Origin: Podarcis liolepis
Lineage: Eukaryota
Assembly (NCBI GenBank): GCA_965112155.1
Contig: OZ218100.1
Strand: one strand, 5' to 3'
Length of the DNA stretch: 64,000 nucleotides
How positions within the stretch are numbered: the stretch's first letter is position 1; each line of letters starts with the position of its first letter. Below, one piece after another: positions 1 to 64,000 of this stretch. The notes below the pieces were generated by a model. The model was not told the DNA's origin and did not search any database. It saw only the letters and a list, made by a program, of their open reading frames with translations. A program made the position numbers and the translations under genes.

Positions 1-154
1 TTGGATCCTGACCTTTTGTGTTGATTTTTTAAAAAATATTTCAACGTTTATATAAAGTGTCCATGAGCCTTATAATTTATCTCCTATCTATGCTTTACCA
101 CATAACTGTGCTTTTTTAAAAAAAGAAAAAAGAAAATTTGCTTTGACTCCCTCA

Positions 155-310
155 GGAGTTTATGGACTCTCCTCCTTTGAAGGTTTTTAAGCAAAGGTGG
201 GATGTTCACCTCTCATGGATGCTTTAGTTGAGTTTCCTGCATTGCAGGGGGTTGGACTAGATGACCCCCACGGTCTCTTCCAACTCTATATGATTATTTT
301 ATTCTAAGCC
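155..310 (+). mobile_element. CR1 LINE 3' end
   Basis: Typical CR1 tail: gaggtttttaagca...ggttggactagatgacc...ttccaactct. Confidence 0.7.
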
Positions 311-759
311 TGCTTTTGTATAATGATCACTCTTACTGGATTGGGGCATCAATATGTTAATTTCTCTTAGCTTTGCTTGGATCACCGTAATACCATATTT
401 TAAGTTCTATTGTCAAGAGCAGTGAAATTTGTCCAGAGTTTTGCATGAAGAGCTTTAATAATGCTGATGTTATTTTTTAGCCTTTTACCTTACCCATTGG
501 TGATTTATCACAATCTGTGCATTGTACAATATCTTAGCATATTTTTAAATTTGTAATATAATGCCCGTTAACTAGCAGCCCAAAAGTGCAGTAGCAGAGT
601 ATTACATCATACCATATGCAAAGCAAACAAGCAAATAATAATAATAATAATAATAGGAAGAAGTGGTAACACCAATATAAATCAATTTCCTGAGCTGGCA
701 TGGATAGTGAATGTCAGGCATCTAAGTCTGAAGCATAAGAAATAAGATCCTACCAGATG

Positions 760-1360
760 ACACAAAAGTATTCTGGGTCCTCTGCCTTCTTGTGACATGC
801 AATTTGTGTGTGTGTTTTTTTCCCAAATGGCCAAAGTCCATAAGTTCTTATACCATAAAGACAAATGTTGATTTTTCAAGGTTTTCCATTGCTGAGATAT
901 TGAAATCCTAGCTACAGCTAGCATCCATGTCAACAGTTCTTTTTGAGCAACTAGCCTTCATGTTATCAGTCAATACGTTCAGTAATGACAGTTGTGAGGA
1001 GACCTGAACAGGTGATTTAATTGTTTTAGGTATTTCATTATCTATTTGAGACAAGAATAATGAGACCTGAGGGCATTCCCACCAAAGATGGAAGAATGTC
1101 CCTTGAAGCTCACCAACAATCCTGTGTTGACTGTGACGTGATAGGAGACATCTGCACAGGTAGACAATGCCATCTGTGCACAACTTTGAGGGAACATTCC
1201 CTCACATATGATGAAACAGACTTATGAGGCCTAGCTGACCACCATGATTTCCATTCAGATTCCTCTATTACAATGTTTAGATACTTTTCCCAAGAAAATT
1301 TAAGGCCCACCAAGGGACCAGCAGTAAGCTCTAAAAGTTCTGTGTATAAATTAAACAACT
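760..1360 (-). mobile_element. L1/Tx1-type LINE ORF2 C-terminal fragment (degenerate)
   Basis: Frameshifted peptides KVVHRWHCLP...CW and GTFFHLWWECP resemble the L1 CCHC zinc knuckle region. Confidence 0.7.
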
Positions 1361-1419
1361 AAACAAAATAATAGATTAAACGACTAAACAACAACAACAA
1401 ATAATAGAGACCAGTCCTT

Positions 1420-1632
1420 TGCTTCTGTGTCCCTGGAGCCTTCATTACATATCTTAAAGTGCCAGGAAAAACATTCCTCTTTTCCCAGGCCTTTGGCTAA
1501 TTAAACATTCTATGGCCTTTTAAACGGGCTGTTGTTTTTGTTTCTTATTGTGGTATGTATTTTTATATTGTAAACCACCACCCTGTCATCCTTGGATGAA
1601 GGGCAGTAGAGAAATTTAATGAATAATAAGAA
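1420..1632 (+). mobile_element. L2-type LINE 3' tail
   Basis: T-rich 3' UTR ending in gtaaacc..ccctg...gaagggcagtagagaaatttaat with an aat tail. Confidence 0.5.
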
Positions 1633-1657
1633 TGGTTTCATAATTAGTCAGAGATCA

Positions 1658-1818
1658 GGGCTGGATCTACACTGGTTCTAAAAACACTGTTTAAAAAAGT
1701 AATATAGCTCTCAATGCAATTTTGCATTGACGACAGGTTGCTGCTCTTCAGCGACCCTCTGGTGTCACATTTTTATAACACATTTTTAATATTATAACTA
1801 ATCAGTGTAGATTTGCCC
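1658..1818. mobile_element. Small MITE with terminal inverted repeats
   Basis: gggctggatctacactg ... cagtgtagatttgccc. Confidence 0.55.
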
Positions 1819-1855
1819 CTAGGAGCTTGGGCTTTAAGTGACTGATCTGCCAGTA

Positions 1856-2162
1856 CAGTGGTGCCTCGCAAGACAAAAAGAATCCATTCTGTGATTCTCT
1901 TCGTCTAGCGGTTTTTTCGTCTTGCGAAGCAAGCCCATTGACGGATTAGCGCTATTAGCGGCTTATCGGATCAGCTGATAAGCGGCTTAGCGGCTTGGAA
2001 AAGGGGGGGAGAGGGAAAAACCCGCAGGAACTCGCAAGACATTTTCGTCTTGCGAAGCAAGCCCATAGGAAATTCGTTTTGCGAAGCACCTCCAAAACGG
2101 AAAACTCTTTCGTCTAGCGTGTTTTCCGTCTTGCGAGGCATTCGTCTTGCGGGGCACCACTG
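1856..2162. mobile_element. Tc1/mariner-type MITE, CpG-rich and young
   Basis: TA|CAGTGGTGCCTCGCAAGAC ... GTCTTGCGGGGCACCACTG|TA. Confidence 0.9.
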
Positions 2163-2915
2163 TATATGGTGAAGTTGATACTTCTGTGTAATCAGTTTAG
2201 ACCTGAATCCCTCATTTTTTAATTTAAAATATTTTTGAGGTCTCTATTTTGAAATCTTCAAATATCTAAAAAAAATCCTTCTTTAGGTAATTTTAAAGCA
2301 GCGAGCTAAATAGAAGGGAAGCATCTGATTTTTCCTTATGCCATTAGCCTTTAGTCTTATTATGTGCATAGATAAATGAAACAATGTCTTTCATGCTGAT
2401 ATCACAGAGGCAGATAACAAAATAGAGCTGGCCACTGCTCTGCCCCCCAACATAAAGATATAAAGTAATACAAGACTCCAGCTATATATAAAAAATAATA
2501 TTGCTTGGTATGTTTCAAATGAAATAAAATCCTTTCCTTCCCACATAAGCTTGGATTTTTGATATGTCACCATGGAAAGAAGTTGATAAAACTCATCTTT
2601 TCAAATGTACAAACTGCAGTGATGTTTCCTTTATTTATATTTAGACAACTGAACAAAGGGTCATGTTTACTAGGGGAAAGAAAAGGGGACTGGAAAAGTT
2701 CAGAGACAGAATAAAACCGTTTCCTGGAAATGATTACACAGTGGATGTGTGTAGGAATAGAAAGATATAGAGAAAATGATGTATTTTGGAAAATATACAT
2801 CACTAAACAGCATTTTTAAAATAGAGTTGGTACTAAAAGCTCTCTTACTTTGCTTCTCATCTTATACCTCTTAAGTGCTTATTGATATACATCTATAAGC
2901 CCTTCAGTCACTTTC

Positions 2916-2918
<3 letters not shown>

Positions 2919-2950
<32 letters not shown>
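2919..2950. repeat. (AC)16 microsatellite
   Basis: Read directly. Confidence 0.95.
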
Positions 2951-2952
<2 letters not shown>

Positions 2953-5900
2953 ATTCATTCTGAAAGCACAATCATTTCCAGAGCATTCTACACTGTCTAG
3001 ACCACTAACAGTTAAATCAGCAATCCAGTGCAAAGGGTATTCTTAATCCCATGGCTTTTAGGGGACTAAAGTAAGCCCCTGCTTCTGACATTATTATAAT
3101 AGCATGGGAGCCACTCTTGAACGTGCTTTTCTTCTTAACACTTTGGTAACATCAGATGCTCATGTTCACATGGCAGAAGCCAGCTTGACAACCCTGTAAA
3201 CAGCAGGGAGGTAGTGGCTTATGGGTCTCTGAGAGCAGCAGACACAGCTGATTTTGTTAAACTAGGAGTAGCCAATGAGATGTTGTGGACTACAGCTCCC
3301 ATCAGCCCTGGGTTGGTGGGAGTTGAAGTCCACAACTTTTGTAGGGCACCACGTCCCAGCATTAGACAACTGTAGTGCCTAGACTCTGCTATGCAAGACT
3401 ATTGTAATAAATGAGCCGTCCGGATTCCAGCAAGTTGCCCTACTTTGGTTCCCAGTGGACCGAGTAAAATCTAGCTAAACGTCTGATAATTCTGTACCAG
3501 TTGAGCCCTCTGAAGACTTTGCCTTTCTAATCATGGAGCATGAGTTCCCCCAAGAACTGGGGGCATACCAAAGGTCACCCCTTTTCATCGTCCAGATGAC
3601 AGAATGCTGGAAAAACTTCAGAAATCAATGGGGTCTTTAACAACCTGTAAAACTATCATCTTACAAACCACTTTTGGGATTCACCAAATTCCCAAGTGCC
3701 TCCTGTCCTACCTTGTTCAGGATGCCCCACCAACCTCCAGAATGGTTTTTCAGGAGGTGGACAGTAGAGGGAGAAGCTTTTCTTCCATGAATTTACCTTG
3801 GGCTCCAGTCCAGTTTTTGTAGCTTTTTTTCTTGACAACACAAGCAGGAGCACATGCTTGCAATATGCCAGACTTGCTACCTACTATTTATTTACTTCTG
3901 CGAGCTACAGATTGTCTATAAGGCAAGGTTTATTTTGTATTAAACTGTAAATAAATTTTAAATGTTCCTAAACGAACTGCTTCTCACATTTTGATCTTAT
4001 AAATAAATAAATCCAAGAGACACTTGTACAATTGTAGCACCGTGTTTGTAAGTGCATGTGCGGATAAACTTCTGACAAATTCAAAAGATTATAAAAACAT
4101 TTGGCATTCTATCTAGATGGCTAGTCAGATACTTGGCAAGTCAAATAGATAGGAACAAAAGCAGCTGCAGAAGCATAGTTGAAATAAATTATAATGTTCA
4201 AAAATATGGTAGGTAATTTAAAGCCCTGTGGTCAAAAATAAAATCCAGTAATGGGAAGTTACAGATAATTTTCAAGTGGAAACGCAGTACGCAAATAATA
4301 AAACTGCTGCTAATACACTGTGCAAACCAAGCAGGTCTCTCTCTACACACAGTCCTGGTTCACAAGACCCATTAAGGCAGATTATGGTTTAGCAAGACCA
4401 CACAAATATGGGAGCTCTTTGAAAGGAGCTCACAGTTACTTTGCTCCCCAGCCACTTCGTTCCTTTTACTACTGTATCACACTAAACGAAGGTAAATAAA
4501 GGTTAGCACAGCTTGTCATCGGAACTGGGCCTCATGGCTAACTTGCTCCTACTTAAGCATGAGCTGTAGGGAGTCCCAGTTCAGATGACATGCTAAACCG
4601 AACCCCAGTTTAGCAGGACCCCCCCCAAAAAAAAAAGACTACAGAGGAGCAAAGCATTTGCAAGCTACTCTCCAAGAGCATGCTTAATAAGTTTAATAAG
4701 CAGTAATTTGTTACGTGAACCATCTCAAAGTCTTGAGTAAAGTACACTGTTGTAACCAGGTTGAATCAATTTTAAACATCAAGAGTGAATCAGTAAGTGG
4801 AATACTCTGCATGCAGATAATTTTCATGGGACAGCACTGTGTCAATTAACTTTGGAAGAAAGTGTTTTCTGCAAAGGCTTAAAACTTGGAAGAAGATACC
4901 AGAGGGATAACTGCAAAGCATTGCGGCAGATGGCATCATTCGCAGAACAGAAGTGTCAACAGATTGGGTATACTCTCAAGTTGTGGTAGAAAGGAAAGGG
5001 AGAGAATCACATTTTCCACTGACCCCCAAGGAACCGAGCAAAAAATATTAAAAGTATACACTTCCACTCATCTCTGAGATGTGAGATGTTAGCCGAGATG
5101 GCAGGAGTGAAAAATCTTTCCTCAGACCATATGCATCAGCAGGATTTTGGCAGATGAGAGGTTCGTTCTTTAAATATATTGCAGTTGGTTTCTTCGTGCC
5201 GTTTTTCAGTTACACACTTAGAAGTAACAGCTCCCAGAAGTTCTCCAAACCTCCTTTTCTCCAGCATGAGGAAGGGGTATATTTGGAAGCAAAGGCAAGA
5301 AGGAAAAACCTCCTGGCTGGTAGAATTATAATCTCCCCAGTGTGCTTCAGGTGTAGTGGGCCCAGACTGTAAAGGGCTTTAAAAGTAAGCACCAACACCT
5401 TGAATTTTGCCTGGAAACAAATTGGAGCTAATGTCGGTGGCTAAACAAACTGCTGCTCAGTGAAATAGCTCCACTTCCCTGGCTGCCTTCAAAGACACCC
5501 CACATAGAGAGGTTGCCAACACTGTTGCTGATATTAATATTGTGCAGTTTGAAGTGACTGAAAGCATAGGAATTGACTCCTTTGGAAGAAAACAGTGTCC
5601 AGGCCCAAGAAAATATTATTCATAGTTTTACTGGCAGAACTCTTCAAAAACATCATAAGCATCAAAGATACAACCAAAATATCTATTCAATGTCTTGTGC
5701 TGTCCAGCACAGGCTCAACATCTTCTTAGAAATAAGAGATTCCAAAAATCCAAACTGTGTCTCTCCCCCATTCCAGTCTGCATTCCAGCCTTTATTAGTT
5801 ATCACAAATGTCTTGCAGAGCCATTTACATGCATTGTTCTCCCTGTAGAGTTCAGAAATACTAACAGCCACCAACCTCTCAAGATGGCGAATTTGCTACT

Positions 5901-8900
5901 CAATACCTTCATCCCATGATCAAAGGTTCACTCTCAGCACAGAGTAGAAAAACAGTCAACAGGTCATTAACAAGTTACAGCTCAGAGAGAGCTCTTCTTG
6001 CTTTCAATATAACCTCATGGAAAATCCCCATGTTAAACCTTTTCACAAACACACATTCAGGCATTCTCATTTCAGTGTCAATTAAACCATTATACTTAAC
6101 AAGTACATGCATCTCACTGTTTAGGTCCTTCCTTTGTAGCAAGTGGTACACAACCTCCCTCTCTAGCTTCGACTCCTACGGCTTCATATACAAGCAGTCT
6201 CTCACTCATGCTTGCTGTGTTCTAGAGCAGGGACTGGGTGAGGAGCAATGTTGTTTCTTCTCCTCTGCATTAACTTTTCACTGGTTCCAGCAAATTTCAC
6301 CAGATCTGAACATCCCAGGGAATAATCCTCAAATGTGATCCACAGCGGGATGGAGAAACGTCTTTCTCCAGTAGGCCAGATATTTATATCTCCACCTCAG
6401 ACTGTGGACAAGGCTGCTCGTCATTATCAGCTGATGAGTGGAGACAAGGGACTGAGCAGGATTAAACTGATAAGCAGGGGATTGAATACTGATGCTTTGG
6501 CTGTGCGTGCTAGTTCTCGGTGGGAAACTAGTGGGTTTCCCACCAGTGCAGAATTGAGCTACATAACCCCACCAATCAGCTGGCAACATCTGCCCATCAG
6601 AATGGTATCAGATGATTGACCGGTGGGCATGGTTATGGAGAAACAGCATTGTAGGTCTGATTGGACCCTGGAAGGACAAGATTGGCCTGTGGGCTAGGCT
6701 AGGGGGTTCCTCACTCTGATTTACAGGTTAGCTTCAATGCCCTTTTTGAACTTATGATGCTAGGCTTACAGCATGAGCTTCCCCCCTCAACCCACGTTGG
6801 TCGCAAACCTCAAGCATTGATAAAAGTATATGAATCCTCATCCCCACTGCTTGTGGGTAAGCCTGCAGTCATGAATCGCTTACTGATTTTGTGAGGCAAA
6901 GGCAAAATGGTTTGGGGGGGGGGAACATGTCTCCTTGATTGCAACAAACTACATAATTGAAGAAACAGAGCCAGCCTGCTGTAAATCAGCAGGCTGATTA
7001 AAAATGAATAAGATTGGCACGAGCAACCAGCCCTTTGAGTATTTCATCTTATACCCAGTGTCACTGCTGGATCTTCCAACAGCTGCTAGGCATAAGAACT
7101 TCAAAATTGGTGAAAGTTGAGCTCTTGAGGAGCTCCTTTCCCATCACTGACTGACTGAACCTTTGAGCAGATATCGTGCTCATGACAAGCGAATAATATG
7201 CAACTAAGTTACACTCAGGGTAGACCATTGAAATCAATGGATTTAAGTGCCTTGCCCATTGATTTCAGTGGGTCCATTTTGAATAGGCTGACTTTGATAC
7301 ACCCAGATATGTATATAAAAAAAATATTTTTAAAAAACTATTGGCAAATAAATGCTACTTTATCTTTAGCAAAATTATTTGTACTTAGTTTTGATATGGA
7401 ATAACTAGCACTTGTGGTAAGACCTGTTTTCTAGTGCAAATGGTGCAAAATCATTTATATCTAATCCATGTATTAAGACTATTTATTAACACTATTTATT
7501 AACATCATCAAATTGTTGTGAAGGTTGATCGTGTGGCTGATAAATACTAGAAAATCCTTAAGGCACAATTAACTAACTTGTAAGTGATACACCTTGCTGC
7601 AACTCCCCCACCTATATGGCTCAGCAGAGCAGCTGTGCAGTAATATCTATAAAGGATCTGGAGGCTGCATCTTGTTGGAACAGCATAGCAGCTCCTTACC
7701 AGGCTTGCAGTTGCATTTAGAGGCAGCAGGATACAGAGGTTTATAGCTCCAGTCTGAAAACACTTGTGACTACACTGACCAGTTGCAGACCCTTTGGAGG
7801 TGGTTGCATGGCTACCATGCAATAATCCCAGATACCAGGTACCCCTGGTGTTTGGTGAAGTTTGGCTGCCTATGCTGCTATTGAGAGTGGGAGGTAGGGC
7901 TGGCCCACCCATGGGGCAAGGTGAGGTGACCATCTTCAGGTGGCAGAATCCATAGGAGCAGTAGATCTGGTGGCAGCAACAGCTGCAGCATGCTCCTTGG
8001 AGGCCAGATCTCCTTGGCAGCCCTCACCATGCCACCACTGCAGAAGTCCTCTTGGCAAATAGGAAGCACTGCTGGTGTCTTCTCAGCCTTGTTCCTAATG
8101 TAGATCTTTATCTCTCTCTCTCTCCCACCCCTTGCTCTTGATGTAGATCTTCACTCACCCCTTCTTCCCTGGTCTGGTTTGCCTCATATACCTCTTCTGA
8201 CGGCCTTGATGGGAGGATAGCTCTGGTGCAGGGGATTTGAGAATTACACCCTCACTTTCCAAGACTGGAATCTAAGCATGTTTATCTGGAATTAAGTAGC
8301 CCTGAAAGCCTCGGATAGTCTTACTTCTGAGTAAACATAGGAATGGGTTGCTTGGATGTTTATGAGATATTATACTAGGAACTCTTGGGAATTTATTGGT
8401 AGTGATTTATGTTCCATTTATAAATCTCTTCCAAATTTTTGTGTTTTTAAAATTTATGACCCCACTTTTCCTACTGTTAGAAATCCAGCTGGATAGAATT
8501 CAACATTAACTCTGTGTTCCCTCTGTTTTAAAATCATTGTCTCTGAGTTCTTTCCTCTTATAGTTGAAATGTGAGTCATCCTTATTTATCCAAGGCATTG
8601 TTCTCTTGAAGTATATATAATACAACATATTAATCACCTACTTAATATGAATTAGAAGCAGGTAAAACTTAGCAGTTAAATTTTAACATTTTAAAACTTT
8701 AAAAATCAAGTGACAAGCTTTTTTCAGGGGGAGCACAATGTCAGAGCAGCCTTCAGTAAACAGCATGCCATGTAAAATCAGTGAGAAGGTAAAGAGAAAT
8801 TACTGATGTAGGGGTTAGTATGTGGTATGAGGAGAGTGAAACACTTTCCAGTTTTTGATATCTTTCCTACAGATAATTCATAAAACAGATTCGAGCTTTT

Positions 8901-9949
8901 CCACACTATTGAGTAGGTAAGAGTTATCAAGATCCATGTTTCCCAATTAGCTAAGTACTACAGACCCCTTGTTTTTCAAAAGCCAAGGCATGGACCCTCT
9001 ACTTTTGAAATCTTTGTGCGAAGCAAATTTTTGGAGCAAGTGTGGGGTAGTCCCTAAAAAGCAATGGATTTTAGTTATCACAAATTTTATGGGCAGTGTT
9101 TTTTAGTATATTACTCACACAAATGACAATGATTTAGTGCGGGGGGGGAGATGAATTTAATTTTACTAACATGCATTACGAGTTAACAAATTAGGATATA
9201 TCTAGCAGCTACTAAACCTATATGTGTTGGGAGAAATCATGCCTTTTTTAGTCCCAAACAATCCCTTCTACTTCCAGTTCAGTATTTCCTACTTTTAATC
9301 TCAAATCTAGATTAAAATTGAGCCAATTTCTTTGCTTATTCTTTGTATAACAAAATGTCCAAAATGTTTGTTCACAAAGATATGTGGAACAGAATGAAAC
9401 TAGATGTTTCAAAGTTTTTTCACCTACTTATAATCAGGAAAAACCTTCACCCAGGATGAGCTAGTCTACATTATTAGAAAAATTATTTCGATGAACCGTC
9501 ACAAGTCACATCAACAAGTGTATCTTCCACAGATAGAGTTGTTAGTTGTACGTCACCACATTAAAAAGGATTCCTTATCCATGAGTATTCAGGATTTGGT
9601 GCAGGAAAGTAATATCTGAAGCTAGTCATAATAAATCACGCAGGTGCTCATTGGTGTTATTTTTTACTTCTGGTATCAATTCTTTCTCAGTGGACTCCAG
9701 AAATGTCTCCAATGTTTGGATGTTAGTAAGGCTATCACCTTCTACCTGGCTTTCCCTTAACCATATTTTTTAAATCACTGCCTCAATCTTATCTTCAGTG
9801 TAAAAAATATACACATCACTACCTTGAAGGCTTGTGTTGAGAGTGTTCAAGTAGGTGAAAACATTGCTAAGTAGGCTACCAAACACAACCACTCAAAGTT
9901 GTTCAACTGACCACATGAAAAGTTTGAATCTGTCAGGAAAAGTCATACT

Positions 9950-10780
9950 TCACCATGGATGAACAAGTCCACTGATTTTCCCTGACATAGCACAAGCACC
10001 ATCTGTTGTCAGACACACACATTTCTCCCATGAAATGTGGTTCTTTGCAACAACAAAAAACAAACAACAACAACAACAAAACCCACTTAGGGATTTAAAC
10101 ATGCACTCCACTGTAGTGTGTGCAAGTTCACATGAAAGTAAAAAAATCCTCCATATATTTTTCTTTCCATACATAGTGTACAAAGGCATGATAGCTTTGT
10201 TTGTAATACCAGTGGTTTCATCAGTTTGCAATGGAAAGAAGTTGCAAGTCTGGACCCTTAAAGTGAGAGTCTGTTTTATATCATTAGACATTAGACATCA
10301 TTAGACATATTCTTCATTTCACAATGTTGCTCGAAGGAGGTGATGTGTTGATTTCCCTAGCCTCCCAACTCACCAAGTACTCATTTGCATTTAGCTACAC
10401 AAGCAGGGAGAATCACTTCCTCACCTAGAATATGATCCTTTCCTGCTTTGCCAATGATTTGTGCCACATAAGAAGCTAAGGTTGCATTCTCCTGAGAACT
10501 CGAAGGTTTTTTTCTATGGTTTTTTTGCCCCTTCTTCAACTCCACAAAAAAACCATTGATTTATTTTTGGAGCGTGCGTGTTTTGTCTCCAAATGACGTT
10601 GAAGATTAGCAGGCTTCATAGATTCATTAGCTAGAATTTCACAACATGAAACACACAGGGACTTTGGTTATAAGTCAGATCCTTCAGTAAATCCATATTG
10701 AAGATAGTCATCACTGTACTTACGGATCAAATGCGCCCAGCATCTAGATACAGTAATTCTTCAGCCATTGTAAAACATTG
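9950..10780 (-). mobile_element. hAT (Charlie/ZBED5-like) transposase fossil, N-terminal and catalytic part
   Basis: Minus-strand peptides C..C.ILANESMKPANLQRHLETKH (BED finger), LQTDETT and TTDGACAM (first two catalytic Asp motifs); interrupted by stops and frameshifts. Confidence 0.8.
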
Positions 10781-12905
10781 AAAATATTTATTGGTGCTGC
10801 CGTCACTGACAGAACTGAATACCTGCTTAGGGCAGGAGAAACTAATCCAGGCACTTCCATCCCTTCCATCATAGATGATCAGCAGAATAAGAGATGGCAG
10901 TGCTGATTATGACCCAGTGCAGAAGTGGGCTATCTGCGCACTTGTACATTATTTAGGAAGCTAACAGATGGTCAACAACAGAGGCTCAATCCAAGAGCAG
11001 CAAGAGATGGTGGTTGGTGAGCACAAGTCCCTATTCCTTCCAAAGATGCATCAGTGGTGTCAAAATAGTTACCACCAACTAGCTGCATTGCGCATCCATC
11101 CTGCCTTGGGATCATGTGGGCACCACCCATTTCAACACTTTGAATTTCACCTTCTGCCACTCTAAGAAATACTCAGAATCCCAGATAAATGTAATAGAAC
11201 TAAACTTTGTGACTAATAGTCCCTTTTGGTTTCACTAATTTTATAATTAGGTTATTTCACATTCAGCATCTAAGTAAAATGCAAATTCTATTATAATAAT
11301 TAATACATTTAAACCTAAATGGTTAGTCAGCTAAAAATATTTGAACTGGTTGGCAGCCTCAAAAACTGTGCATATTAAAAGTGAGAGTGTGGATAACATA
11401 ACAGAAAATGGATTGTTTTAATCTTTTTTTACATTCCACTGCCAGGTTTATTTTTGCATAGCTAATCAACCATGATTCTTCTGAGATTAGGGAATTTATG
11501 TCAATGGGTTCCCCCCTCCCCCTACTTTTTATCCATATGCCTTCTGATTCTCTAGCAGACTGGAACTATGGGAATTTGATGGTCACAGCATGTACTCTGC
11601 AAATTAACCAAAGGTTATTTAGAGTTTTAATGATTAGTGGTGTTAATTAATGAGGAAACTACAATAACAACAGTTTTAGCAGTTTTAATGTCTTTCCAAA
11701 GGAAAGCACTTATTGTTTCAGCCAACAGAGAAGCAAGGGAATTTAAGCCATTTCAATAGCCTGTGTGAAATATAACAGTAATCACAAAGGACACAATCCA
11801 GCCAGAGTTAGTACTTTAGAAGTCCCATTGATTTCAGTGGCAGAGTTGAGTACATTCTTAAATGCATCTGATCTTGGACCAACTCTTTGATTTCTATTAG
11901 CACATTACTGAGCACCACAATTAAAGAGAACTTCCCCTCCCATGATGTTACTTTGTGAAATCCCACAGCTTTCTTTAGCAAAGCAGCAATGACATATTCA
12001 TATGTAAAATGCTCTGGGAGCTTTAGAAATGGCCTCATTGTTTCCTGAAATCAGTAGGTGTCAATTCTTTCATATGCATACAGTTTGATTATTAACGTCT
12101 GTAAGCACTATTTCGGCTCAGATCAACAGAAGTGCTGAATAGAAAGACACAAATGAGTTGATGAATATGATCATACAGTCAAGTTCATAAATTTCCTTTC
12201 CAGGATCTGTGGTAGCTGGGTGTCAGGAGAATATGTTTAATTGATCTCTGAAGCCATCATGCAGTCCCACTGAAATTAGTCTGACTTCAGTTCTTCCCTA
12301 AGTAGAGCTTAGCTGTATGCAGCTCATCAACTCATGCCATACATGATGGCACAAATAAATATACAGGTACTGTATCATCCATTGCCCATAACAAAGGAGA
12401 ATATAATCTGTATATTTTGTCGCAAACATCAGGAAATTGGACTCAACTACCACTTCCCACCCATGAAAGTCCCTTTTCAAGAGATGTGTGTGTGGCAGCC
12501 ACTTTTATGTCCATCAGCTTTTCCAGATATTCTTCAGTGCCAGGGACTGGAAGGGGGGCTGGAGTCTGATTCAGGAGAGGGGGGTCAGTGATTTGTGGGG
12601 AACTGTTCCGGCCAGGGGACAAGAGTTGGAAGCAGGGGAAACTTAAGTGCTGAATGGTGGAGCACAAGATGGGTTGGAAGAAGAGGTAGATCAGGCAAGT
12701 GAAGGGCCAGATGATTCCCCAACCATTCTTGCATCATTCATCTAGAACCAGGAGGGGATTGAAATGGGATTAGCAAAGGAAGTTGCCATGTAAGTGCAGT
12801 CTCCGTTGAGCGATGGCACAAAAACTAGTGGAAGGGGAGTGGTCCCCGGTTGTTACAACTGCTCCATAGAGCATAGACCTGGCAACAGCTGCCTAGATAC
12901 TAGAT

Positions 12906-13101
12906 CAGGGCTTTCCAAACTTTTCATGTTAGTGACTTTTTAGACATGCATCATTTTGCAACACAGTAATTCAGTTTTACTAGCAAATTGGAGGTTGAAC
13001 CAATTTCCATCCCCGGGAGGAGCGCGGGGAGTATTTGCGCAACACACACACACTGCAGCCAACACACTAACGTGTCGCGACACACAATTTGGAAAGCTCT
13101 G
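12906..13101. mobile_element. hAT MITE
   Basis: CAGGGCTTTCCAAA ... TTTGGAAAGCTCTG with 8-bp TSD tactagat/cactagat. Confidence 0.88.
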
Positions 13102-14339
13102 CACTAGATTGTTGTGCGTAGATATCCAGAGCCAACTCAAAACAATATAAAGAGATATAGGAGTGTGGAAAGTGTTTTAGGGCTGTCACCCAAATAAATC
13201 TCTCAAGTGTATGAAGCTTAAAAGATAAAGTAATATATTTGCAAATGAGCCACAGTTCTAACAAAAAAAAAACACCCTCATTTTATATGGTGCACACAGG
13301 TTTCAAAGCAAGCACCATCTCCCTTGTTTGTGAGAAAAGGAGGAATGTGTCCTTCTGTGGTATATGGTGTGTAAAGGGTTAAAAGAAACTGACCATTGCT
13401 TCTTCTGTGGCTGGGTGGGTAGGATTTGTGTTGTGTTTGTGTTTTCAGCCCCCCAGCACTTCAGTTCTGGGTAAACTGGCCTCAGAGCTAGTCCTGTTCA
13501 TTCTCTGTTTAATGAAGCCACTGTTCAGTTGTTCCTTTGGCATCTGTTGTTGTGCACAGTGAACAGGAAGCTGTGCAACCCTTTGGGTAGATGCACAAGG
13601 GACCCACGTAAGAATATTACATCTTCCAAGATGGAGCCTGCCATATGGGCTGCTTTGAAAAATTAAAATATTGAACTTTAAAAACAAATCAAATCTGTTG
13701 TCAAGTTAATCAGGAACACCCTCTAAATTAATTGGGAGGTTATTATCTGAGTAAATGTTGTGGCCTTAATACAAGATGTTAATTCCATTAATTAATTGGA
13801 GGTTGATGTTACATTCGCAGTTGACCTTAGCTTGAGACACACCTAGTACAGTGCTGCCTGCCTGACCTGTTGTCATGACCTGCAAGTAGGTTGTGAAGCC
13901 TGGGCATGTGAGTCATGGGTTTTATAAGCAAATCCAAAACAATTACCATATTGCTTCTAAGCCTTAACTGGTATAATTATACCTCTTCCAACTTTTTGTT
14001 TGGTTGGCGTATTAGAATGCTGTGCTGACACTTGCCAAACAAAGTCTTACATTTTAAAACTTGGGGGACACTCTCTGGTGGATCACGGCAGGTCCAATGA
14101 CACTTCACCACAAGGTACTCATACAGGGAGTATCTTATCTTGTGGCGAACTGTCACCAGATGTGCTGCCAGGGTTAGTTAATAGTTTAGCCAAGGCTGAT
14201 GTGAAGTTTGCTTAGCCGTGGTTTGTCTACTACTTTTGTGCTGAAGAAACAGAGAAGTTTGGGTGTGAAACCCATTTACAAAACTGATGTCACAAAGCTG
14301 CATTTGTGCAAAAAGAACAATGCATTGAACTGCAATGTG

Positions 14340-14988
14340 TTAGGACCTTCAGAGCTTGCTGATGAAGCAATACCCATGCTGCTGCTGTTTAGTAGTACAT
14401 GTCTACGAGAGACAGGTTTTTCAGCAATGACAGGCATGAGAACAAAATTAAGTGGCACACTATTACTAAGGATCTGTGTCTAACAGCCATCAAACTACAC
14501 ACTGACCTACATTGACAAAAGGCAAGCTTAGTCATCCCACTGATACTTTCCAACATAGACTTTATGATGAATAAACTATTGACATTATTCATAATTTTTG
14601 TATTTAACACTGCTTTAAGTTTTAAGAATAATTTTTATAGTTTATGAAGCAATACCCTGCAATAAGGTTATTAGTGTTCTTGCATTCCCGTAAAAAGAAA
14701 CCTGTGAATAACTTGGTGAGTACTAGAAATATTTCAACAATTAATTAATATGTTAACTACTTAACATTAATCTGTTAAATAGGTTTTAGCTTGGATGCCT
14801 CACATAATGGTTACGAAATAGGCAAAACAAAAACAAAAAAACCCAGCAAGACAGTTAAAATGAGTCAAGCTGATGGCTACTGAAGATCTAAAAATTCATG
14901 TGACAATAAATAAATAAATAAATGACTCACTCTACCAAGTAAATTTGGAGTTGTGGGTTACCAAACTAAAAAAGTTGGGAACCACGGT
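14340..14988 (+). mobile_element. hAT transposase C-terminal (dimerisation domain) fossil and 3' end
   Basis: Peptide AIPMLLLFSSTCLRETGFSAM; terminus aaaaagttgggaaccacgg. Confidence 0.7.
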
Positions 14989-15769
14989 TCTAGTATTCCA
15001 GACATAATATGGTACCTGGACTGCACTTAACCCTACCAATTAAATTTTCCCCATACTGATTAAAATTACCATTCACAGTTTTAAACCTCCTGTGTGCAAA
15101 TCCTCCAATTAAAGCAATTAGAGTTTGCAGCCCTCATATTACCTAGCTGCAGTTACTGAAATGCATAAGTATAATAAAATGAGAATAAGCTCAATTAGCA
15201 AATAAAACACCTAATTATATAATAATCGAGAAGTAGCTGGTCTGACATTTCTTATTCTTACTCAAGCACTGATTAAAATAAGTTAATGTCAGTTCTACAG
15301 TTCCATGATTACTTTAATTAGGATGGTCTGATTAGAAACAATAGTGCTAGATTTGCCCCACAAGTTTAAGATAACACAATCACTTAGAGCCAAGGTTCCA
15401 TTTATGCTTGATGCTTACATGGGAGTCCCATCCATTTCCATGAAGGGATCCCTGTTTCAGTGATGTGTGGTGGAAAATTTTCCACAGGAGAAAAAAAAAT
15501 CCAAAATGGGAGATTTTGCAGTGCTTTACTTTTGGTGGGAAAAATATCAATTTCATATGTTCATTAGTAACAATGAGTGGGTGCCAAACGCAACTATAAT
15601 AATGGCAAGCTTGGTGATTTCAAAGTTTTTTGCTTTGTTTACTAAATACAAAAGGAAATAAACTTGCTAAATTAGATCACTCTCAAGGGCATCAGAAAAT
15701 ATTCCAGCAGAAACAGAACTTTTCCCAATACAAATTATCTTATGCAAATTAGCTTAGTTCAAAACCTAG

Positions 15770-16580
15770 TTCGGATATCTGTTGGAACTCACACTCTGCC
15801 AGGAATGTAAGGTCCAACAAATTCTTCAATTGCCTTGCTGACAAACTATTTCCCAGAAGGCAGAAGACACAACAAATGGATCATCTATTTTGGATCTCAT
15901 CCTCACCAAGAGGAAAGAAGTGATCGACAAGGTGGAAGTAATCAGGAACCTTGGGAAGAAGTTATTCATATGCAAGAGAAAGCTGAATGTAGTCAGACAT
16001 GCACTCTGCACTTGATTTCAAAAAGCTTAAGGGACAACTGGATGAGATCCCATAGTCAGAAAGAGAAGTAAGTCAAAGATGGATGGGAGATTCTTAAAGG
16101 TGAAATATTGAAGGCACAAAAGCTAGACAACACAGACAATTCCAAAAAGAAATAAAAAATGAAAGGCATCTAAAAAAAATTGGTGTATATAACAAATGAA
16201 AGAAAGGGGAGATTGCAGAGATCGCAAAGGAAGAGTATACATGAGTTGCTAACCATTTCAGGGAGAAGATCAGGCAAGCTATACTTCAGAATGAATTCAG
16301 GCTTGCAAGAGAGGTTAGTAGACTGCAAATTTAACATGAATCAACAGTGTGATTCAGCTGCAGAAAAGCTAATGCTATTGTAGACTGCATCAACAGAAAT
16401 ATAGTATCCAAGGGAAGTAATAGTCCCACTCTACTCTGTCTTGGTCAGACCACACCTGGAGTACTGTGTCCAGTTCTGAGTGCCACAATTTAATAACAAT
16501 ATTGACAGGCTGGAACATGTGCAGAGGAGGGCAACCAAGATTATCAAGGATCTGGAAACCAAGCCTTATGAGGAATGGTC
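15770..16580 (+). mobile_element. CR1 LINE ORF2 fragments
   Basis: CR1-like segments such as ttggtcagaccacacctggagtactgtgtccagttctg and ggaaaccaagccttatgagga. Confidence 0.8.
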
Positions 16581-16904
16581 ATAAGATCCAACTTTGGAGC
16601 AAGGACTTTTTGCTGAGATTTGAAGTCACAAAATATGCAGTAAAGTGTGAAAATATAGGCTGTTCAACCTTTAAAATATGCCCCTCCAAGTGAGTTCCAA
16701 AATGCCCCCTTAAAGGGTTTATATCCAGTGTTCCCCCATTCCCCCAGCATAGGAAAAGACCGGACATTTGGTAAATAAAAAAAATTTTTACGTACAAACT
16801 CTCCAAAAGTCAGATACATGTGCTTCAGAAAGTTGCACAGGCAGTAAAACTTAGCTTAGTTGCAAAGTGGTAAAAGTTCCTAGATTACTTGTATAGGAAC
16901 TCAA

Positions 16905-17415
16905 GATTCAAGTAGGTAGCCGTGTTGGTCTGCCGTAGTCAAAATAAATTAAAACAATTCTTTAAAAAGATAGTTAAAAAGACTCTTCTTAAAAACCTAA
17001 AAACTGTTGGGTCCAGTGATGGTGTTGTCTGGGTGTATGTGGCAGCAAAGTTGGCATCTGGGTTTATTGCAGGCTCTGGTACCAGTTTCCATGTTAAGTT
17101 TGGTTGTTGTATTATTGTGGGTGAGGAGTTGTTTAAGATTGGGTGGCTGTCTGTAGGCGATGAAAGGTCTTCCTCCCAGAGCTTGAGAAAGAGAACTGTC
17201 ATTGTTTAGGAGATGTTGTAAATCTCTGATGATGCGTTGAAGTTTTTTAACTTGAGGGCTGTATGTAATTACTAGTGGTGTTCTGTTGTTTTCTTTTTTG
17301 GATCTGTCTTGCAGCAAGTTCTCTCTGGGTATCAGTCTGGCTTTGTTGATCCATTGTTTAACTTCATCAGGTGGATATTTTAGTTCCATAAAGGTTTGCT
17401 GTAGGTCTCAAGAGT
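16905..17415 (-). mobile_element. Penelope-like retroelement fragment (RT C-terminus to GIY-YIG linker)
   Basis: 130-aa ORF with RTPLVITYSP, AYRQPPNLKQLL and CNKPRCQLC; adjacent gtagccgtgttggtctg terminal-repeat sequence. Confidence 0.85.
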
Positions 17416-19172
17416 TGCTGATGAGAGCCTGCAGTTGAGCTGGAGCAACCAGCTCAAACCTCTTCATATGCTGAGCTTATTAGGCAGACTGGAAGAGAAG
17501 AAAGGTTGATCAACTAGTTCCTCCCAAGGTGTGGGAAGTATATAGCTAAGCCTGGCAGGACAACTTACTCTGTGGTATTAACCTCTTCATGTATTAATTA
17601 GACCTAAGCATGTTTGTTATATGAGGTGGGTTATCCCACAATGTCTACATACATTTCTGTTTCCTCTAGCTTTGTTCGGCCAGCCACCTTAGCCACATGG
17701 AAATGGAATTGTCTCTAAGACCCAGGAACTCACTGTGCTAAAAGAAACCCAACCACAATTTCTGGCCATGTCAAAACATTAGATAACTCCCATGCACCTG
17801 CCAATTTTCTTCCTTCATTTCTTTTAGTTATTTGATAAAATCTTTCTTTTAAGTTGAATTTACTTTGATGCAATTAAGTAAGGGGCTTTGGTGTTTGCTA
17901 TTTTTCTAGGTTAGTGTGAAGCTAAAGGTGTGTGTGTTTCACTTTTAAAAATTAACATGTATGTTTATGCAAAATAAGAATCTTGACTCCAGTAATGTAG
18001 TAGAGAAGCTGAAATGGGAACTCTAGTTTCAGGCTGCCTTAAAACAAACCAGTATCAGACTTGAGGGAGAATTTCCTCAATACATTTGCTCAGTACACAT
18101 TTGCTTAGTGGCAAGCTCTGCAAATGATACGTCCTAATATTAGTACAGATTATGCATCCTAAACTGAAAGGCTGGATGTTAACAGTATACTAAAGAAATA
18201 TGAGTACACTGTTTCTTACTCTTTACAAATATCTTGGGTATTAGTCTAAGAAAAAACAAACAGTAGGAAGCATTTAGGGATTAATTTCATTTTTAGCTTT
18301 CCTGGTTGAGATGTCCTAGTAGTTTATGACATGGATTCTAAAATATATGCTGTGTTATTACTAGAATTTAAAACTGACTCATACTTTTCTATGGAAGAGG
18401 ATTCCTCCCCATGTGGCTGTTTGCACGGTCTCCTTAATCTAGCTCTTTCTTGCAAGCACAGGAGCTCCAAAGCATTTTCCTTTTCTACAAGGAGGTCTCT
18501 GTTCATTTTGACAGAGCAAAAATTCTACCTTTTCAAAAGGTGCCTCTTCCACTTATATGAATGGTGAAATTTGCTCACATGAGAACTTCATATATCAGAG
18601 AACCTATGAAACTCCGAATCAGAGAGTACACATTGAGCATGTAAACTTGCTTTATAGGATTAATTCTAGGATTCTGTGCTTCTGTGAAGTGACTCAGCAA
18701 AGGGTATTTTACTGGGATTCCAGTGTGCTGGAATATATTCCATTTGCTTCAATGTAGGCACTGTGAATGTGTCACTTACCCATTTAAGTCATATTTGTTT
18801 CATTCCAATCCTACAATTGAAGATGACAAGATCATTTGACATGTCAGATATTGTTGAGAATATTTACTGCTAGATAGATTCCATTTCTAATGCTTTTCCA
18901 TATATTTGCTTAATCTAATAAATCATCTAGATGTGATGTTACTGCTGCCATATAAATAGCTTAGGCTGGCCTAATGGGTGCAAGTTTTAAAAAGAAACTT
19001 CTCAACGATCATGTGCATTGTTCACTTTGGCTTCTTAAAAAGCATTTCTGGGAACTTGATAATGACTTTTCCTTATTTTGTATCTATCGTGAATGGGAAC
19101 CTATAGAGTTTCTAAAAACAGTTTAGTAAAGTATATGAGCCTCATCACTAAAATGACAGCAATTGCAAGGTA

Positions 19173-19398
19173 CAGTGGTACCTCGGGTTACAGATGCTTC
19201 GGGTTACAAACTACGCTAACCAGGAAGTGGTTGCTCCAGGTTAAGAACTTTGCCCCAGGATAAGAACGGAAATCGTGTGCCAGCAGCACAGCGGCAGCAG
19301 GAGGCCCCATTAGTGAAAACACACCTCAGGTTACGAACCGTTTCAGGTTAAGAACGGACCTCTGGAACAAATTAAGTTCTTAACCCGATGTACCACTG
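19173..19398. mobile_element. Tc1/mariner-type MITE
   Basis: TA|CAGTGGTACCTCGGGTTA ... TAACCCGATGTACCACTG|TA. Confidence 0.9.
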
Positions 19399-20427
19399 TA
19401 GTAAAGTCCAATGAACTTGGTAGCCTGCCTAAATTGTGGGCCCCAGAGCACAACATCAAAGACAAGACTTCTCTTCTAACTAAACAGACAAAGGCAGTAC
19501 CTCGTCTCTGAGAACACACTGAGCTTCAGAGTTGCTTAAAGGCAGCAAAAAGCCTCAGTGATTTCTGAGTCCCGCTGAAGCTCATGGACTCCCTAATCCC
19601 AATTCCCCAATCCTCCCTTGCTTGCCCACTTCCTTCCCTGCCAATAGTGCACATCCCAGTCTGTTCCTGGGCCCCATGAGAGGTTCTGCTTTGGTTCCGC
19701 TTTCTCCTTGACATCTCCTTTCTTCAGTTCTATCTCACCACGAGCCATAGTTTCCTTAGGCACCTATTTTTAGCCAATTGCCTGCCTTGCCCAATTTCCT
19801 CCAGCAATCTTTTTTCTCCCTTTCCAATAACATCCAGTCCCTCCTGTGCTTTGTTAGATTTCTTTGCACCTGTCCTTGCTCCAGTTTCCTGTCTCCGATG
19901 CAGTGTAGTGTCGTCAATTCTGGACAGTTTTTAATGTGAGTTGGACTCTTATTTGCTCCAGCTCAGCCAGCAAGGGGGGAGCCTTTTTTAACCTGCAGAC
20001 TGCATTCCCTTGTGGGGCTGCCCAATGTGGGTGGGACCAGACGAATGAAATGGGTGGGACAGCATATGTGAGTCTTCTCTGTAGAGTAGGCTACATTTCA
20101 GCCAGGCAAATGTGAGAAATTTCTACAGCCCCCCACATCTCTCCATCTATGCAGACAAGAGGCATTGTCACTACTCAAGGAAACTTTCCAACCAGGCAAA
20201 AGTACTGGAAGAGCCAGAAAGGAGTGCAGTTTGGGGAGAGGAGATGTGGCCTGGGGAGATTTATGAGAGTCAGATAGAGAGGCCTATTGGGCAGCATTCA
20301 GTCCCCAGCTTGATTTTTATTTTATTTCGTAAAATTTATGTACTGCTTGATTGTACAGAAAAACCTCAACGTAGTTTACAGAAAGGGATGGTCTCCATCC
20401 CTGAGCTTAGCCAACCAATGTCAGAAG

Positions 20428-20563
20428 CAGGCATAGGCAAACTCCGGCCCTCCAGATGTTTGGGACTACAGTTCCCATCATCCCTAGCTAACAGAACCAG
20501 TGGTCAGGGATGATGGGAATTGTAGTCCCAAACGTCTGGAGGGCCGGAGTTTGCCTATGCCTG
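20428..20563. mobile_element. Palindromic hAT MITE
   Basis: CAGGCATAGGCAAACTCCGGCCCTCCAGA terminal inverted repeats; perfect 8-bp TSD gtcagaag. Confidence 0.93.
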
Positions 20564-21494
20564 GTCAGAAGCTTCAGAAGGTAGAAGCACTAAAAGTAGG
20601 CTTTAAAGCACTTCAATGGGAAAATGCTATGCCGCTAATAGCTATGTTTTAATAAATTAGCTGGCCGTCATTATTCTCTAATCAATAAATAAGCGGTGCT
20701 TGCAAAAGGTAGCCTGTTTAGCAGTAGATGGCTGCCTTCAGTTGACTGATTAAGGAAGTGTGGTTTCTTACAGAGTAAAAACATGAGTGATGTATTGAGC
20801 GGGGTGGGTGTGTTACAAGGTGGGTCACCACTTTCTTTGCCGATAATTCCTGTGCTCAATATATTTTTCATGCTTGCTTACTAATGTGGCCCTACAGCAG
20901 TCCCCATCCTGTAAAGATAACAAATTAGCCATCTGATACAGAACAGCTTTATCCTGGACATGGAAATGTTTTCATCTGCCAAATAAAACATAAATCTTAT
21001 CCTCTGTTTCTTTGACAAACTGCTTAATAAGCTTTTTCAAGTACTTTTGTCCGCTGAAGCTAGCTCACGAACCCCCAATCATTTCAAACCAACACAAGTG
21101 TAATGCTGATAACCTGGAAGCTGATTTCTGTTGGAAGTTGTGTCACTGTACATCTGTTTTGAATATACTTGTTCTGACCCTGACTATTGTGAGGCCTTGG
21201 GGCAAGTAACTGTGTGTGTGTGTGTGTGTGCGCGCGCCCACAAACACACACACACGTATTAAAATCCTACCTACACAGATCATCAAAAGCATGGTCAAAT
21301 GAGAATGGTTTTAGAATGCTTCAGAAACATGCTTGATTGGAGTCTCCATCAAATGGCAGCTGCATAGGTCCTGAGTCCGGAGTCAACAATTTTAAAGTGA
21401 TTTAAAGGTGGCACGATAGCGTAACTGTTTCCCATGGAGGGGAGGACTAGGAATGTGGCATGTGCACTCCCTCCTCCCTTCTCACGCACTACAG

Positions 21495-21595
21495 CATGCT
21501 TCCTCAAACTCTGCCCTCCAGATGTTTTTGGCCTACAACTCCCATGATCCCCAGCTAGCAGGACCAGTGGTCAGGGATGATGGGGATTGCAGCCT
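21495..21595. mobile_element. Truncated palindromic hAT MITE (same family as 60984-61121)
   Basis: Shares cttcctcaaactc.gccctccaga...gcaggaccagtggtcagggatgatggg. Confidence 0.7.
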
Positions 21596-22311
21596 GCACA
21601 ACCTGTTTGATCAGAGACCACTGTACAATCGGAGGTGGGCGATGTTCAAGCAGTGACCTCTGCAGCAGCACCCCATATTCAATACTCTGGAGAGAAAGAA
21701 AGAAAAATTGACTTCAACTTGACATTGGAGATTTATGTTTGGATAATCTGGCATCTTTTTATTTGATGAAAAGCAGAAGTAGGGGGAAGGCAGAATTTTA
21801 AAATGGGCCATATGGTGGTTGGTAAAAAGGTTCATCCTAAAACATGCACCCCATGTCATTTCCCCACCTTATATTGCTCCTCCCCAAGCTGCTGTTAGTT
21901 GTAGAGGTGAAAAAGACGGTTCAACACAGTACAATCTGCACAATCCCACGCAAGTGCTACCTGTCCGTAGAAAACAAAAGCATATAAGAGAGAAATGTTC
22001 CAGGTGTGCCATCTCCCAGAGGAGCTACTTTTCTATGTGTAGGGAGTTGGGGTGGTGGGTTTTTTCTGTGTTTTTTTTTGGGGGGGGGGTTGCAATCTTC
22101 TCCCTTCTCCCTTGTGTTATATGAAAATTCAATCTTTTTTAAAGCTTTTGATGTCACATGCAATGCAATCCTTTAGATTTTACAAAAACCCAATTATATT
22201 TCAGCTTCTTGAAATTGAATTAAGCCAATACTGACAAGTATTTGCTTCTGTTTTCTGTACTGCTGACTTCACTGGCTGTATTTATTATTTGTCGTCGTCC
22301 CCCCCCTTTAG

Positions 22312-22458
<147 letters not shown>

Positions 22459-22649
22459 TAACCTTGTTATGAATTACAGCATTGTCACAGAAGGATAGGA
22501 CTCCACTGGCTATTATTTTTAATTCAGATCCTAGATTACATTTGGCTATGCCTTTGATGGGTACATGGATTGTCCATAATCACTAATAGAAAAGAAAAAA
22601 ATCTTGCCCTGGAATTAATATATGCATCTGGTCAGATAGATTATGGTGG

Positions 22650-22830
22650 CCTGCAGACACCCCTGCCGGTATACCTGGAAGAAGCAGGTTATCTAGTCAC
22701 GTTTCAGCCTGGTTTCAGTCACAATTTTAGCACCGAAACAGTCTTGGTCACCCTGATCAATGACGTTGATCAGAGATACGGGAATGCAACTCTATTGGTT
22801 CTCCATGATCTCTTAATGATGGTGGGCGGA
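22650..22830 (+). mobile_element. L2 LINE reverse-transcriptase fragment
   Basis: Peptide FQPGFSHNFSTETVLVTLIND. Confidence 0.65.
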
Positions 22831-24347
22831 ACCTTCATCCTGCAGGCCTAACTTAACCCAGCATTTGTTTTATTCAACAACATTTATATACCACTTGATT
22901 GGAATAGAGCGTCTAAGCTGTTTACAATAAATATTTGGCCTACGAGGTCGTTCCCCCCCAAACAGCACCCACCTGCCCTGCATCTGACATCACAATGGTC
23001 TTCAGCTTATGAGTTGGGACCCACAGCCTGATCCAAGGTGGGTCACAGCAGGAACAGTACCACCATATCAAGATATGATAAAAGAAATGGGCTCCCAAAT
23101 GTAAAAGTAGGTCCTGCTTCAAAGTGTGCTCCTGGTTGTGCATTGGCAAGAGAGGCTTGCTGAACTGGCACTAAGAACAAACCACCTGGGATCAGTGTTT
23201 CCATGGGGATCTCCATTGTGCAGCCAATTCCAGCAGAAAGTGGAGCTTGAAGTCAGCACCTTTTAGCTGATAGGCACGGAGTTCAACACTCTGGGATTGG
23301 CCGTGCTACAAAGTTCCCCCTAGGCAACTCCGAAGCCAGCTGACCCTTGAAGGAGCTTGCAAAGGGCCAAGTAGAGCTCTTGTAAAGCCCTTTGTCCCTT
23401 GCAAAGAGCCCTCTCTGCTCAGTGCTTTGAAGCAGTGCACCAAAGCAATGCACACAACTTTGTTTTTAGCCTCGCCTAGCCATAGAGCAAATATTTCAGA
23501 ATCAAATGTCCCAGGAAACATGAATGTCATGCAAGAGAGATTCATTCAAGGAGATTAATTCATGTTTGTTCAGTTTATGCAGATCTGTTTCCTCCTCTGG
23601 CTTGGGGACTTTTCAGGGGCAAAATACTCCCCTTCGGACTATATATGTCACACCAGCATTAGGTATGGAAGGAACAAAATGAGAAAGTGGCATCTAAGAA
23701 ATTAATAGTATCTCTGTTGATGCCTGCTCTTAGGGTAGTAACCAACATTTGGACAATTTCAGAACTTCTGACATTGAAATGTTGGCAAAATAAAAAGCTA
23801 AAGCAAAAACGTTTGATTTTTTTATATAGTGTGATATGATTTTTTTATCATATACACATTAGGGACGTATACATCAACATTTATTAAAGCCTTTCCTCAG
23901 ATTATGGAAAAGAGACTAAGTACTGTAATATTATGATGAACTATACAGAAAATCCCCAAGTTGCAGTGGATCTTCCATAAATGCTTACCTACACATAAAG
24001 AAGAAAGGTATGTTAAATGCATTAGCTTCTGCTAGTAATTACAAGATGTAACTTTATTTTGTTGTTGTTTCTACATTTTTGAAATAAAACATTATTATTA
24101 TTATTATTTTTAAAAAACACCCTGTTCACCCAGGCATTTGGTGATTGAAGGATATTGTTTCTGGCAATTTTTAGGTTATAAGTTGTGAGGATACTTAATT
24201 TGCCTTCAACTGGGCTTTTTTCTCGTATTGTTTCATTGTTTACTGCCCAGGGCTTCATTGGGAGGAATGTTATTTTTTATCAAACAAACAAACAAATAAA
24301 ATAGTTGTCATTACTGATGTCATAGATCGCACATAAGATGGTATATA

Positions 24348-24516
24348 CCGTATTTTTCGCTCTATAACACGCACCCGACCATAACACGCACGTAGTTTTT
24401 AGAGGAGGAAAATCCGTAGGCATGCCACCCATAGGCATTCCCTCCATAACACGCACAGACATTTCCCCTTACTTTTTAGGAGGAAAAAAGTGAGTGTTAT
24501 GGTGCAAAAAATACGG
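24348..24516. mobile_element. Tc1/mariner (Tc2/pogo-like) MITE
   Basis: TA|CCGTATTTTT ... AAAAATACGG|TA. Confidence 0.88.
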
Positions 24517-24672
24517 TAATTTCATTTCCACAAGCAGCCTGTGAATACCCCAAGTATTTGTGACTTCTAGGTTCATTGGCTTTAAATTCCAGATTTTACC
24601 AGGACAATGGAATCTCTCTTTCTCCATCAGCACTCTTAGTTGCATTGGTTATCATCTGGCTTTAATCTTCAT

Positions 24673-24907
24673 AGAACATAGGGAGCTGCCTTATACCAAT
24701 TCAAACTACCCAGTGCGGTATTCATTATCCATATGCCTCAGTCTTCATTATCTATCTAGCTCAGTACTGTTGGCAATGATTGGCAGTAGCTCTCCAGGGT
24801 TTCAGACAAGAGGTCTTCCCAGCCCTACCTAGAGGCGTCAGTTATTGAACCTGGGATCTTTTGCATCTGAAGCATGTGTTCTTTCGTGGAGCCAAGGACC
24901 TTGCCCC
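24673..24907 (-). mobile_element. tRNA-derived SINE (degenerate)
   Basis: Reverse B-box ttgaacctggga and a LINE-derived tail agctgccttatacc. Confidence 0.6.
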
Positions 24908-25961
24908 ATGAATCGCTCTGTTAGTAGAATGGGAAGGGAAGCAATTTTCCATGATCCCCTCCCACAGTAAATCTACCAAAGAACAAAATAAAATAAAATT
25001 GGGATTAAGAGGTTTTCTCAGTATGGTGGAGAGTGTGTATACTATATCTCATTAGTGTAGTCGTGGTGGAAATGCTTTGTGGGATGTGTGTGCAAAAATG
25101 GGGGGATCGAGGATGGTCAGTTGTTGGGGGGGAGTGAGAAATGGGGTGTGTTATCATCTCTTGATCGAACAGGCTTTTGAAACATTTCCTGTAAAAGTCT
25201 CTGTAAAACCTGTGAACAGAGAGAACAGTGGGGTGAGCAGGCGCACTATGGGCAATGATGCCTCCATTATATCACTTTGGAAAATAAAACGATAATCTGC
25301 CTTTACAATCAACCTCAGAGTGTTTCTTTCATTTGCCATATTTTCTGATGCAAAATGCTGCTATCAACGTGTTTTCTGGATTTGAGAACAGGGAGAGAGA
25401 TTCTGATGAAAGAGATAGTTAAGACTGCACCTTTGATTGTACCCCAGATTATAATTTATTGGTAAGGAACCGTGATTTTGAAAGACCATGCGTACTTGTG
25501 AGCCTTTTTTTATTCCACTTTTTGCTCAAGTCTGAATTTTTTGGCTAGTGTTCTGAACTGTTTTTAGTTACTGTAAGAAGGCAGAGCCATAACCATTCCA
25601 TTTCTGGGTAGTCCCGCTAAATTTAGCAAAATTCTGGAGTAAATGTTTTGTTGATTTGCACACTTAGGCCACAGTCCAGCTAAGAGCAGCATAAGCATCA
25701 ATTTCACTCGTTCTGAATTTCTGCCTAAGTCCCTTCCTTGGCGATTTATAGTTTTCCACGTTATATCTCTCTCACTTAGTAGCTGGTGTGCAATCGTTTA
25801 GAGGGTTCAGTCCAGAAATTCCTGAGCAGAATTATCCACTAGATCACAGATAGCCCCTTTCATAAGGCGGCCTTCCATGAACAGAAGGACTTCCTATATC
25901 TGTGCAAGGGCTGATCCAAAGTGGAATGCTAAGATTGGGGAGTCATGGGCTTAATTCATAT

Positions 25962-26870
25962 TGCTAGAGATTTGGGGTAAACCCTAGAAATGAATAAATC
26001 CCAAGGTTTGGGGTTCTTTGTGATACGCAGGGAGAATATAAGCTGCAAGGGGATTCCTGGGCAGGCTGAGGGAAGAGCAGAGCTGTTAGCATTACAATAG
26101 CCATTGAGGGTCTTCAACAACTCCTTGTCCCAGGTGTGACCAGAGACTAGAGATTTGGAAGGTTGCCAGGGTAACTTCTCTGGGGGAGGGCTCTTGCTTC
26201 TGAAAAGAAGAAAGGGTAGATCCATCTTGGTGAGGGTGAAGGAAGGACTGCCTGCAAAGCTCTGGGCCATGCTGTAAAATCTGAATCCCCTCCAATCAGA
26301 CGAAGGGTGTAAATAGGTGAATAAACCCTATTTCTTAAAGCACAACAGTCTCCACTGTGTCTTCTACCCTCAAAGGGGACACAAGACCCCGTGTGTGTGC
26401 CTGAGATCCCATGCACCTTTGTCATGGCTTGGCAGAGAGAGGGACAAGCACCAGGCTTTTGTAACACTGGTGTCAGAAGTGGGATCTGTGTTTCCTGGAG
26501 AGAAGGCCTAGAAGTCAAAAATGGAGGAAGGAATAACAGCAGTCCTTGAGCAGTTGAAGCTGATGCATGAGCACCAAAGGCAAAACAATGGGAGCGGATG
26601 CGAGATGACCATGAGCAGCAGATGCAGCAGCTGAAAGTGTGGGGGAGAAGTCTCCAGGGAGAACAAAGCGTGACTCCATGCCAAGAGCCAGCGGTGGAAG
26701 AAAAAGATACCAAGCTGGCTGAAGCTGAGGAGGGGCTGCTGATTAAAATATCTCTTACGCTTGGGGTGCAAGTGGTGGAAGAAGAAAGCGCCCCAAGAAG
26801 CTATTCCTGATTGACCCTTGGAAACCAGCTGTGGAGGATGGCGAAGAGGACGAGAAAATGGAGGTGCCTA
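25962..26870 (+). mobile_element. Gypsy-like LTR retroelement remnant: 5' LTR (about 25962-26466), tRNA-Leu PBS (26468-26485) and decayed gag start
   Basis: LTR ends GTAACA and contains AATAAA; TGGTGTCAGAAGTGGGAT is complementary to the tRNA-Leu(CAA) 3' end; ATG at 26521 begins a Q/E-rich gag-like peptide. The left boundary is approximate. Confidence 0.75.
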
Positions 26871-29429
26871 AGAACTTGCAAGGGGTACTGCTATTCGATC
26901 TTTCTACTTCCTGGGTGCCTGCTGTGGAAAAAGAGGTGCAGGACAAGAAGGGCTGGCTGGCTAAGTTGCTACTGATACTGCCTGGCAAGCTCTTGGGGAC
27001 AGTATCTCTCAGCCTAACCTTCCTCAACAGACAAAATGAGGGACAACCGTTCCTAGCTGTTCTTGGAGGCAGCTGCGGGAATGCAGATGTAATAAACAAA
27101 ATAGATTAAATATGAACATGCCTGACACAGACAAGGCTACAAATGAGCCTCTCTCTTACCTTGCTCATGCTGATGCTAAATTAATTGAAATATTAATTTC
27201 TAATTAAAAGCACGATACATTCAGTTTTGAGTGTCAGGCTTTGTTTAAGCAAGTATAGCATTCCCCCCCTTTTTTTTTAAACAATTGTGTGAATTTAAAG
27301 TCTTCTCTACTGACAGAATTGTTGTAGCTAATTAGAAAATTCCATTAGAGGTTATGTGTATATGGGAAAGGTGGTTCTCCGCCCCCTGCCCCCCCTCTTT
27401 ATACCTCACTAGATAATTGTTACCTTTTCAGATCACAATAGATGAACTTATAAGTTTGAGCAGCAGCATTCATGCATTTATAATAGCAGACTGGCACGAG
27501 AGAACTCTTCTTAAAAGCTTATGATTATGATGCTGGGTGCTTTATTTTAACATGGGTGCTTTAACCACATTCCCAACTTCTTGCTATCATCCTCTACTTG
27601 CACCACCTGATATTAAAACAGCTGGCACGTTTGCTGCTAATATTATTATGCCTTTCAATTGCTTGCATTTGTGTCCAAGCGCAAATTTCCTAGGTCAGCT
27701 GCTATAGTAACCAGGTGGGGAGGTCAATGTGGACACAGGTGGCTTATATGAAAGTACAACAACAAAGCACCACTGAAGGGGGGAGGACACTGGATGCCCT
27801 TGAGAGGTTGAGGCACAGCGGGTTTGTTCCTGGGGCTGAGTTTACTACTGTTAAGTGGTAGCAGCACCAGCCATGATGCTAGTGCCCCACACTGAGTGAT
27901 GCGATCTTCGCAGCTAGTGCACATCAACACACACACCATACCTTTAGTCTGCTATGTAGTAAAGCTCTTTAGTAAGAGTCTCAGGTTCCAGGTCCCCCCA
28001 ACCCTATGTACCAGTGCCTTATAGTGGACTCAAGCAGCCCACCAGCAAACTACTACAGAAGCTGTTGCTGTCTGCAAATTTCTTGCAGAGGGTACATTCA
28101 GAGGGTCTTTTTTCCCCACACTCTCTTCTGCATTACTTATAAGTCCACCAGAGTATAGTAATTTCAACCTAAGCCAGTACTTCTGTTTAGCAAATTAGTC
28201 TGCATGGCAGTTCTGCTTGCTCCTATGCTAAAGGCATGCATCACAGCACATTAATCTGTTTTGTAAGCTATTAGCAAGCTATTCTTTAATCCCTCAGGTG
28301 TGTGTTTTACCTCTGATCTGTGGAGACCTGCAAGCCCTCACCAGAACTAATTCAGTTCTGGGCCATACCTTCAGGACAAGAGGGCATTTGAGAACCAGCC
28401 AGCGTACCAATCATGTCAGTATGAAGCTGGGGAAATCATCCTGCTGTAGGAGGATCCAGCTGTGAGGTCCTTGAGGCTGTTCATTCCCTGCCTTCTGTTC
28501 CTTCCTTCTTACTGATTGTTGAGTCATGTTGTGGGTTTCTTGTTTTTGAAAGAAATGCGTTATCTTGTGACAAGCGATTATTCTTTATTCCATTCCTTTA
28601 ATGCTCCCCAAATTAAATTAAAGCAACAACAGCAACTTCAGCTTGTGAGAACAATCCACCAGGACTATCTCCTGTGCAGTTGCACAATTGAAACAGATTG
28701 GAAGTGGGCAAGAGAAGAATGTAAGCAGCTCTGATGCTCTCACCAACACGGGGCTGTTCATGAAGAAATAAGCAGTTGGAGGCAGAGATGATCCAAGATG
28801 TTTTGGTGCTTGAGTCAGAAACTCAAAATTCTGTTCCCCAGTGGCAAGCACAGAACAATAAACTACATCATTGGCCATTTTAATTACCCCATTTATACCC
28901 CAAAATCTGCTTCCTAAATCATGAGTAAGGGTGCAATCCAGGTTCTGGCCAGGCGTAATGGGACTGCCATGCTGCTCCCACCAGGGCAGAATGTAGTGGG
29001 CAGCCAAATTGCTGTGGATTTGCTTTGGCAATTGGGCTCAATGCCGTCATGTGATGGCAGCAGGGCCAGCTCAGCATTCAGTGGATACTGGCCTGGCTCA
29101 GCCCCTCTCTGACCCTTGAATACCTATTTCAGTGATTTCCATAGGCTGTTGATAGTGGGGACCCTGCCAATGGTACTCTTACCCGCACATGCGGCAGGCA
29201 AAATGGGGAGCTCCACACTAGCTGAGTGATGCTGGCATCTCTCTCTGGGTGGGAGTCAGCATGGGTGATCAGAGGGACATTTCTGCCCAACCCAACCCTG
29301 TGCAGTCCCACAAAAAGGGGGTTTGGACTGCAGTGTTAGTAGTTCAAATCTGGAAAGAATAATTTGTAGTATGTCCCCAAGCCAGAGGAGGAGACCGAGC
29401 TGCATAAACTGAGCAAACATGAATTAGGC

Positions 29430-29661
29430 CCATGGTCGGCGATGCGGCCCGTGGAGGTCGTTTGACCGGCCCACAAGCCGCCCCCAAACCGAGCTGCCCA
29501 CTCACGTGCGTGGGGACTCGCTTCTGCGGTGCCGAAAATTGGGTCTGCACAGGTGCCGAAAATCGCGAGCAGGTGTGCTCACGCACGCACGTGGTCCAGC
29601 CCATGGAAGGATCTCCGTGGGACCAATCCAGCCCAGGCAAGATAAGCCTTGCTGATCCCTG
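29430..29661. mobile_element. hAT MITE
   Basis: Imperfect terminal repeats; 8-bp TSD aattaggc/aattaggg; CpG-rich interior. Confidence 0.75.
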
Positions 29662-30169
29662 AATTAGGGCTTAGCCACATTTACTCTGCTCCTTCCATGC
29701 AAGGACTGCACTTCAAAGCTATATGTCCTGGCGCCTTTTTCTTTTTGGCTCTGGAACTTTCCCTGCAAAAACCTGCTCTTTGGTGCCCAATCAGAGCAGA
29801 GCAATTGTCAATCCATGGGAAACCCAAATTGACGATTGCTGCAATTGAGCAATAAAGCATGAGTTTTTGTGGGGGAAACTGGGGGGGGGGGGGTGGCCGA
29901 CAAAACAGCTCAAACACAGAGTTTTAAAGCAGGACCTATGCCTGGAAAGTGTGGGTGGATAAGCCCTCTGTTTCCTCGAACAAAGCTCTATTGCACTTTG
30001 CTTCAGTTTCCTGAGACATTTGCATCTGAAATGTTTGCCCTATGACTCAGTCTAGGCTGAAAAATTCTGAACTGTATACATTTCCTGGGGCAACCCCCCC
30101 CCCCCAATTATTTAAGTCCTTTACACTGTATGTTTACTCAGAAATAATAACTGGGTGGTGTTCCAACTA

Positions 30170-30633
30170 CCGTATTTTTCGCCCTATAGGGCGCACTTTT
30201 TCCCCTCCAAAAATGAAGGGGAAATGTGTGTGGGTCCTGTGGGGCGAATGCAGGTTTTCGCTCCAGGCTTGCGCACCGACCCCTCTCGCTCTCCAGGCTT
30301 CAGGAGAGCCCCAGCGCCAGCCCCACAAGGCCGGGGGACAGAGGGAGGCGGAACGCCGCCTTCCCGCTGTCTCCCGAAGTGGTTTGGAGGCTGAGGGCGG
30401 GGAGACCCCGCCGCCAGCCCCACAAGCTCCGGGGACAGTGGGGAGGCGCAGCGCGTCTCCCCGCTGTCCCCGGACCTGATCTGAAGGCGGGCTGCGGGGA
30501 GAAGAGCGCTTCTCCCCGCTGCCGGCCCCACAAGCGCCTGGGGGGGAAATAATTTTTTTTTCTTTATTTCCCCCCAAAAAGAAAACTTGATGCGTCCTAT
30601 GGGTCGGTGCGTCCTATGGGGCGAAAAATACGG
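30170..30633. mobile_element. Young GC/CpG-rich Tc1/mariner (Tc2-like) MITE
   Basis: TA|CCGTATTTTTCGCCCTATAGG ... CCTATGGGGCGAAAAATACGG|TA; internal gccagccccacaag repeats. Confidence 0.92.
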
Positions 30634-31244
30634 TAAATTGTTGCACTAGCACAAGGATTAGCGCCAGCTCAAGGGGACTTCCCTCTCTTGCATGCACCAC
30701 AAGCAATCTCCAAATCTGCTCTGGAAGGTTGGGAGAACCTCCGGAAGAGATTTAGGGGGTGATGGGAGAGGAGAGGGGAAGAACATTTCCTCACAAGGAG
30801 AAATCCTTGGGCTGATGGAACGTTCTCCTGAGGGCTACTTTCAATACAACCACTTGCATTCTCGGTTTTTAACCCCTCCTGTGCTTGTACATTTTAAAAA
30901 TGATCAATTAAGGTAAATGTCTTTGAACAGTTGCTAATAGCTGGAAAAAGGCATATAATTTTTTGAGATGAAAGAATACAAGGGAGCCCCTTGCTCAGTT
31001 TAGGACTGGATTCTTAACCTAGTCTTGTGTACAGTATTTTGAATAGTTGTTTCTAATGGGTTTTACTGATGATTTTATCGTTTTATTCTGTTTGTAAACC
31101 ATCTTTAGGGTTTTCTTTTTACAATCAATCAGTATATAATTTTTACGAAATAAATGAATTATGTTTAATTTAAAATATATATACATGGGGAAACTAGGAT
31201 AGGGAAACATTATTCTACTTGCTTTTTGTGAAAAGGACTGCAAC

Positions 31245-31377
31245 CAGTGCTTTTTTTCTGGGGGTACTCCAGGGAACGCAGTGCCTTTCCCCCCACATGT
31301 TAAAAGTGTGGCATTTACTGTAACAATTTCATGGTGAGTACCGACACCTTTTTATCTAAAAAAAGAAAAAAGCACAG
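31245..31377. mobile_element. hAT MITE just downstream of the MPV17L2-like ORF
   Basis: CAGTGCTTTTTT ... AAAAAAGCACAG; 8-bp TSD actgcaac/actgtaac. Confidence 0.8.
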
Positions 31378-31500
31378 ACTGTAACAATAAAATTCCAGGG
31401 GTGGGGGCAGCATCAAATCTGTTTGTATTTTGAGCCAACACATTCAGTCCAGAGAAGTATACTTGTGCTTCACTTTTGTGCTTCCAGTTCCTTGCAGTCC

Positions 31501-32067
31501 TCAACTTCTGTGTTTGAGATATGAAAGATATATGTTCCACCCCAAGGTCACTACATTCACAAATAGCACTCGATAGCGAGGGGCAAGAAATAGGAAATTG
31601 ACCATCTGAGCTGCTGGCCACACAGTGAGTTCTGCTAAGAAATACTCCGGGAATTTTTCCTTGAATTCCTTCCAGCTGGCTGCCACAGTGTGACCTTGAA
31701 GTAGTCCCATTGTCATGAAATACCAGCACCCGAAAAATGGAGCAAAAAGTTGATCTATTGTTACCTTGATGATGACAACTTTGATGTGTCCAAGTCCTTT
31801 TCTCGGGGTTAGTTTGTCTACCAAGGTGTACCAGTAATGTAGGGGCGGTCCCATGGTGCATCCCGTTATAAACATGTGAGATGCACGCTCAACATCCCAC
31901 TTGTGTTTGGGATTTTGCCTTCGTTCCAAAGACTGCTGGACTAGATCTGCAATTCCCAGCAATAAACCGCTACTCACTGTATTGGTAATGATAAGGTTCC
32001 GCCCTCCAAACAATGGTGCATAGAAGCGGGCCATTGCGGCTAGCTGTTGTATAATACGGGCCCGCAT
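31501..32067 (-). CDS. Intronless Mpv17/PMP22-family protein, MPV17L2-like (probable retrogene), nested antisense in KCNQ5 intron 3
   Basis: Intact 188-aa ORF with four hydrophobic segments and family motifs TNT..SG....AD...Q, GP..HYWY..D, K...DQ, VWP.AQ.VNF and N...LGW..YLSYLK; A at -3 of the ATG; no introns, whereas vertebrate MPV17L2 is multi-exon. Confidence 0.88.
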   Translation of the reverse strand: MRARIIQQLAAMARFYAPLFGGRNLIITNTVSSGLLLGIADLVQQSLERRQNPKHKWDVERASHMFITGCTMGPPLHYWYTLVDKLTPRKGLGHIKVVIIKVTIDQLFAPFFGCWYFMTMGLLQGHTVAASWKEFKEKFPEYFLAELTVWPAAQMVNFLFLAPRYRVLFVNVVTLGWNIYLSYLKHRS

Positions 32068-33019
32068 CTTCCTCTCTTTCTCCTCTGAAACAAATGCATG
32101 CAGATCCGGTAACTATGTTGAGAGCATTTTTCTGAACTTTCAGCCTTCCTTTCCCAGACTGAAGGTATTCTTTTTCAGGGATGGTTGCATTGTGCTTTTA
32201 GGAGGATTATTTCATTGTGAGGACCTGAGGAAGAATGATGTTACAGCAGGCATGTATGATGAGTCACAGGAAATACATCATAGTATTCTAGTGAAGAATT
32301 TTACTTTTGTGCTTTATTATGATGTCATGGCTGATCTTCAGCATCTTGCACACACGTAGCAGAAAAATAAATTGCATCAACTGAACAGGTACATGTAAAT
32401 ATAGCTGTTTCTTACATCACTTAAGATGAGCAATCCAAAGAAAGGAAACTTTTACTTTGCTTACATCCTTTTTATTTCAACAGAACGTAAATGCACTTTA
32501 TCTTAATTGGGCCCTTGATTGATGACCTTGAACAGGATACCTATAAAGTAGTTGCTTTTCCACTAAAGAAAGCATACAAAACAACTTACGATCACAAACA
32601 AACCAAATAACCTTCAGCTTTCATTATGAAGACCTATACAAAACAAATTATAGCAAAGTTTTTAGAGATTCAAATTCGATATAATAGCATACCATTAAAA
32701 ACAACTGCAATAACTTGGAAAATAGCTAGGAAAGGTTTTCAGAACTTCCTGGCTATTTCAGGTGAAAAAATGTTTTCCCTCTTTTCCCTGACCACTGGGC
32801 TGCTGCTGCTTATTTGTACAATCATTTGTGGTTGTGTAACCCCTCTCTACCCACCTCCACACCCCAAAAAGAAGAGAAGTAGCCCAGTGGGCCTTAGGTG
32901 ATCTTACCCTCATAAAGGAGTGGTTCTCACTTTCAGTTTTGGAGGAGGATTGGAACGTACATACAGTAAAATGCATTCCTTCAAATGCAAAATAAGCAGA
33001 GCCATTTACAGTTTTAAAG

Positions 33020-33530
33020 AAAATAACATTTGGCATTGGGGGGGGGGCAATGGAAGAGTGCACCTTTGGGAGTGAGGTCAAGCTGTTGGTAGGTTGCAGC
33101 GTCTGCTGTGGCTGCAGAGACCGATGCGGAAGAGACAAGTTTTGTTGCAGCTGGGGCAGATGAAGGCGTGCAATTGTGCTTCTGCAGAGGCACCATGGCG
33201 TTTCCTCTCTCTGTGCTCCTCCCAGCAGTCATTTTGCCTCTGGTCCCTGCTATGGATACGCAACCTGTCTCCAGGCACCGCAGTTGTCCACAAGGTTGGT
33301 GTTGCCAGCCTTCATGTCACATTTGCAGACCTCTTTATAGCACAGAGTTGGTCTGCCAACAGGCCTGGTACCTGAAGCCAGCTCACTGTAGAGCATGTTC
33401 TTGGGAACCCAGCCATCTTCCATGCTGTGGGCATGACCAAGCCAGCATAGACATAGCTGAGACAGGAGTGTGAACATGTGGGCTTGGGAGGGCATGTATT
33501 TGTTTGAAATTCTGTCCTGCCACATGCAGC
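33020..33530 (-). mobile_element. RTE-clade LINE 3' fragment
   Basis: Peptides WQDRISN, WLGH..MEDGWVPKNMLYSELASG.RPVGRP and FICPSCNKTC..RIGL.SH. Confidence 0.85.
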
Positions 33531-34741
33531 AAAGTGAATTGGGCTTGGAAGGCGTTTGGAAAATAGAAGAGCCAACGTTGATAGATGGGCTACAGAATTC
33601 CTTTGCTAGCTAGAGCTTTCAAGAATTAAAGAGCAAGGGTGGGGCCTGGCAGACAAATCTGGGATTTAGTCTATTATACACAGGTAAGAATAACATCCAT
33701 TATTCTAACTACTTTTTGTCTCCTGCCACGCCTATGTTTGCTTCTGGCTGTGCCCTGCATTGGGATGTGGCCACAAAGGCATGCATCCTTCAGGCAGAAA
33801 ATGGTTTCCCACCCAGTTCTATGTAACATGCCGCAGCAATGCAGGTGGGAAATGACCTATTCATGGATGTTTCATATTCCACATAACTTAAAATACCTTA
33901 AAGTAGGTCCATTGATACTCATGAATCTGAGTATGGCTTTGTTGGATATCATCCTGTGTGTATTTTTGTAAATATGTACCTGAAAATGCATGTAGTGTTC
34001 GGTTGGTATAAGCATATATTTCACTATTTTAATATCAGAATAAGAGATACAACTGAGGCAGTTAAGTATTTTGTTGGGCCAGCTTGCTACAGTTTAGGAG
34101 TATGCAATCCTCTGAGTCACTAACATCCGCATATGCACACTCGGAGGTGTTTATGACAGTGCTTAAGCTGGGGAGAATAATATCTCCTGTCCTTCTTTCT
34201 TCTCTCTGTCAGGACAGGTGAGGGAAATGCCTGAGGGAATGGGGCGAGGAAGATTTGCCTTACTTTGTCAGGCTGCCTCCTTGCAACTGCAGGACTGAGG
34301 TTGACTTTAGGGGAACTTGCTTTAAGGGAATTTTTTAAGTGGTAGGGCAGCCCCAAGAACTCACCCATCTTCTCCTGAACACCCAGTAGATCCATCTACC
34401 TGGGGAAAGTTGTTGTTGTTGTTGTTTTGCACTCAGTGGGGTTTACTTCTGAGTAGAAGTGTCTAAGCTTGTTGTCAGTAAGTACCACAGGCTGGATTTT
34501 CCTGGATTTGCCTGTATGCATGAGCCAAAGGGGTAGCAGTTGAACTCAGCAACTGAAAGTGAAAGAGGGACCTGGCTGGAGCTCAGCTTCCAAAACATTC
34601 CCAGTCCTCACGGTGTCTGGGCTTGCTCATTGCCACTGCCTCAGATTTGCTGAGCTACTCCACTTTGCCTTCCCATAAATATGTCCCCTTGCAAGCCTTT
34701 GAATTCCATCTGGCAGGATGGGGACTTGCTATATGTTAAAG

Positions 34742-35034
34742 CAGAGGTGGGAAACCTCAGGCCTGGGTGCTGAATGTGGCCCCCAGACCTCTCTATCTGG
34801 CCCCAGGCCACATCCCTCATTAGCCCTGCTTCACACCTCAAGTGTGTCCTTGAACTCTGAACATGCCTCTTGCTTGTCTAGATAGTGGGCAGGGCAATGC
34901 GTGTGTGTGGAATTGTACTACACAAAACTATATTATACTTTTGCCTCTGGCCCTGCCCACCACTGGCATGTGGTCTCGAGAAGGTTGCCCAGAGCGAAAT
35001 GAGGCCCTTGAGTGAAAAATGTTCTCCACCCCTA
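34742..35034. mobile_element. hAT non-autonomous element
   Basis: cagaggtgggaaac ... gttctccacccct; TSD tgttaaag/ttttaaag. Confidence 0.7.
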
Positions 35035-35920
35035 TTTTAAAGCAAGTTTGGTTACAAAAATTTGAGGGCTCTGTAATAGGATCCCATGAGTTGTGTGAGG
35101 CTGCTGTCGGGAGGGAAAAGACCATCTGCTTACCAGCATACATGGCAATTTTGTGGACTCTTACAGGCTTCTTTCTATCCTGGATTATTTATTTTAGCCA
35201 ATTCAGTTTAACACAAAGGGTTGTGAATCATACTCAGGGGTAGAGGCATTGGAATTAATGGGCATGGATTTACTCTGAGTAGGACTATGATGACTTACAA
35301 ACCAAGGTGAATAGCTGTCCCCATTTGGGGACGGACGGACCAAAAAGCAATAATATTTGGGGTAATGGCCACTTGAAATTGCTTTCTTCCACATGATTAA
35401 AGGTAGTTTGAAGTGCATTGAGTCCTAAGAGATGCATTCCAAAAATTCCCATTGAGTAGGTAATTCAAATATAGCACCCTTCCCCCCCCCCGAATTTTTG
35501 CTACCAGAGAACACTATTATCGTATTGCACAGCAATAGCTCAAATCAATTTTCACATCCCAGTCCAAGTTGTTACTCGGGATTATTATGAAATCTAAGCC
35601 ACTTTAGTTTCTTATATCATAAAACACTAAGTTGTCTTGCAACTTGAAACAAAATTGTAAAACTGGAGAGGCTGGGTAATTAATATTTCCCATGTTGATA
35701 ATTAACAGGATTTCCATCCAGAGACTATTGTGTATGTTCTTGAGAACTCAAGAGACTTTTTGGCTAAAATGACAACATCTGCAAAAATCAAGACAGAGCC
35801 ATTTATTCAGAGAATTTCCTGAAGATATCTTGCCAATTACTTTTTACTAGTAGGTGATGATTAATCATAACTTGACTGGCTTTAAGCAGATAAATCCAGT
35901 TTCTTTAACAGAGAAAAATG

Positions 35921-36366
35921 GCTCCCCTTTATTACATACACAGCCCAACAAGACAACAACAAGAATCCACCAACAGCATACAAATCAATGTGGCTAACCT
36001 GATCCAAAAACACCCACCCACCCCACTCACACATGAAAACAAAGTTCACCACAGCCAATCACAAACAAATAACCACACCCTAGGCCAACCCCAACCTGCC
36101 TCACCACCAAAGGAAAACAAGCGAATAGCAAAAAGAACCTGCACAAACGACGCTGACACAAAACCCCACACATACATTAAGTAAAATAGAAACATTGCTA
36201 CCCGACTCCACGCCCGCTCACCATGGCTCCCTCCACCTTTTCCCCCCTATTCTTCCTAATGTAACACTAATGTCTCAACAAATGAAACTGATCTGTAGAA
36301 AGAAGAGACATTGCACATACTTTTGTAAACCAAGAAATCTTTAATTAAAAAAGTTTTTAAAAAACC
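35921..36366 (+). mobile_element. 5'-truncated non-LTR retroelement 3' end (L1-like UTR)
   Basis: C/A-rich body, A-rich tail, flanking direct repeat agaaaaatg (35912-35920 and 36367-36375). Confidence 0.55.
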
Positions 36367-36749
36367 AGAAAAATGCTACATGTAAAACATCTAAAAGTAA
36401 ATGTTGGGCAGGATATAGGAATCTAAACACTGTTTTGACATACTTTGTTTGTGCAAATGGAAGGCAGTAGTTTGCATGAATTGTTTGTGGTTACTTTGTT
36501 TTGCTTCATGACAAGACTATCATCCAGGAAAGGGCTATATTAATTTTCAGTGGTGTTGTTGCATGTAACTTTGATGGCGGGACAGAGTTAATATTTTTCT
36601 TTGGTTCTGTGCAGTAGATTTAGAGGAGGCCCACTAAAATTCATGGACATGACTAAGTCCATTGTTTTCATTGGGCCTACTCTGAGTATAACTTAGTTGA
36701 ATATAACTCCTTAAGTTCTAGCATTTGTTTGCCACTGATTCTGTTCACC

Positions 36750-37250
36750 AATACAAAGATGTCACCAATGTATCACCACCATATTAGCAGCTTGTTGGTG
36801 GGCTCCTTAAGGATGACTTATTTAAGTTTGCTCCTGGGCATCTGCATGGCTCCATTTTATGCCAATTTATTTTTGAGAAGCCTGAACAAGTCATAGTTAA
36901 GGAGCCCACCAACAAGCTGCTCATTTGTTGGCGATGCATTTATGACATCCTTTGTCATCTGGACCACGAGCAACAAAAGTTTGGAACAATTTAAGAATGA
37001 TACCAACCATCCATCCCACCATCAAATGTGCACTTAATAGAGTCATTACAAATCATATGGGATGTTCTCCTTGTCACATAAAAAACAAGATAGTCACAGA
37101 TCTTTACAATCAACCCACTGATGCTCACATTCATTTAAAATGGAATTCCTCCAGGACACACAGAAAAACATCATCTGCAGATTGAAATGTTTTTGCAACT
37201 TCAATGAAAACCACCTCAGGTCTGAAGTGGGTGATTTAAGCAATTGAAGA
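36750..37250 (+). mobile_element. Degenerate Penelope-like RT fragment with an inverted duplication
   Basis: MAPFYANLF-like and DLYNQPTDAHIHL-like RT motifs; inverted arms at about 36753-36832 and 36875-36955. Confidence 0.6.
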
Positions 37251-37299
37251 AACACCCAGTTCAGACCCCATAAGCATATATATGAAGTTAGGGTGTCTC

Positions 37300-37700
37300 G
37301 CTCCAGTGTGCATAACTATACACTTGCTTACATTGAATCACATTTGCCATTCACCTATTTTGGAAAGCTCCTTTTGTTTTCTTTTGTTTTCACCATCCTG
37401 AACAATAAGCAAACCCATTACCACCTCATTACTGCTCCCCCCTGCCAATCCAGGTCATTTAACTGCAATTAAGGAAGCAGAGATCCCAATACTGAGCTCT
37501 CTTCCATTGTGAGAAATGTGCTTTTTGGTTTTTAACCTACCGGTATTACCAATCAATAAGAAGACCTGCTCCTTCATCTCACGACTCCTTTTAGCTTTTG
37601 AAAGCTTTTTGAAAATTTAAGAACGCAACATATACTCATGTCCATATCCTTGTTGACACTCTCACAAAAGGTTAGGCAGGGCTTTTCTTTTTGAAGAGCC
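37300..37700 (-). mobile_element. Degenerate CR1 fragment
   Basis: Reverse complement of CR1 RT region (acacttgcttacattgaa, aaagctttttgaaa). Confidence 0.5.
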
Positions 37701-40270
37701 TAGAATTTTGTCTCTCTTTGCTACTATATGCCTCAGTTCCTCAGACTCCCTTCCTGAGAAAATTGGTTAAGACACAGAGGCTTGTAGGTGTTGTTGGACT
37801 ACAACTCCCTGACCATGCTGGCTTGGGCATATGGGAGTTGTGGTTCAAAACACCTGGACAACACCGGGTTGGGGAAGGTGGCTCCAGACCTACACAAACT
37901 AAGAACTGAAGTAATACTAGGGCAACCAGCTCCTTAAGAAACAGAATGACTAACCAGCCTCAGTACAGTAAACAGAATATCACCTGCAAAGCCAGCAGTG
38001 TAGTGTTTGTAGAATGCAAATTCCCTGGATGCCACATGAAGTATGTTAGGAAAGCAACTGCAGGCCTTAGTGCACATTTGAGAAATCATGTCAAAAGCAA
38101 ATAAGGAGCGGGCAGCCGCAATAAAAATAGCCACTTCTAAGTCAGAAACCACAAAGAACTTATGGCTGAAATTCCCAACACATTTCAACACATGTCTATT
38201 ATCAGGCAAGCAAATATCAGTAGACAATAAATAAAATCAGTATGAAAGCAACAATCTATAAAAACCCGGAATAACATAAGCATACAAAATAAATAACTAG
38301 TGTGAAAATTAGTAACGTGCAATCCATAAATACCTTAACAATAACATGAAGATGGCATATGGGTGACCCATGAGAGCGGTGTAATAACTGAAACAGGGCA
38401 GCAGTGATGGGTGAAATCAGGTTGAAACTTTAATGACTATAGCAGGTAAGCAGAGTTGGCATGGCAGTAAGACAAGGATTATTGCCTCATTCCAGTCAGC
38501 CCATCTGAGGTGATCACCCAGCGTTGAACCCTGGTGTGGTGCAAGCCAGGCATCCAGGTTCTCACTGGGCGGCCAAGGTGAAAAATTCCAGCCAGGTAGC
38601 ATGCCTTAGTCAACCCTTTCCTCAGGCCCCTTATGTGATCCCCTTTACTATGCTGATCTTGACCTATGCAATTTTTGCCCCACAAAAGTACAGAATTATC
38701 TCAGCACCTAATGTAAGCAAAGCTTTATGTCACTAGAGGAAAAGGCAGAAAAAACTCCAACTGAGGGCGAGCTCAAGTTGGGAAGGAAGAAACTTCTTTC
38801 TGGCCTTGTAAAGCAGTGACCCGGATAGTTAGTTCAGTGAGGCTCTTGCACCAAGAGCAGGTGAGTGGGAAGCTTGTAGGGCAAAATGGCCACAAATCCT
38901 CATGGCTGAGGCCTTTTAAGCTCTTGGCTCCTCTTGCATCTCCCAAAATCATGCAGGATGCCCAGCATTCTGCGAGACCTCACAAGAGTTGCAAAGAGAT
39001 GCAGCATTACACACACGCACACACACACACACACTGCTTTCTGGGCCCCATGCTGCTGGGCAAAGTCACCCCACACACAAGTTGCCCTTAGAAAAAGGCT
39101 TAAAAGTCTATTGGTTTACAATCCCTAGGTCTGCTCAGAGTAGTCAAGCCCACTACACAATGAGATAGCTCTATAATTTGAGCTATGAAAAGGCCAACAC
39201 ACAACATTCAAACTAGCTGTGACTTTTCCAGTAGGTTGTGTGTAAAATAATAGTTAAAACTGTGGGGTAAATTCAGATTCCAGAAGGATGAAAAGCCTGT
39301 TTAATGCTGGTTTAAAATCTTGTTTAACTTTTTTTTATATTACCTTTCCATATCTGCCCTAGTGGTTCTCCCAGGCATTCAGAGCTTTTTTTGGGGGGGG
39401 GGGGGGTTGCTGGGAGAGGAGAGGGAGGGGAGGTTCTATTCCACATGTGGAATTTGTTCTGTGACCACAATAGCCTCATCTACAAGCACACCAGTCTACA
39501 ACTATCTGCATTGAAAGGTTCTTTGGAACAATTTTTACTACCTCTGCTCCCATTGAATTTGATCTTTATCTAGAAATACCATAGAATTTGCCCCCCCCAA
39601 AAAAAAACCCCAGCCACTTTTAAGTTTTTCAGGACATGCGAAAGCTCTAAATTTTATCTAAATGCCAGTTTCTGAAAGGTGCAAAATGCTTTCAACACTC
39701 ATCCATCTCAGACCTTTGATGTACTGAGGGTTGTATTTCAAGAGTTGGCTGCCATCTCCCATGACAGTGAGAAGGTTATTAGAGCAATGTGACTCTGCTG
39801 CTTTGGTAACCTCTGAATTATGGAATCACTTGGGATAAGTGGATCTTGTGTGAAATTCCAGAATCGGCACAGGGAAAGGTAGCTTACCACAGAAAACATT
39901 CCCATTTCAGGGCTTCATTAAGAACATGATTAAATAGTCCCATAGATTTTTTTTGGGGGGGGGGGTAGGGAAGCAGCTACAATAAAGCATCTGAAACTCA
40001 GGACATGGCAATAACAGGTCCATTGCCCTGCCTATAAGATAACAAAACAGGTAGCTTTTTCGTTATCAACACTTTGCTTGGGGAAAGGTGCAAATGATTT
40101 GAAATGTGGCTAGAACTGGTATGCATACAGGGAAGTAAGCTCCATGGACATATATTTAATCAGATAGCTCCACTGGTCCATTATAACAAATTCATAACAT
40201 CAGTAAAATATTAAATTTATTAGTAAGAACAAATAGTCATATGGCAGTTCATCTAGTCTGAAATAGAATA

Positions 40271-40512
40271 CAGTGGTACCTCGGGTTAAGAACTTAATTC
40301 GTTCAAGAGGTCCGTTCTTAACCTGAAACTGTTCTTAACCTGAAGCACCACATTAGCTAATGGGGCCTCCCGCTGCCACCACGCCACCGCTGCGCGATTT
40401 CTGTTCTCATCCTGAAGCAAAGTTCTTAACCTGAGGTACTATTTCTGGTTTAGCAGAGTCTGTAACCTGAAGTGTCTGTAAGCTGAAGCGTATGTAACCC
40501 AAGGTACCACTG
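40271..40512. mobile_element. Tc1/mariner-type MITE, same family as 19173-19398 but opposite orientation
   Basis: TA|CAGTGGTACCTCGGGTTA ... TAACCCAAGGTACCACTG|TA. Confidence 0.9.
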
Positions 40513-41139
40513 TACTGTGAACTCAAAAGCTCACATGCTGTATTGTAAACATTAGTTTGTCCTAATAAATACAGTATTTTGCTTCCCAATATGACACTGG
40601 CAAATCTTAAAACACTTACTAGGAAGTACCAGTAAACCCTATTGTGCATTGTGGGACTTATTTCTAAGTAGATAAACATTTAAGATTAAGCTGTCACTCC
40701 CATGTCAGTGGGTTTAGATTGAGAATGGAATAGATGCTAATCTAATGGAAAGTAAAATGATTCAAATATATAAGCAAAGCATGCTATACACCCTTTCCTG
40801 GACTTTCAAATTTCAGATGAAGGAATTGTACCTTCCTACATAAAAGCTTTGCCAATGAAAAGCTAGTATGTCAGCAGAATGCTAATCTAATACACGAATT
40901 GCTGCTATAAATTTATTGCATCAGCATGATGATTCCATCCCTGTGGTGCATTTTCAGTTATTATCACTGCTCCCGATTTTCTCAGTGAAGGGGTAGCCAA
41001 AGGGGGCAAATGTATGGCTAACAATTCCATCTATTAACAGGAACAGAAAAGAGTGCGCTCTTCCAATTAAATAGCTACTCTTCAAATTATTACAATTTGA
41101 CTGGTTGCCAATTATTTTGCGATTCAAGAATGCTTCCAC

Positions 41140-41560
41140 CAATACCAACCTGGCTGTGTATTGAGATCTGCAGGGGAGGCCCCATTTGTGATCCCATTGC
41201 TGAGTGAGTTTCAAAGCATGGGGGTACATGGGAGGGCCTTCTCTGCTCTGGCACCACACTTATGGAATTATGTCCCCTTCGAGGTGTGCCCAGCTTCAAC
41301 ATTATTTTGCCAATTAGTGAAGATGTACCTGTTTCAAACATTGGAGTGGGGTAAAGTACATTGTGGATGGAGAGTGTACTTTACTTTATTCCTGGTGATG
41401 GTGGTGTTTACTGGGCAATCTATTATTTACTCTAATTTCATATATTGCTAATTATGGTTTTTAAGGTAAATGAATCTTCTGTCCTGGAACTTTTGGGTGA
41501 AGGGCAACTTATAAATAAATAAATAAATAAATAAATAAATCATACATACATACATACATG
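41140..41560 (+). mobile_element. L2 LINE 3' end with (AAAT)n/(CATA)n tail
   Basis: Peptide RAFSALAPHLWN followed by a T-rich UTR and the tail. Confidence 0.75.
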
Positions 41561-41810
41561 TTTGCAAGTTAAAAACAAACCAACCCATAGATCAGAACAA
41601 AAAATTAAGCATTGTTGAAAACTCCCTTAATGTTCCCAATACTAGGTAGGTGAGCTAGAACTTTTAGTGAGAGAGACTTATATTAGATCCTTTTCAGTTA
41701 AAGGTTTGGTCCCATGAAATGGGCACACACAAATTAGATGAGGACTGTAGAGCACATGCCTGAAATAACTGGAGGCTGTCTAAGAACTTGGGTAAGATGA
41801 CTGTGTATTA

Positions 41811-41861
41811 TGTATTCTTGTAAATTGTGTATTCTTGTAAATTGTGTATTCTTGTAAATTG
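41811..41861. repeat. 17-bp tandem repeat, 3 copies (tgtattcttgtaaattg)
   Basis: Read directly. Confidence 0.9.
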
Positions 41862-41988
41862 AGTAAAGGGGCATTTCTTTTGATAGAACTTAGCACTGGT
41901 CAATGCAACATTTTATAGTATTGTATTTTTTGCATTTATACGGATGTTGTTGTTACAATTCACTTTCTTTCAGCATAAAGACTCTTAA

Positions 41989-42309
<321 letters not shown>

Positions 42310-43323
42310 TGAATTTCGTCAGTCATTCATGCATGTATTTCATGCTAAAAAAAGAAAAAGGAAATACATAATCCTGTAGCAGTGGTTTTTGTTCTACATT
42401 GACCATTCACATATATTTCGGGTAGGGACCCTTCACCTCCGTATGGAATAGCAAAGTGTTCCCAATCAGTGAGAAAAAACGAACAGTTCAGCTTATCACT
42501 GCCTCTCTGATTTATCAATTTCCACAGTAATCGTGGTGTCAGTATGTTGCAGCAAAAACTACACAGAGTTTTATGGCACCTAACAAACCTGTGACATAAG
42601 CTTTTCTCATTTATTATTATCATTTTCTTAATTTATGAATCACCTTCCACATGAATCTCCAGGTAATTAAAAACTACTGAAAAAAATCATGGCAGCATTG
42701 ACTTGTCCGCTGTTGCAATTAGAGATACCCTCTGATCCAAAAACATTAGAGAAAACATATGGATATATAAACAACACCCCATGCCCTCGGCCTAGAAGAA
42801 ATACTTCACATCACTTACTACAGCAGGTGCCACACCTCTGAATGTTGCCATCTTGGCTACAGCCCCCTTTGGCACTGGAGCAGAGGAAGCTGAAACATTT
42901 TACTTTTAAGACTTCAGGATCTCTGCTCTGTTAATCACTTTAACATAGTCATAATCCAAAGAACCATGCAACCCATTCTGCTTCTCCAAAGGGGCTTTGG
43001 TCCCTTGTTTCTTGAACAGCAAAGCCAAGTTGCATAGCAAGCATCTTGAGATGGAGGAGAACTTTTAAAAAGTTTGTGATGGCATGGAGGTCTGCCAGGC
43101 ACATCCAACCTCTTAGGCTTATCTCAAGAAGCAAATTGCATCTTGGCTCTGAAACAGTATTATACATTGTAATGTATAAGGACAATTTGCGTACAAGGAA
43201 TTTTTTTGTATGTAACTAATAAAGTAACTACAGAATATGGAGGTACAAATATTCCAATAAATGGTATTGGTACAGATAGGTTGTCAAAATACTTGTTTGT
43301 AATACTCTTTTTTTATCCTATAG

Positions 43324-43449
43324 GAATTAATCACCGCCTGGTACATAGGATTTTTAGTATTGATTTTTTCATCCTTCCTCGTCTACCTGGTTGAAAAAGA
43401 TACAAATGCTCAATTTTCTACATATGCAGATGCTCTGTGGTGGGGCACA
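43324..43449 (+). CDS. KCNQ5: KCNQ5 exon 5 (S5, turret, pore helix): [42 protein letters not shown]
   Basis: 126 nt, ctatag acceptor and gtaagt donor; the retigabine-site Trp (TAWYIGF) is present. Confidence 0.97.
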
Positions 43450-43838
43450 GTAAGTACAGAATCAACTGAACTACATGATTTACACTATGCAATATTTAAA
43501 AACCATGGCCTAGCATGAAAGTGCTCCCGTGCAGGCTCATGGAAAAGAGATTGTGGCCACTGTGCTCTTGCCCAGTCATTCTGCGGCTATGCAGAGTCAT
43601 GGTTTGGCCTGGTGTATCATCCAGTCCAGGGCTTGTGATTTAACTCCCCCAAACAAACATGAGTTGTAAACCATAGGACAAATCTTGATTACCGCTCATT
43701 ATTACTTTGTAAGTCAGGTTCAGATATCATGCTTTGGCCAGCTGTGACTTAGCTCAGTGCAGCACAGAAGCAGAATGACCAGGAAGGAGCAACGGGGCAG
43801 GGAGCTCCTTTCCTGGAGCCTATGATTTCTCTCTAAGC

Positions 43839-43979
43839 CAAGCATAGGCAAAGTCCGGCCCCCCAGATGTTTGGGACTACAATTCACATCATCCCTGACC
43901 ACTGGTCCTGTTAGCTTGGGACGATGGGAATTATACTGTAGTCCCAAAGATCTGGAGGGCTGGAGTTTGCCTATGCCTG
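43839..43979. mobile_element. Palindromic hAT MITE (family of 20428-20563)
   Basis: caagcataggcaaagtccggcc ... ggagtttgcctatgcctg. Confidence 0.85.
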
Positions 43980-45159
43980 CAGCCTAAGCCATGGTTTGGC
44001 TTAGCGTGATATGCAAACCAGTTCATAATCAGAGAAGAAGGCCTTAAGTCATATTGGCAGCAGCTGAATTGTGTTGGTATTTGAAGCTTTGAAGCATATT
44101 AGTCCCACATGACAGAATGATCTGTGGATAAAAATGATAAGTGTCCCTTTGGTATGGTTAATTAAGATTTCAGATTTCACTAATTAGAGTAGCTGTATTA
44201 TAATAAAAAGACACTCATCACTTAACCACATTTGATTAATTTTTGGATTGTTTGCTTAATTAACAGTTAACCGTAGTGTACTGAAATAAATTTTGCTGCA
44301 TTAAATAACATACCTAGGGAATTAAGAGCCTTTTGATATTATCATAATTTGGATATACCAGGTTCCAGACCTTTTCAAAGATGTGTCTGTTACTGAAGAT
44401 CATAACAAAAGGAATTTTAAATTCTCTAGAATAGAAACTTAAGGCTAGAGAGAGAGAGATATTTTTTGCTTATTCCAGATCATAGCCCTTTAATTGTTTT
44501 CTCATAGCTGCCGAAAGCATTTATGCAAAATTAAGGTACATTTTGTAAACTGCTTTGCAGGTTGGTTGGTTTTTTTACAATCAAGCAGCATATAAATTTT
44601 ATGAAATAGATAAATAAAAATAAGCATGAGCTCTTGTTCACACAGCAAGGTAAATGACGAAGTTCTCAATAACAAAAGGCTGTGTACATACTAACCTGCA
44701 CACAAACCAACCTGGAATTGTACATACTTAACTTCAAAATGTTGCTTTCAGTCTTGATTGATTCTAGTTTCTGTCATCCACAGGGGTAGAGTGACTATGT
44801 GCATTTGAAAATCCTCCCTTTGATTAGATTATCCTAGCCTTCTCCTCCCTGTGCATGCCCCAGGTGAATGCAGAAGGAAGTCCTGATCTTGATATATGCC
44901 AACTTACAAGCTCGTTGAGCAGGTGTGGATACACCCCCCACTCACACCTCATTGCTGTGACTGCATACATCTGTTTTCAAATACACACACTGAGAGGTTA
45001 TACACAATCGATCTGTAATGAATTTTCCCCCCAGAATGAAACCAGTTCTTCAAGAAGTGCTTTTCAGGGGCAAAAAATATGCAATAGGTATAGAATGTGG
45101 GCTACATAGGGGGGGGGGGGGGACCAAGAATTCAATCTACATTGATTCTAGGATAAAAT

Positions 45160-45160
<1 letters not shown>

Positions 45161-45199
<39 letters not shown>
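45161..45199. repeat. (TAG)13 microsatellite
   Basis: Read directly; abuts a minus-strand L2-like tail. Confidence 0.95.
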
Positions 45200-45200
<1 letters not shown>

Positions 45201-48172
45201 TCAATTTGTTACCCACCCTTCGCCCTAAGGTCCCAGGCCGGGTTCCAACAACTAAAACAAAATGTTAAAAACAGCTTAAAACAGCTTACAATCAAAAACA
45301 TACAAGTTTCCTGGCACTGTTGCATGTATGCAACCTTAATTACAGTTACTTAGATTCTAGCCATATGTTACTCAAATTGTCTGTGACGTATACTGCAATG
45401 TTTTCCTGGGAACCATAATAATAATAATTCATTATTTATAACCATTTCATTCACGGATGCCTTTACATTTGCAACCAGGAGCAATATAGGCTATGCATGA
45501 GAGATCATTCATTCAGTCTTTAGGCATTTGAAAAGAAATGAAGGTGTGAAACATGGGCAGCCAGATCTGATCCCTCCTGCAGTTGCTGCAGCAGTTCCAG
45601 CACAAGTGTCTGCTTTCACAGCAAGAGCTCCGGTGGCATCCTCTTTGAAGCAAGTGAGACCATCTGCCCAGCTTTGCTCAATTGACTTTTATAAAGACCA
45701 CCTACCATTCTCAGCCGACAGTGGCAATTGCAGGCCAATCAGGGCTCTCGCTCGGGCAGCGGACCTGTCAGAGCCAGGCTTCTGTCAGGTCTGCTGCCGG
45801 ATTTAAAAGCTGAATGCGCTGCAAATGGGCAGTGCCCTCAAAACCAGATGTCCCACCCACCCATTCACTGGCCCCGCCTGGAGGTACGCGGGCAGTGCAT
45901 GCCTATGGCCTTGCTGTGGAATTAATCCGTCACCATATTTGGGGCCAGGGAGAACTTTGCCTGCAAACAAATTGCACCTGTCTGAGGGTTTGCCTTCCTC
46001 ATAGCAACTGGCACAACTTTTGACAGGGAAAACGCATTGGGTATGGATCCTTAGCCTAAGCTTGTGCAAGGGATGGGTGCCCCTTCTGCTGCTCCAGGAT
46101 CAAATTCGGGGTAGCCTGGTAAAAGGGTCCAGGGGTTGGGTTCTGCCTGAAAGCCCAGATGGGAGGCCAGTGGGCCGTAGAACACCCCAGGTGGCATCCT
46201 GGCGGGATCTCCCCATAGATCTGCGTGATGGTGGGATCCTGAACCGCAGGATCAATCCTGATGGAATATCAGCCATCAGCCAGGTTGACTGGGTCAGGAT
46301 ACCTACCTGTGCCTATGCCAAAGCCTACTTACACCTGTAATCAATGATGCTGTGGCCATTTCAATCCCAAGTCGGTGTCTTCATTGCTGTTTTGTCTCTT
46401 CCTACGGCAGCCTCCAGCCTGCTGTGCTTGGGCCTGCAAATTCTCTCCTTCCCAATTAGCCAGGGCAAGTTGGTGCTGCTGCTCAGTGTAGGTGAGGCCC
46501 TGGGGCCAGGCCTTCTGTCCTGCTGCACCCTTCTCCATAGCTCCTAAGGATACAATTGTTTTATCACTCTTGCCCATTTCCCCCCTCCCAATTTGTCATC
46601 GGTCCCAGGTTTATATGCACTGCCAGCAAACACACCTGTTTAAAATATAAAGTTAAGATTGCTGTTGTGGAAAACCAGTTAGTTAGATTGTTTCAAAGTT
46701 GAGGGAAATATATATATGTTTTCATCGTTACTATTGTTTTTTATTTATATTGCACCATCGGCGTACTTTGTGCTTCACAGCAAAATATAAGCAAAGGCTC
46801 TGCCCCTAAGGATGTTAGAACCTACATTAGTTCACAATCTGAATGTCTTCTGAATCACACTATTGCAGTGTGGAGGCAAAAGCAAATCCGCTGTTGAGAA
46901 GCAGACTTGTGAAGCTGTGACATCTCTTTATCGCTCAAGAACCACCCTGCAGCAGGGCTCAAAGGAGGCAAGGAGTCTCTGATACACTTTAAAGGTGTAA
47001 TGTACTTGTCAGGGGGCTTCAGAACCTGTTGAGCGTGTGAAAGAACAGGCTGGATGCTGTTCAGAGAGAGAGAGAGAGAGAGAGAAGTGCTGCTGTTCTT
47101 TCTTTCTAAGGGCTTGCAATTATATAAAGATCTACAGGACCCATGGTATATCTCTCTGCTGCGGAGACTGTGAGCCAGCAGTGTCATTAAAGATAGATGA
47201 CAGCTGGCTCTATCCTTTTCATAAGCTCCTCTTCTTTTCTTCAAATGTAGCTTGGAAACATCTCTCTATTCTCCAGTGTCTGGCAGTGATAGCAACCTGG
47301 ATGAAGGCCAGATTATTCAGGTCCATTCCTGATAAAACAGGTTGATGCTGATTTGCTGAGGAAAGAACTTTGTGGAACTGGCAAGGCCATCAAGGAATGG
47401 AAAGATATTTGTTAGTCCTGTTAACATTTCAGGTCTTTGCTATCGCTACATTTATTTTGGAAATATAATTTATTTTTATTAAGCCAATCAAGAGATAAAT
47501 TCATGAGACTTGATTGTAATTTTTTTTTTGGGGGGGGGGGTTAATTCAAAGCTATGGGTTTATCCCTTTTTACCTATGCAAAGCAGCAGGCAATGAAAGA
47601 TTCTGCATGCAGTAGCAAAAGAAGAGGTCTCCGATAGGACTGAAAGATAAAACTTTATTAACAGTAATTATAGTTTACAAAACAATAAAATGACAGCCCT
47701 TCCTCACACACAGCTATGGGCAATATCCAACTAAGTTCTTCTGCAAGTGCAAGGATTTGTGCTATCAAAATAGAAGTCCCCTCTTCCTGCCCTTTTCACC
47801 CGCTAAATCTGTCCAGGGGGTTCCCCTAACCCTCCAGACCAGATTTTATCCTGTGAAATAATTTGGGGACGGGCACTGGATGCACAATGGCAGAGAAGGG
47901 GGAAAGTTCTATTGCACAAGCATAAGTCCTTGCACTGATGAAACATGATAGACTCCACCCTCTGGCTTGGACCTTTTTAACCAAACAAAGCAGCATTGTT
48001 TTGCAAATTTGCATGTGGAACAGCATACAATCTGGTTGTCTAGGTGTGGCCATTCAAGCTCTGTGCAGATGTAGTTAATGGTAAATAAAATCAGGGCACT
48101 GTATCCATATCAGATGCATAAAGGGGTGTGTTAAGATACTGTTTGGTCTTATCATCAGTGATGGTGGCACAG

Positions 48173-48548
48173 TGTTATGTACTGAGTTGAATAGGATCCA
48201 AAATGCAGCAGTCTGATTGGTCCTAGAACAATAGGATTCAGAATGCAGCAGTCAGATTGGTCCTAGAACTATAAGATTCAGAATGCAGCAGTCTGATTGG
48301 TCCTAGAACAATAGGATCCAGAATGCAGCAGTCTGATTGGTCCGCAGGAGCCACCCAATTCAACTCCAGGTGGAAGTGAATCCGCAACCAGATTGGCCTA
48401 CAGGTGAATCCCGGAATTAGCCAATCACGTGGGGCCCATTGTGTAAATAATGTATATAAAGCAGGCATTTCAGGGGAGCTCCCATTCCTCACTACTATGA
48501 GCTAAATAAAGAGCATTGAAATCCACACTCGACTCCGAGTATCTTTCA
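48173..48548 (+). mobile_element. Solo LTR with an internal 40-bp tandem array
   Basis: TG...CA ends, TSD cacag on both sides, TATATAAA at 48453, AATAAA at 48505, about 3.8 copies of a 40-bp unit from 48190. Confidence 0.88.
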
Positions 48549-49768
48549 CACAGGATCTGCACAATATGTGCCCATGATAGTTATACAGTTGAGTTTCACA
48601 CAGCAGTATTGACAGCAGGAAAAGCTCTACTGTTATTTAAAGAGTAAAAACAAATTGCAGCTTGAGAGAGGAGTTCCCTCCCCAAGGGGTTCTGCAAATG
48701 AAAGGGTTGATGACGTAAGTTCCCCGCAATGAAAAAGTCAAGTCATTGTTTCTCCTCTAAAAGAAGATTCTTAAAAAATTATTATGCTAGACTGCCTCTA
48801 TAATAGGGTCTCCAGTAGCATGTACTTCTGAATTTGTTGTCATTCTTAAAAGCTACAGTGATGGGCATGGTTTAATGGTTAAAATACCTTCCAAATGAAC
48901 TTCACTGAATGGTCTTGTATACACATTTTATGGTGTTTTCTTAAAACCTAATTGAGGGTTTTCCTGGTCTTTTTAACTTCTCTGGTGTCTCTCATTTGAG
49001 AATATATTTCAACTAATCTACTTGTTTAGACATCCAGATTAATTCTAAACTAAATCTCTTTGTTATCTCAGGGTTCATAAGCGGTTGCTTCAAGGGAGTC
49101 CGATTCTGCTATTTAACAAATTGGCATGCTGCATGTGCAAGTGCGGATTCTTAGATCTAGTTGCTGAAGTGTGGGAGGCATTTGCAAGCCAAAATCAGCC
49201 ACCAGGAGGGGAGTTAACCCTTTCTATGCCCACTCATTCACCCCAACAATACCCCCAGGCCACTTCCCACCTGCAGGCAGGCTTACATTCAGTTTCTGAG
49301 AAGGGGGGAAATATCAAAAACAGTTGAAGCATTTGAGGCTGGTCCATGATTAAAGCAATGGAGGGCAGCTCCAGCAGTCTCATTCTGCCCTTAGCTTGCC
49401 TGCCTTCTTATTTACAAGCAGACCATGGGATGGTACTGCCTGTCAACTTCCTCCTTAGCTTCAGTGTTGCCTTTGCAGAACTCAACAGGGATGAGGAGGA
49501 AGACAAAATGGGAATTGGTTGGCTCTGGCCTCCCTTGCTATTAGTCTCCCTGCCTTCCCAATCCTACCAGTCCCAGTGGACATCAGGCACCACTAATTTG
49601 AGGAACGAGGCAGGGTTTTTTAGTGAGCAAGCCCCATTCAAATCACTACTTACGGACCAGGAAAGTTTCATATTTTGGTTATTCTTTATCATTTTGCCAT
49701 TGTGAATATTGCCCAGTTAATGTTAAAATTATCGACATCTGTGCCATCCACTTTTTTTCTCACAGTAA

Positions 49769-50032
<264 letters not shown>

Positions 50033-52420
50033 TAAAAGCTCATTTATTGTCCCGTGATAACTGTAAAATCTATCTGATAAGTCCCAGAATTTATTTTGGT
50101 AATATTGTACCCATATATCGTTCCATAAGCAGTAGGCAGCTTTTTATGTGAGGCATGTTAGTGAGGCTTATTGGGAATGGGACATTCAGCCCCCACTATC
50201 CATAAATGACAAGATTCAGTCCACCCTAGTTCCCCATCTATCCACATGGTTGATGTGGGCAGGATCTGAAGTGGCTAAAGAACCTGCTTCCTGCCATCAA
50301 TACAGATATCCCCAGTGGAAAATATATCTGCCTTGTCCAAAAACACACATCATTGTGTGGTTATGGGATCTGCCGTGAAGATCTAGTAGTTAATATATCA
50401 CTGTGCAGATTTTCATGCAGATCCAGTCAGGGCTTCTTTTTTGGCAAATATAATGAGATTATCCTTGTAATGTTTTTTGGATTGTCAAAAAGCATCCAGA
50501 AGAAATTTTACTCATCTTGCAGGAAGCTAGGGAACACACAGTTCTATCCTCTTGAGCTTCTTAGTATAATTATGAATATTCTCAACCTATTTCAGCTGAG
50601 ATGCAAAAATAATAATAATGGTGATATAATTAACCAAATTGTTTCCATGCCTTGCAGGCATGCTGTGTTATATTAATAATTAAAGTAAAGCATTTACCTT
50701 AGAGTTTATAAGTCAGAAATATTATTTCTGATCCAGCTGCTAACTACTGGTCTTGAAGGAAGGAAACTGTATAATCTGTGCTGAAATTCTTGTGAACCTA
50801 GATAAGCTTGCCTGCCTGCTGACACTGACACCTAGCTGTGAGTTTTAGTAACATTATTGGAATATTTTCCATGTTCCCTTTAAATGATCATTGTATACAG
50901 TACTTCTAAAAAGTTTGCTTCTATAAATAAATATCCTGAACACCCCTGGGGCCACAATACAAGTCTTTTATTCAGAAGTATAGGGTGATATGCACTGAGT
51001 AAGGTGATATAGCACATTGGTTAAAAACAGGCCCCTGGTTTAACTATTAAATCACCCTATGCTCACTTAGGTTTAGGCAAGCCACTATTTTTCAGTCTCA
51101 ACCTTTCAAATGGAATGTGAGAAAAATACTACTACATTATGTGGCATAATGTTGTGATGCTTCCTTAAGACATATGTTTGGTGGAAGTAAACGAAAGTGC
51201 TGCTGAATTTGCAGGTTTCCTGTCTTCACACTTAAGTCCAGTTTAAAGGAATCCCAGTTGAGCTCTTTCAGTTATTTCACTGATATTTAGAGCTAAACCA
51301 TACGTTGTGTTGAAGCTCCCAATATGGTTTTCACTTGTAAAAACAGTCACAGCATTCCATGCATTTGTTTTGGGGCTGCAGCATGGGGCAGAGGTTGTCT
51401 CCTCCTTTCCTCCTGCACTATGACCCCAGCACAGATTGCCCACTCAAGCTGCTATTAAGTGCACAGGGGGTAGACTACATGTTTACTCAGCTATTTCACA
51501 TTTTTAAACTAACTCCTGCTTTTCTACAAAGGGGCACTGGAGCTGAGTGATTTGCAGGTAAGAGCTCACAGATGAGAGGAGGGTGCTTAACCCTTCCCCC
51601 TGTCATTTGCACCTTGCAATTTCCATTTGCCATTACCTTTTCTACATTGTTCCATACACATGTTGGAAAATGTCTGGAATACGTGTGGGGGTGTCTACAT
51701 ATTGGGGTGGGGGATGTAGGAGAAAAGGAGTAGGCAAAAAAAAGGTTAATCACTCTCCTCTCACCTGTCATTTTTTCCTGGCAAATCATCCCTTCTTTAC
51801 AATGGAAAACTTGTGAAAACACAAGTTGGCAACATAGCATGCACTTCTGGGCATAGAGCCAAACTGAACAGTGAGGTGTAAATGGTAAACATGGTGATGG
51901 TAGATTCTTTCTGAATTGCTTTAAAACTGGACTGGGACAATTCAAAACATAGGCTGCAGATAGGAGAGGGTTAGTGAACACCTCTTCTGCCTGCACTTTC
52001 CCCAAAAAACTGCCTGTCCTCATTTTGCTCCTGGCTGGGCACCAAGACTTTTGACTGAAGTCCCTTTTGAGATAGAAAAACCTGAAGAAACGTTGTTCAG
52101 GGGAAATGTATGAGCAAGGGAAAGCTTCAACAGCTTTCCTTCCACCAACCGCTACTGTGCTTTAAATTGCTCTGCTCTGTATATTGTAGAGAATGGGCAC
52201 AACCCTGTATTGTCTGGCCACTAAACACACTTGATTTGCTCCAGATTGTGTCCAATGTGTTATTTCAAGTATCCAAAGAGTGGAGGAGCTATGCTTACTA
52301 TGGCAGGTGCTACTTGTATGTGTAACACTTCTAGATGATTTTAAAGATTGTATGCTCTTAACCCCTTACCAAAACGACTATCCTGACCATGAATATTTGT
52401 CATACTGTACTGCACTCCAG

Positions 52421-52516
52421 GGCATTCTTGGGTCAGGATTTGCGTTAAAAGTACAGGAACAGCATCGTCAGAAACATTTTGAAAAAAGAAGGAATCCCGC
52501 TGCCAGTTTAATTCAA
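52421..52516 (+). CDS. KCNQ5: KCNQ5 exon 7 (end of S6, start of helix A): [32 protein letters not shown]
   Basis: 96 nt, ctccag acceptor and gtaagt donor; ends in phase 0 at the IQ of the calmodulin-binding IQxxWR motif. Confidence 0.97.
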
Positions 52517-55500
52517 GTAAGTGCCAAATGAATCAGATTTTTTGAAAAGTTTTCGTTCAGGGATATTACAATCAATATCATGCAAAGTTGTAAAAGAAAT
52601 GCAAACATTATCCAGATTATTTGCCATGGTGCAGCATGTTGCAGTAAATATCTTCCTCCCATCTAGCTAGGGACCATGCACATATGGAACTGGACTTGTG
52701 CACACACAATCCAAACTGGATGGGAAATCATGCACAAAAACTGTGGTTCATCAAGTTGCTGGGATGCTTCACATGTACTTTTAAAAACCTGAAATCAAGC
52801 CCATCTGCTGCTCAGGGGTAGGGGCTAGATTCTGTTCCTCATGTGCCTGCCTTCCTACTAAATGGCTGATTGGCACTATTTCAGATTTTTAAAAAAGAGG
52901 GCTACATGCACACAACTAGTATGTTCTCTGTTAAACTGAATTCTTGGCTACAATTCACCACTTACTGCTGAATTCATAACAACAATTCCTGTTGATGTCA
53001 ATAGATGCTGTTTGTGCTTGACATGTCTCATGTTCAGTGCTTGGATAACACACTGTATGTAGTGTTTTCAAGAAGTAATCACTCCTGAAGACCTAGAAAG
53101 ATACAAACTGTGTGATATTTTGCATGACACAGTTTACAATATAGTTTTCTATAAAAACCCAGAACTGATAAATAAATGTCAGATTAAATTATGGCACAGC
53201 ACCATCACCCACATTCAATTAATTATTAGTAGTGGGTCTCTGACACTGTGCCAGGGGGTAAATACATTCAGTTTGAAGGAAGAGACCTCTGTCCAAACAA
53301 TTCACTACAACAGTTTGAATGATTGATCACAATAGCTGTTGGCCTAAAATTATGGGCACCTTCCCAGTGGTGGCATTGATGTGTAGAAGGAATCAAACAA
53401 AGTAAATCGAAATGTTAGCATATTTGATGTTTTAAACAGCTGCTTCATTTAATTACATTTTCTTTTAGTGCAATAGATTTCACTCGTTGCTGTTTTGAAT
53501 ACTGCATGTTGTGTTGCTTGGCTTTTTTCACACCCAGTTAAATCGAGGTTTATATCCAAAGTGATTGTCTAGTATGCTGCCTGAGCTATTATTTAAGAGC
53601 CCAGAATCAATTCTCCATTCTTTGTGTGTGCACGCGCGCACACACATTATTCCTTTGAAAACCAAATTTAATCTCCTCTGAAAGACTTTGGCAGAACTGA
53701 TTCCTGAATTATGCTGGATCATGCCCACAGAGTACAACTGCCAAATGTCTCAGTCAGTCATTTCCTCAGCCTGTCATTTAAGCTTGCCTTGGAAGTTGAG
53801 GTCTGAGCAATCACAGAGCACTCCCACTCCCAAAACAGAATGATAGCTGGGAGGAAAGGTAACCTATCAAAACTGTTATGCTGACATGGCCACTGGACAA
53901 GTTCCAGGCTGTGCACAGTTCCTGGCAAGCATGGGAGCCTCCTTTATACATGGTTTGTAACAACATGGGAAGGATGCATATCTCTGTCAAAACCTCAACA
54001 GGGTTAATTTAAAAATGTGTGTGTGTGTGTTTTCATATTGGAAGGAGGGAAGAGATAGGAATTCACTTTCTATATTTGCTGAATTGCAGCTATATACTGT
54101 TATGACCCAGCAACTGTCAATTAAGAGCCTGAATGAATATGGACTTTACAAACTGCAGATTCATCCCCACACTTGAGAATGGCAGCCCAAGCAGTGACGG
54201 TGAGCCGCCATCTCACTTTATGCCAGGGTTAACTAGTAGTGTCAATTTAGCCCAGGATTCACACCTGATGAACTCAAGACAGAGTAGTTACAGACAGCCT
54301 CCTCTGCCTGAAGTCTCTACTCCCCAAGGACCAGTGCAGAAATACCACAAAGGGCTTTTAATGGTATCAGACACGGCCTAAAGATTAGAAGACACCACCA
54401 CCCCCATCCCACATACAGAAACTTACCAGACTGGCAGCTGAATCTTAAACCAACACTGTCGACAGGACAGTGTCTAACTCCACCACGCCTGAGGGGAACA
54501 GGCAACGTAGGGAGAGCAGGGCATATAGAGTTCTGCCCTTCAACACTTCACCATCATACTACTCTTGCCTGGGAACTTGGTGCTACCCAGTCAAACAAAT
54601 GCTGCAATGCAGTAGCACTATCTTGCATCCCATGAGCAGAGCAACACATGGCATATATATGTGATGCCGGCTGGAGTGCGTAGCCTGGGCTGCCGGCTCA
54701 TACATTAGGAGGGCAACTAAATGAAAGAGCCAGGCCAACCAAAAAGCAAGGATTGTTCTGCCAATGCACCAGGTCCTAAGGATAGGAGCAGCAGAGGGGT
54801 GAAGAGGGACTGCCAGACACAGCCTCATTCTGCCTCATGGTACTGGAAGGCCTGGCCATATTGATTGGGGCTCAACTTTGTCTTAGAATTGCATAAGACA
54901 TCCAATGATGAAGGCCATTATTGATTTGTACTAAAATGAAAAGTAGTAAGAATGTGAAATTTGAAAAATTGGGACTAGAAACCACTATCCTAGAAATATA
55001 GCCTGTTCATACGATTTATTATTAGCTTTATGATATGCTTAGTAGTGTACAGACATAGTGTCATGGTTGAAAGTGTGAGCAGGAAGCTTCCTAGTTCAAA
55101 ATCTTACCTCAGCCATGAATTTACAACATGGCCTCAGTACTATTGAGAATAATGTATGCAAAATACCATATAAAGTTTATCATCACACTAAAAGCTGTGT
55201 TCTCCAATATAATTGTATTTGATATTAATCTTATTTATTGTAATATTTTCAAATGCTGATTACCAGGATAAACAACTAACAGTTGTTGCTAAATACTTCC
55301 ATGTTTATGAGAATGCAACTTGATATTGACTATAATGCACTGTTAAAATCATTTGAGATAAATGTCAAATGCGCGCGCACACACAGTGCAGCAAAACAGT
55401 TTCTTAAAGTTGTGGTAGATAAGTCCTTCTATTTTATTGAGCAGCCCAAGCTACTGTTGGATTGGATACAGAACTCTGCTTGGCAGCCCCTAGCACGACC

Positions 55501-55888
55501 TTCCAAAAGTTTGGGAGACCCTCTGTAACATCATGGGAGGTGGGCTGGGGGCTGCAAGGGAATGGAGGCAAATCAAGTGAAAACTGCCCCCACCCCTTCC
55601 CCTCCTTCAGCGGGAAACCTTTGCTGGATTCCAGTTTCTCCACAAATGAAAGGAGCCCTTCCACTGAAATTGTGACTTTCTTGTGTACAGTTTTCTTGTG
55701 AATTTTAATACTTAACCAAATCTTCATTGCACTCTGCAAGCATAACCATACTGAACTAATTATTTAAGCCAAAGTAACAGGTATTGGTTCCAGCTTGAAC
55801 AAAATGCAGATTTTCCATAGCGATAACGATGCTTTCATTTCATATATTGTTGGCTCCTTTGTGCTTTCTATTGTTTCCTTTTCACAAG

Positions 55889-55977
55889 GCTGCTTGGCGG
55901 TTTTATGCTACTGATTGCAGACGAACAAACCTGACAGCCACTTGGCGATATTATGAAAGTATTCTTCCATCCCTTAG
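55889..55977 (+). CDS. KCNQ5: Candidate alternative exon 8a, KCNQ2/3/4-type: [29 protein letters not shown](R/S)
   Basis: 89 nt; pyrimidine tract plus AAG acceptor; AG|GCATGT (GC) donor; phase 0 to phase 2 like canonical exon 8; aligns without gaps to recalled KCNQ4 [30 protein letters not shown]. Confidence 0.85.
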
Positions 55978-56028
55978 GCATGTATCAGTGCTACAAATGA
56001 CACAAAAATGTCATGACTTGTATTGGTA

Positions 56029-56114
56029 TACTAATACGCTTTTCTTTTCTTTTTTGTTTCATCCCCTGCTCCCTCTTGCCTTTATTTCCCTTTCTTTATC
56101 ATATATTCTGCATG
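56029..56114 (+). promoter_or_regulatory. Distal branch point (TACTAAT), AG-free polypyrimidine tract and TGCATG (Rbfox) element between exons 8a and 8b
   Basis: TACTAAT at 56029-56035; no AG from there until the acceptor at 56116-56117; TGCATG at 56109-56114. Confidence 0.7.
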
Positions 56115-56117
56115 TAG

Positions 56118-56213
<96 letters not shown>

Positions 56214-57257
56214 TAGGTAAAAATTTGGCAGTTGGTGCTGTACTTGATGTCTGTTTTGAGCCTATAAAAATCAGCATGTGGTTTTGTCTTGTTGTCCCCC
56301 CCCCCTTAATACCATTTATTAAGGAACTTAGGCAGCAAACTGGGACAATTACACATCCTCCAAACATAATGACAAATCGGATTCCCATTTTCTTTTGTTT
56401 CTGAGCCATTATTACAACAAAGCAATAGAAGATTTTTTCCGCCACCAAGTCCTCAAAACCCTGCTGGAAGTTAATCTTCTAATAGCATCTAGGCAAAATA
56501 TTACCTGTGTTGGACTCAGTTAATGCTAATTCATCCTACTTCACATGGTTGGTGATATATTATTCCAATCTCTAGGGCACCACACTGGCTACCCCTGCAT
56601 TATTTATTGTCGATTTCTAGCAGCTTAGACCTGCTGACTTCCATTGGTTTCTCTCAATCTAATTGTGCTTAGAGTTAGAAGAAAAAGCAGGCGTATAAAC
56701 AGCATGTAGGTCAAAGGGCCACACTAATTTATACCAGCAGAGGTTTTGTCTTGTTACTATTCAGATTAGGAAAAGACTGAATGAAACCCAACCAACTGGG
56801 TAATTCACCACAAACAATTTGCTGCTTCTTTCAGTTTGCAGTACTGTGCTTTTTGCATAAAGCTGCTGTGTTTTTCTTTTTCTTTGTAATAAACAGAAGC
56901 TTAAATGTCACCATGTTATCCTTACTGTCAATTACATTCCACATGTTTCCTCTTCCTGTGAGAAACCTGTGTAGGAGGGTGTTAGTAATAAAACTGATAC
57001 GGCTGTTCTTCATTCCCATTAGATGGGTCATACTGATATGAATCCTGGGAAACATCTATTTTCAGTGGGAGAGAAATGCGTAGCTTTCTACTTCTATGTG
57101 TAATGGAAATGCAGATAACAATATCATTTCATCATATATGTTCCTTGTTAGATAATCATAGTTAACAAAGAAACAGTCCCTATTCATTTGAGGGAAGAAT
57201 TTGGTTGAGAGAAACATGCCTATTGCAGAAATTCCATATTAAAGAATAATCAAAATA

Positions 57258-57482
57258 CAGTGGTACCTCTGGTTGCGAACGGGATCTGTTCCGGAGGCCT
57301 GTTTGCAACCTGAAAAGGACGCAGCCCGCGTCTGCGCGGGTCGCGATTCGCCGCTTCTGCGCATGCACATGACATCGTTTTGTGCATCTGCGTGAGCGGC
57401 GAAACCCAGAAGTAACCCGTTCCTGTACTTCCGGGTCGCCGCAGTACGCAACCTGAAGCAAACGTAACATGAGGTATGACTG
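57258..57482. mobile_element. Tc1/mariner-type MITE, CpG-rich
   Basis: TA|CAGTGGTACCTC ... GAGGTATGACTG|TA. Confidence 0.85.
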
Positions 57483-58681
57483 TACTGTTTTTTAATTACA
57501 AACACACATGCAACAATATCAACTGGGCATCCTTCTAGGAATTATGACAACAAAATCATGCTTGTATTATCTACATAAGAAAGTGTTTTCCAGAGGAAAG
57601 TTCTAGAAGTTTGGAATGGATTTTAGCATGTTTTCATATGGCACAGCAATTCTTGTTATTTCTTTTGCTTTAAAAACTGTCACCAAACCATTTTGAGCTG
57701 TAAGAATAAGTGAAGATGGAAAACAAATAGATTCTGAACAAGAATCCTATACACTCCTAAACTCCTTACTCTCTCCTCTAGAGCTGAGACTTTGGTGTGT
57801 ACTACCTTTCTTACAGAAGGGAACTGAAAGTTATGTGGAGTTCTCAAGACCCATTTGTTGTGGCTAAACTATAATTGTTACTGCTATTTTACCTAACAAC
57901 AATAAAATATGGGGCAGACATACAACTGTTTAAAAAGACAAAGGGTGGCAGAGAGAGATTATGTTTAAGTCTAGTTTGTCTTCTCTTCCATTTTCCCCAC
58001 TTGGATGGGCACAGAAAGCTGATTTGTAAATTTCATCTAATTGGCAGGCACAAAGCTCATGATTGCTCCACTGGAACTCCTAAAAGCTTCAAAATAAAAA
58101 TATTTTGTTCTCAGAGGCCAGAAATGTTGGTTTTAATTGTGTTTTAGACAATCACTGTTTAGGCTTAAGAGTTAAGTAAGTTATGTAAACAGTTAAGTCA
58201 TAGTCTGACTAAATATATCACAGTGCACTTCTGGCCAACGAAAAATATTATCTGACATCAGTCCTCTGTGTGAAATCTCAGGTCCCAATTATTAAGTCAA
58301 ATGTGCTCCATTAAAACAGATATCTGCATCTAATAATAAGCCTACAGCTTTCTGTTATCTGTATATCAGCACCTGCATTTTGCCTAAATAAGTGCTTTGC
58401 CAACTCATTCAATAATGGTATGTTCTAAGCGCATTTAGCATGCCTTGAGGTGCTGTTCAAATATTTTTTCTGATGTCACGGTAGTTATATTAGACCCTGC
58501 TTGAATGTTTTGTGTTTGCTTTATAAAATGTTATTATTAAATGTATTAATTTGATTAACACAGCCAGCTGTGATATAGCATTTATCTTATAATGTTTGTA
58601 ACCACATCATAATCGGTACTGCCAGCATAACAAATTTCTTTCTTCCCCAAACTTTCTCTCTTCCGTTATTGACACCTGAAG

Positions 58682-58708
58682 GAAAGAACAAGGGGAAGCA
58701 TCTAGCAG
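58682..58708 (+). CDS. KCNQ5: KCNQ5 27-nt cassette microexon 9: KEQGEASS
   Basis: Pyrimidine tract, ctgaag acceptor and gtttgt donor; phase 2/2; matches human KKEQGEASSS. Confidence 0.9.
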
Positions 58709-60639
58709 GTTTGTGGTGTTTCTATGCATATAGTTTTAAAAATAAAAAACGTTGTTTGAGAATGGGTGCAGATCTCTGTGAATGCAGGCTCCAAATATAT
58801 TGGCACAGTATTGACTAAAAAAGCTCATGCTCAGATCCAGTAATGGGAAGAATTTAAGTACAGAATTCTAATTTTTCTAGACAAAATAATATTGTGAGAA
58901 CAGAATACTGTTCAGTATCATCTACAGATGCCTAGCAACATTTGCATATTTAATAATGGATTCTGCAGGAGTATGAACCTAGCACTATACTTCAGTGGAT
59001 AACAGAATGATTGATCAAGACTTGAAAGACATTTGTCTCTTACTATCCAGGATAACGAATTAGGGCTAGATGAATCATCCCTTGTGACAAATGAAAACAC
59101 CTCTTAGAATCTTCAGTAATTAAGTGCTTTATAAATAACTGAAATACCTAAACAAACAAGCAAACAGTCTGAAGGAGGGTGATGCCTTGTATATGATGGT
59201 TTTCCCCAGTACAACTTTTTAAATTGACACTTCTGTATATAAATTCAAAACTAATTTAGCTACTTAATAATTTAAATCACCAACTGACATAACTTTTAAC
59301 TAAATAGTGTAGTTGTGATCAATTGAAAAGACTACGTATATGACTAAAACCTGAATGGTGGATGAATATTTTCACACACTTTGAGTTATCTCATTGTCAT
59401 AACCCCCAGATCCATACCTTATGCATATTCACTCCTATTGCTGTCTAAACTCACAGAAGCAAACATCATTTGACAATCCTAACAACCACACAATCTGACT
59501 GCCTAGAGAGAGTGGGACCATGCTGGGTAGGCTGCTGTCATTTCAAATTTCCCTGCAGGTGAACATTATTATATTATAAGACAATACTCATCTGGTTTTG
59601 AGGATGAAAAGGGAATTTTGAAGGATCCCATTATATGAAGCAGGATAAACACTGTCAGGCATTTATGCACTGGCAGTATTTCTGATGTAAGTAGGGTCCA
59701 CATAATAAAAATCGAAGGCCAAGGTCCATCTAGTCCAGTATCCTATTTTCAACAGTAACTGGACAAGTATCTCTGGAAGATCACAATCACAGCATGAAGG
59801 TATTCCTTTTGCTCCTTACATGTGGTAAACAAAAGTATGTTGCCTCTGAACATGGTTCCATTTAACTATCATGCTTAATAGCCAGAGATGTACCTATTTT
59901 TATACATAAATTTGTATGATTTTTTTAAAGCATGTAAGGCAATTCATAAAGCACAATGGAATCTCTTTCACTGTGATTCAATTCCACACTGGTCTAGTAA
60001 CGTTTGTATGTCAGAAATACGTAAGCAAGGTGAATGGCCCTTCTCACATGGACCTCATCCACCTTGAGATCCCAAGGTCTCTATCCCAAGACATAAGAGA
60101 CAAGTTAGAACCTCTTTGTTTTACTTTTGGGCTTGCACTTTCCCTCTTTTTTCAACATGGCCAATGATTGGGATAATGGGAATTGTAGTCACAACAACAT
60201 CTTGAGGGCCATAGGGTCTGCACCCCTCCTCTATTTCTTAAAGCAATTTTAGTCATCTACGGCTCTTAATGTACTAGTAAGGTATACTGCAAATACAAGA
60301 TCAAAGTTGCCTTGGATACATTACTCCAAATGTGAAATGCATTACTTAAAAAGGAGGCTATGGACCATCAAAGGGAAACTGCATATGCAGTCAGAGCTAT
60401 CCCACTGCTGATTAGAGAAAGGAAATGTTCTCCTGTTGTGTATGGGTTGGTTGTTCCATCACCAGCAACAGGAATCCTGTTATACTCTGGATCCCAGTCA
60501 GAAATTTCAAGATTGGGTGAGAGCCACTTCTAACAGCTGCCAGAACCAATTTCATATTGTTCTCTTTCACATGTCCTCCTAGTGGTGCAGCAATAAAACT
60601 GCTAGCACATTTGCAAAGTTTAGCAGGGTTTAGTATGGT

Positions 60640-60750
60640 TTCAAGTTGGATAGGAGAACACTTGTTGAGATTCCTGCATTGCAAGCAGATGGATTTAGTT
60701 GATCCTTGGGGTCACTTCCAAATGTACAATTCCATGATTCTATGTATATA
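60640..60750 (+). mobile_element. CR1 3' end
   Basis: gattcctgcattgca...ttccaaatgtacaattccatgattctatg. Confidence 0.6.
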
Positions 60751-60983
60751 ATTAGCCTGACTGCTAATGCACATTTAATCCATTGTCTAGAAGTAAGTAA
60801 AACTGATATATAAACAAAACTTGGTCAGCACTGTTGCCACACTCAAGTTACTACCATAACTATTAAAAACTAAAACAGTGTTTTAAGATATTCCAAAAGG
60901 CCTGTGGAATTTATTCACAAACCTCCCACTAACTTTCATGGAGTTAATATTTAAGATATTTCAAGATCTTGAAGCATCTTTGC

Positions 60984-61121
60984 CAGGCTTCCTCAACCTC
61001 GTCCCTCCAGACTTTTTTTTGGCCTACAACTCCCATGATCCCTAGCTAGCAGGACCAGTGGTCAGGGATGATGGGAATTGTAGTCTGAAAACACCTGGAA
61101 GGCTGGGGTTGAGGAAGCCTG
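60984..61121. mobile_element. Palindromic hAT MITE
   Basis: CAGGCTTCCTCAACC ... GGTTGAGGAAGCCTG; perfect 8-bp TSD atctttgc. Confidence 0.92.
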
Positions 61122-62165
61122 ATCTTTGCTATGAATAGACCCAGCTCAACAAATCATATAAACTTAATTTTCTTCATTAACATTCATATAAACATATACA
61201 CTTGAAAAATAAGAAATACAAGACTATTGTAGAGATAAGAGACATTCATAAAAAATAAGGTTTAATAAAAGGCATCACTGTTCTTAGTTTGTATTAGCTA
61301 TCATACTTTGGGTACAGGGGTAGATAACCTTTTTGCTGTTGAAGACTGCAGTCCCTCAGGGGTAAGGAACTGCATACCACAAGCCATGGGTAAGGCCAGA
61401 GTTGGTTAAGTGAGGCTCCCACCCTTTCCTTTCCTGTCACCCATTTTACCCCCATTTCCTCCCTTCTTGCCACCTGCATGAAATTAGGCCAAGAGACACA
61501 GAGGTGGCCCACGTATGCTTTAAGACCAATGTAACAACCATATATCTACTGTAAATATGACTTCAGCATTTTAAAAACAACACACTCTTCAGTTGGCACC
61601 CTAGGCTGAGTATTATTTATTTTCTGTATTGCATATTTCAATATACAATATACAATTTCTCATTTAACTGACAACATACCCAGGTTAAAGGCTCAGGAAT
61701 TGTTGGTCACCCAAAGCCACAAAGTAAGCATAATGGGACTTAAGCTCCCAAGCCAGTGATCCACAGAGGGTGGGGGCTAGCTATGCCTTCTTGTGGTTAA
61801 TCAGTAGCCCATAGTTCCTAGTAGTTCTTAAAGTGTGGCCTACACGTATCAGCCTACATCACTTATAATCTGATACTTTGCATTAACTGATAGTATAATT
61901 GCAACATACTGTACTGTGGTGCATTTTCAGCTACTGAAAGTTAAATTCCCAGTTCAAATTTTCTTCATGGCAGCTGCTCTGTTTAGCAACTCTCATATGG
62001 GTTGAGCAGCTGCTGAATATTCCTGATTTAGAGTGTAGAAGCAAATCATGTAGTGGGGATATTCTTATGGTAAGCATAAGTGACTTGCTCTGTGGTACTT
62101 AATGGTGCCAGTGTCACTTGAGTAGCCATGTCTTGAGATGCTGTTCTCAGCCAGTGTGCAGGAAT

Positions 62166-62526
62166 ATCTATGCCCAAGGACAAGGTACCATTTTTAACCG
62201 AAGGGCCATGTTTGCTCATGGACAACCTTCTGCCAGTGGTGTTTGGGACAAGAAAAAAGTAAGTGGAGTAATGTATGTGGCTCTTCTTACCTTTGTAGGA
62301 TACATTCCAGCCATACAAAATTCAGAGGCATTACCTCAGTTCAAGGGCACATTCCAGGCAGGCAAAAACACTCAAAGGGAGACATGAAGCAGGGCAGATG
62401 AGGTGTGGCTTGGGGAGAGCAGGTATGGTCTAGCAATGGGATGTGCCCTGAGAAGAGTCCTGAGAGCCAGACAGGGGGACCTGCAGGGCCACATTCAGCT
62501 TCTATGCCTCTGGTTCCTTACCTATG
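62166..62526. mobile_element. Old hAT non-autonomous element, related to about 19968-20310 and 34742-35034
   Basis: Shares gagagccagac.g...gggccacattcag end sequence. Confidence 0.45.
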
Positions 62527-63495
62527 ATGTACAGAGTTTAGTCTTTTAATAAACATATCAGCATTAATATTCACAGGCAAAATAATAATAATAATAATAA
62601 ATAAGTAACAAGGCAGTAATATTTATATTATGAGCTGTATCCAATGGATTCCTGTGCAGCCCCCCTAAATCTGCTTTAGGGAATTGAGGGCCTCTCCAGA
62701 GCAGATTTGGGAGTGGTGCAGCGGGGAGGGGAAACAGCTGAAAATGGCTTCCTTCCTGTTCTGCTGACAAAAGCCAGTGGATACAACCTTAGTAATGTTA
62801 ACCCTTAACTGATGTTTTAAATTCTATTTTTAAATAAACAATATTTTAGATTTTTTCTGTTTTGCTAGGTGTTGCATATTTATGACTGTGACTATCAAAT
62901 AGGTTTCCCTTTTAATGGAAAAACTGCACAAACTATTGAGCATAACATACATTGTCAGTTGCACTTCAGTTTACCTTTTTTGGAAATTGAGGTGAAGGAC
63001 AATATATTTTGTACTGACCATGAGTAAACCACAATTTCTACACATTCCAGTTAAAATTTGTTGTTCACAAGAAGCTTTGCTTAAAAGATAGCTTGACATA
63101 TAACCTACATAAGATTGCTGAAAGCTTAAATAGGTTATCAATTACTGAGGGCTGTCAACAGAGAAATGAATTTTACTCCATTAGGAAGATGGGCTTTTAC
63201 TATTCTGTTATATTGTAGTAATATATTCTGATCCTGAACTTGTCTTTGGATATACATTGCAGGAGTTTTGTCTTAGATGAATGTTCAGGACTTTTGACTG
63301 TCATTTCTGGATACATTTCGTTATAATCACAATTCTGACTTCTGTTTGACACAGCAATCTTACATTTTACAATTGGCTTGTAAATTTTAAGAAACAAAAA
63401 CGGTAGCGGTCTGACTTGCCTTACACGGAAAACCTAACCCCTTTCCTCACATGGAATGCTTAGTAATATGATCCTCTATTTCCCCTCACTCCTAG

Positions 63496-63552
63496 TAAGC
63501 TTTATAGTAATAAACAGAAGCTCTTCAGGATGTACACCTCTCGGAAACATAG
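63496..63552 (+). CDS. KCNQ5: KCNQ5 57-nt cassette exon 10: KLYSNKQKLFRMYTSRKH
   Basis: tcccctcactcctag acceptor and gtatcc donor; phase 2/2; orthologous to the recalled human alternative exon KFCSNKQKLFRMYTSRKQ. Confidence 0.88.
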
Positions 63553-64000
63553 GTATCCAGCATCCTGTCTATTCACATGATATTTGGGAATGCCAACTAA
63601 CATCAGGTGCATGAAGAGTTTATTTCCCCTTCTTAATGCTTTACAGTTTTTACTCTTCAAAGGGTTCTTCATTATTTGGCTGGGTCGCCCACTACAATTG
63701 CTTGTAATTTTCCTTGTTGCTTGCTGCCTGCAATTATATACCAAAATAGCCACGCACAAAGAAATTGCCTCTTATGATTTGTGTAGCAATAATCTAAATA
63801 CTCCACACAATGGGACAAGTGCGATGTTGCAGTGCCTTAGTTTAAGACTATTTGTGCTCTTCCGTCTGATATGCTTGAGCTAAGAAATAGCTATGAATGA
63901 TTCTAATAACTAAGTTTTCCTGAGTCCAATATGATTTTTGCAATAGTGGTGTTTGGTGTTTCCACATTGTTTGGTTGTAAAGTTAGGCAGCTATAATCAC

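Follow-up and report, generated by a model that had tools for sequence, protein, structure and literature searches.

A probable ancient MPV17L2 retrogene nested antisense in a KCNQ5 intron of squamate reptiles

A minus-strand gene in a stretch of 64,000 nucleotides from Podarcis liolepis (contig OZ218100.1; hereafter the window) encodes a protein of 188 residues that, judged by its sequence, is a divergent paralogue of MPV17L2 within the Mpv17/PMP22 family. The best explanation, and one that is considered probable, is that this is a working and ancient intronless copy that was retroposed antisense into intron 3 of KCNQ5 and has been kept by selection. The gene itself is already annotated in RefSeq, in at least ten squamates, where it carries the same name as its parent, "mpv17-like protein 2". 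What is new here is its identity as an ancient, lineage-specific retrogene, which is well supported. Because RefSeq gives both genes one name, squamate orthology tables may mix parent and paralogue. Full-text searches of the literature for MPV17L2 in connection with retrogenes, squamates, lizards or KCNQ5, and for the phylogeny of the MPV17 family, found no paper describing the gene.

MPV17L2 belongs to the small number of membrane-bound factors known to be required for construction of the mitochondrial ribosome. Its relative MPV17 is a disease gene in humans, and what the protein does at the molecular level is a matter of debate. A second copy of MPV17L2 kept for some 200 million years would be a natural experiment on which residues matter, with a defined set of fixed changes: two acids neutralised, W147L, and the tail removed. 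It would also provide a dated case in which a retrogene lies antisense within a large neuronal gene.

The window is free of N runs. The reading frame is unbroken from ATG to TGA in a single exon of 188 codons plus the stop codon. An in-frame TAG lies 16 codons 5' of the ATG, so that this ATG is the earliest possible start. The Pfam profile PF04117 (Mpv17_PMP22) matches residues 121–182 with E=7.9e-24 and 83.9 bits (cut-off 27), and the match spans the full profile, positions 1–62 of 62. The frame and this full-profile match confirm the original prediction of an intact 188-codon MPV17L2-like ORF. The basic, presequence-like N-terminus that had been described is present too, with R2, R4, R14 and R23 standing before the first acidic residue, E48. 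The length of 188 codons is not in itself beyond chance, because an unrelated ORF of 188 residues occurs 5 kb away; the significance of the frame rests on homology, not on length. That second ORF (26147..26713, minus strand) is of exactly 188 residues, starts with TTG, and has a low-complexity translation without evident homology.

The structure predicted for the paralogue by AlphaFold2 from an alignment of 46 sequences is all-helical, with a pLDDT of 89.9 and a pTM of 0.82. Helices are predicted at residues 2–20, 22–51, 59–86, 92–123, 128–160, 163–173 and 175–186. No solved structure resembling the paralogue was found by sequence search of the PDB or by Foldseek.

Table 1. Features of the window that bear on the MPV17L2 paralogue and its host gene
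Feature	Position	Strand	Basis
Squamate MPV17L2 paralogue, full CDS	31501..32067	-	ORF, Pfam PF04117, database relatives, AlphaFold2 model
Possible transcript body	31403..32225	-	One X1 contig, depth 26 vs 3–13; X1 only guessed to be RNA
Candidate 3' splice acceptor (ttcttcctcag/g)	32224..32236	-	About 158 nt 5' of the ATG
KCNQ5 exon, 127 nt, S2–S3	22312..22438	+	phmmer vs PDB 9j38, residues 76–118, E=1.4e-23
KCNQ5 exon, 176 nt, S3–S4 voltage-sensor	42104..42279	+	phmmer vs PDB 9j38, residues 116–177, E=1.1e-30
Host KCNQ5 intron, 19,665 nt	22439..42103	+	Flanking exons adjacent in protein; splice sites read

The two exons that flank the gene encode residues 76–117 and 118–176 of human KCNQ5 (PDB 9j38). 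The 127-nt exon has an acceptor ending in TTTAG and a donor beginning with GTAAGT; in the 176-nt exon these are TTTCAG and GTAAGG. Since both exons are contiguous in the KCNQ5 protein, the MPV17L2-like ORF lies inside one intron, in antisense orientation. Exons of 127 and 176 nt are presumably exons 3 and 4, as in the KCNQ2–5 genes, which makes the host intron intron 3. The nesting antisense in KCNQ5 intron 3 that had been proposed agrees with the flanking exons and their splice sites, the intron number being taken from this presumed exon numbering. In the pore exon near 49.8 kb, 37 of 37 residues are identical to KCNQ5, and 34 of 37 to KCNQ4. More KCNQ5 exons can be seen as plus-strand open stretches at 43.3–43.5, 49.8–49.9, 52.4–52.5 and 55.9–56.2 kb. 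They correspond to S5, the pore, the end of S6 and the exon-8 pair; the Pfam Ion_trans profile backs S5 and the pore only.

Relatives of the protein were collected by a word-based protein search. The paralogue set consists of 19–20 proteins of 185–192 residues and one model of 238 residues, and it takes in six unnamed proteins from public read assemblies. It covers Gekkota, Scincoidea (Hemicordylus), Lacertoidea, Anguimorpha, Iguania and Serpentes, with geckos, cordylids, lacertids, amphisbaenians, teiids, anguids, anoles and snakes among the taxa, at identities from near-identical down to 60%. The exact 188-residue protein is absent from the searched collection. Its nearest relative there is Podarcis raffonei XP_053237236, which has one difference (99% identical), and Lacerta agilis XP_032999134 is 97% identical. 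Identity is 82% in Rhineura, 78% in Anolis sagrei, 73% in Salvator and Elgaria, 68% in the gecko Heteronotia, 60–63% in Vipera, Thamnophis and Laticauda, and 60–62% in Candoia and in two Hemicordylus copies.

The remaining matches come from frogs, tuatara, alligator, turtles, birds, mammals and fish. These are canonical MPV17L2 proteins of 206–221 residues, with 45–54% identity. All of the named matches (119 of 119) are MPV17L2, and no MPV17, MPV17L or PXMP2 protein is among the matches. No paralogue-type protein was found outside squamates among 5.8 billion clusters.

Some members of the set have features of their own. Hemicordylus capensis has two deeply diverged paralogue copies, P0014 and P0016, with branches of 0.36 and 0.39, on the same 459-Mb chromosome. 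They are not sisters in the tree, which suggests that the paralogue was duplicated again long ago in the cordylid/skink group. Three models have odd ends, which are probably artefacts. The Thamnophis elegans model (P0017) has an N-terminal extension of 50 residues, the C-terminus of the Laticauda model (P0018) is replaced, and a Podarcis muralis Ensembl fragment (P0207) begins within the 5' leader in a different frame and would require a non-GT donor.

The canonical gene is present alongside the paralogue. A query with tuatara MPV17L2, followed by the resulting clusters, recovered canonical proteins of 208–215 residues, and both genes occur in Podarcis raffonei, P. muralis, Zootoca, Lacerta agilis (partial), Elgaria, Heteronotia, Hemicordylus, Thamnophis, Vipera, Rhineura and Anolis sagrei. 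The 188-residue protein is thus a paralogue and not an orthologue. The idea that the copy had replaced its parent in squamates arose since the first protein search showed no canonical squamate protein; it is ruled out by the presence of the canonical gene in the same species.

In lacertids the contig with the parent measures 12–14 Mb (97 Mb in Zootoca), and the one with the paralogue 118–125 Mb. Different contigs carry the two genes in Elgaria, Heteronotia, Hemicordylus and Thamnophis as well. Vipera has parent and paralogue together on a 370.6-Mb contig. Several parents have annotated isoforms X1/X2/X3, which implies more than one exon. The expectation of a multi-exon parent elsewhere in the genome was therefore borne out as regards the canonical gene and, for the most part, its separate contig, while the multi-exon structure is read only from the annotated isoforms.

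Rhineura has three MPV17L2-type genes: the canonical gene P0209, the 188-residue paralogue P0002, and an extra one, P0127 (Rhineura floridana XP_061482058). P0127 occurs in Rhineura only and groups as sister with the canonical gene of that species (98/94). In it, three invariant positions, G34, G69 and D105, carry radical substitutions, the C-terminus is scrambled, and its branch of 0.20 is four-fold longer than the 0.045 of the true Rhineura canonical gene. It shares a 211.9-Mb contig with Rhineura's 188-residue paralogue. P0127 is a young copy that, on its sequence, is probably decaying and annotated as a protein. A reading of P0127 as the degenerating canonical gene of Rhineura is ruled out, the true canonical gene being P0209. 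Both P0127 and the 188-residue paralogue are extra MPV17L2-derived copies named "mpv17-like protein 2", but only P0127 looks as if it is decaying.

The paralogue and canonical MPV17L2 (human Q567V2) are about 50% identical over the whole protein and have the same Pfam domain. Common to both are 50 conserved columns, including DQ, WYF, WP..Q..NF and GW.xYLSYLKH, and a basic N-terminus. Alignment A1 shows the motifs AELTVWP and WNIYLS in the paralogue where the canonical protein has ADWCVWP and WDTYLS. Relative to the canonical protein, the paralogue has a one-residue deletion after DQxxA. These differences from human MPV17L2, the deletion included, had been proposed earlier, and all of them are visible in the alignment. 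The paralogue is also without the canonical acidic C-terminal tail of 20–30 residues, which leaves 188 residues against 206–221. Finally, the paralogue is a single exon at a different locus from canonical MPV17L2.

Seven columns are at least 90% fixed in each group and yet different: A38G, E124Q, F142Y, D146E, W147L, Y169F and D178N. Five of these seven clade-specific changes fall within residues 124–178, in the Pfam core. The features that are invariant in canonical proteins, namely E124, D146, W147, Y169 and D178, the residue missing after the DQ motif, and the tail, are not found in the paralogue.

Trees of 40 and 53 proteins were built with IQ-TREE under LG+C20, with no MPV17 or MPV17L outgroup. 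All of the short copies group in a single clade (100/100), whose stem measures 0.94–0.95 substitutions per site. Within it, geckos and the cordylid group split first, and lacertids with Rhineura, and snakes, each form a group. This order is roughly that of the squamate tree, which means that the last common ancestor of living squamates already had the gene. Judged from these trees, the origin of the paralogue is earlier than crown squamates and probably earlier than the split from tuatara. The suggestion that the copy is old, and not a recent processed pseudogene, fits with an identity to canonical MPV17L2 of only about 50%. In crown squamates, the paralogue has evolved 2.3 times as fast as its parent in the same eight species, which is far slower than along its own stem.

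The clade is nested within vertebrate MPV17L2, above coelacanth and amphibians. In both maximum-likelihood trees its sister group is the canonical MPV17L2 of all amniotes (86/84 and 88/85), as would be expected of a much older duplicate from the amniote or tetrapod stem. Such a duplicate could have arisen through RNA, or through DNA with later intron loss, and would have been kept only by squamates, with losses in mammals, turtles, archosaurs and tuatara. This origin is regarded as unlikely, although several observations favour it. Constraining the clade to group with canonical squamates costs 16–18 log-likelihood units (AU p=0.038–0.039). The states that tuatara and squamate canonical proteins have in common (ELEDNF, KMDW, WPP) are missing from the paralogue, which shows the fish/amphibian rather than the amniote state at EF.EKF, AQM.NF and GLLLG, and its best-scoring non-squamate matches are frogs.

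However, a constraint to group with canonical lepidosaurs costs 3.5–4.7 units and is not rejected (AU p=0.17–0.21). A stem of 0.94 makes attraction toward the base likely, and L/M and L/F reversals are easy. Moreover, the much older origin requires four or more independent losses, and not one protein of the paralogue type from outside squamates appears in the 5.8 billion clusters. A small chance is left to the wider version of this idea, in which a pre-Lepidosauria, amniote-stem duplication gave the MPV17 family of vertebrates a fifth member, which survives only in squamates and has a new activity or location. If it were true, the neutralised acids and the lost tail would mark that new activity or location, which might be connected with the unusual biology of squamate mitochondria. 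In the preferred reading, the copy arose earlier than crown squamates and probably earlier than the divergence from tuatara; a stem this long tends to draw a clade toward the base and limits the dating to these bounds.

The evidence points to purifying selection on the paralogue. About 20 sequences, which represent all major squamate groups, have kept its open frame at near-constant length. Further evidence is provided by a contig from run X1, from a close relative, which covers 31403–32225 at 98% identity. For this contig 13 of 16 differences are listed. The eight that fall in the ORF are all third-position and synonymous (P ~7e-6 on site counts), and dN/dS would be about 0.11 even if the remaining three were all non-synonymous. 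In seven flanking X1 contigs, 40 of 1,895 positions differ (2.1%), and indels are present. From this flank rate about eight non-synonymous differences would be expected in the ORF, and none is listed.

A neutral processed pseudogene whose frame is open by chance, or a propagated artefact of gene prediction, is highly improbable on these data. It would fit with the lack of a CpG island upstream of the ORF, where observed/expected CpG is 0.2–0.4, and with the occurrence of a homology-free 188-residue ORF nearby. It would also fit with RNA-seq, in which zero reads lie on the ORF or its unique flanks in X15–X17, three partly sampled bulk runs with the same species label (12–13% sampled, tissue not given). 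But chance does not readily give intact frames of equal length in about 20 sequences over some 200 million years, nor a clade with its own invariant residues, nor listed ORF differences that are synonymous only while the flanks diverge by 2% with indels. The young extra copy of Rhineura shows what decay looks like. A selected, functional paralogue, as had been suggested, is supported by the intact frames across squamates, the synonymous-only listed differences and the paralogue's own fixed residues. Neither disrupted orthologues nor near-identity to the parental mRNA was found.

An origin through RNA is suggested by the structure of the locus. The coding sequence has one exon, lies in the intron of an unrelated gene and is mostly on a different chromosome from its parent, which together give the classical picture of retroposition. 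The ORF aligns with the family without a break, from Met1 to the KHRS end. No poly(A) remnant or convincing target-site duplication was seen flanking it, and a reading of the ORF and its flanks agrees with the earlier description of a copy with no introns, no poly(A) and no target-site duplication. Because the copy is so old, both marks are expected to have eroded, and their absence is weak evidence either way. One direct repeat, matching at 14 of 15 positions (31469–83 and 32300–14), was considered as a target-site duplication and rejected. It is misplaced, lying 18 nt past the stop and lacking a poly(A), and a match this good is about what chance would produce.

The most likely series of events is as follows. 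An MPV17L2 mRNA would have been reverse-transcribed and inserted antisense into KCNQ5 intron 3, before the divergence of living squamates and probably also before the squamate–tuatara split. A phase of rapid change may have come next, along a stem of some 0.94 substitutions per site, in which new residues became fixed at positions invariant in vertebrate MPV17L2. During this phase the residue after the DQ motif and the acidic C-terminal tail would have been lost. Since then the copy would have been held by purifying selection beside the canonical gene, changing about 2.3 times faster than it.

Functional retrogenes nested in introns include mouse Mcts2 in H13, Nap1l5 in Herc3 and U2af1-rs1 in Commd1. 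Like these, the paralogue is an intronless copy inside the intron of an unrelated gene, with a conserved open frame. Unlike these, which are mammalian and mostly imprinted, it is squamate-wide, far older, and antisense to a neuronal channel gene.

MPV17, yeast Sym1 and PXMP2 are channel-forming members of the family. They belong to the same family as the paralogue, with the small all-helical membrane fold that is predicted for it here, but are much more distant in sequence. According to one report (PMC4117752), MPV17L2 is a factor of the inner mitochondrial membrane that is required for mitoribosome assembly and that sediments together with the large mitoribosomal subunit. The paralogue has kept the family core and the basic N-terminal helix, which makes a role like that of MPV17L2, in the inner membrane of mitochondria, the most likely one. 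The protein may thus be located in this membrane, with either an MPV17L2-like role in mitoribosome biogenesis or a channel-like role.

The loss of two acids through E124Q and D178N, together with W147L and the missing tail, suggests on sequence grounds that the function has become specialised or shifted. This could have gone further, such that the gene is functional but no longer MPV17L2-like, with its product in another membrane (the peroxisome or another organelle) or with a role limited to certain tissues. This alternative is less likely than an MPV17L2-like role, yet it deserves some weight. Duplications within the MPV17 family often bring a new location, according to the same report (PMC4117752). 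Seven fixed changes at canonical-invariant sites, with two conserved acidic residues lost, the missing C-terminal tail and the fast stem phase would all suit a changed role, and silence in the three bulk RNA-seq libraries (12–13% sampled) fits restricted expression. It is opposed by the basic, acid-free N-terminal helix and the 50 shared conserved columns, both of which are retained, and the reading with a role like that of MPV17L2, in the mitochondrial inner membrane, is preferred.

A possible transcript of the gene is seen in run X1. The contig over the ORF is 822 nt long and has a depth of 26, compared with 3–13 in the flanking contigs, so that coverage of the ORF is three times that of its flanks, X1 being only guessed to be RNA. 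Its upstream end, at 32225, coincides with the candidate acceptor ttcttcctcag/g, and the depth steps from 26 to 8 there. Contig and acceptor are compatible with a transcript that has a spliced 5' untranslated exon, which is a lead only. The in-frame TAG lies downstream of the candidate acceptor, so that any upstream exon would be untranslated. A second acceptor-like sequence, tttgtttcag/agg, lies at 32084–32092 on the minus strand, 23 nt upstream of the ATG.

A search of Rfam gave no match between 27 and 36 kb. In the same region, two segments draw many partial RNA-seq reads, and the three bulk runs gave reads on these segments only. The first, at 30076–30666, is GC-rich, with a GC content of up to 0.62 and an observed/expected CpG of 0.6–0.7. 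The second, a short one, is at 33031–33227. In both, X1 depth reaches up to 946, and opposite-strand joints occur at 30260–30303. These two segments look like copies of expressed repeats with an internal inverted repeat.

Follow-up and report, generated by a model that had tools for sequence, protein, structure and literature searches.

The 64-kb stretch of DNA analysed here (the window) carries on its + strand the middle part of KCNQ5, which encodes a potassium channel of nerve and muscle, and the exons for S2-S3, S4, S5, the pore and S6 were placed along it by translation. Following the exon that ends at the IQ of helix A there is a pair of neighbouring exons, for which we use the labels 8a and 8b; these are working labels taken over from an initial annotation of the same DNA. 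The members of the pair are evidently homologous, with lengths of 89 and 95 nt, identical phases and homologous peptides, and they are separated by an intron of 140 nt (55978-56117). The locations of the exons and of the features within this intron are listed in Table 1. Farther along, at 57257-57484, lies a GC-rich segment of about 230 nt with imperfect inverted ends and TA at its start and end, which resembles a Tc1/mariner-type miniature element.

Table 1. Exons, splice signals and computed structures at the KCNQ5 exon pair (positions in the window; the slash marks an exon end).
Feature	Position	Strand	Remarks
Upstream exon (end of S6 to IQ of helix A)	52421..52516	+	96 nt, phase 0 at end
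Exon 8a	55889..55977	+	89 nt, phase 0 to 2; KCNQ2/3/4-like copy
Non-canonical GC donor of 8a	55975..55983	+	AG/GCATGT; phase-2 joins in 45/57 KCNQ5-type proteins
Alternative GT at intron +5	55982..55983	+	Weak U1 pairing
Predicted two-stem hairpin filling the donor-branch spacer	55984..56025	+	Computed
Outer stem of this hairpin	55984-55991 with 56020-56025 and beyond	+	Computed
Inner stem of this hairpin	55997-56002 with 56009-56014	+	Computed
Competing predicted hairpin	56019..56038	+	Computed; would bury branch A
Predicted distal branch point, TACTAATAC	56029..56037	+	Branch A 56034, intron +57
Long polypyrimidine tract	56038..56108	+	Inside AG-free zone 55989-56115
RBFOX motif TGCATG	56109..56114	+	-9..-4 of 8b acceptor
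Exon 8b	56118..56212	+	95 nt, phase 0 to 2, GT donor
27-nt exon, in-frame partner of 8a downstream	58682..58708	+	

The segment encoded by 8a or 8b is the second half of helix A together with the TW site, in the calmodulin-binding region of the channel (PMC6359610). Among solved structures the peptide of 8a finds its matches in chains of KCNQ4, KCNQ3 and KCNQ2 (E 1.5e-7 to 5e-5), with only a weak match to the KCNQ5 chain 6b8q (E 0.28). In the KCNQ5 structures 9j38 and 9liz, 8b follows directly after the IQ, so that 8b is the version present in solved KCNQ5.

A search with the turtle 8a region as query returned 86 proteins, or 103 in all once cluster members were added, and 57 of the 103 are of KCNQ5 type as judged by their downstream signature. 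Among these 57 predicted proteins 45 contain 8a only, five contain both exons, six have odd continuations and one contains 8b only, a tally in which 8b-only forms are under-sampled because the query was 8a. In the 45, which come from birds, python, turtle, frogs, coelacanth, gar, teleosts and sharks, 8a is joined in phase 2 to the downstream exons without 8b. Exon 8a is thus already in public predicted proteins (e.g. XP_068271099.1, XP_031758146.1 and XP_061600553.1), and word-based searches for proteins that used the peptide of the window itself recovered only two and one proteins; the closest 8a peptide is that of a skink, with 27 of 30 residues identical to the window's, which makes a squamate reptile the probable source of the DNA. 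Cololabis saira has one annotated isoform with 8a and another with 8b. There is no mammalian KCNQ5 among the 86 matches, a search that is not exhaustive for mammals since mammalian KCNQ2, KCNQ3 and KCNQ4 are also missing from it. Taken from sequence and annotated models, 8a and 8b are likely to be used one at a time.

Two further observations concern the same protein models. Several teleost proteins named KCNQ4 or KCNQ4-like have the KCNQ5 downstream signature together with exon 8a and are likely misnamed, 8a resembling KCNQ4. Of the 45 models of 8a type, 28 include the 27-nt exon and 17 skip it; its acceptor is AAG, and its donor, GTTTGT, is weak.

Splice signals of the intron between 8a and 8b

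The donor of 8a is GC and not GT, a feature absent from the initial annotation. The phase-2 joins in proteins (R/KEQG and S/QKLSF) fix the end of 8a at AG, and the donor is therefore GC. All 14 KCNQ5 proteins that read through into the intron start with RHV, which forces AG/GCAYGT, and three KCNQ3-type read-throughs start with RQV after the 8a homologue, which forces AG/GCARGT. From these two kinds of start it is likely that the GC donor is older than the split of KCNQ3 and KCNQ5; 8a is likewise the probable ancestral copy of the pair. There is in addition a GT at intron position +5, which is kept in 14/14 of the KCNQ5 read-throughs beginning RHV and is used in three database models (RH/CVW, from skink, tinamou and snakehead), these being three of the five both-exon models among the 57. 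Its computed pairing with U1 is -1.3 kcal/mol, compared with -4.5 kcal/mol for the GC donor. The choice of donor bears on the earlier proposal that nonsense-mediated decay (NMD) provides a backup against double inclusion: this is borne out for the GC donor, from which an 8a-8b join meets an early stop inside 8b (codon 52, counted along the two exons once joined). The GT at +5 would escape such a backup, as it would join 8a and 8b in frame with no stop.

The signals on the acceptor side agree with the initial annotation. TACTAAT is present at 56029-56035 with its branch A at 56034, leaving 83 nt to the intron end, and the long pyrimidine tract with no AG that was described after it is 81% pyrimidine over 80 nt (90% over the first 40) and lies in an AG-free run of 127 nt. 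The element TACTAATAC has eight of nine letters the same as the U2-complementary branch sequence TACTAACAC quoted in PMC2991248. The pattern TACTAAYAC has a single occurrence on the + strand of the 64 kb, and TACTAAT is the sole yTRAy in the last 100 nt of the intron. The AG-free run is the second longest in the window, where two of 4358 AG-to-AG gaps are that long, and seven other acceptors checked in KCNQ5 have AG-free runs of 22-72 nt; the other four TACTAAY sites in the window are followed by sequence that is 45-55% pyrimidine. The elements of a distal branch point are accordingly all found in the sequence (a strong far motif, an adjoining tract and an extended AG-free zone), and their arrangement is more than chance. 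A proximal branch point as the main site was considered and rejected, the best A within 40 nt of the 8b acceptor having three of the seven letters of the 7-mer consensus, although weaker candidates at +20, +23, +29 and +39, with five or four of seven, may also be used. It is likely, to judge from these signals, that 8b splices through a distal branch point 57 nt past the 8a GC donor.

Elsewhere in the gene, the AG-free zone at the acceptor of the S2-S3 exon (22234-22311) is 71 nt long, and TACTGAC is found at -78 and TGCTGAC at -46 of this acceptor, motifs that may possibly represent a second distal branch point in KCNQ5. A second ACTAAT is located at 55755-55760, about 130 nt 5′ of the 8a acceptor and outside its 66-nt AG-free zone; the 8a acceptor is without a yTRAy motif in the last 100 nt.

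Several candidate regulatory motifs lie in the intron. The QKI motif is bipartite, and although ACTAAT is present and had been put forward as a QKI site, it is the branch sequence itself and there is no second UAAY half-site in the intron, for which reason QKI was rejected as a separate regulator. The tract, which had been suggested to bind PTBP, contains several TCTT/TTCT words. The RBFOX motif at the 8b acceptor was missed by the initial annotation, and is the best-conserved regulator motif: a site compatible with TGCATG or TGCACG, both of them primary RBFOX motifs (10.1101/840272), occurs in 10/10 of the read-throughs that reach the acceptor, against a background of 23/6588, and the 8b acceptor therefore has a conserved (U)GCAYG beside the exon. 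Positions +1 to +5 of the 8a donor also correspond to the RBFOX pentamer GCATG, with the GCAYG form found across read-throughs. RBFOX represses an exon when bound upstream of it and activates one when bound downstream (10.1101/840272), and one site in this intron would be expected to push splicing from 8b to 8a.

Spacing and predicted folding between donor and branch point

Cross-species conservation of the spacing, which had been suggested as a check, was examined through proteins that read into the intron. A HMMER query of 8a plus the in-frame intron returned 18 proteins, of which 14 were used and four lacking 8a coverage were left aside, and cluster members were added. Many of the read-throughs are ORFs called across the intron in genomic contigs, and their residues constrain the intron letters; the relatives are known from peptides only, and motifs are described as compatible and not as read from DNA. 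Fifteen read-throughs derive from other vertebrates, and 12 of these have exactly one TACTAAY-compatible place, the remaining three ending or splicing out too early for the branch motif. The compatible site is at +56 in eight ORFs, seven of them of bird type (one cluster) and one of fish type, at +58 in two cyprinid-type ORFs (six letters only, with the ORF end taken as a stop), and at +69 and +89 in two other fish-type ORFs, one each. Branch A is thus compatible with +56 to +58 in 10 of the 12 informative read-throughs, representing three lineages and including the cluster of seven, and the chance of TACTAAY compatibility is 0.19% per position or 0.9% per 5-nt band. The introns are 135-138 nt long in the bird-type ORFs and 182, 229 and 236 nt in fish-type ORFs.

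The check on spacing therefore has a mixed outcome at the level of peptides, since 10 read-throughs agree with the distance in the window but two fish-type ones do not. The distal branch point looks ancient, and its spacing appears to be often, though not always, near 57 nt. Two pattern scans of metagenome contigs for relatives' intron found nothing, one of them giving 589 pattern matches of which 0 were confirmed; the pattern of the first scan was checked on the window itself. Both the sequence and the conservation implied by the read-throughs give good support to reading these signals as a distal branch point for a pair of mutually exclusive exons.

The spacer also has a predicted structure. 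The region folds better than its shuffles (z -3.1, 0/200), with a fold that varies with the stretch taken, and the 64-mer from donor to branch site has a computed energy of -17.3 kcal/mol, with 2/274 windows of like GC content as stable. When donor and branch site are held open, the two-stem hairpin filling the spacer has an energy of -13.8 kcal/mol, and 4/1000 spacer shuffles are as stable. Its computed pair probability exceeds 0.9 as long as the transcript ends before 56060, and is 0.98-1.0 when the footprints of U1, U2 and the tract are held open, whereas for the complete intron with nothing bound the competing fold, which buries the branch A, prevails (0.8 vs 0.2 for the spacer hairpin). 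In the comparison with bird-type ORFs, six of 14 spacer codons differ, three of them in loops, two keeping a G-U pair and one breaking a pair; the number of broken pairs is not significant (P 0.24), and no compensatory two-sided stem changes are visible. None of the six differing codons is in the outer stem (P about 0.008), in a post hoc test on codons that also flank the donor and the branch site. A fold test by back-translation was without power, the window's own peptide failing it (84/150). The intron ends at 55978-55984 and 56109-56115, both with GCATG, are predicted to pair with a probability of about 0.8 in the intron alone, but not when the flanks are included.

What may prevent the joining of 8a to 8b

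The initial annotation proposed that this geometry discourages 8a-8b joining and that the spacing is near the upper limit for steric blocking. The distal branch point on which the proposal depends is supported; linear distance alone is doubtful as the cause. The steric threshold between donor and branch point is given as about 50 nt (PMC7969005), and a criterion of <50 bp has been used to recognise 57 such human clusters (9%) (PMC5740500), so that the linear 57 nt of KCNQ5 exceeds the published limit and falls outside the steric class as defined by distance (< about 50 nt). A linear steric block is unlikely to be the whole story, because 57 nt is above the limit and two fish read-throughs have their one compatible site at +69 and +89; a purely linear block is doubtful, and is more so at 69 or 89 nt. 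Only with the predicted hairpin in place would the path from donor to branch point shorten, by computation, to about 18 steps.

Plain linear exclusion in the style of alpha-tropomyosin exons 2/3, in which 57 nt would be too short for U1 and U2 together, has in its favour that branch point, tract and AG-free zone are laid out alike and that 56-58 nt recurs in three other lineages, and the weak GC donor may raise the limit. In alpha-tropomyosin itself, however, a distance of 42 nt reportedly blocks joining and one of 51-59 nt is said to relieve the block. The branch points mapped in OGDH, at 25-41 nt in human and 46 nt in sunfish where the limit is about 50 (PMC7969005), are similarly at odds with this explanation, as are the fish cases, and we consider it improbable. 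At the other extreme there may be no steric block at all, the distal branch point and tract being a landing pad for RBFOX, PTBP and U-binding proteins while the exons compete and NMD clears double inclusion. A distance above the limit and the two outlying fish read-throughs are what such competition would allow, the RBFOX motif is kept in 10/10 informative read-throughs where the spacing is kept in only 8/10 of them, and double inclusion through the GC donor meets an early stop. It fits less well with a spacing of 56-58 nt in three distant lineages whose introns range from 135 to at least 182 nt, or with a spacer that folds better than chance, and we regard it as a serious but unlikely alternative.

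Two other explanations have far less to recommend them. The strand at 56020-56026 could act as an RNA switch and so choose the exon: paired with the donor side it would leave the 8b branch point open, and paired with the branch sequence it would shut 8b. Both folds are predicted with this one strand common to them, and the branch-burying hairpin is matched in stability by 49/2000 shuffles, but having donor and branch site open together costs 0.2 kcal/mol, and the coupling is as great or greater in 742/1000 shuffles. The idea failed on this coupling test and is very improbable. It is yet harder to believe that the exons are not strictly exclusive and that the GT at +5 gives rise to a genuine isoform in which both of them are in frame. 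Its frame is stop-free, its GT is conserved and three models use it; on the other hand its U1 pairing is poor, it lies 4 nt closer to the branch point than the GC donor, and the GT doubles as +5/+6 of the GC donor consensus and is present in KCNQ3-type read-throughs too. The three models look, from their names, like homology or ab initio predictions that avoid the GC donor.

We favour, with confidence that is about evenly balanced, a lock in which several layers together, and not linear distance alone, prevent 8a-8b joining. The donor-branch spacing would lie at the edge of the steric limit, and the spacer hairpin, predicted to be the first to form during transcription, would trim the donor-branch path to its shortened length. 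The weak donor and the long branch-to-AG tract could keep both sites open to regulators. The conserved RBFOX motif at the acceptor would act against 8b and, from its place downstream of 8a, in favour of 8a; tract-binding proteins and RBFOX would set the direction of exon choice, and NMD would remove double-inclusion and double-skip messages. The hairpin could also have an effect of either sign, because in yeast stems that lie in the donor-branch spacer help splicing (PMC7404189). The expected outcome of this layered lock is two channels differing in the TW segment and in the latter half of the IQ helix that binds calmodulin.

A wider conjecture, which we put forward tentatively and think more probably wrong than right, is that jawed vertebrates other than mammals alternate in KCNQ5 between two calmodulin-binding IQ/TW modules, one ancestral (KCNQ4-like) and one derived; the GC donor would be ancient, a co-transcriptional hairpin would bring a branch point that is just too distant within the steric limit of this donor, the RBFOX motifs at the two ends of the intron would set the tissue direction, and mammals would have kept the derived exon only. 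If this is correct, KCNQ5 would be a vertebrate case of steric exclusion made by structure.

Relationship to known mutually exclusive exons

No paper on the KCNQ5 exon pair or its intron was found in the open-licence literature; subscription journals and bioRxiv supplements may contain one. KCNQ5 is absent from the supplements of PMC5740500 (10 files), where the human KCNQ-family exon pair on record is in KCNQ2 at another position, and KCNQ is absent from the supplement of PMC7969005 (one file). Neither the pair nor the intron is described in the accessible portions of PMC8209339 or 10.1101/2025.09.21.677649. The architecture class and the presence of 8a in public predicted proteins are known, and the KCNQ5 pair would join the mutually exclusive exons with distal branch points.

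The pair swaps the segment that follows the IQ residues of helix A together with the TW site, and on the helix A IQ and TW elements depend, at least in part, the binding of calmodulin by Kv7 channels, their trafficking and their control by calcium (PMC6359610). Studies of the M-current in models from among fish, frogs, reptiles and birds may therefore be dealing with a KCNQ5 that differs from the form in the solved structures. With its spacing just above the accepted steric limit, this compact intron also provides a test, set up by nature, of whether steric exclusion in vertebrates can arise from the folding of RNA, and of the true position of the limit.

The exons 2/3 of alpha-tropomyosin and the NM/SM exons of alpha-actinin are both said to have a distal branch point with an adjacent tract near the upstream donor. 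KCNQ5 has the same layout as alpha-tropomyosin, although its 57 nt falls within the range of 51-59 nt that reportedly relieves the block and not at the 42 nt that reportedly imposes it. In Drosophila Dscam 17.1/17.2 (Yue et al. 2013), as related in PMC7969005, steric hindrance is combined with RNA structure and a distal branch point; Dscam 17 is an insect gene tested by experiment, whereas the structure in KCNQ5 is computed only. OGDH exons 4a/4b (PMC7969005) share with KCNQ5 a tandem pair, a size-restricted intron, a distal branch point by the upstream donor, a long pyrimidine tract, an AG-free zone, conservation across vertebrates, exon lengths that are not a multiple of three and a protein segment linked to calcium. 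The OGDH branch points, unlike that of KCNQ5, are mapped, form a cluster and lie below the limit (PMC7969005), whereas the KCNQ5 site, at 57 nt, is single and predicted, and the intron has a GC donor as well as an RBFOX motif at its acceptor. The KCNQ5 pair would work like the tropomyosin and OGDH class, but is not filed there because the class is defined by a distance that its intron exceeds.
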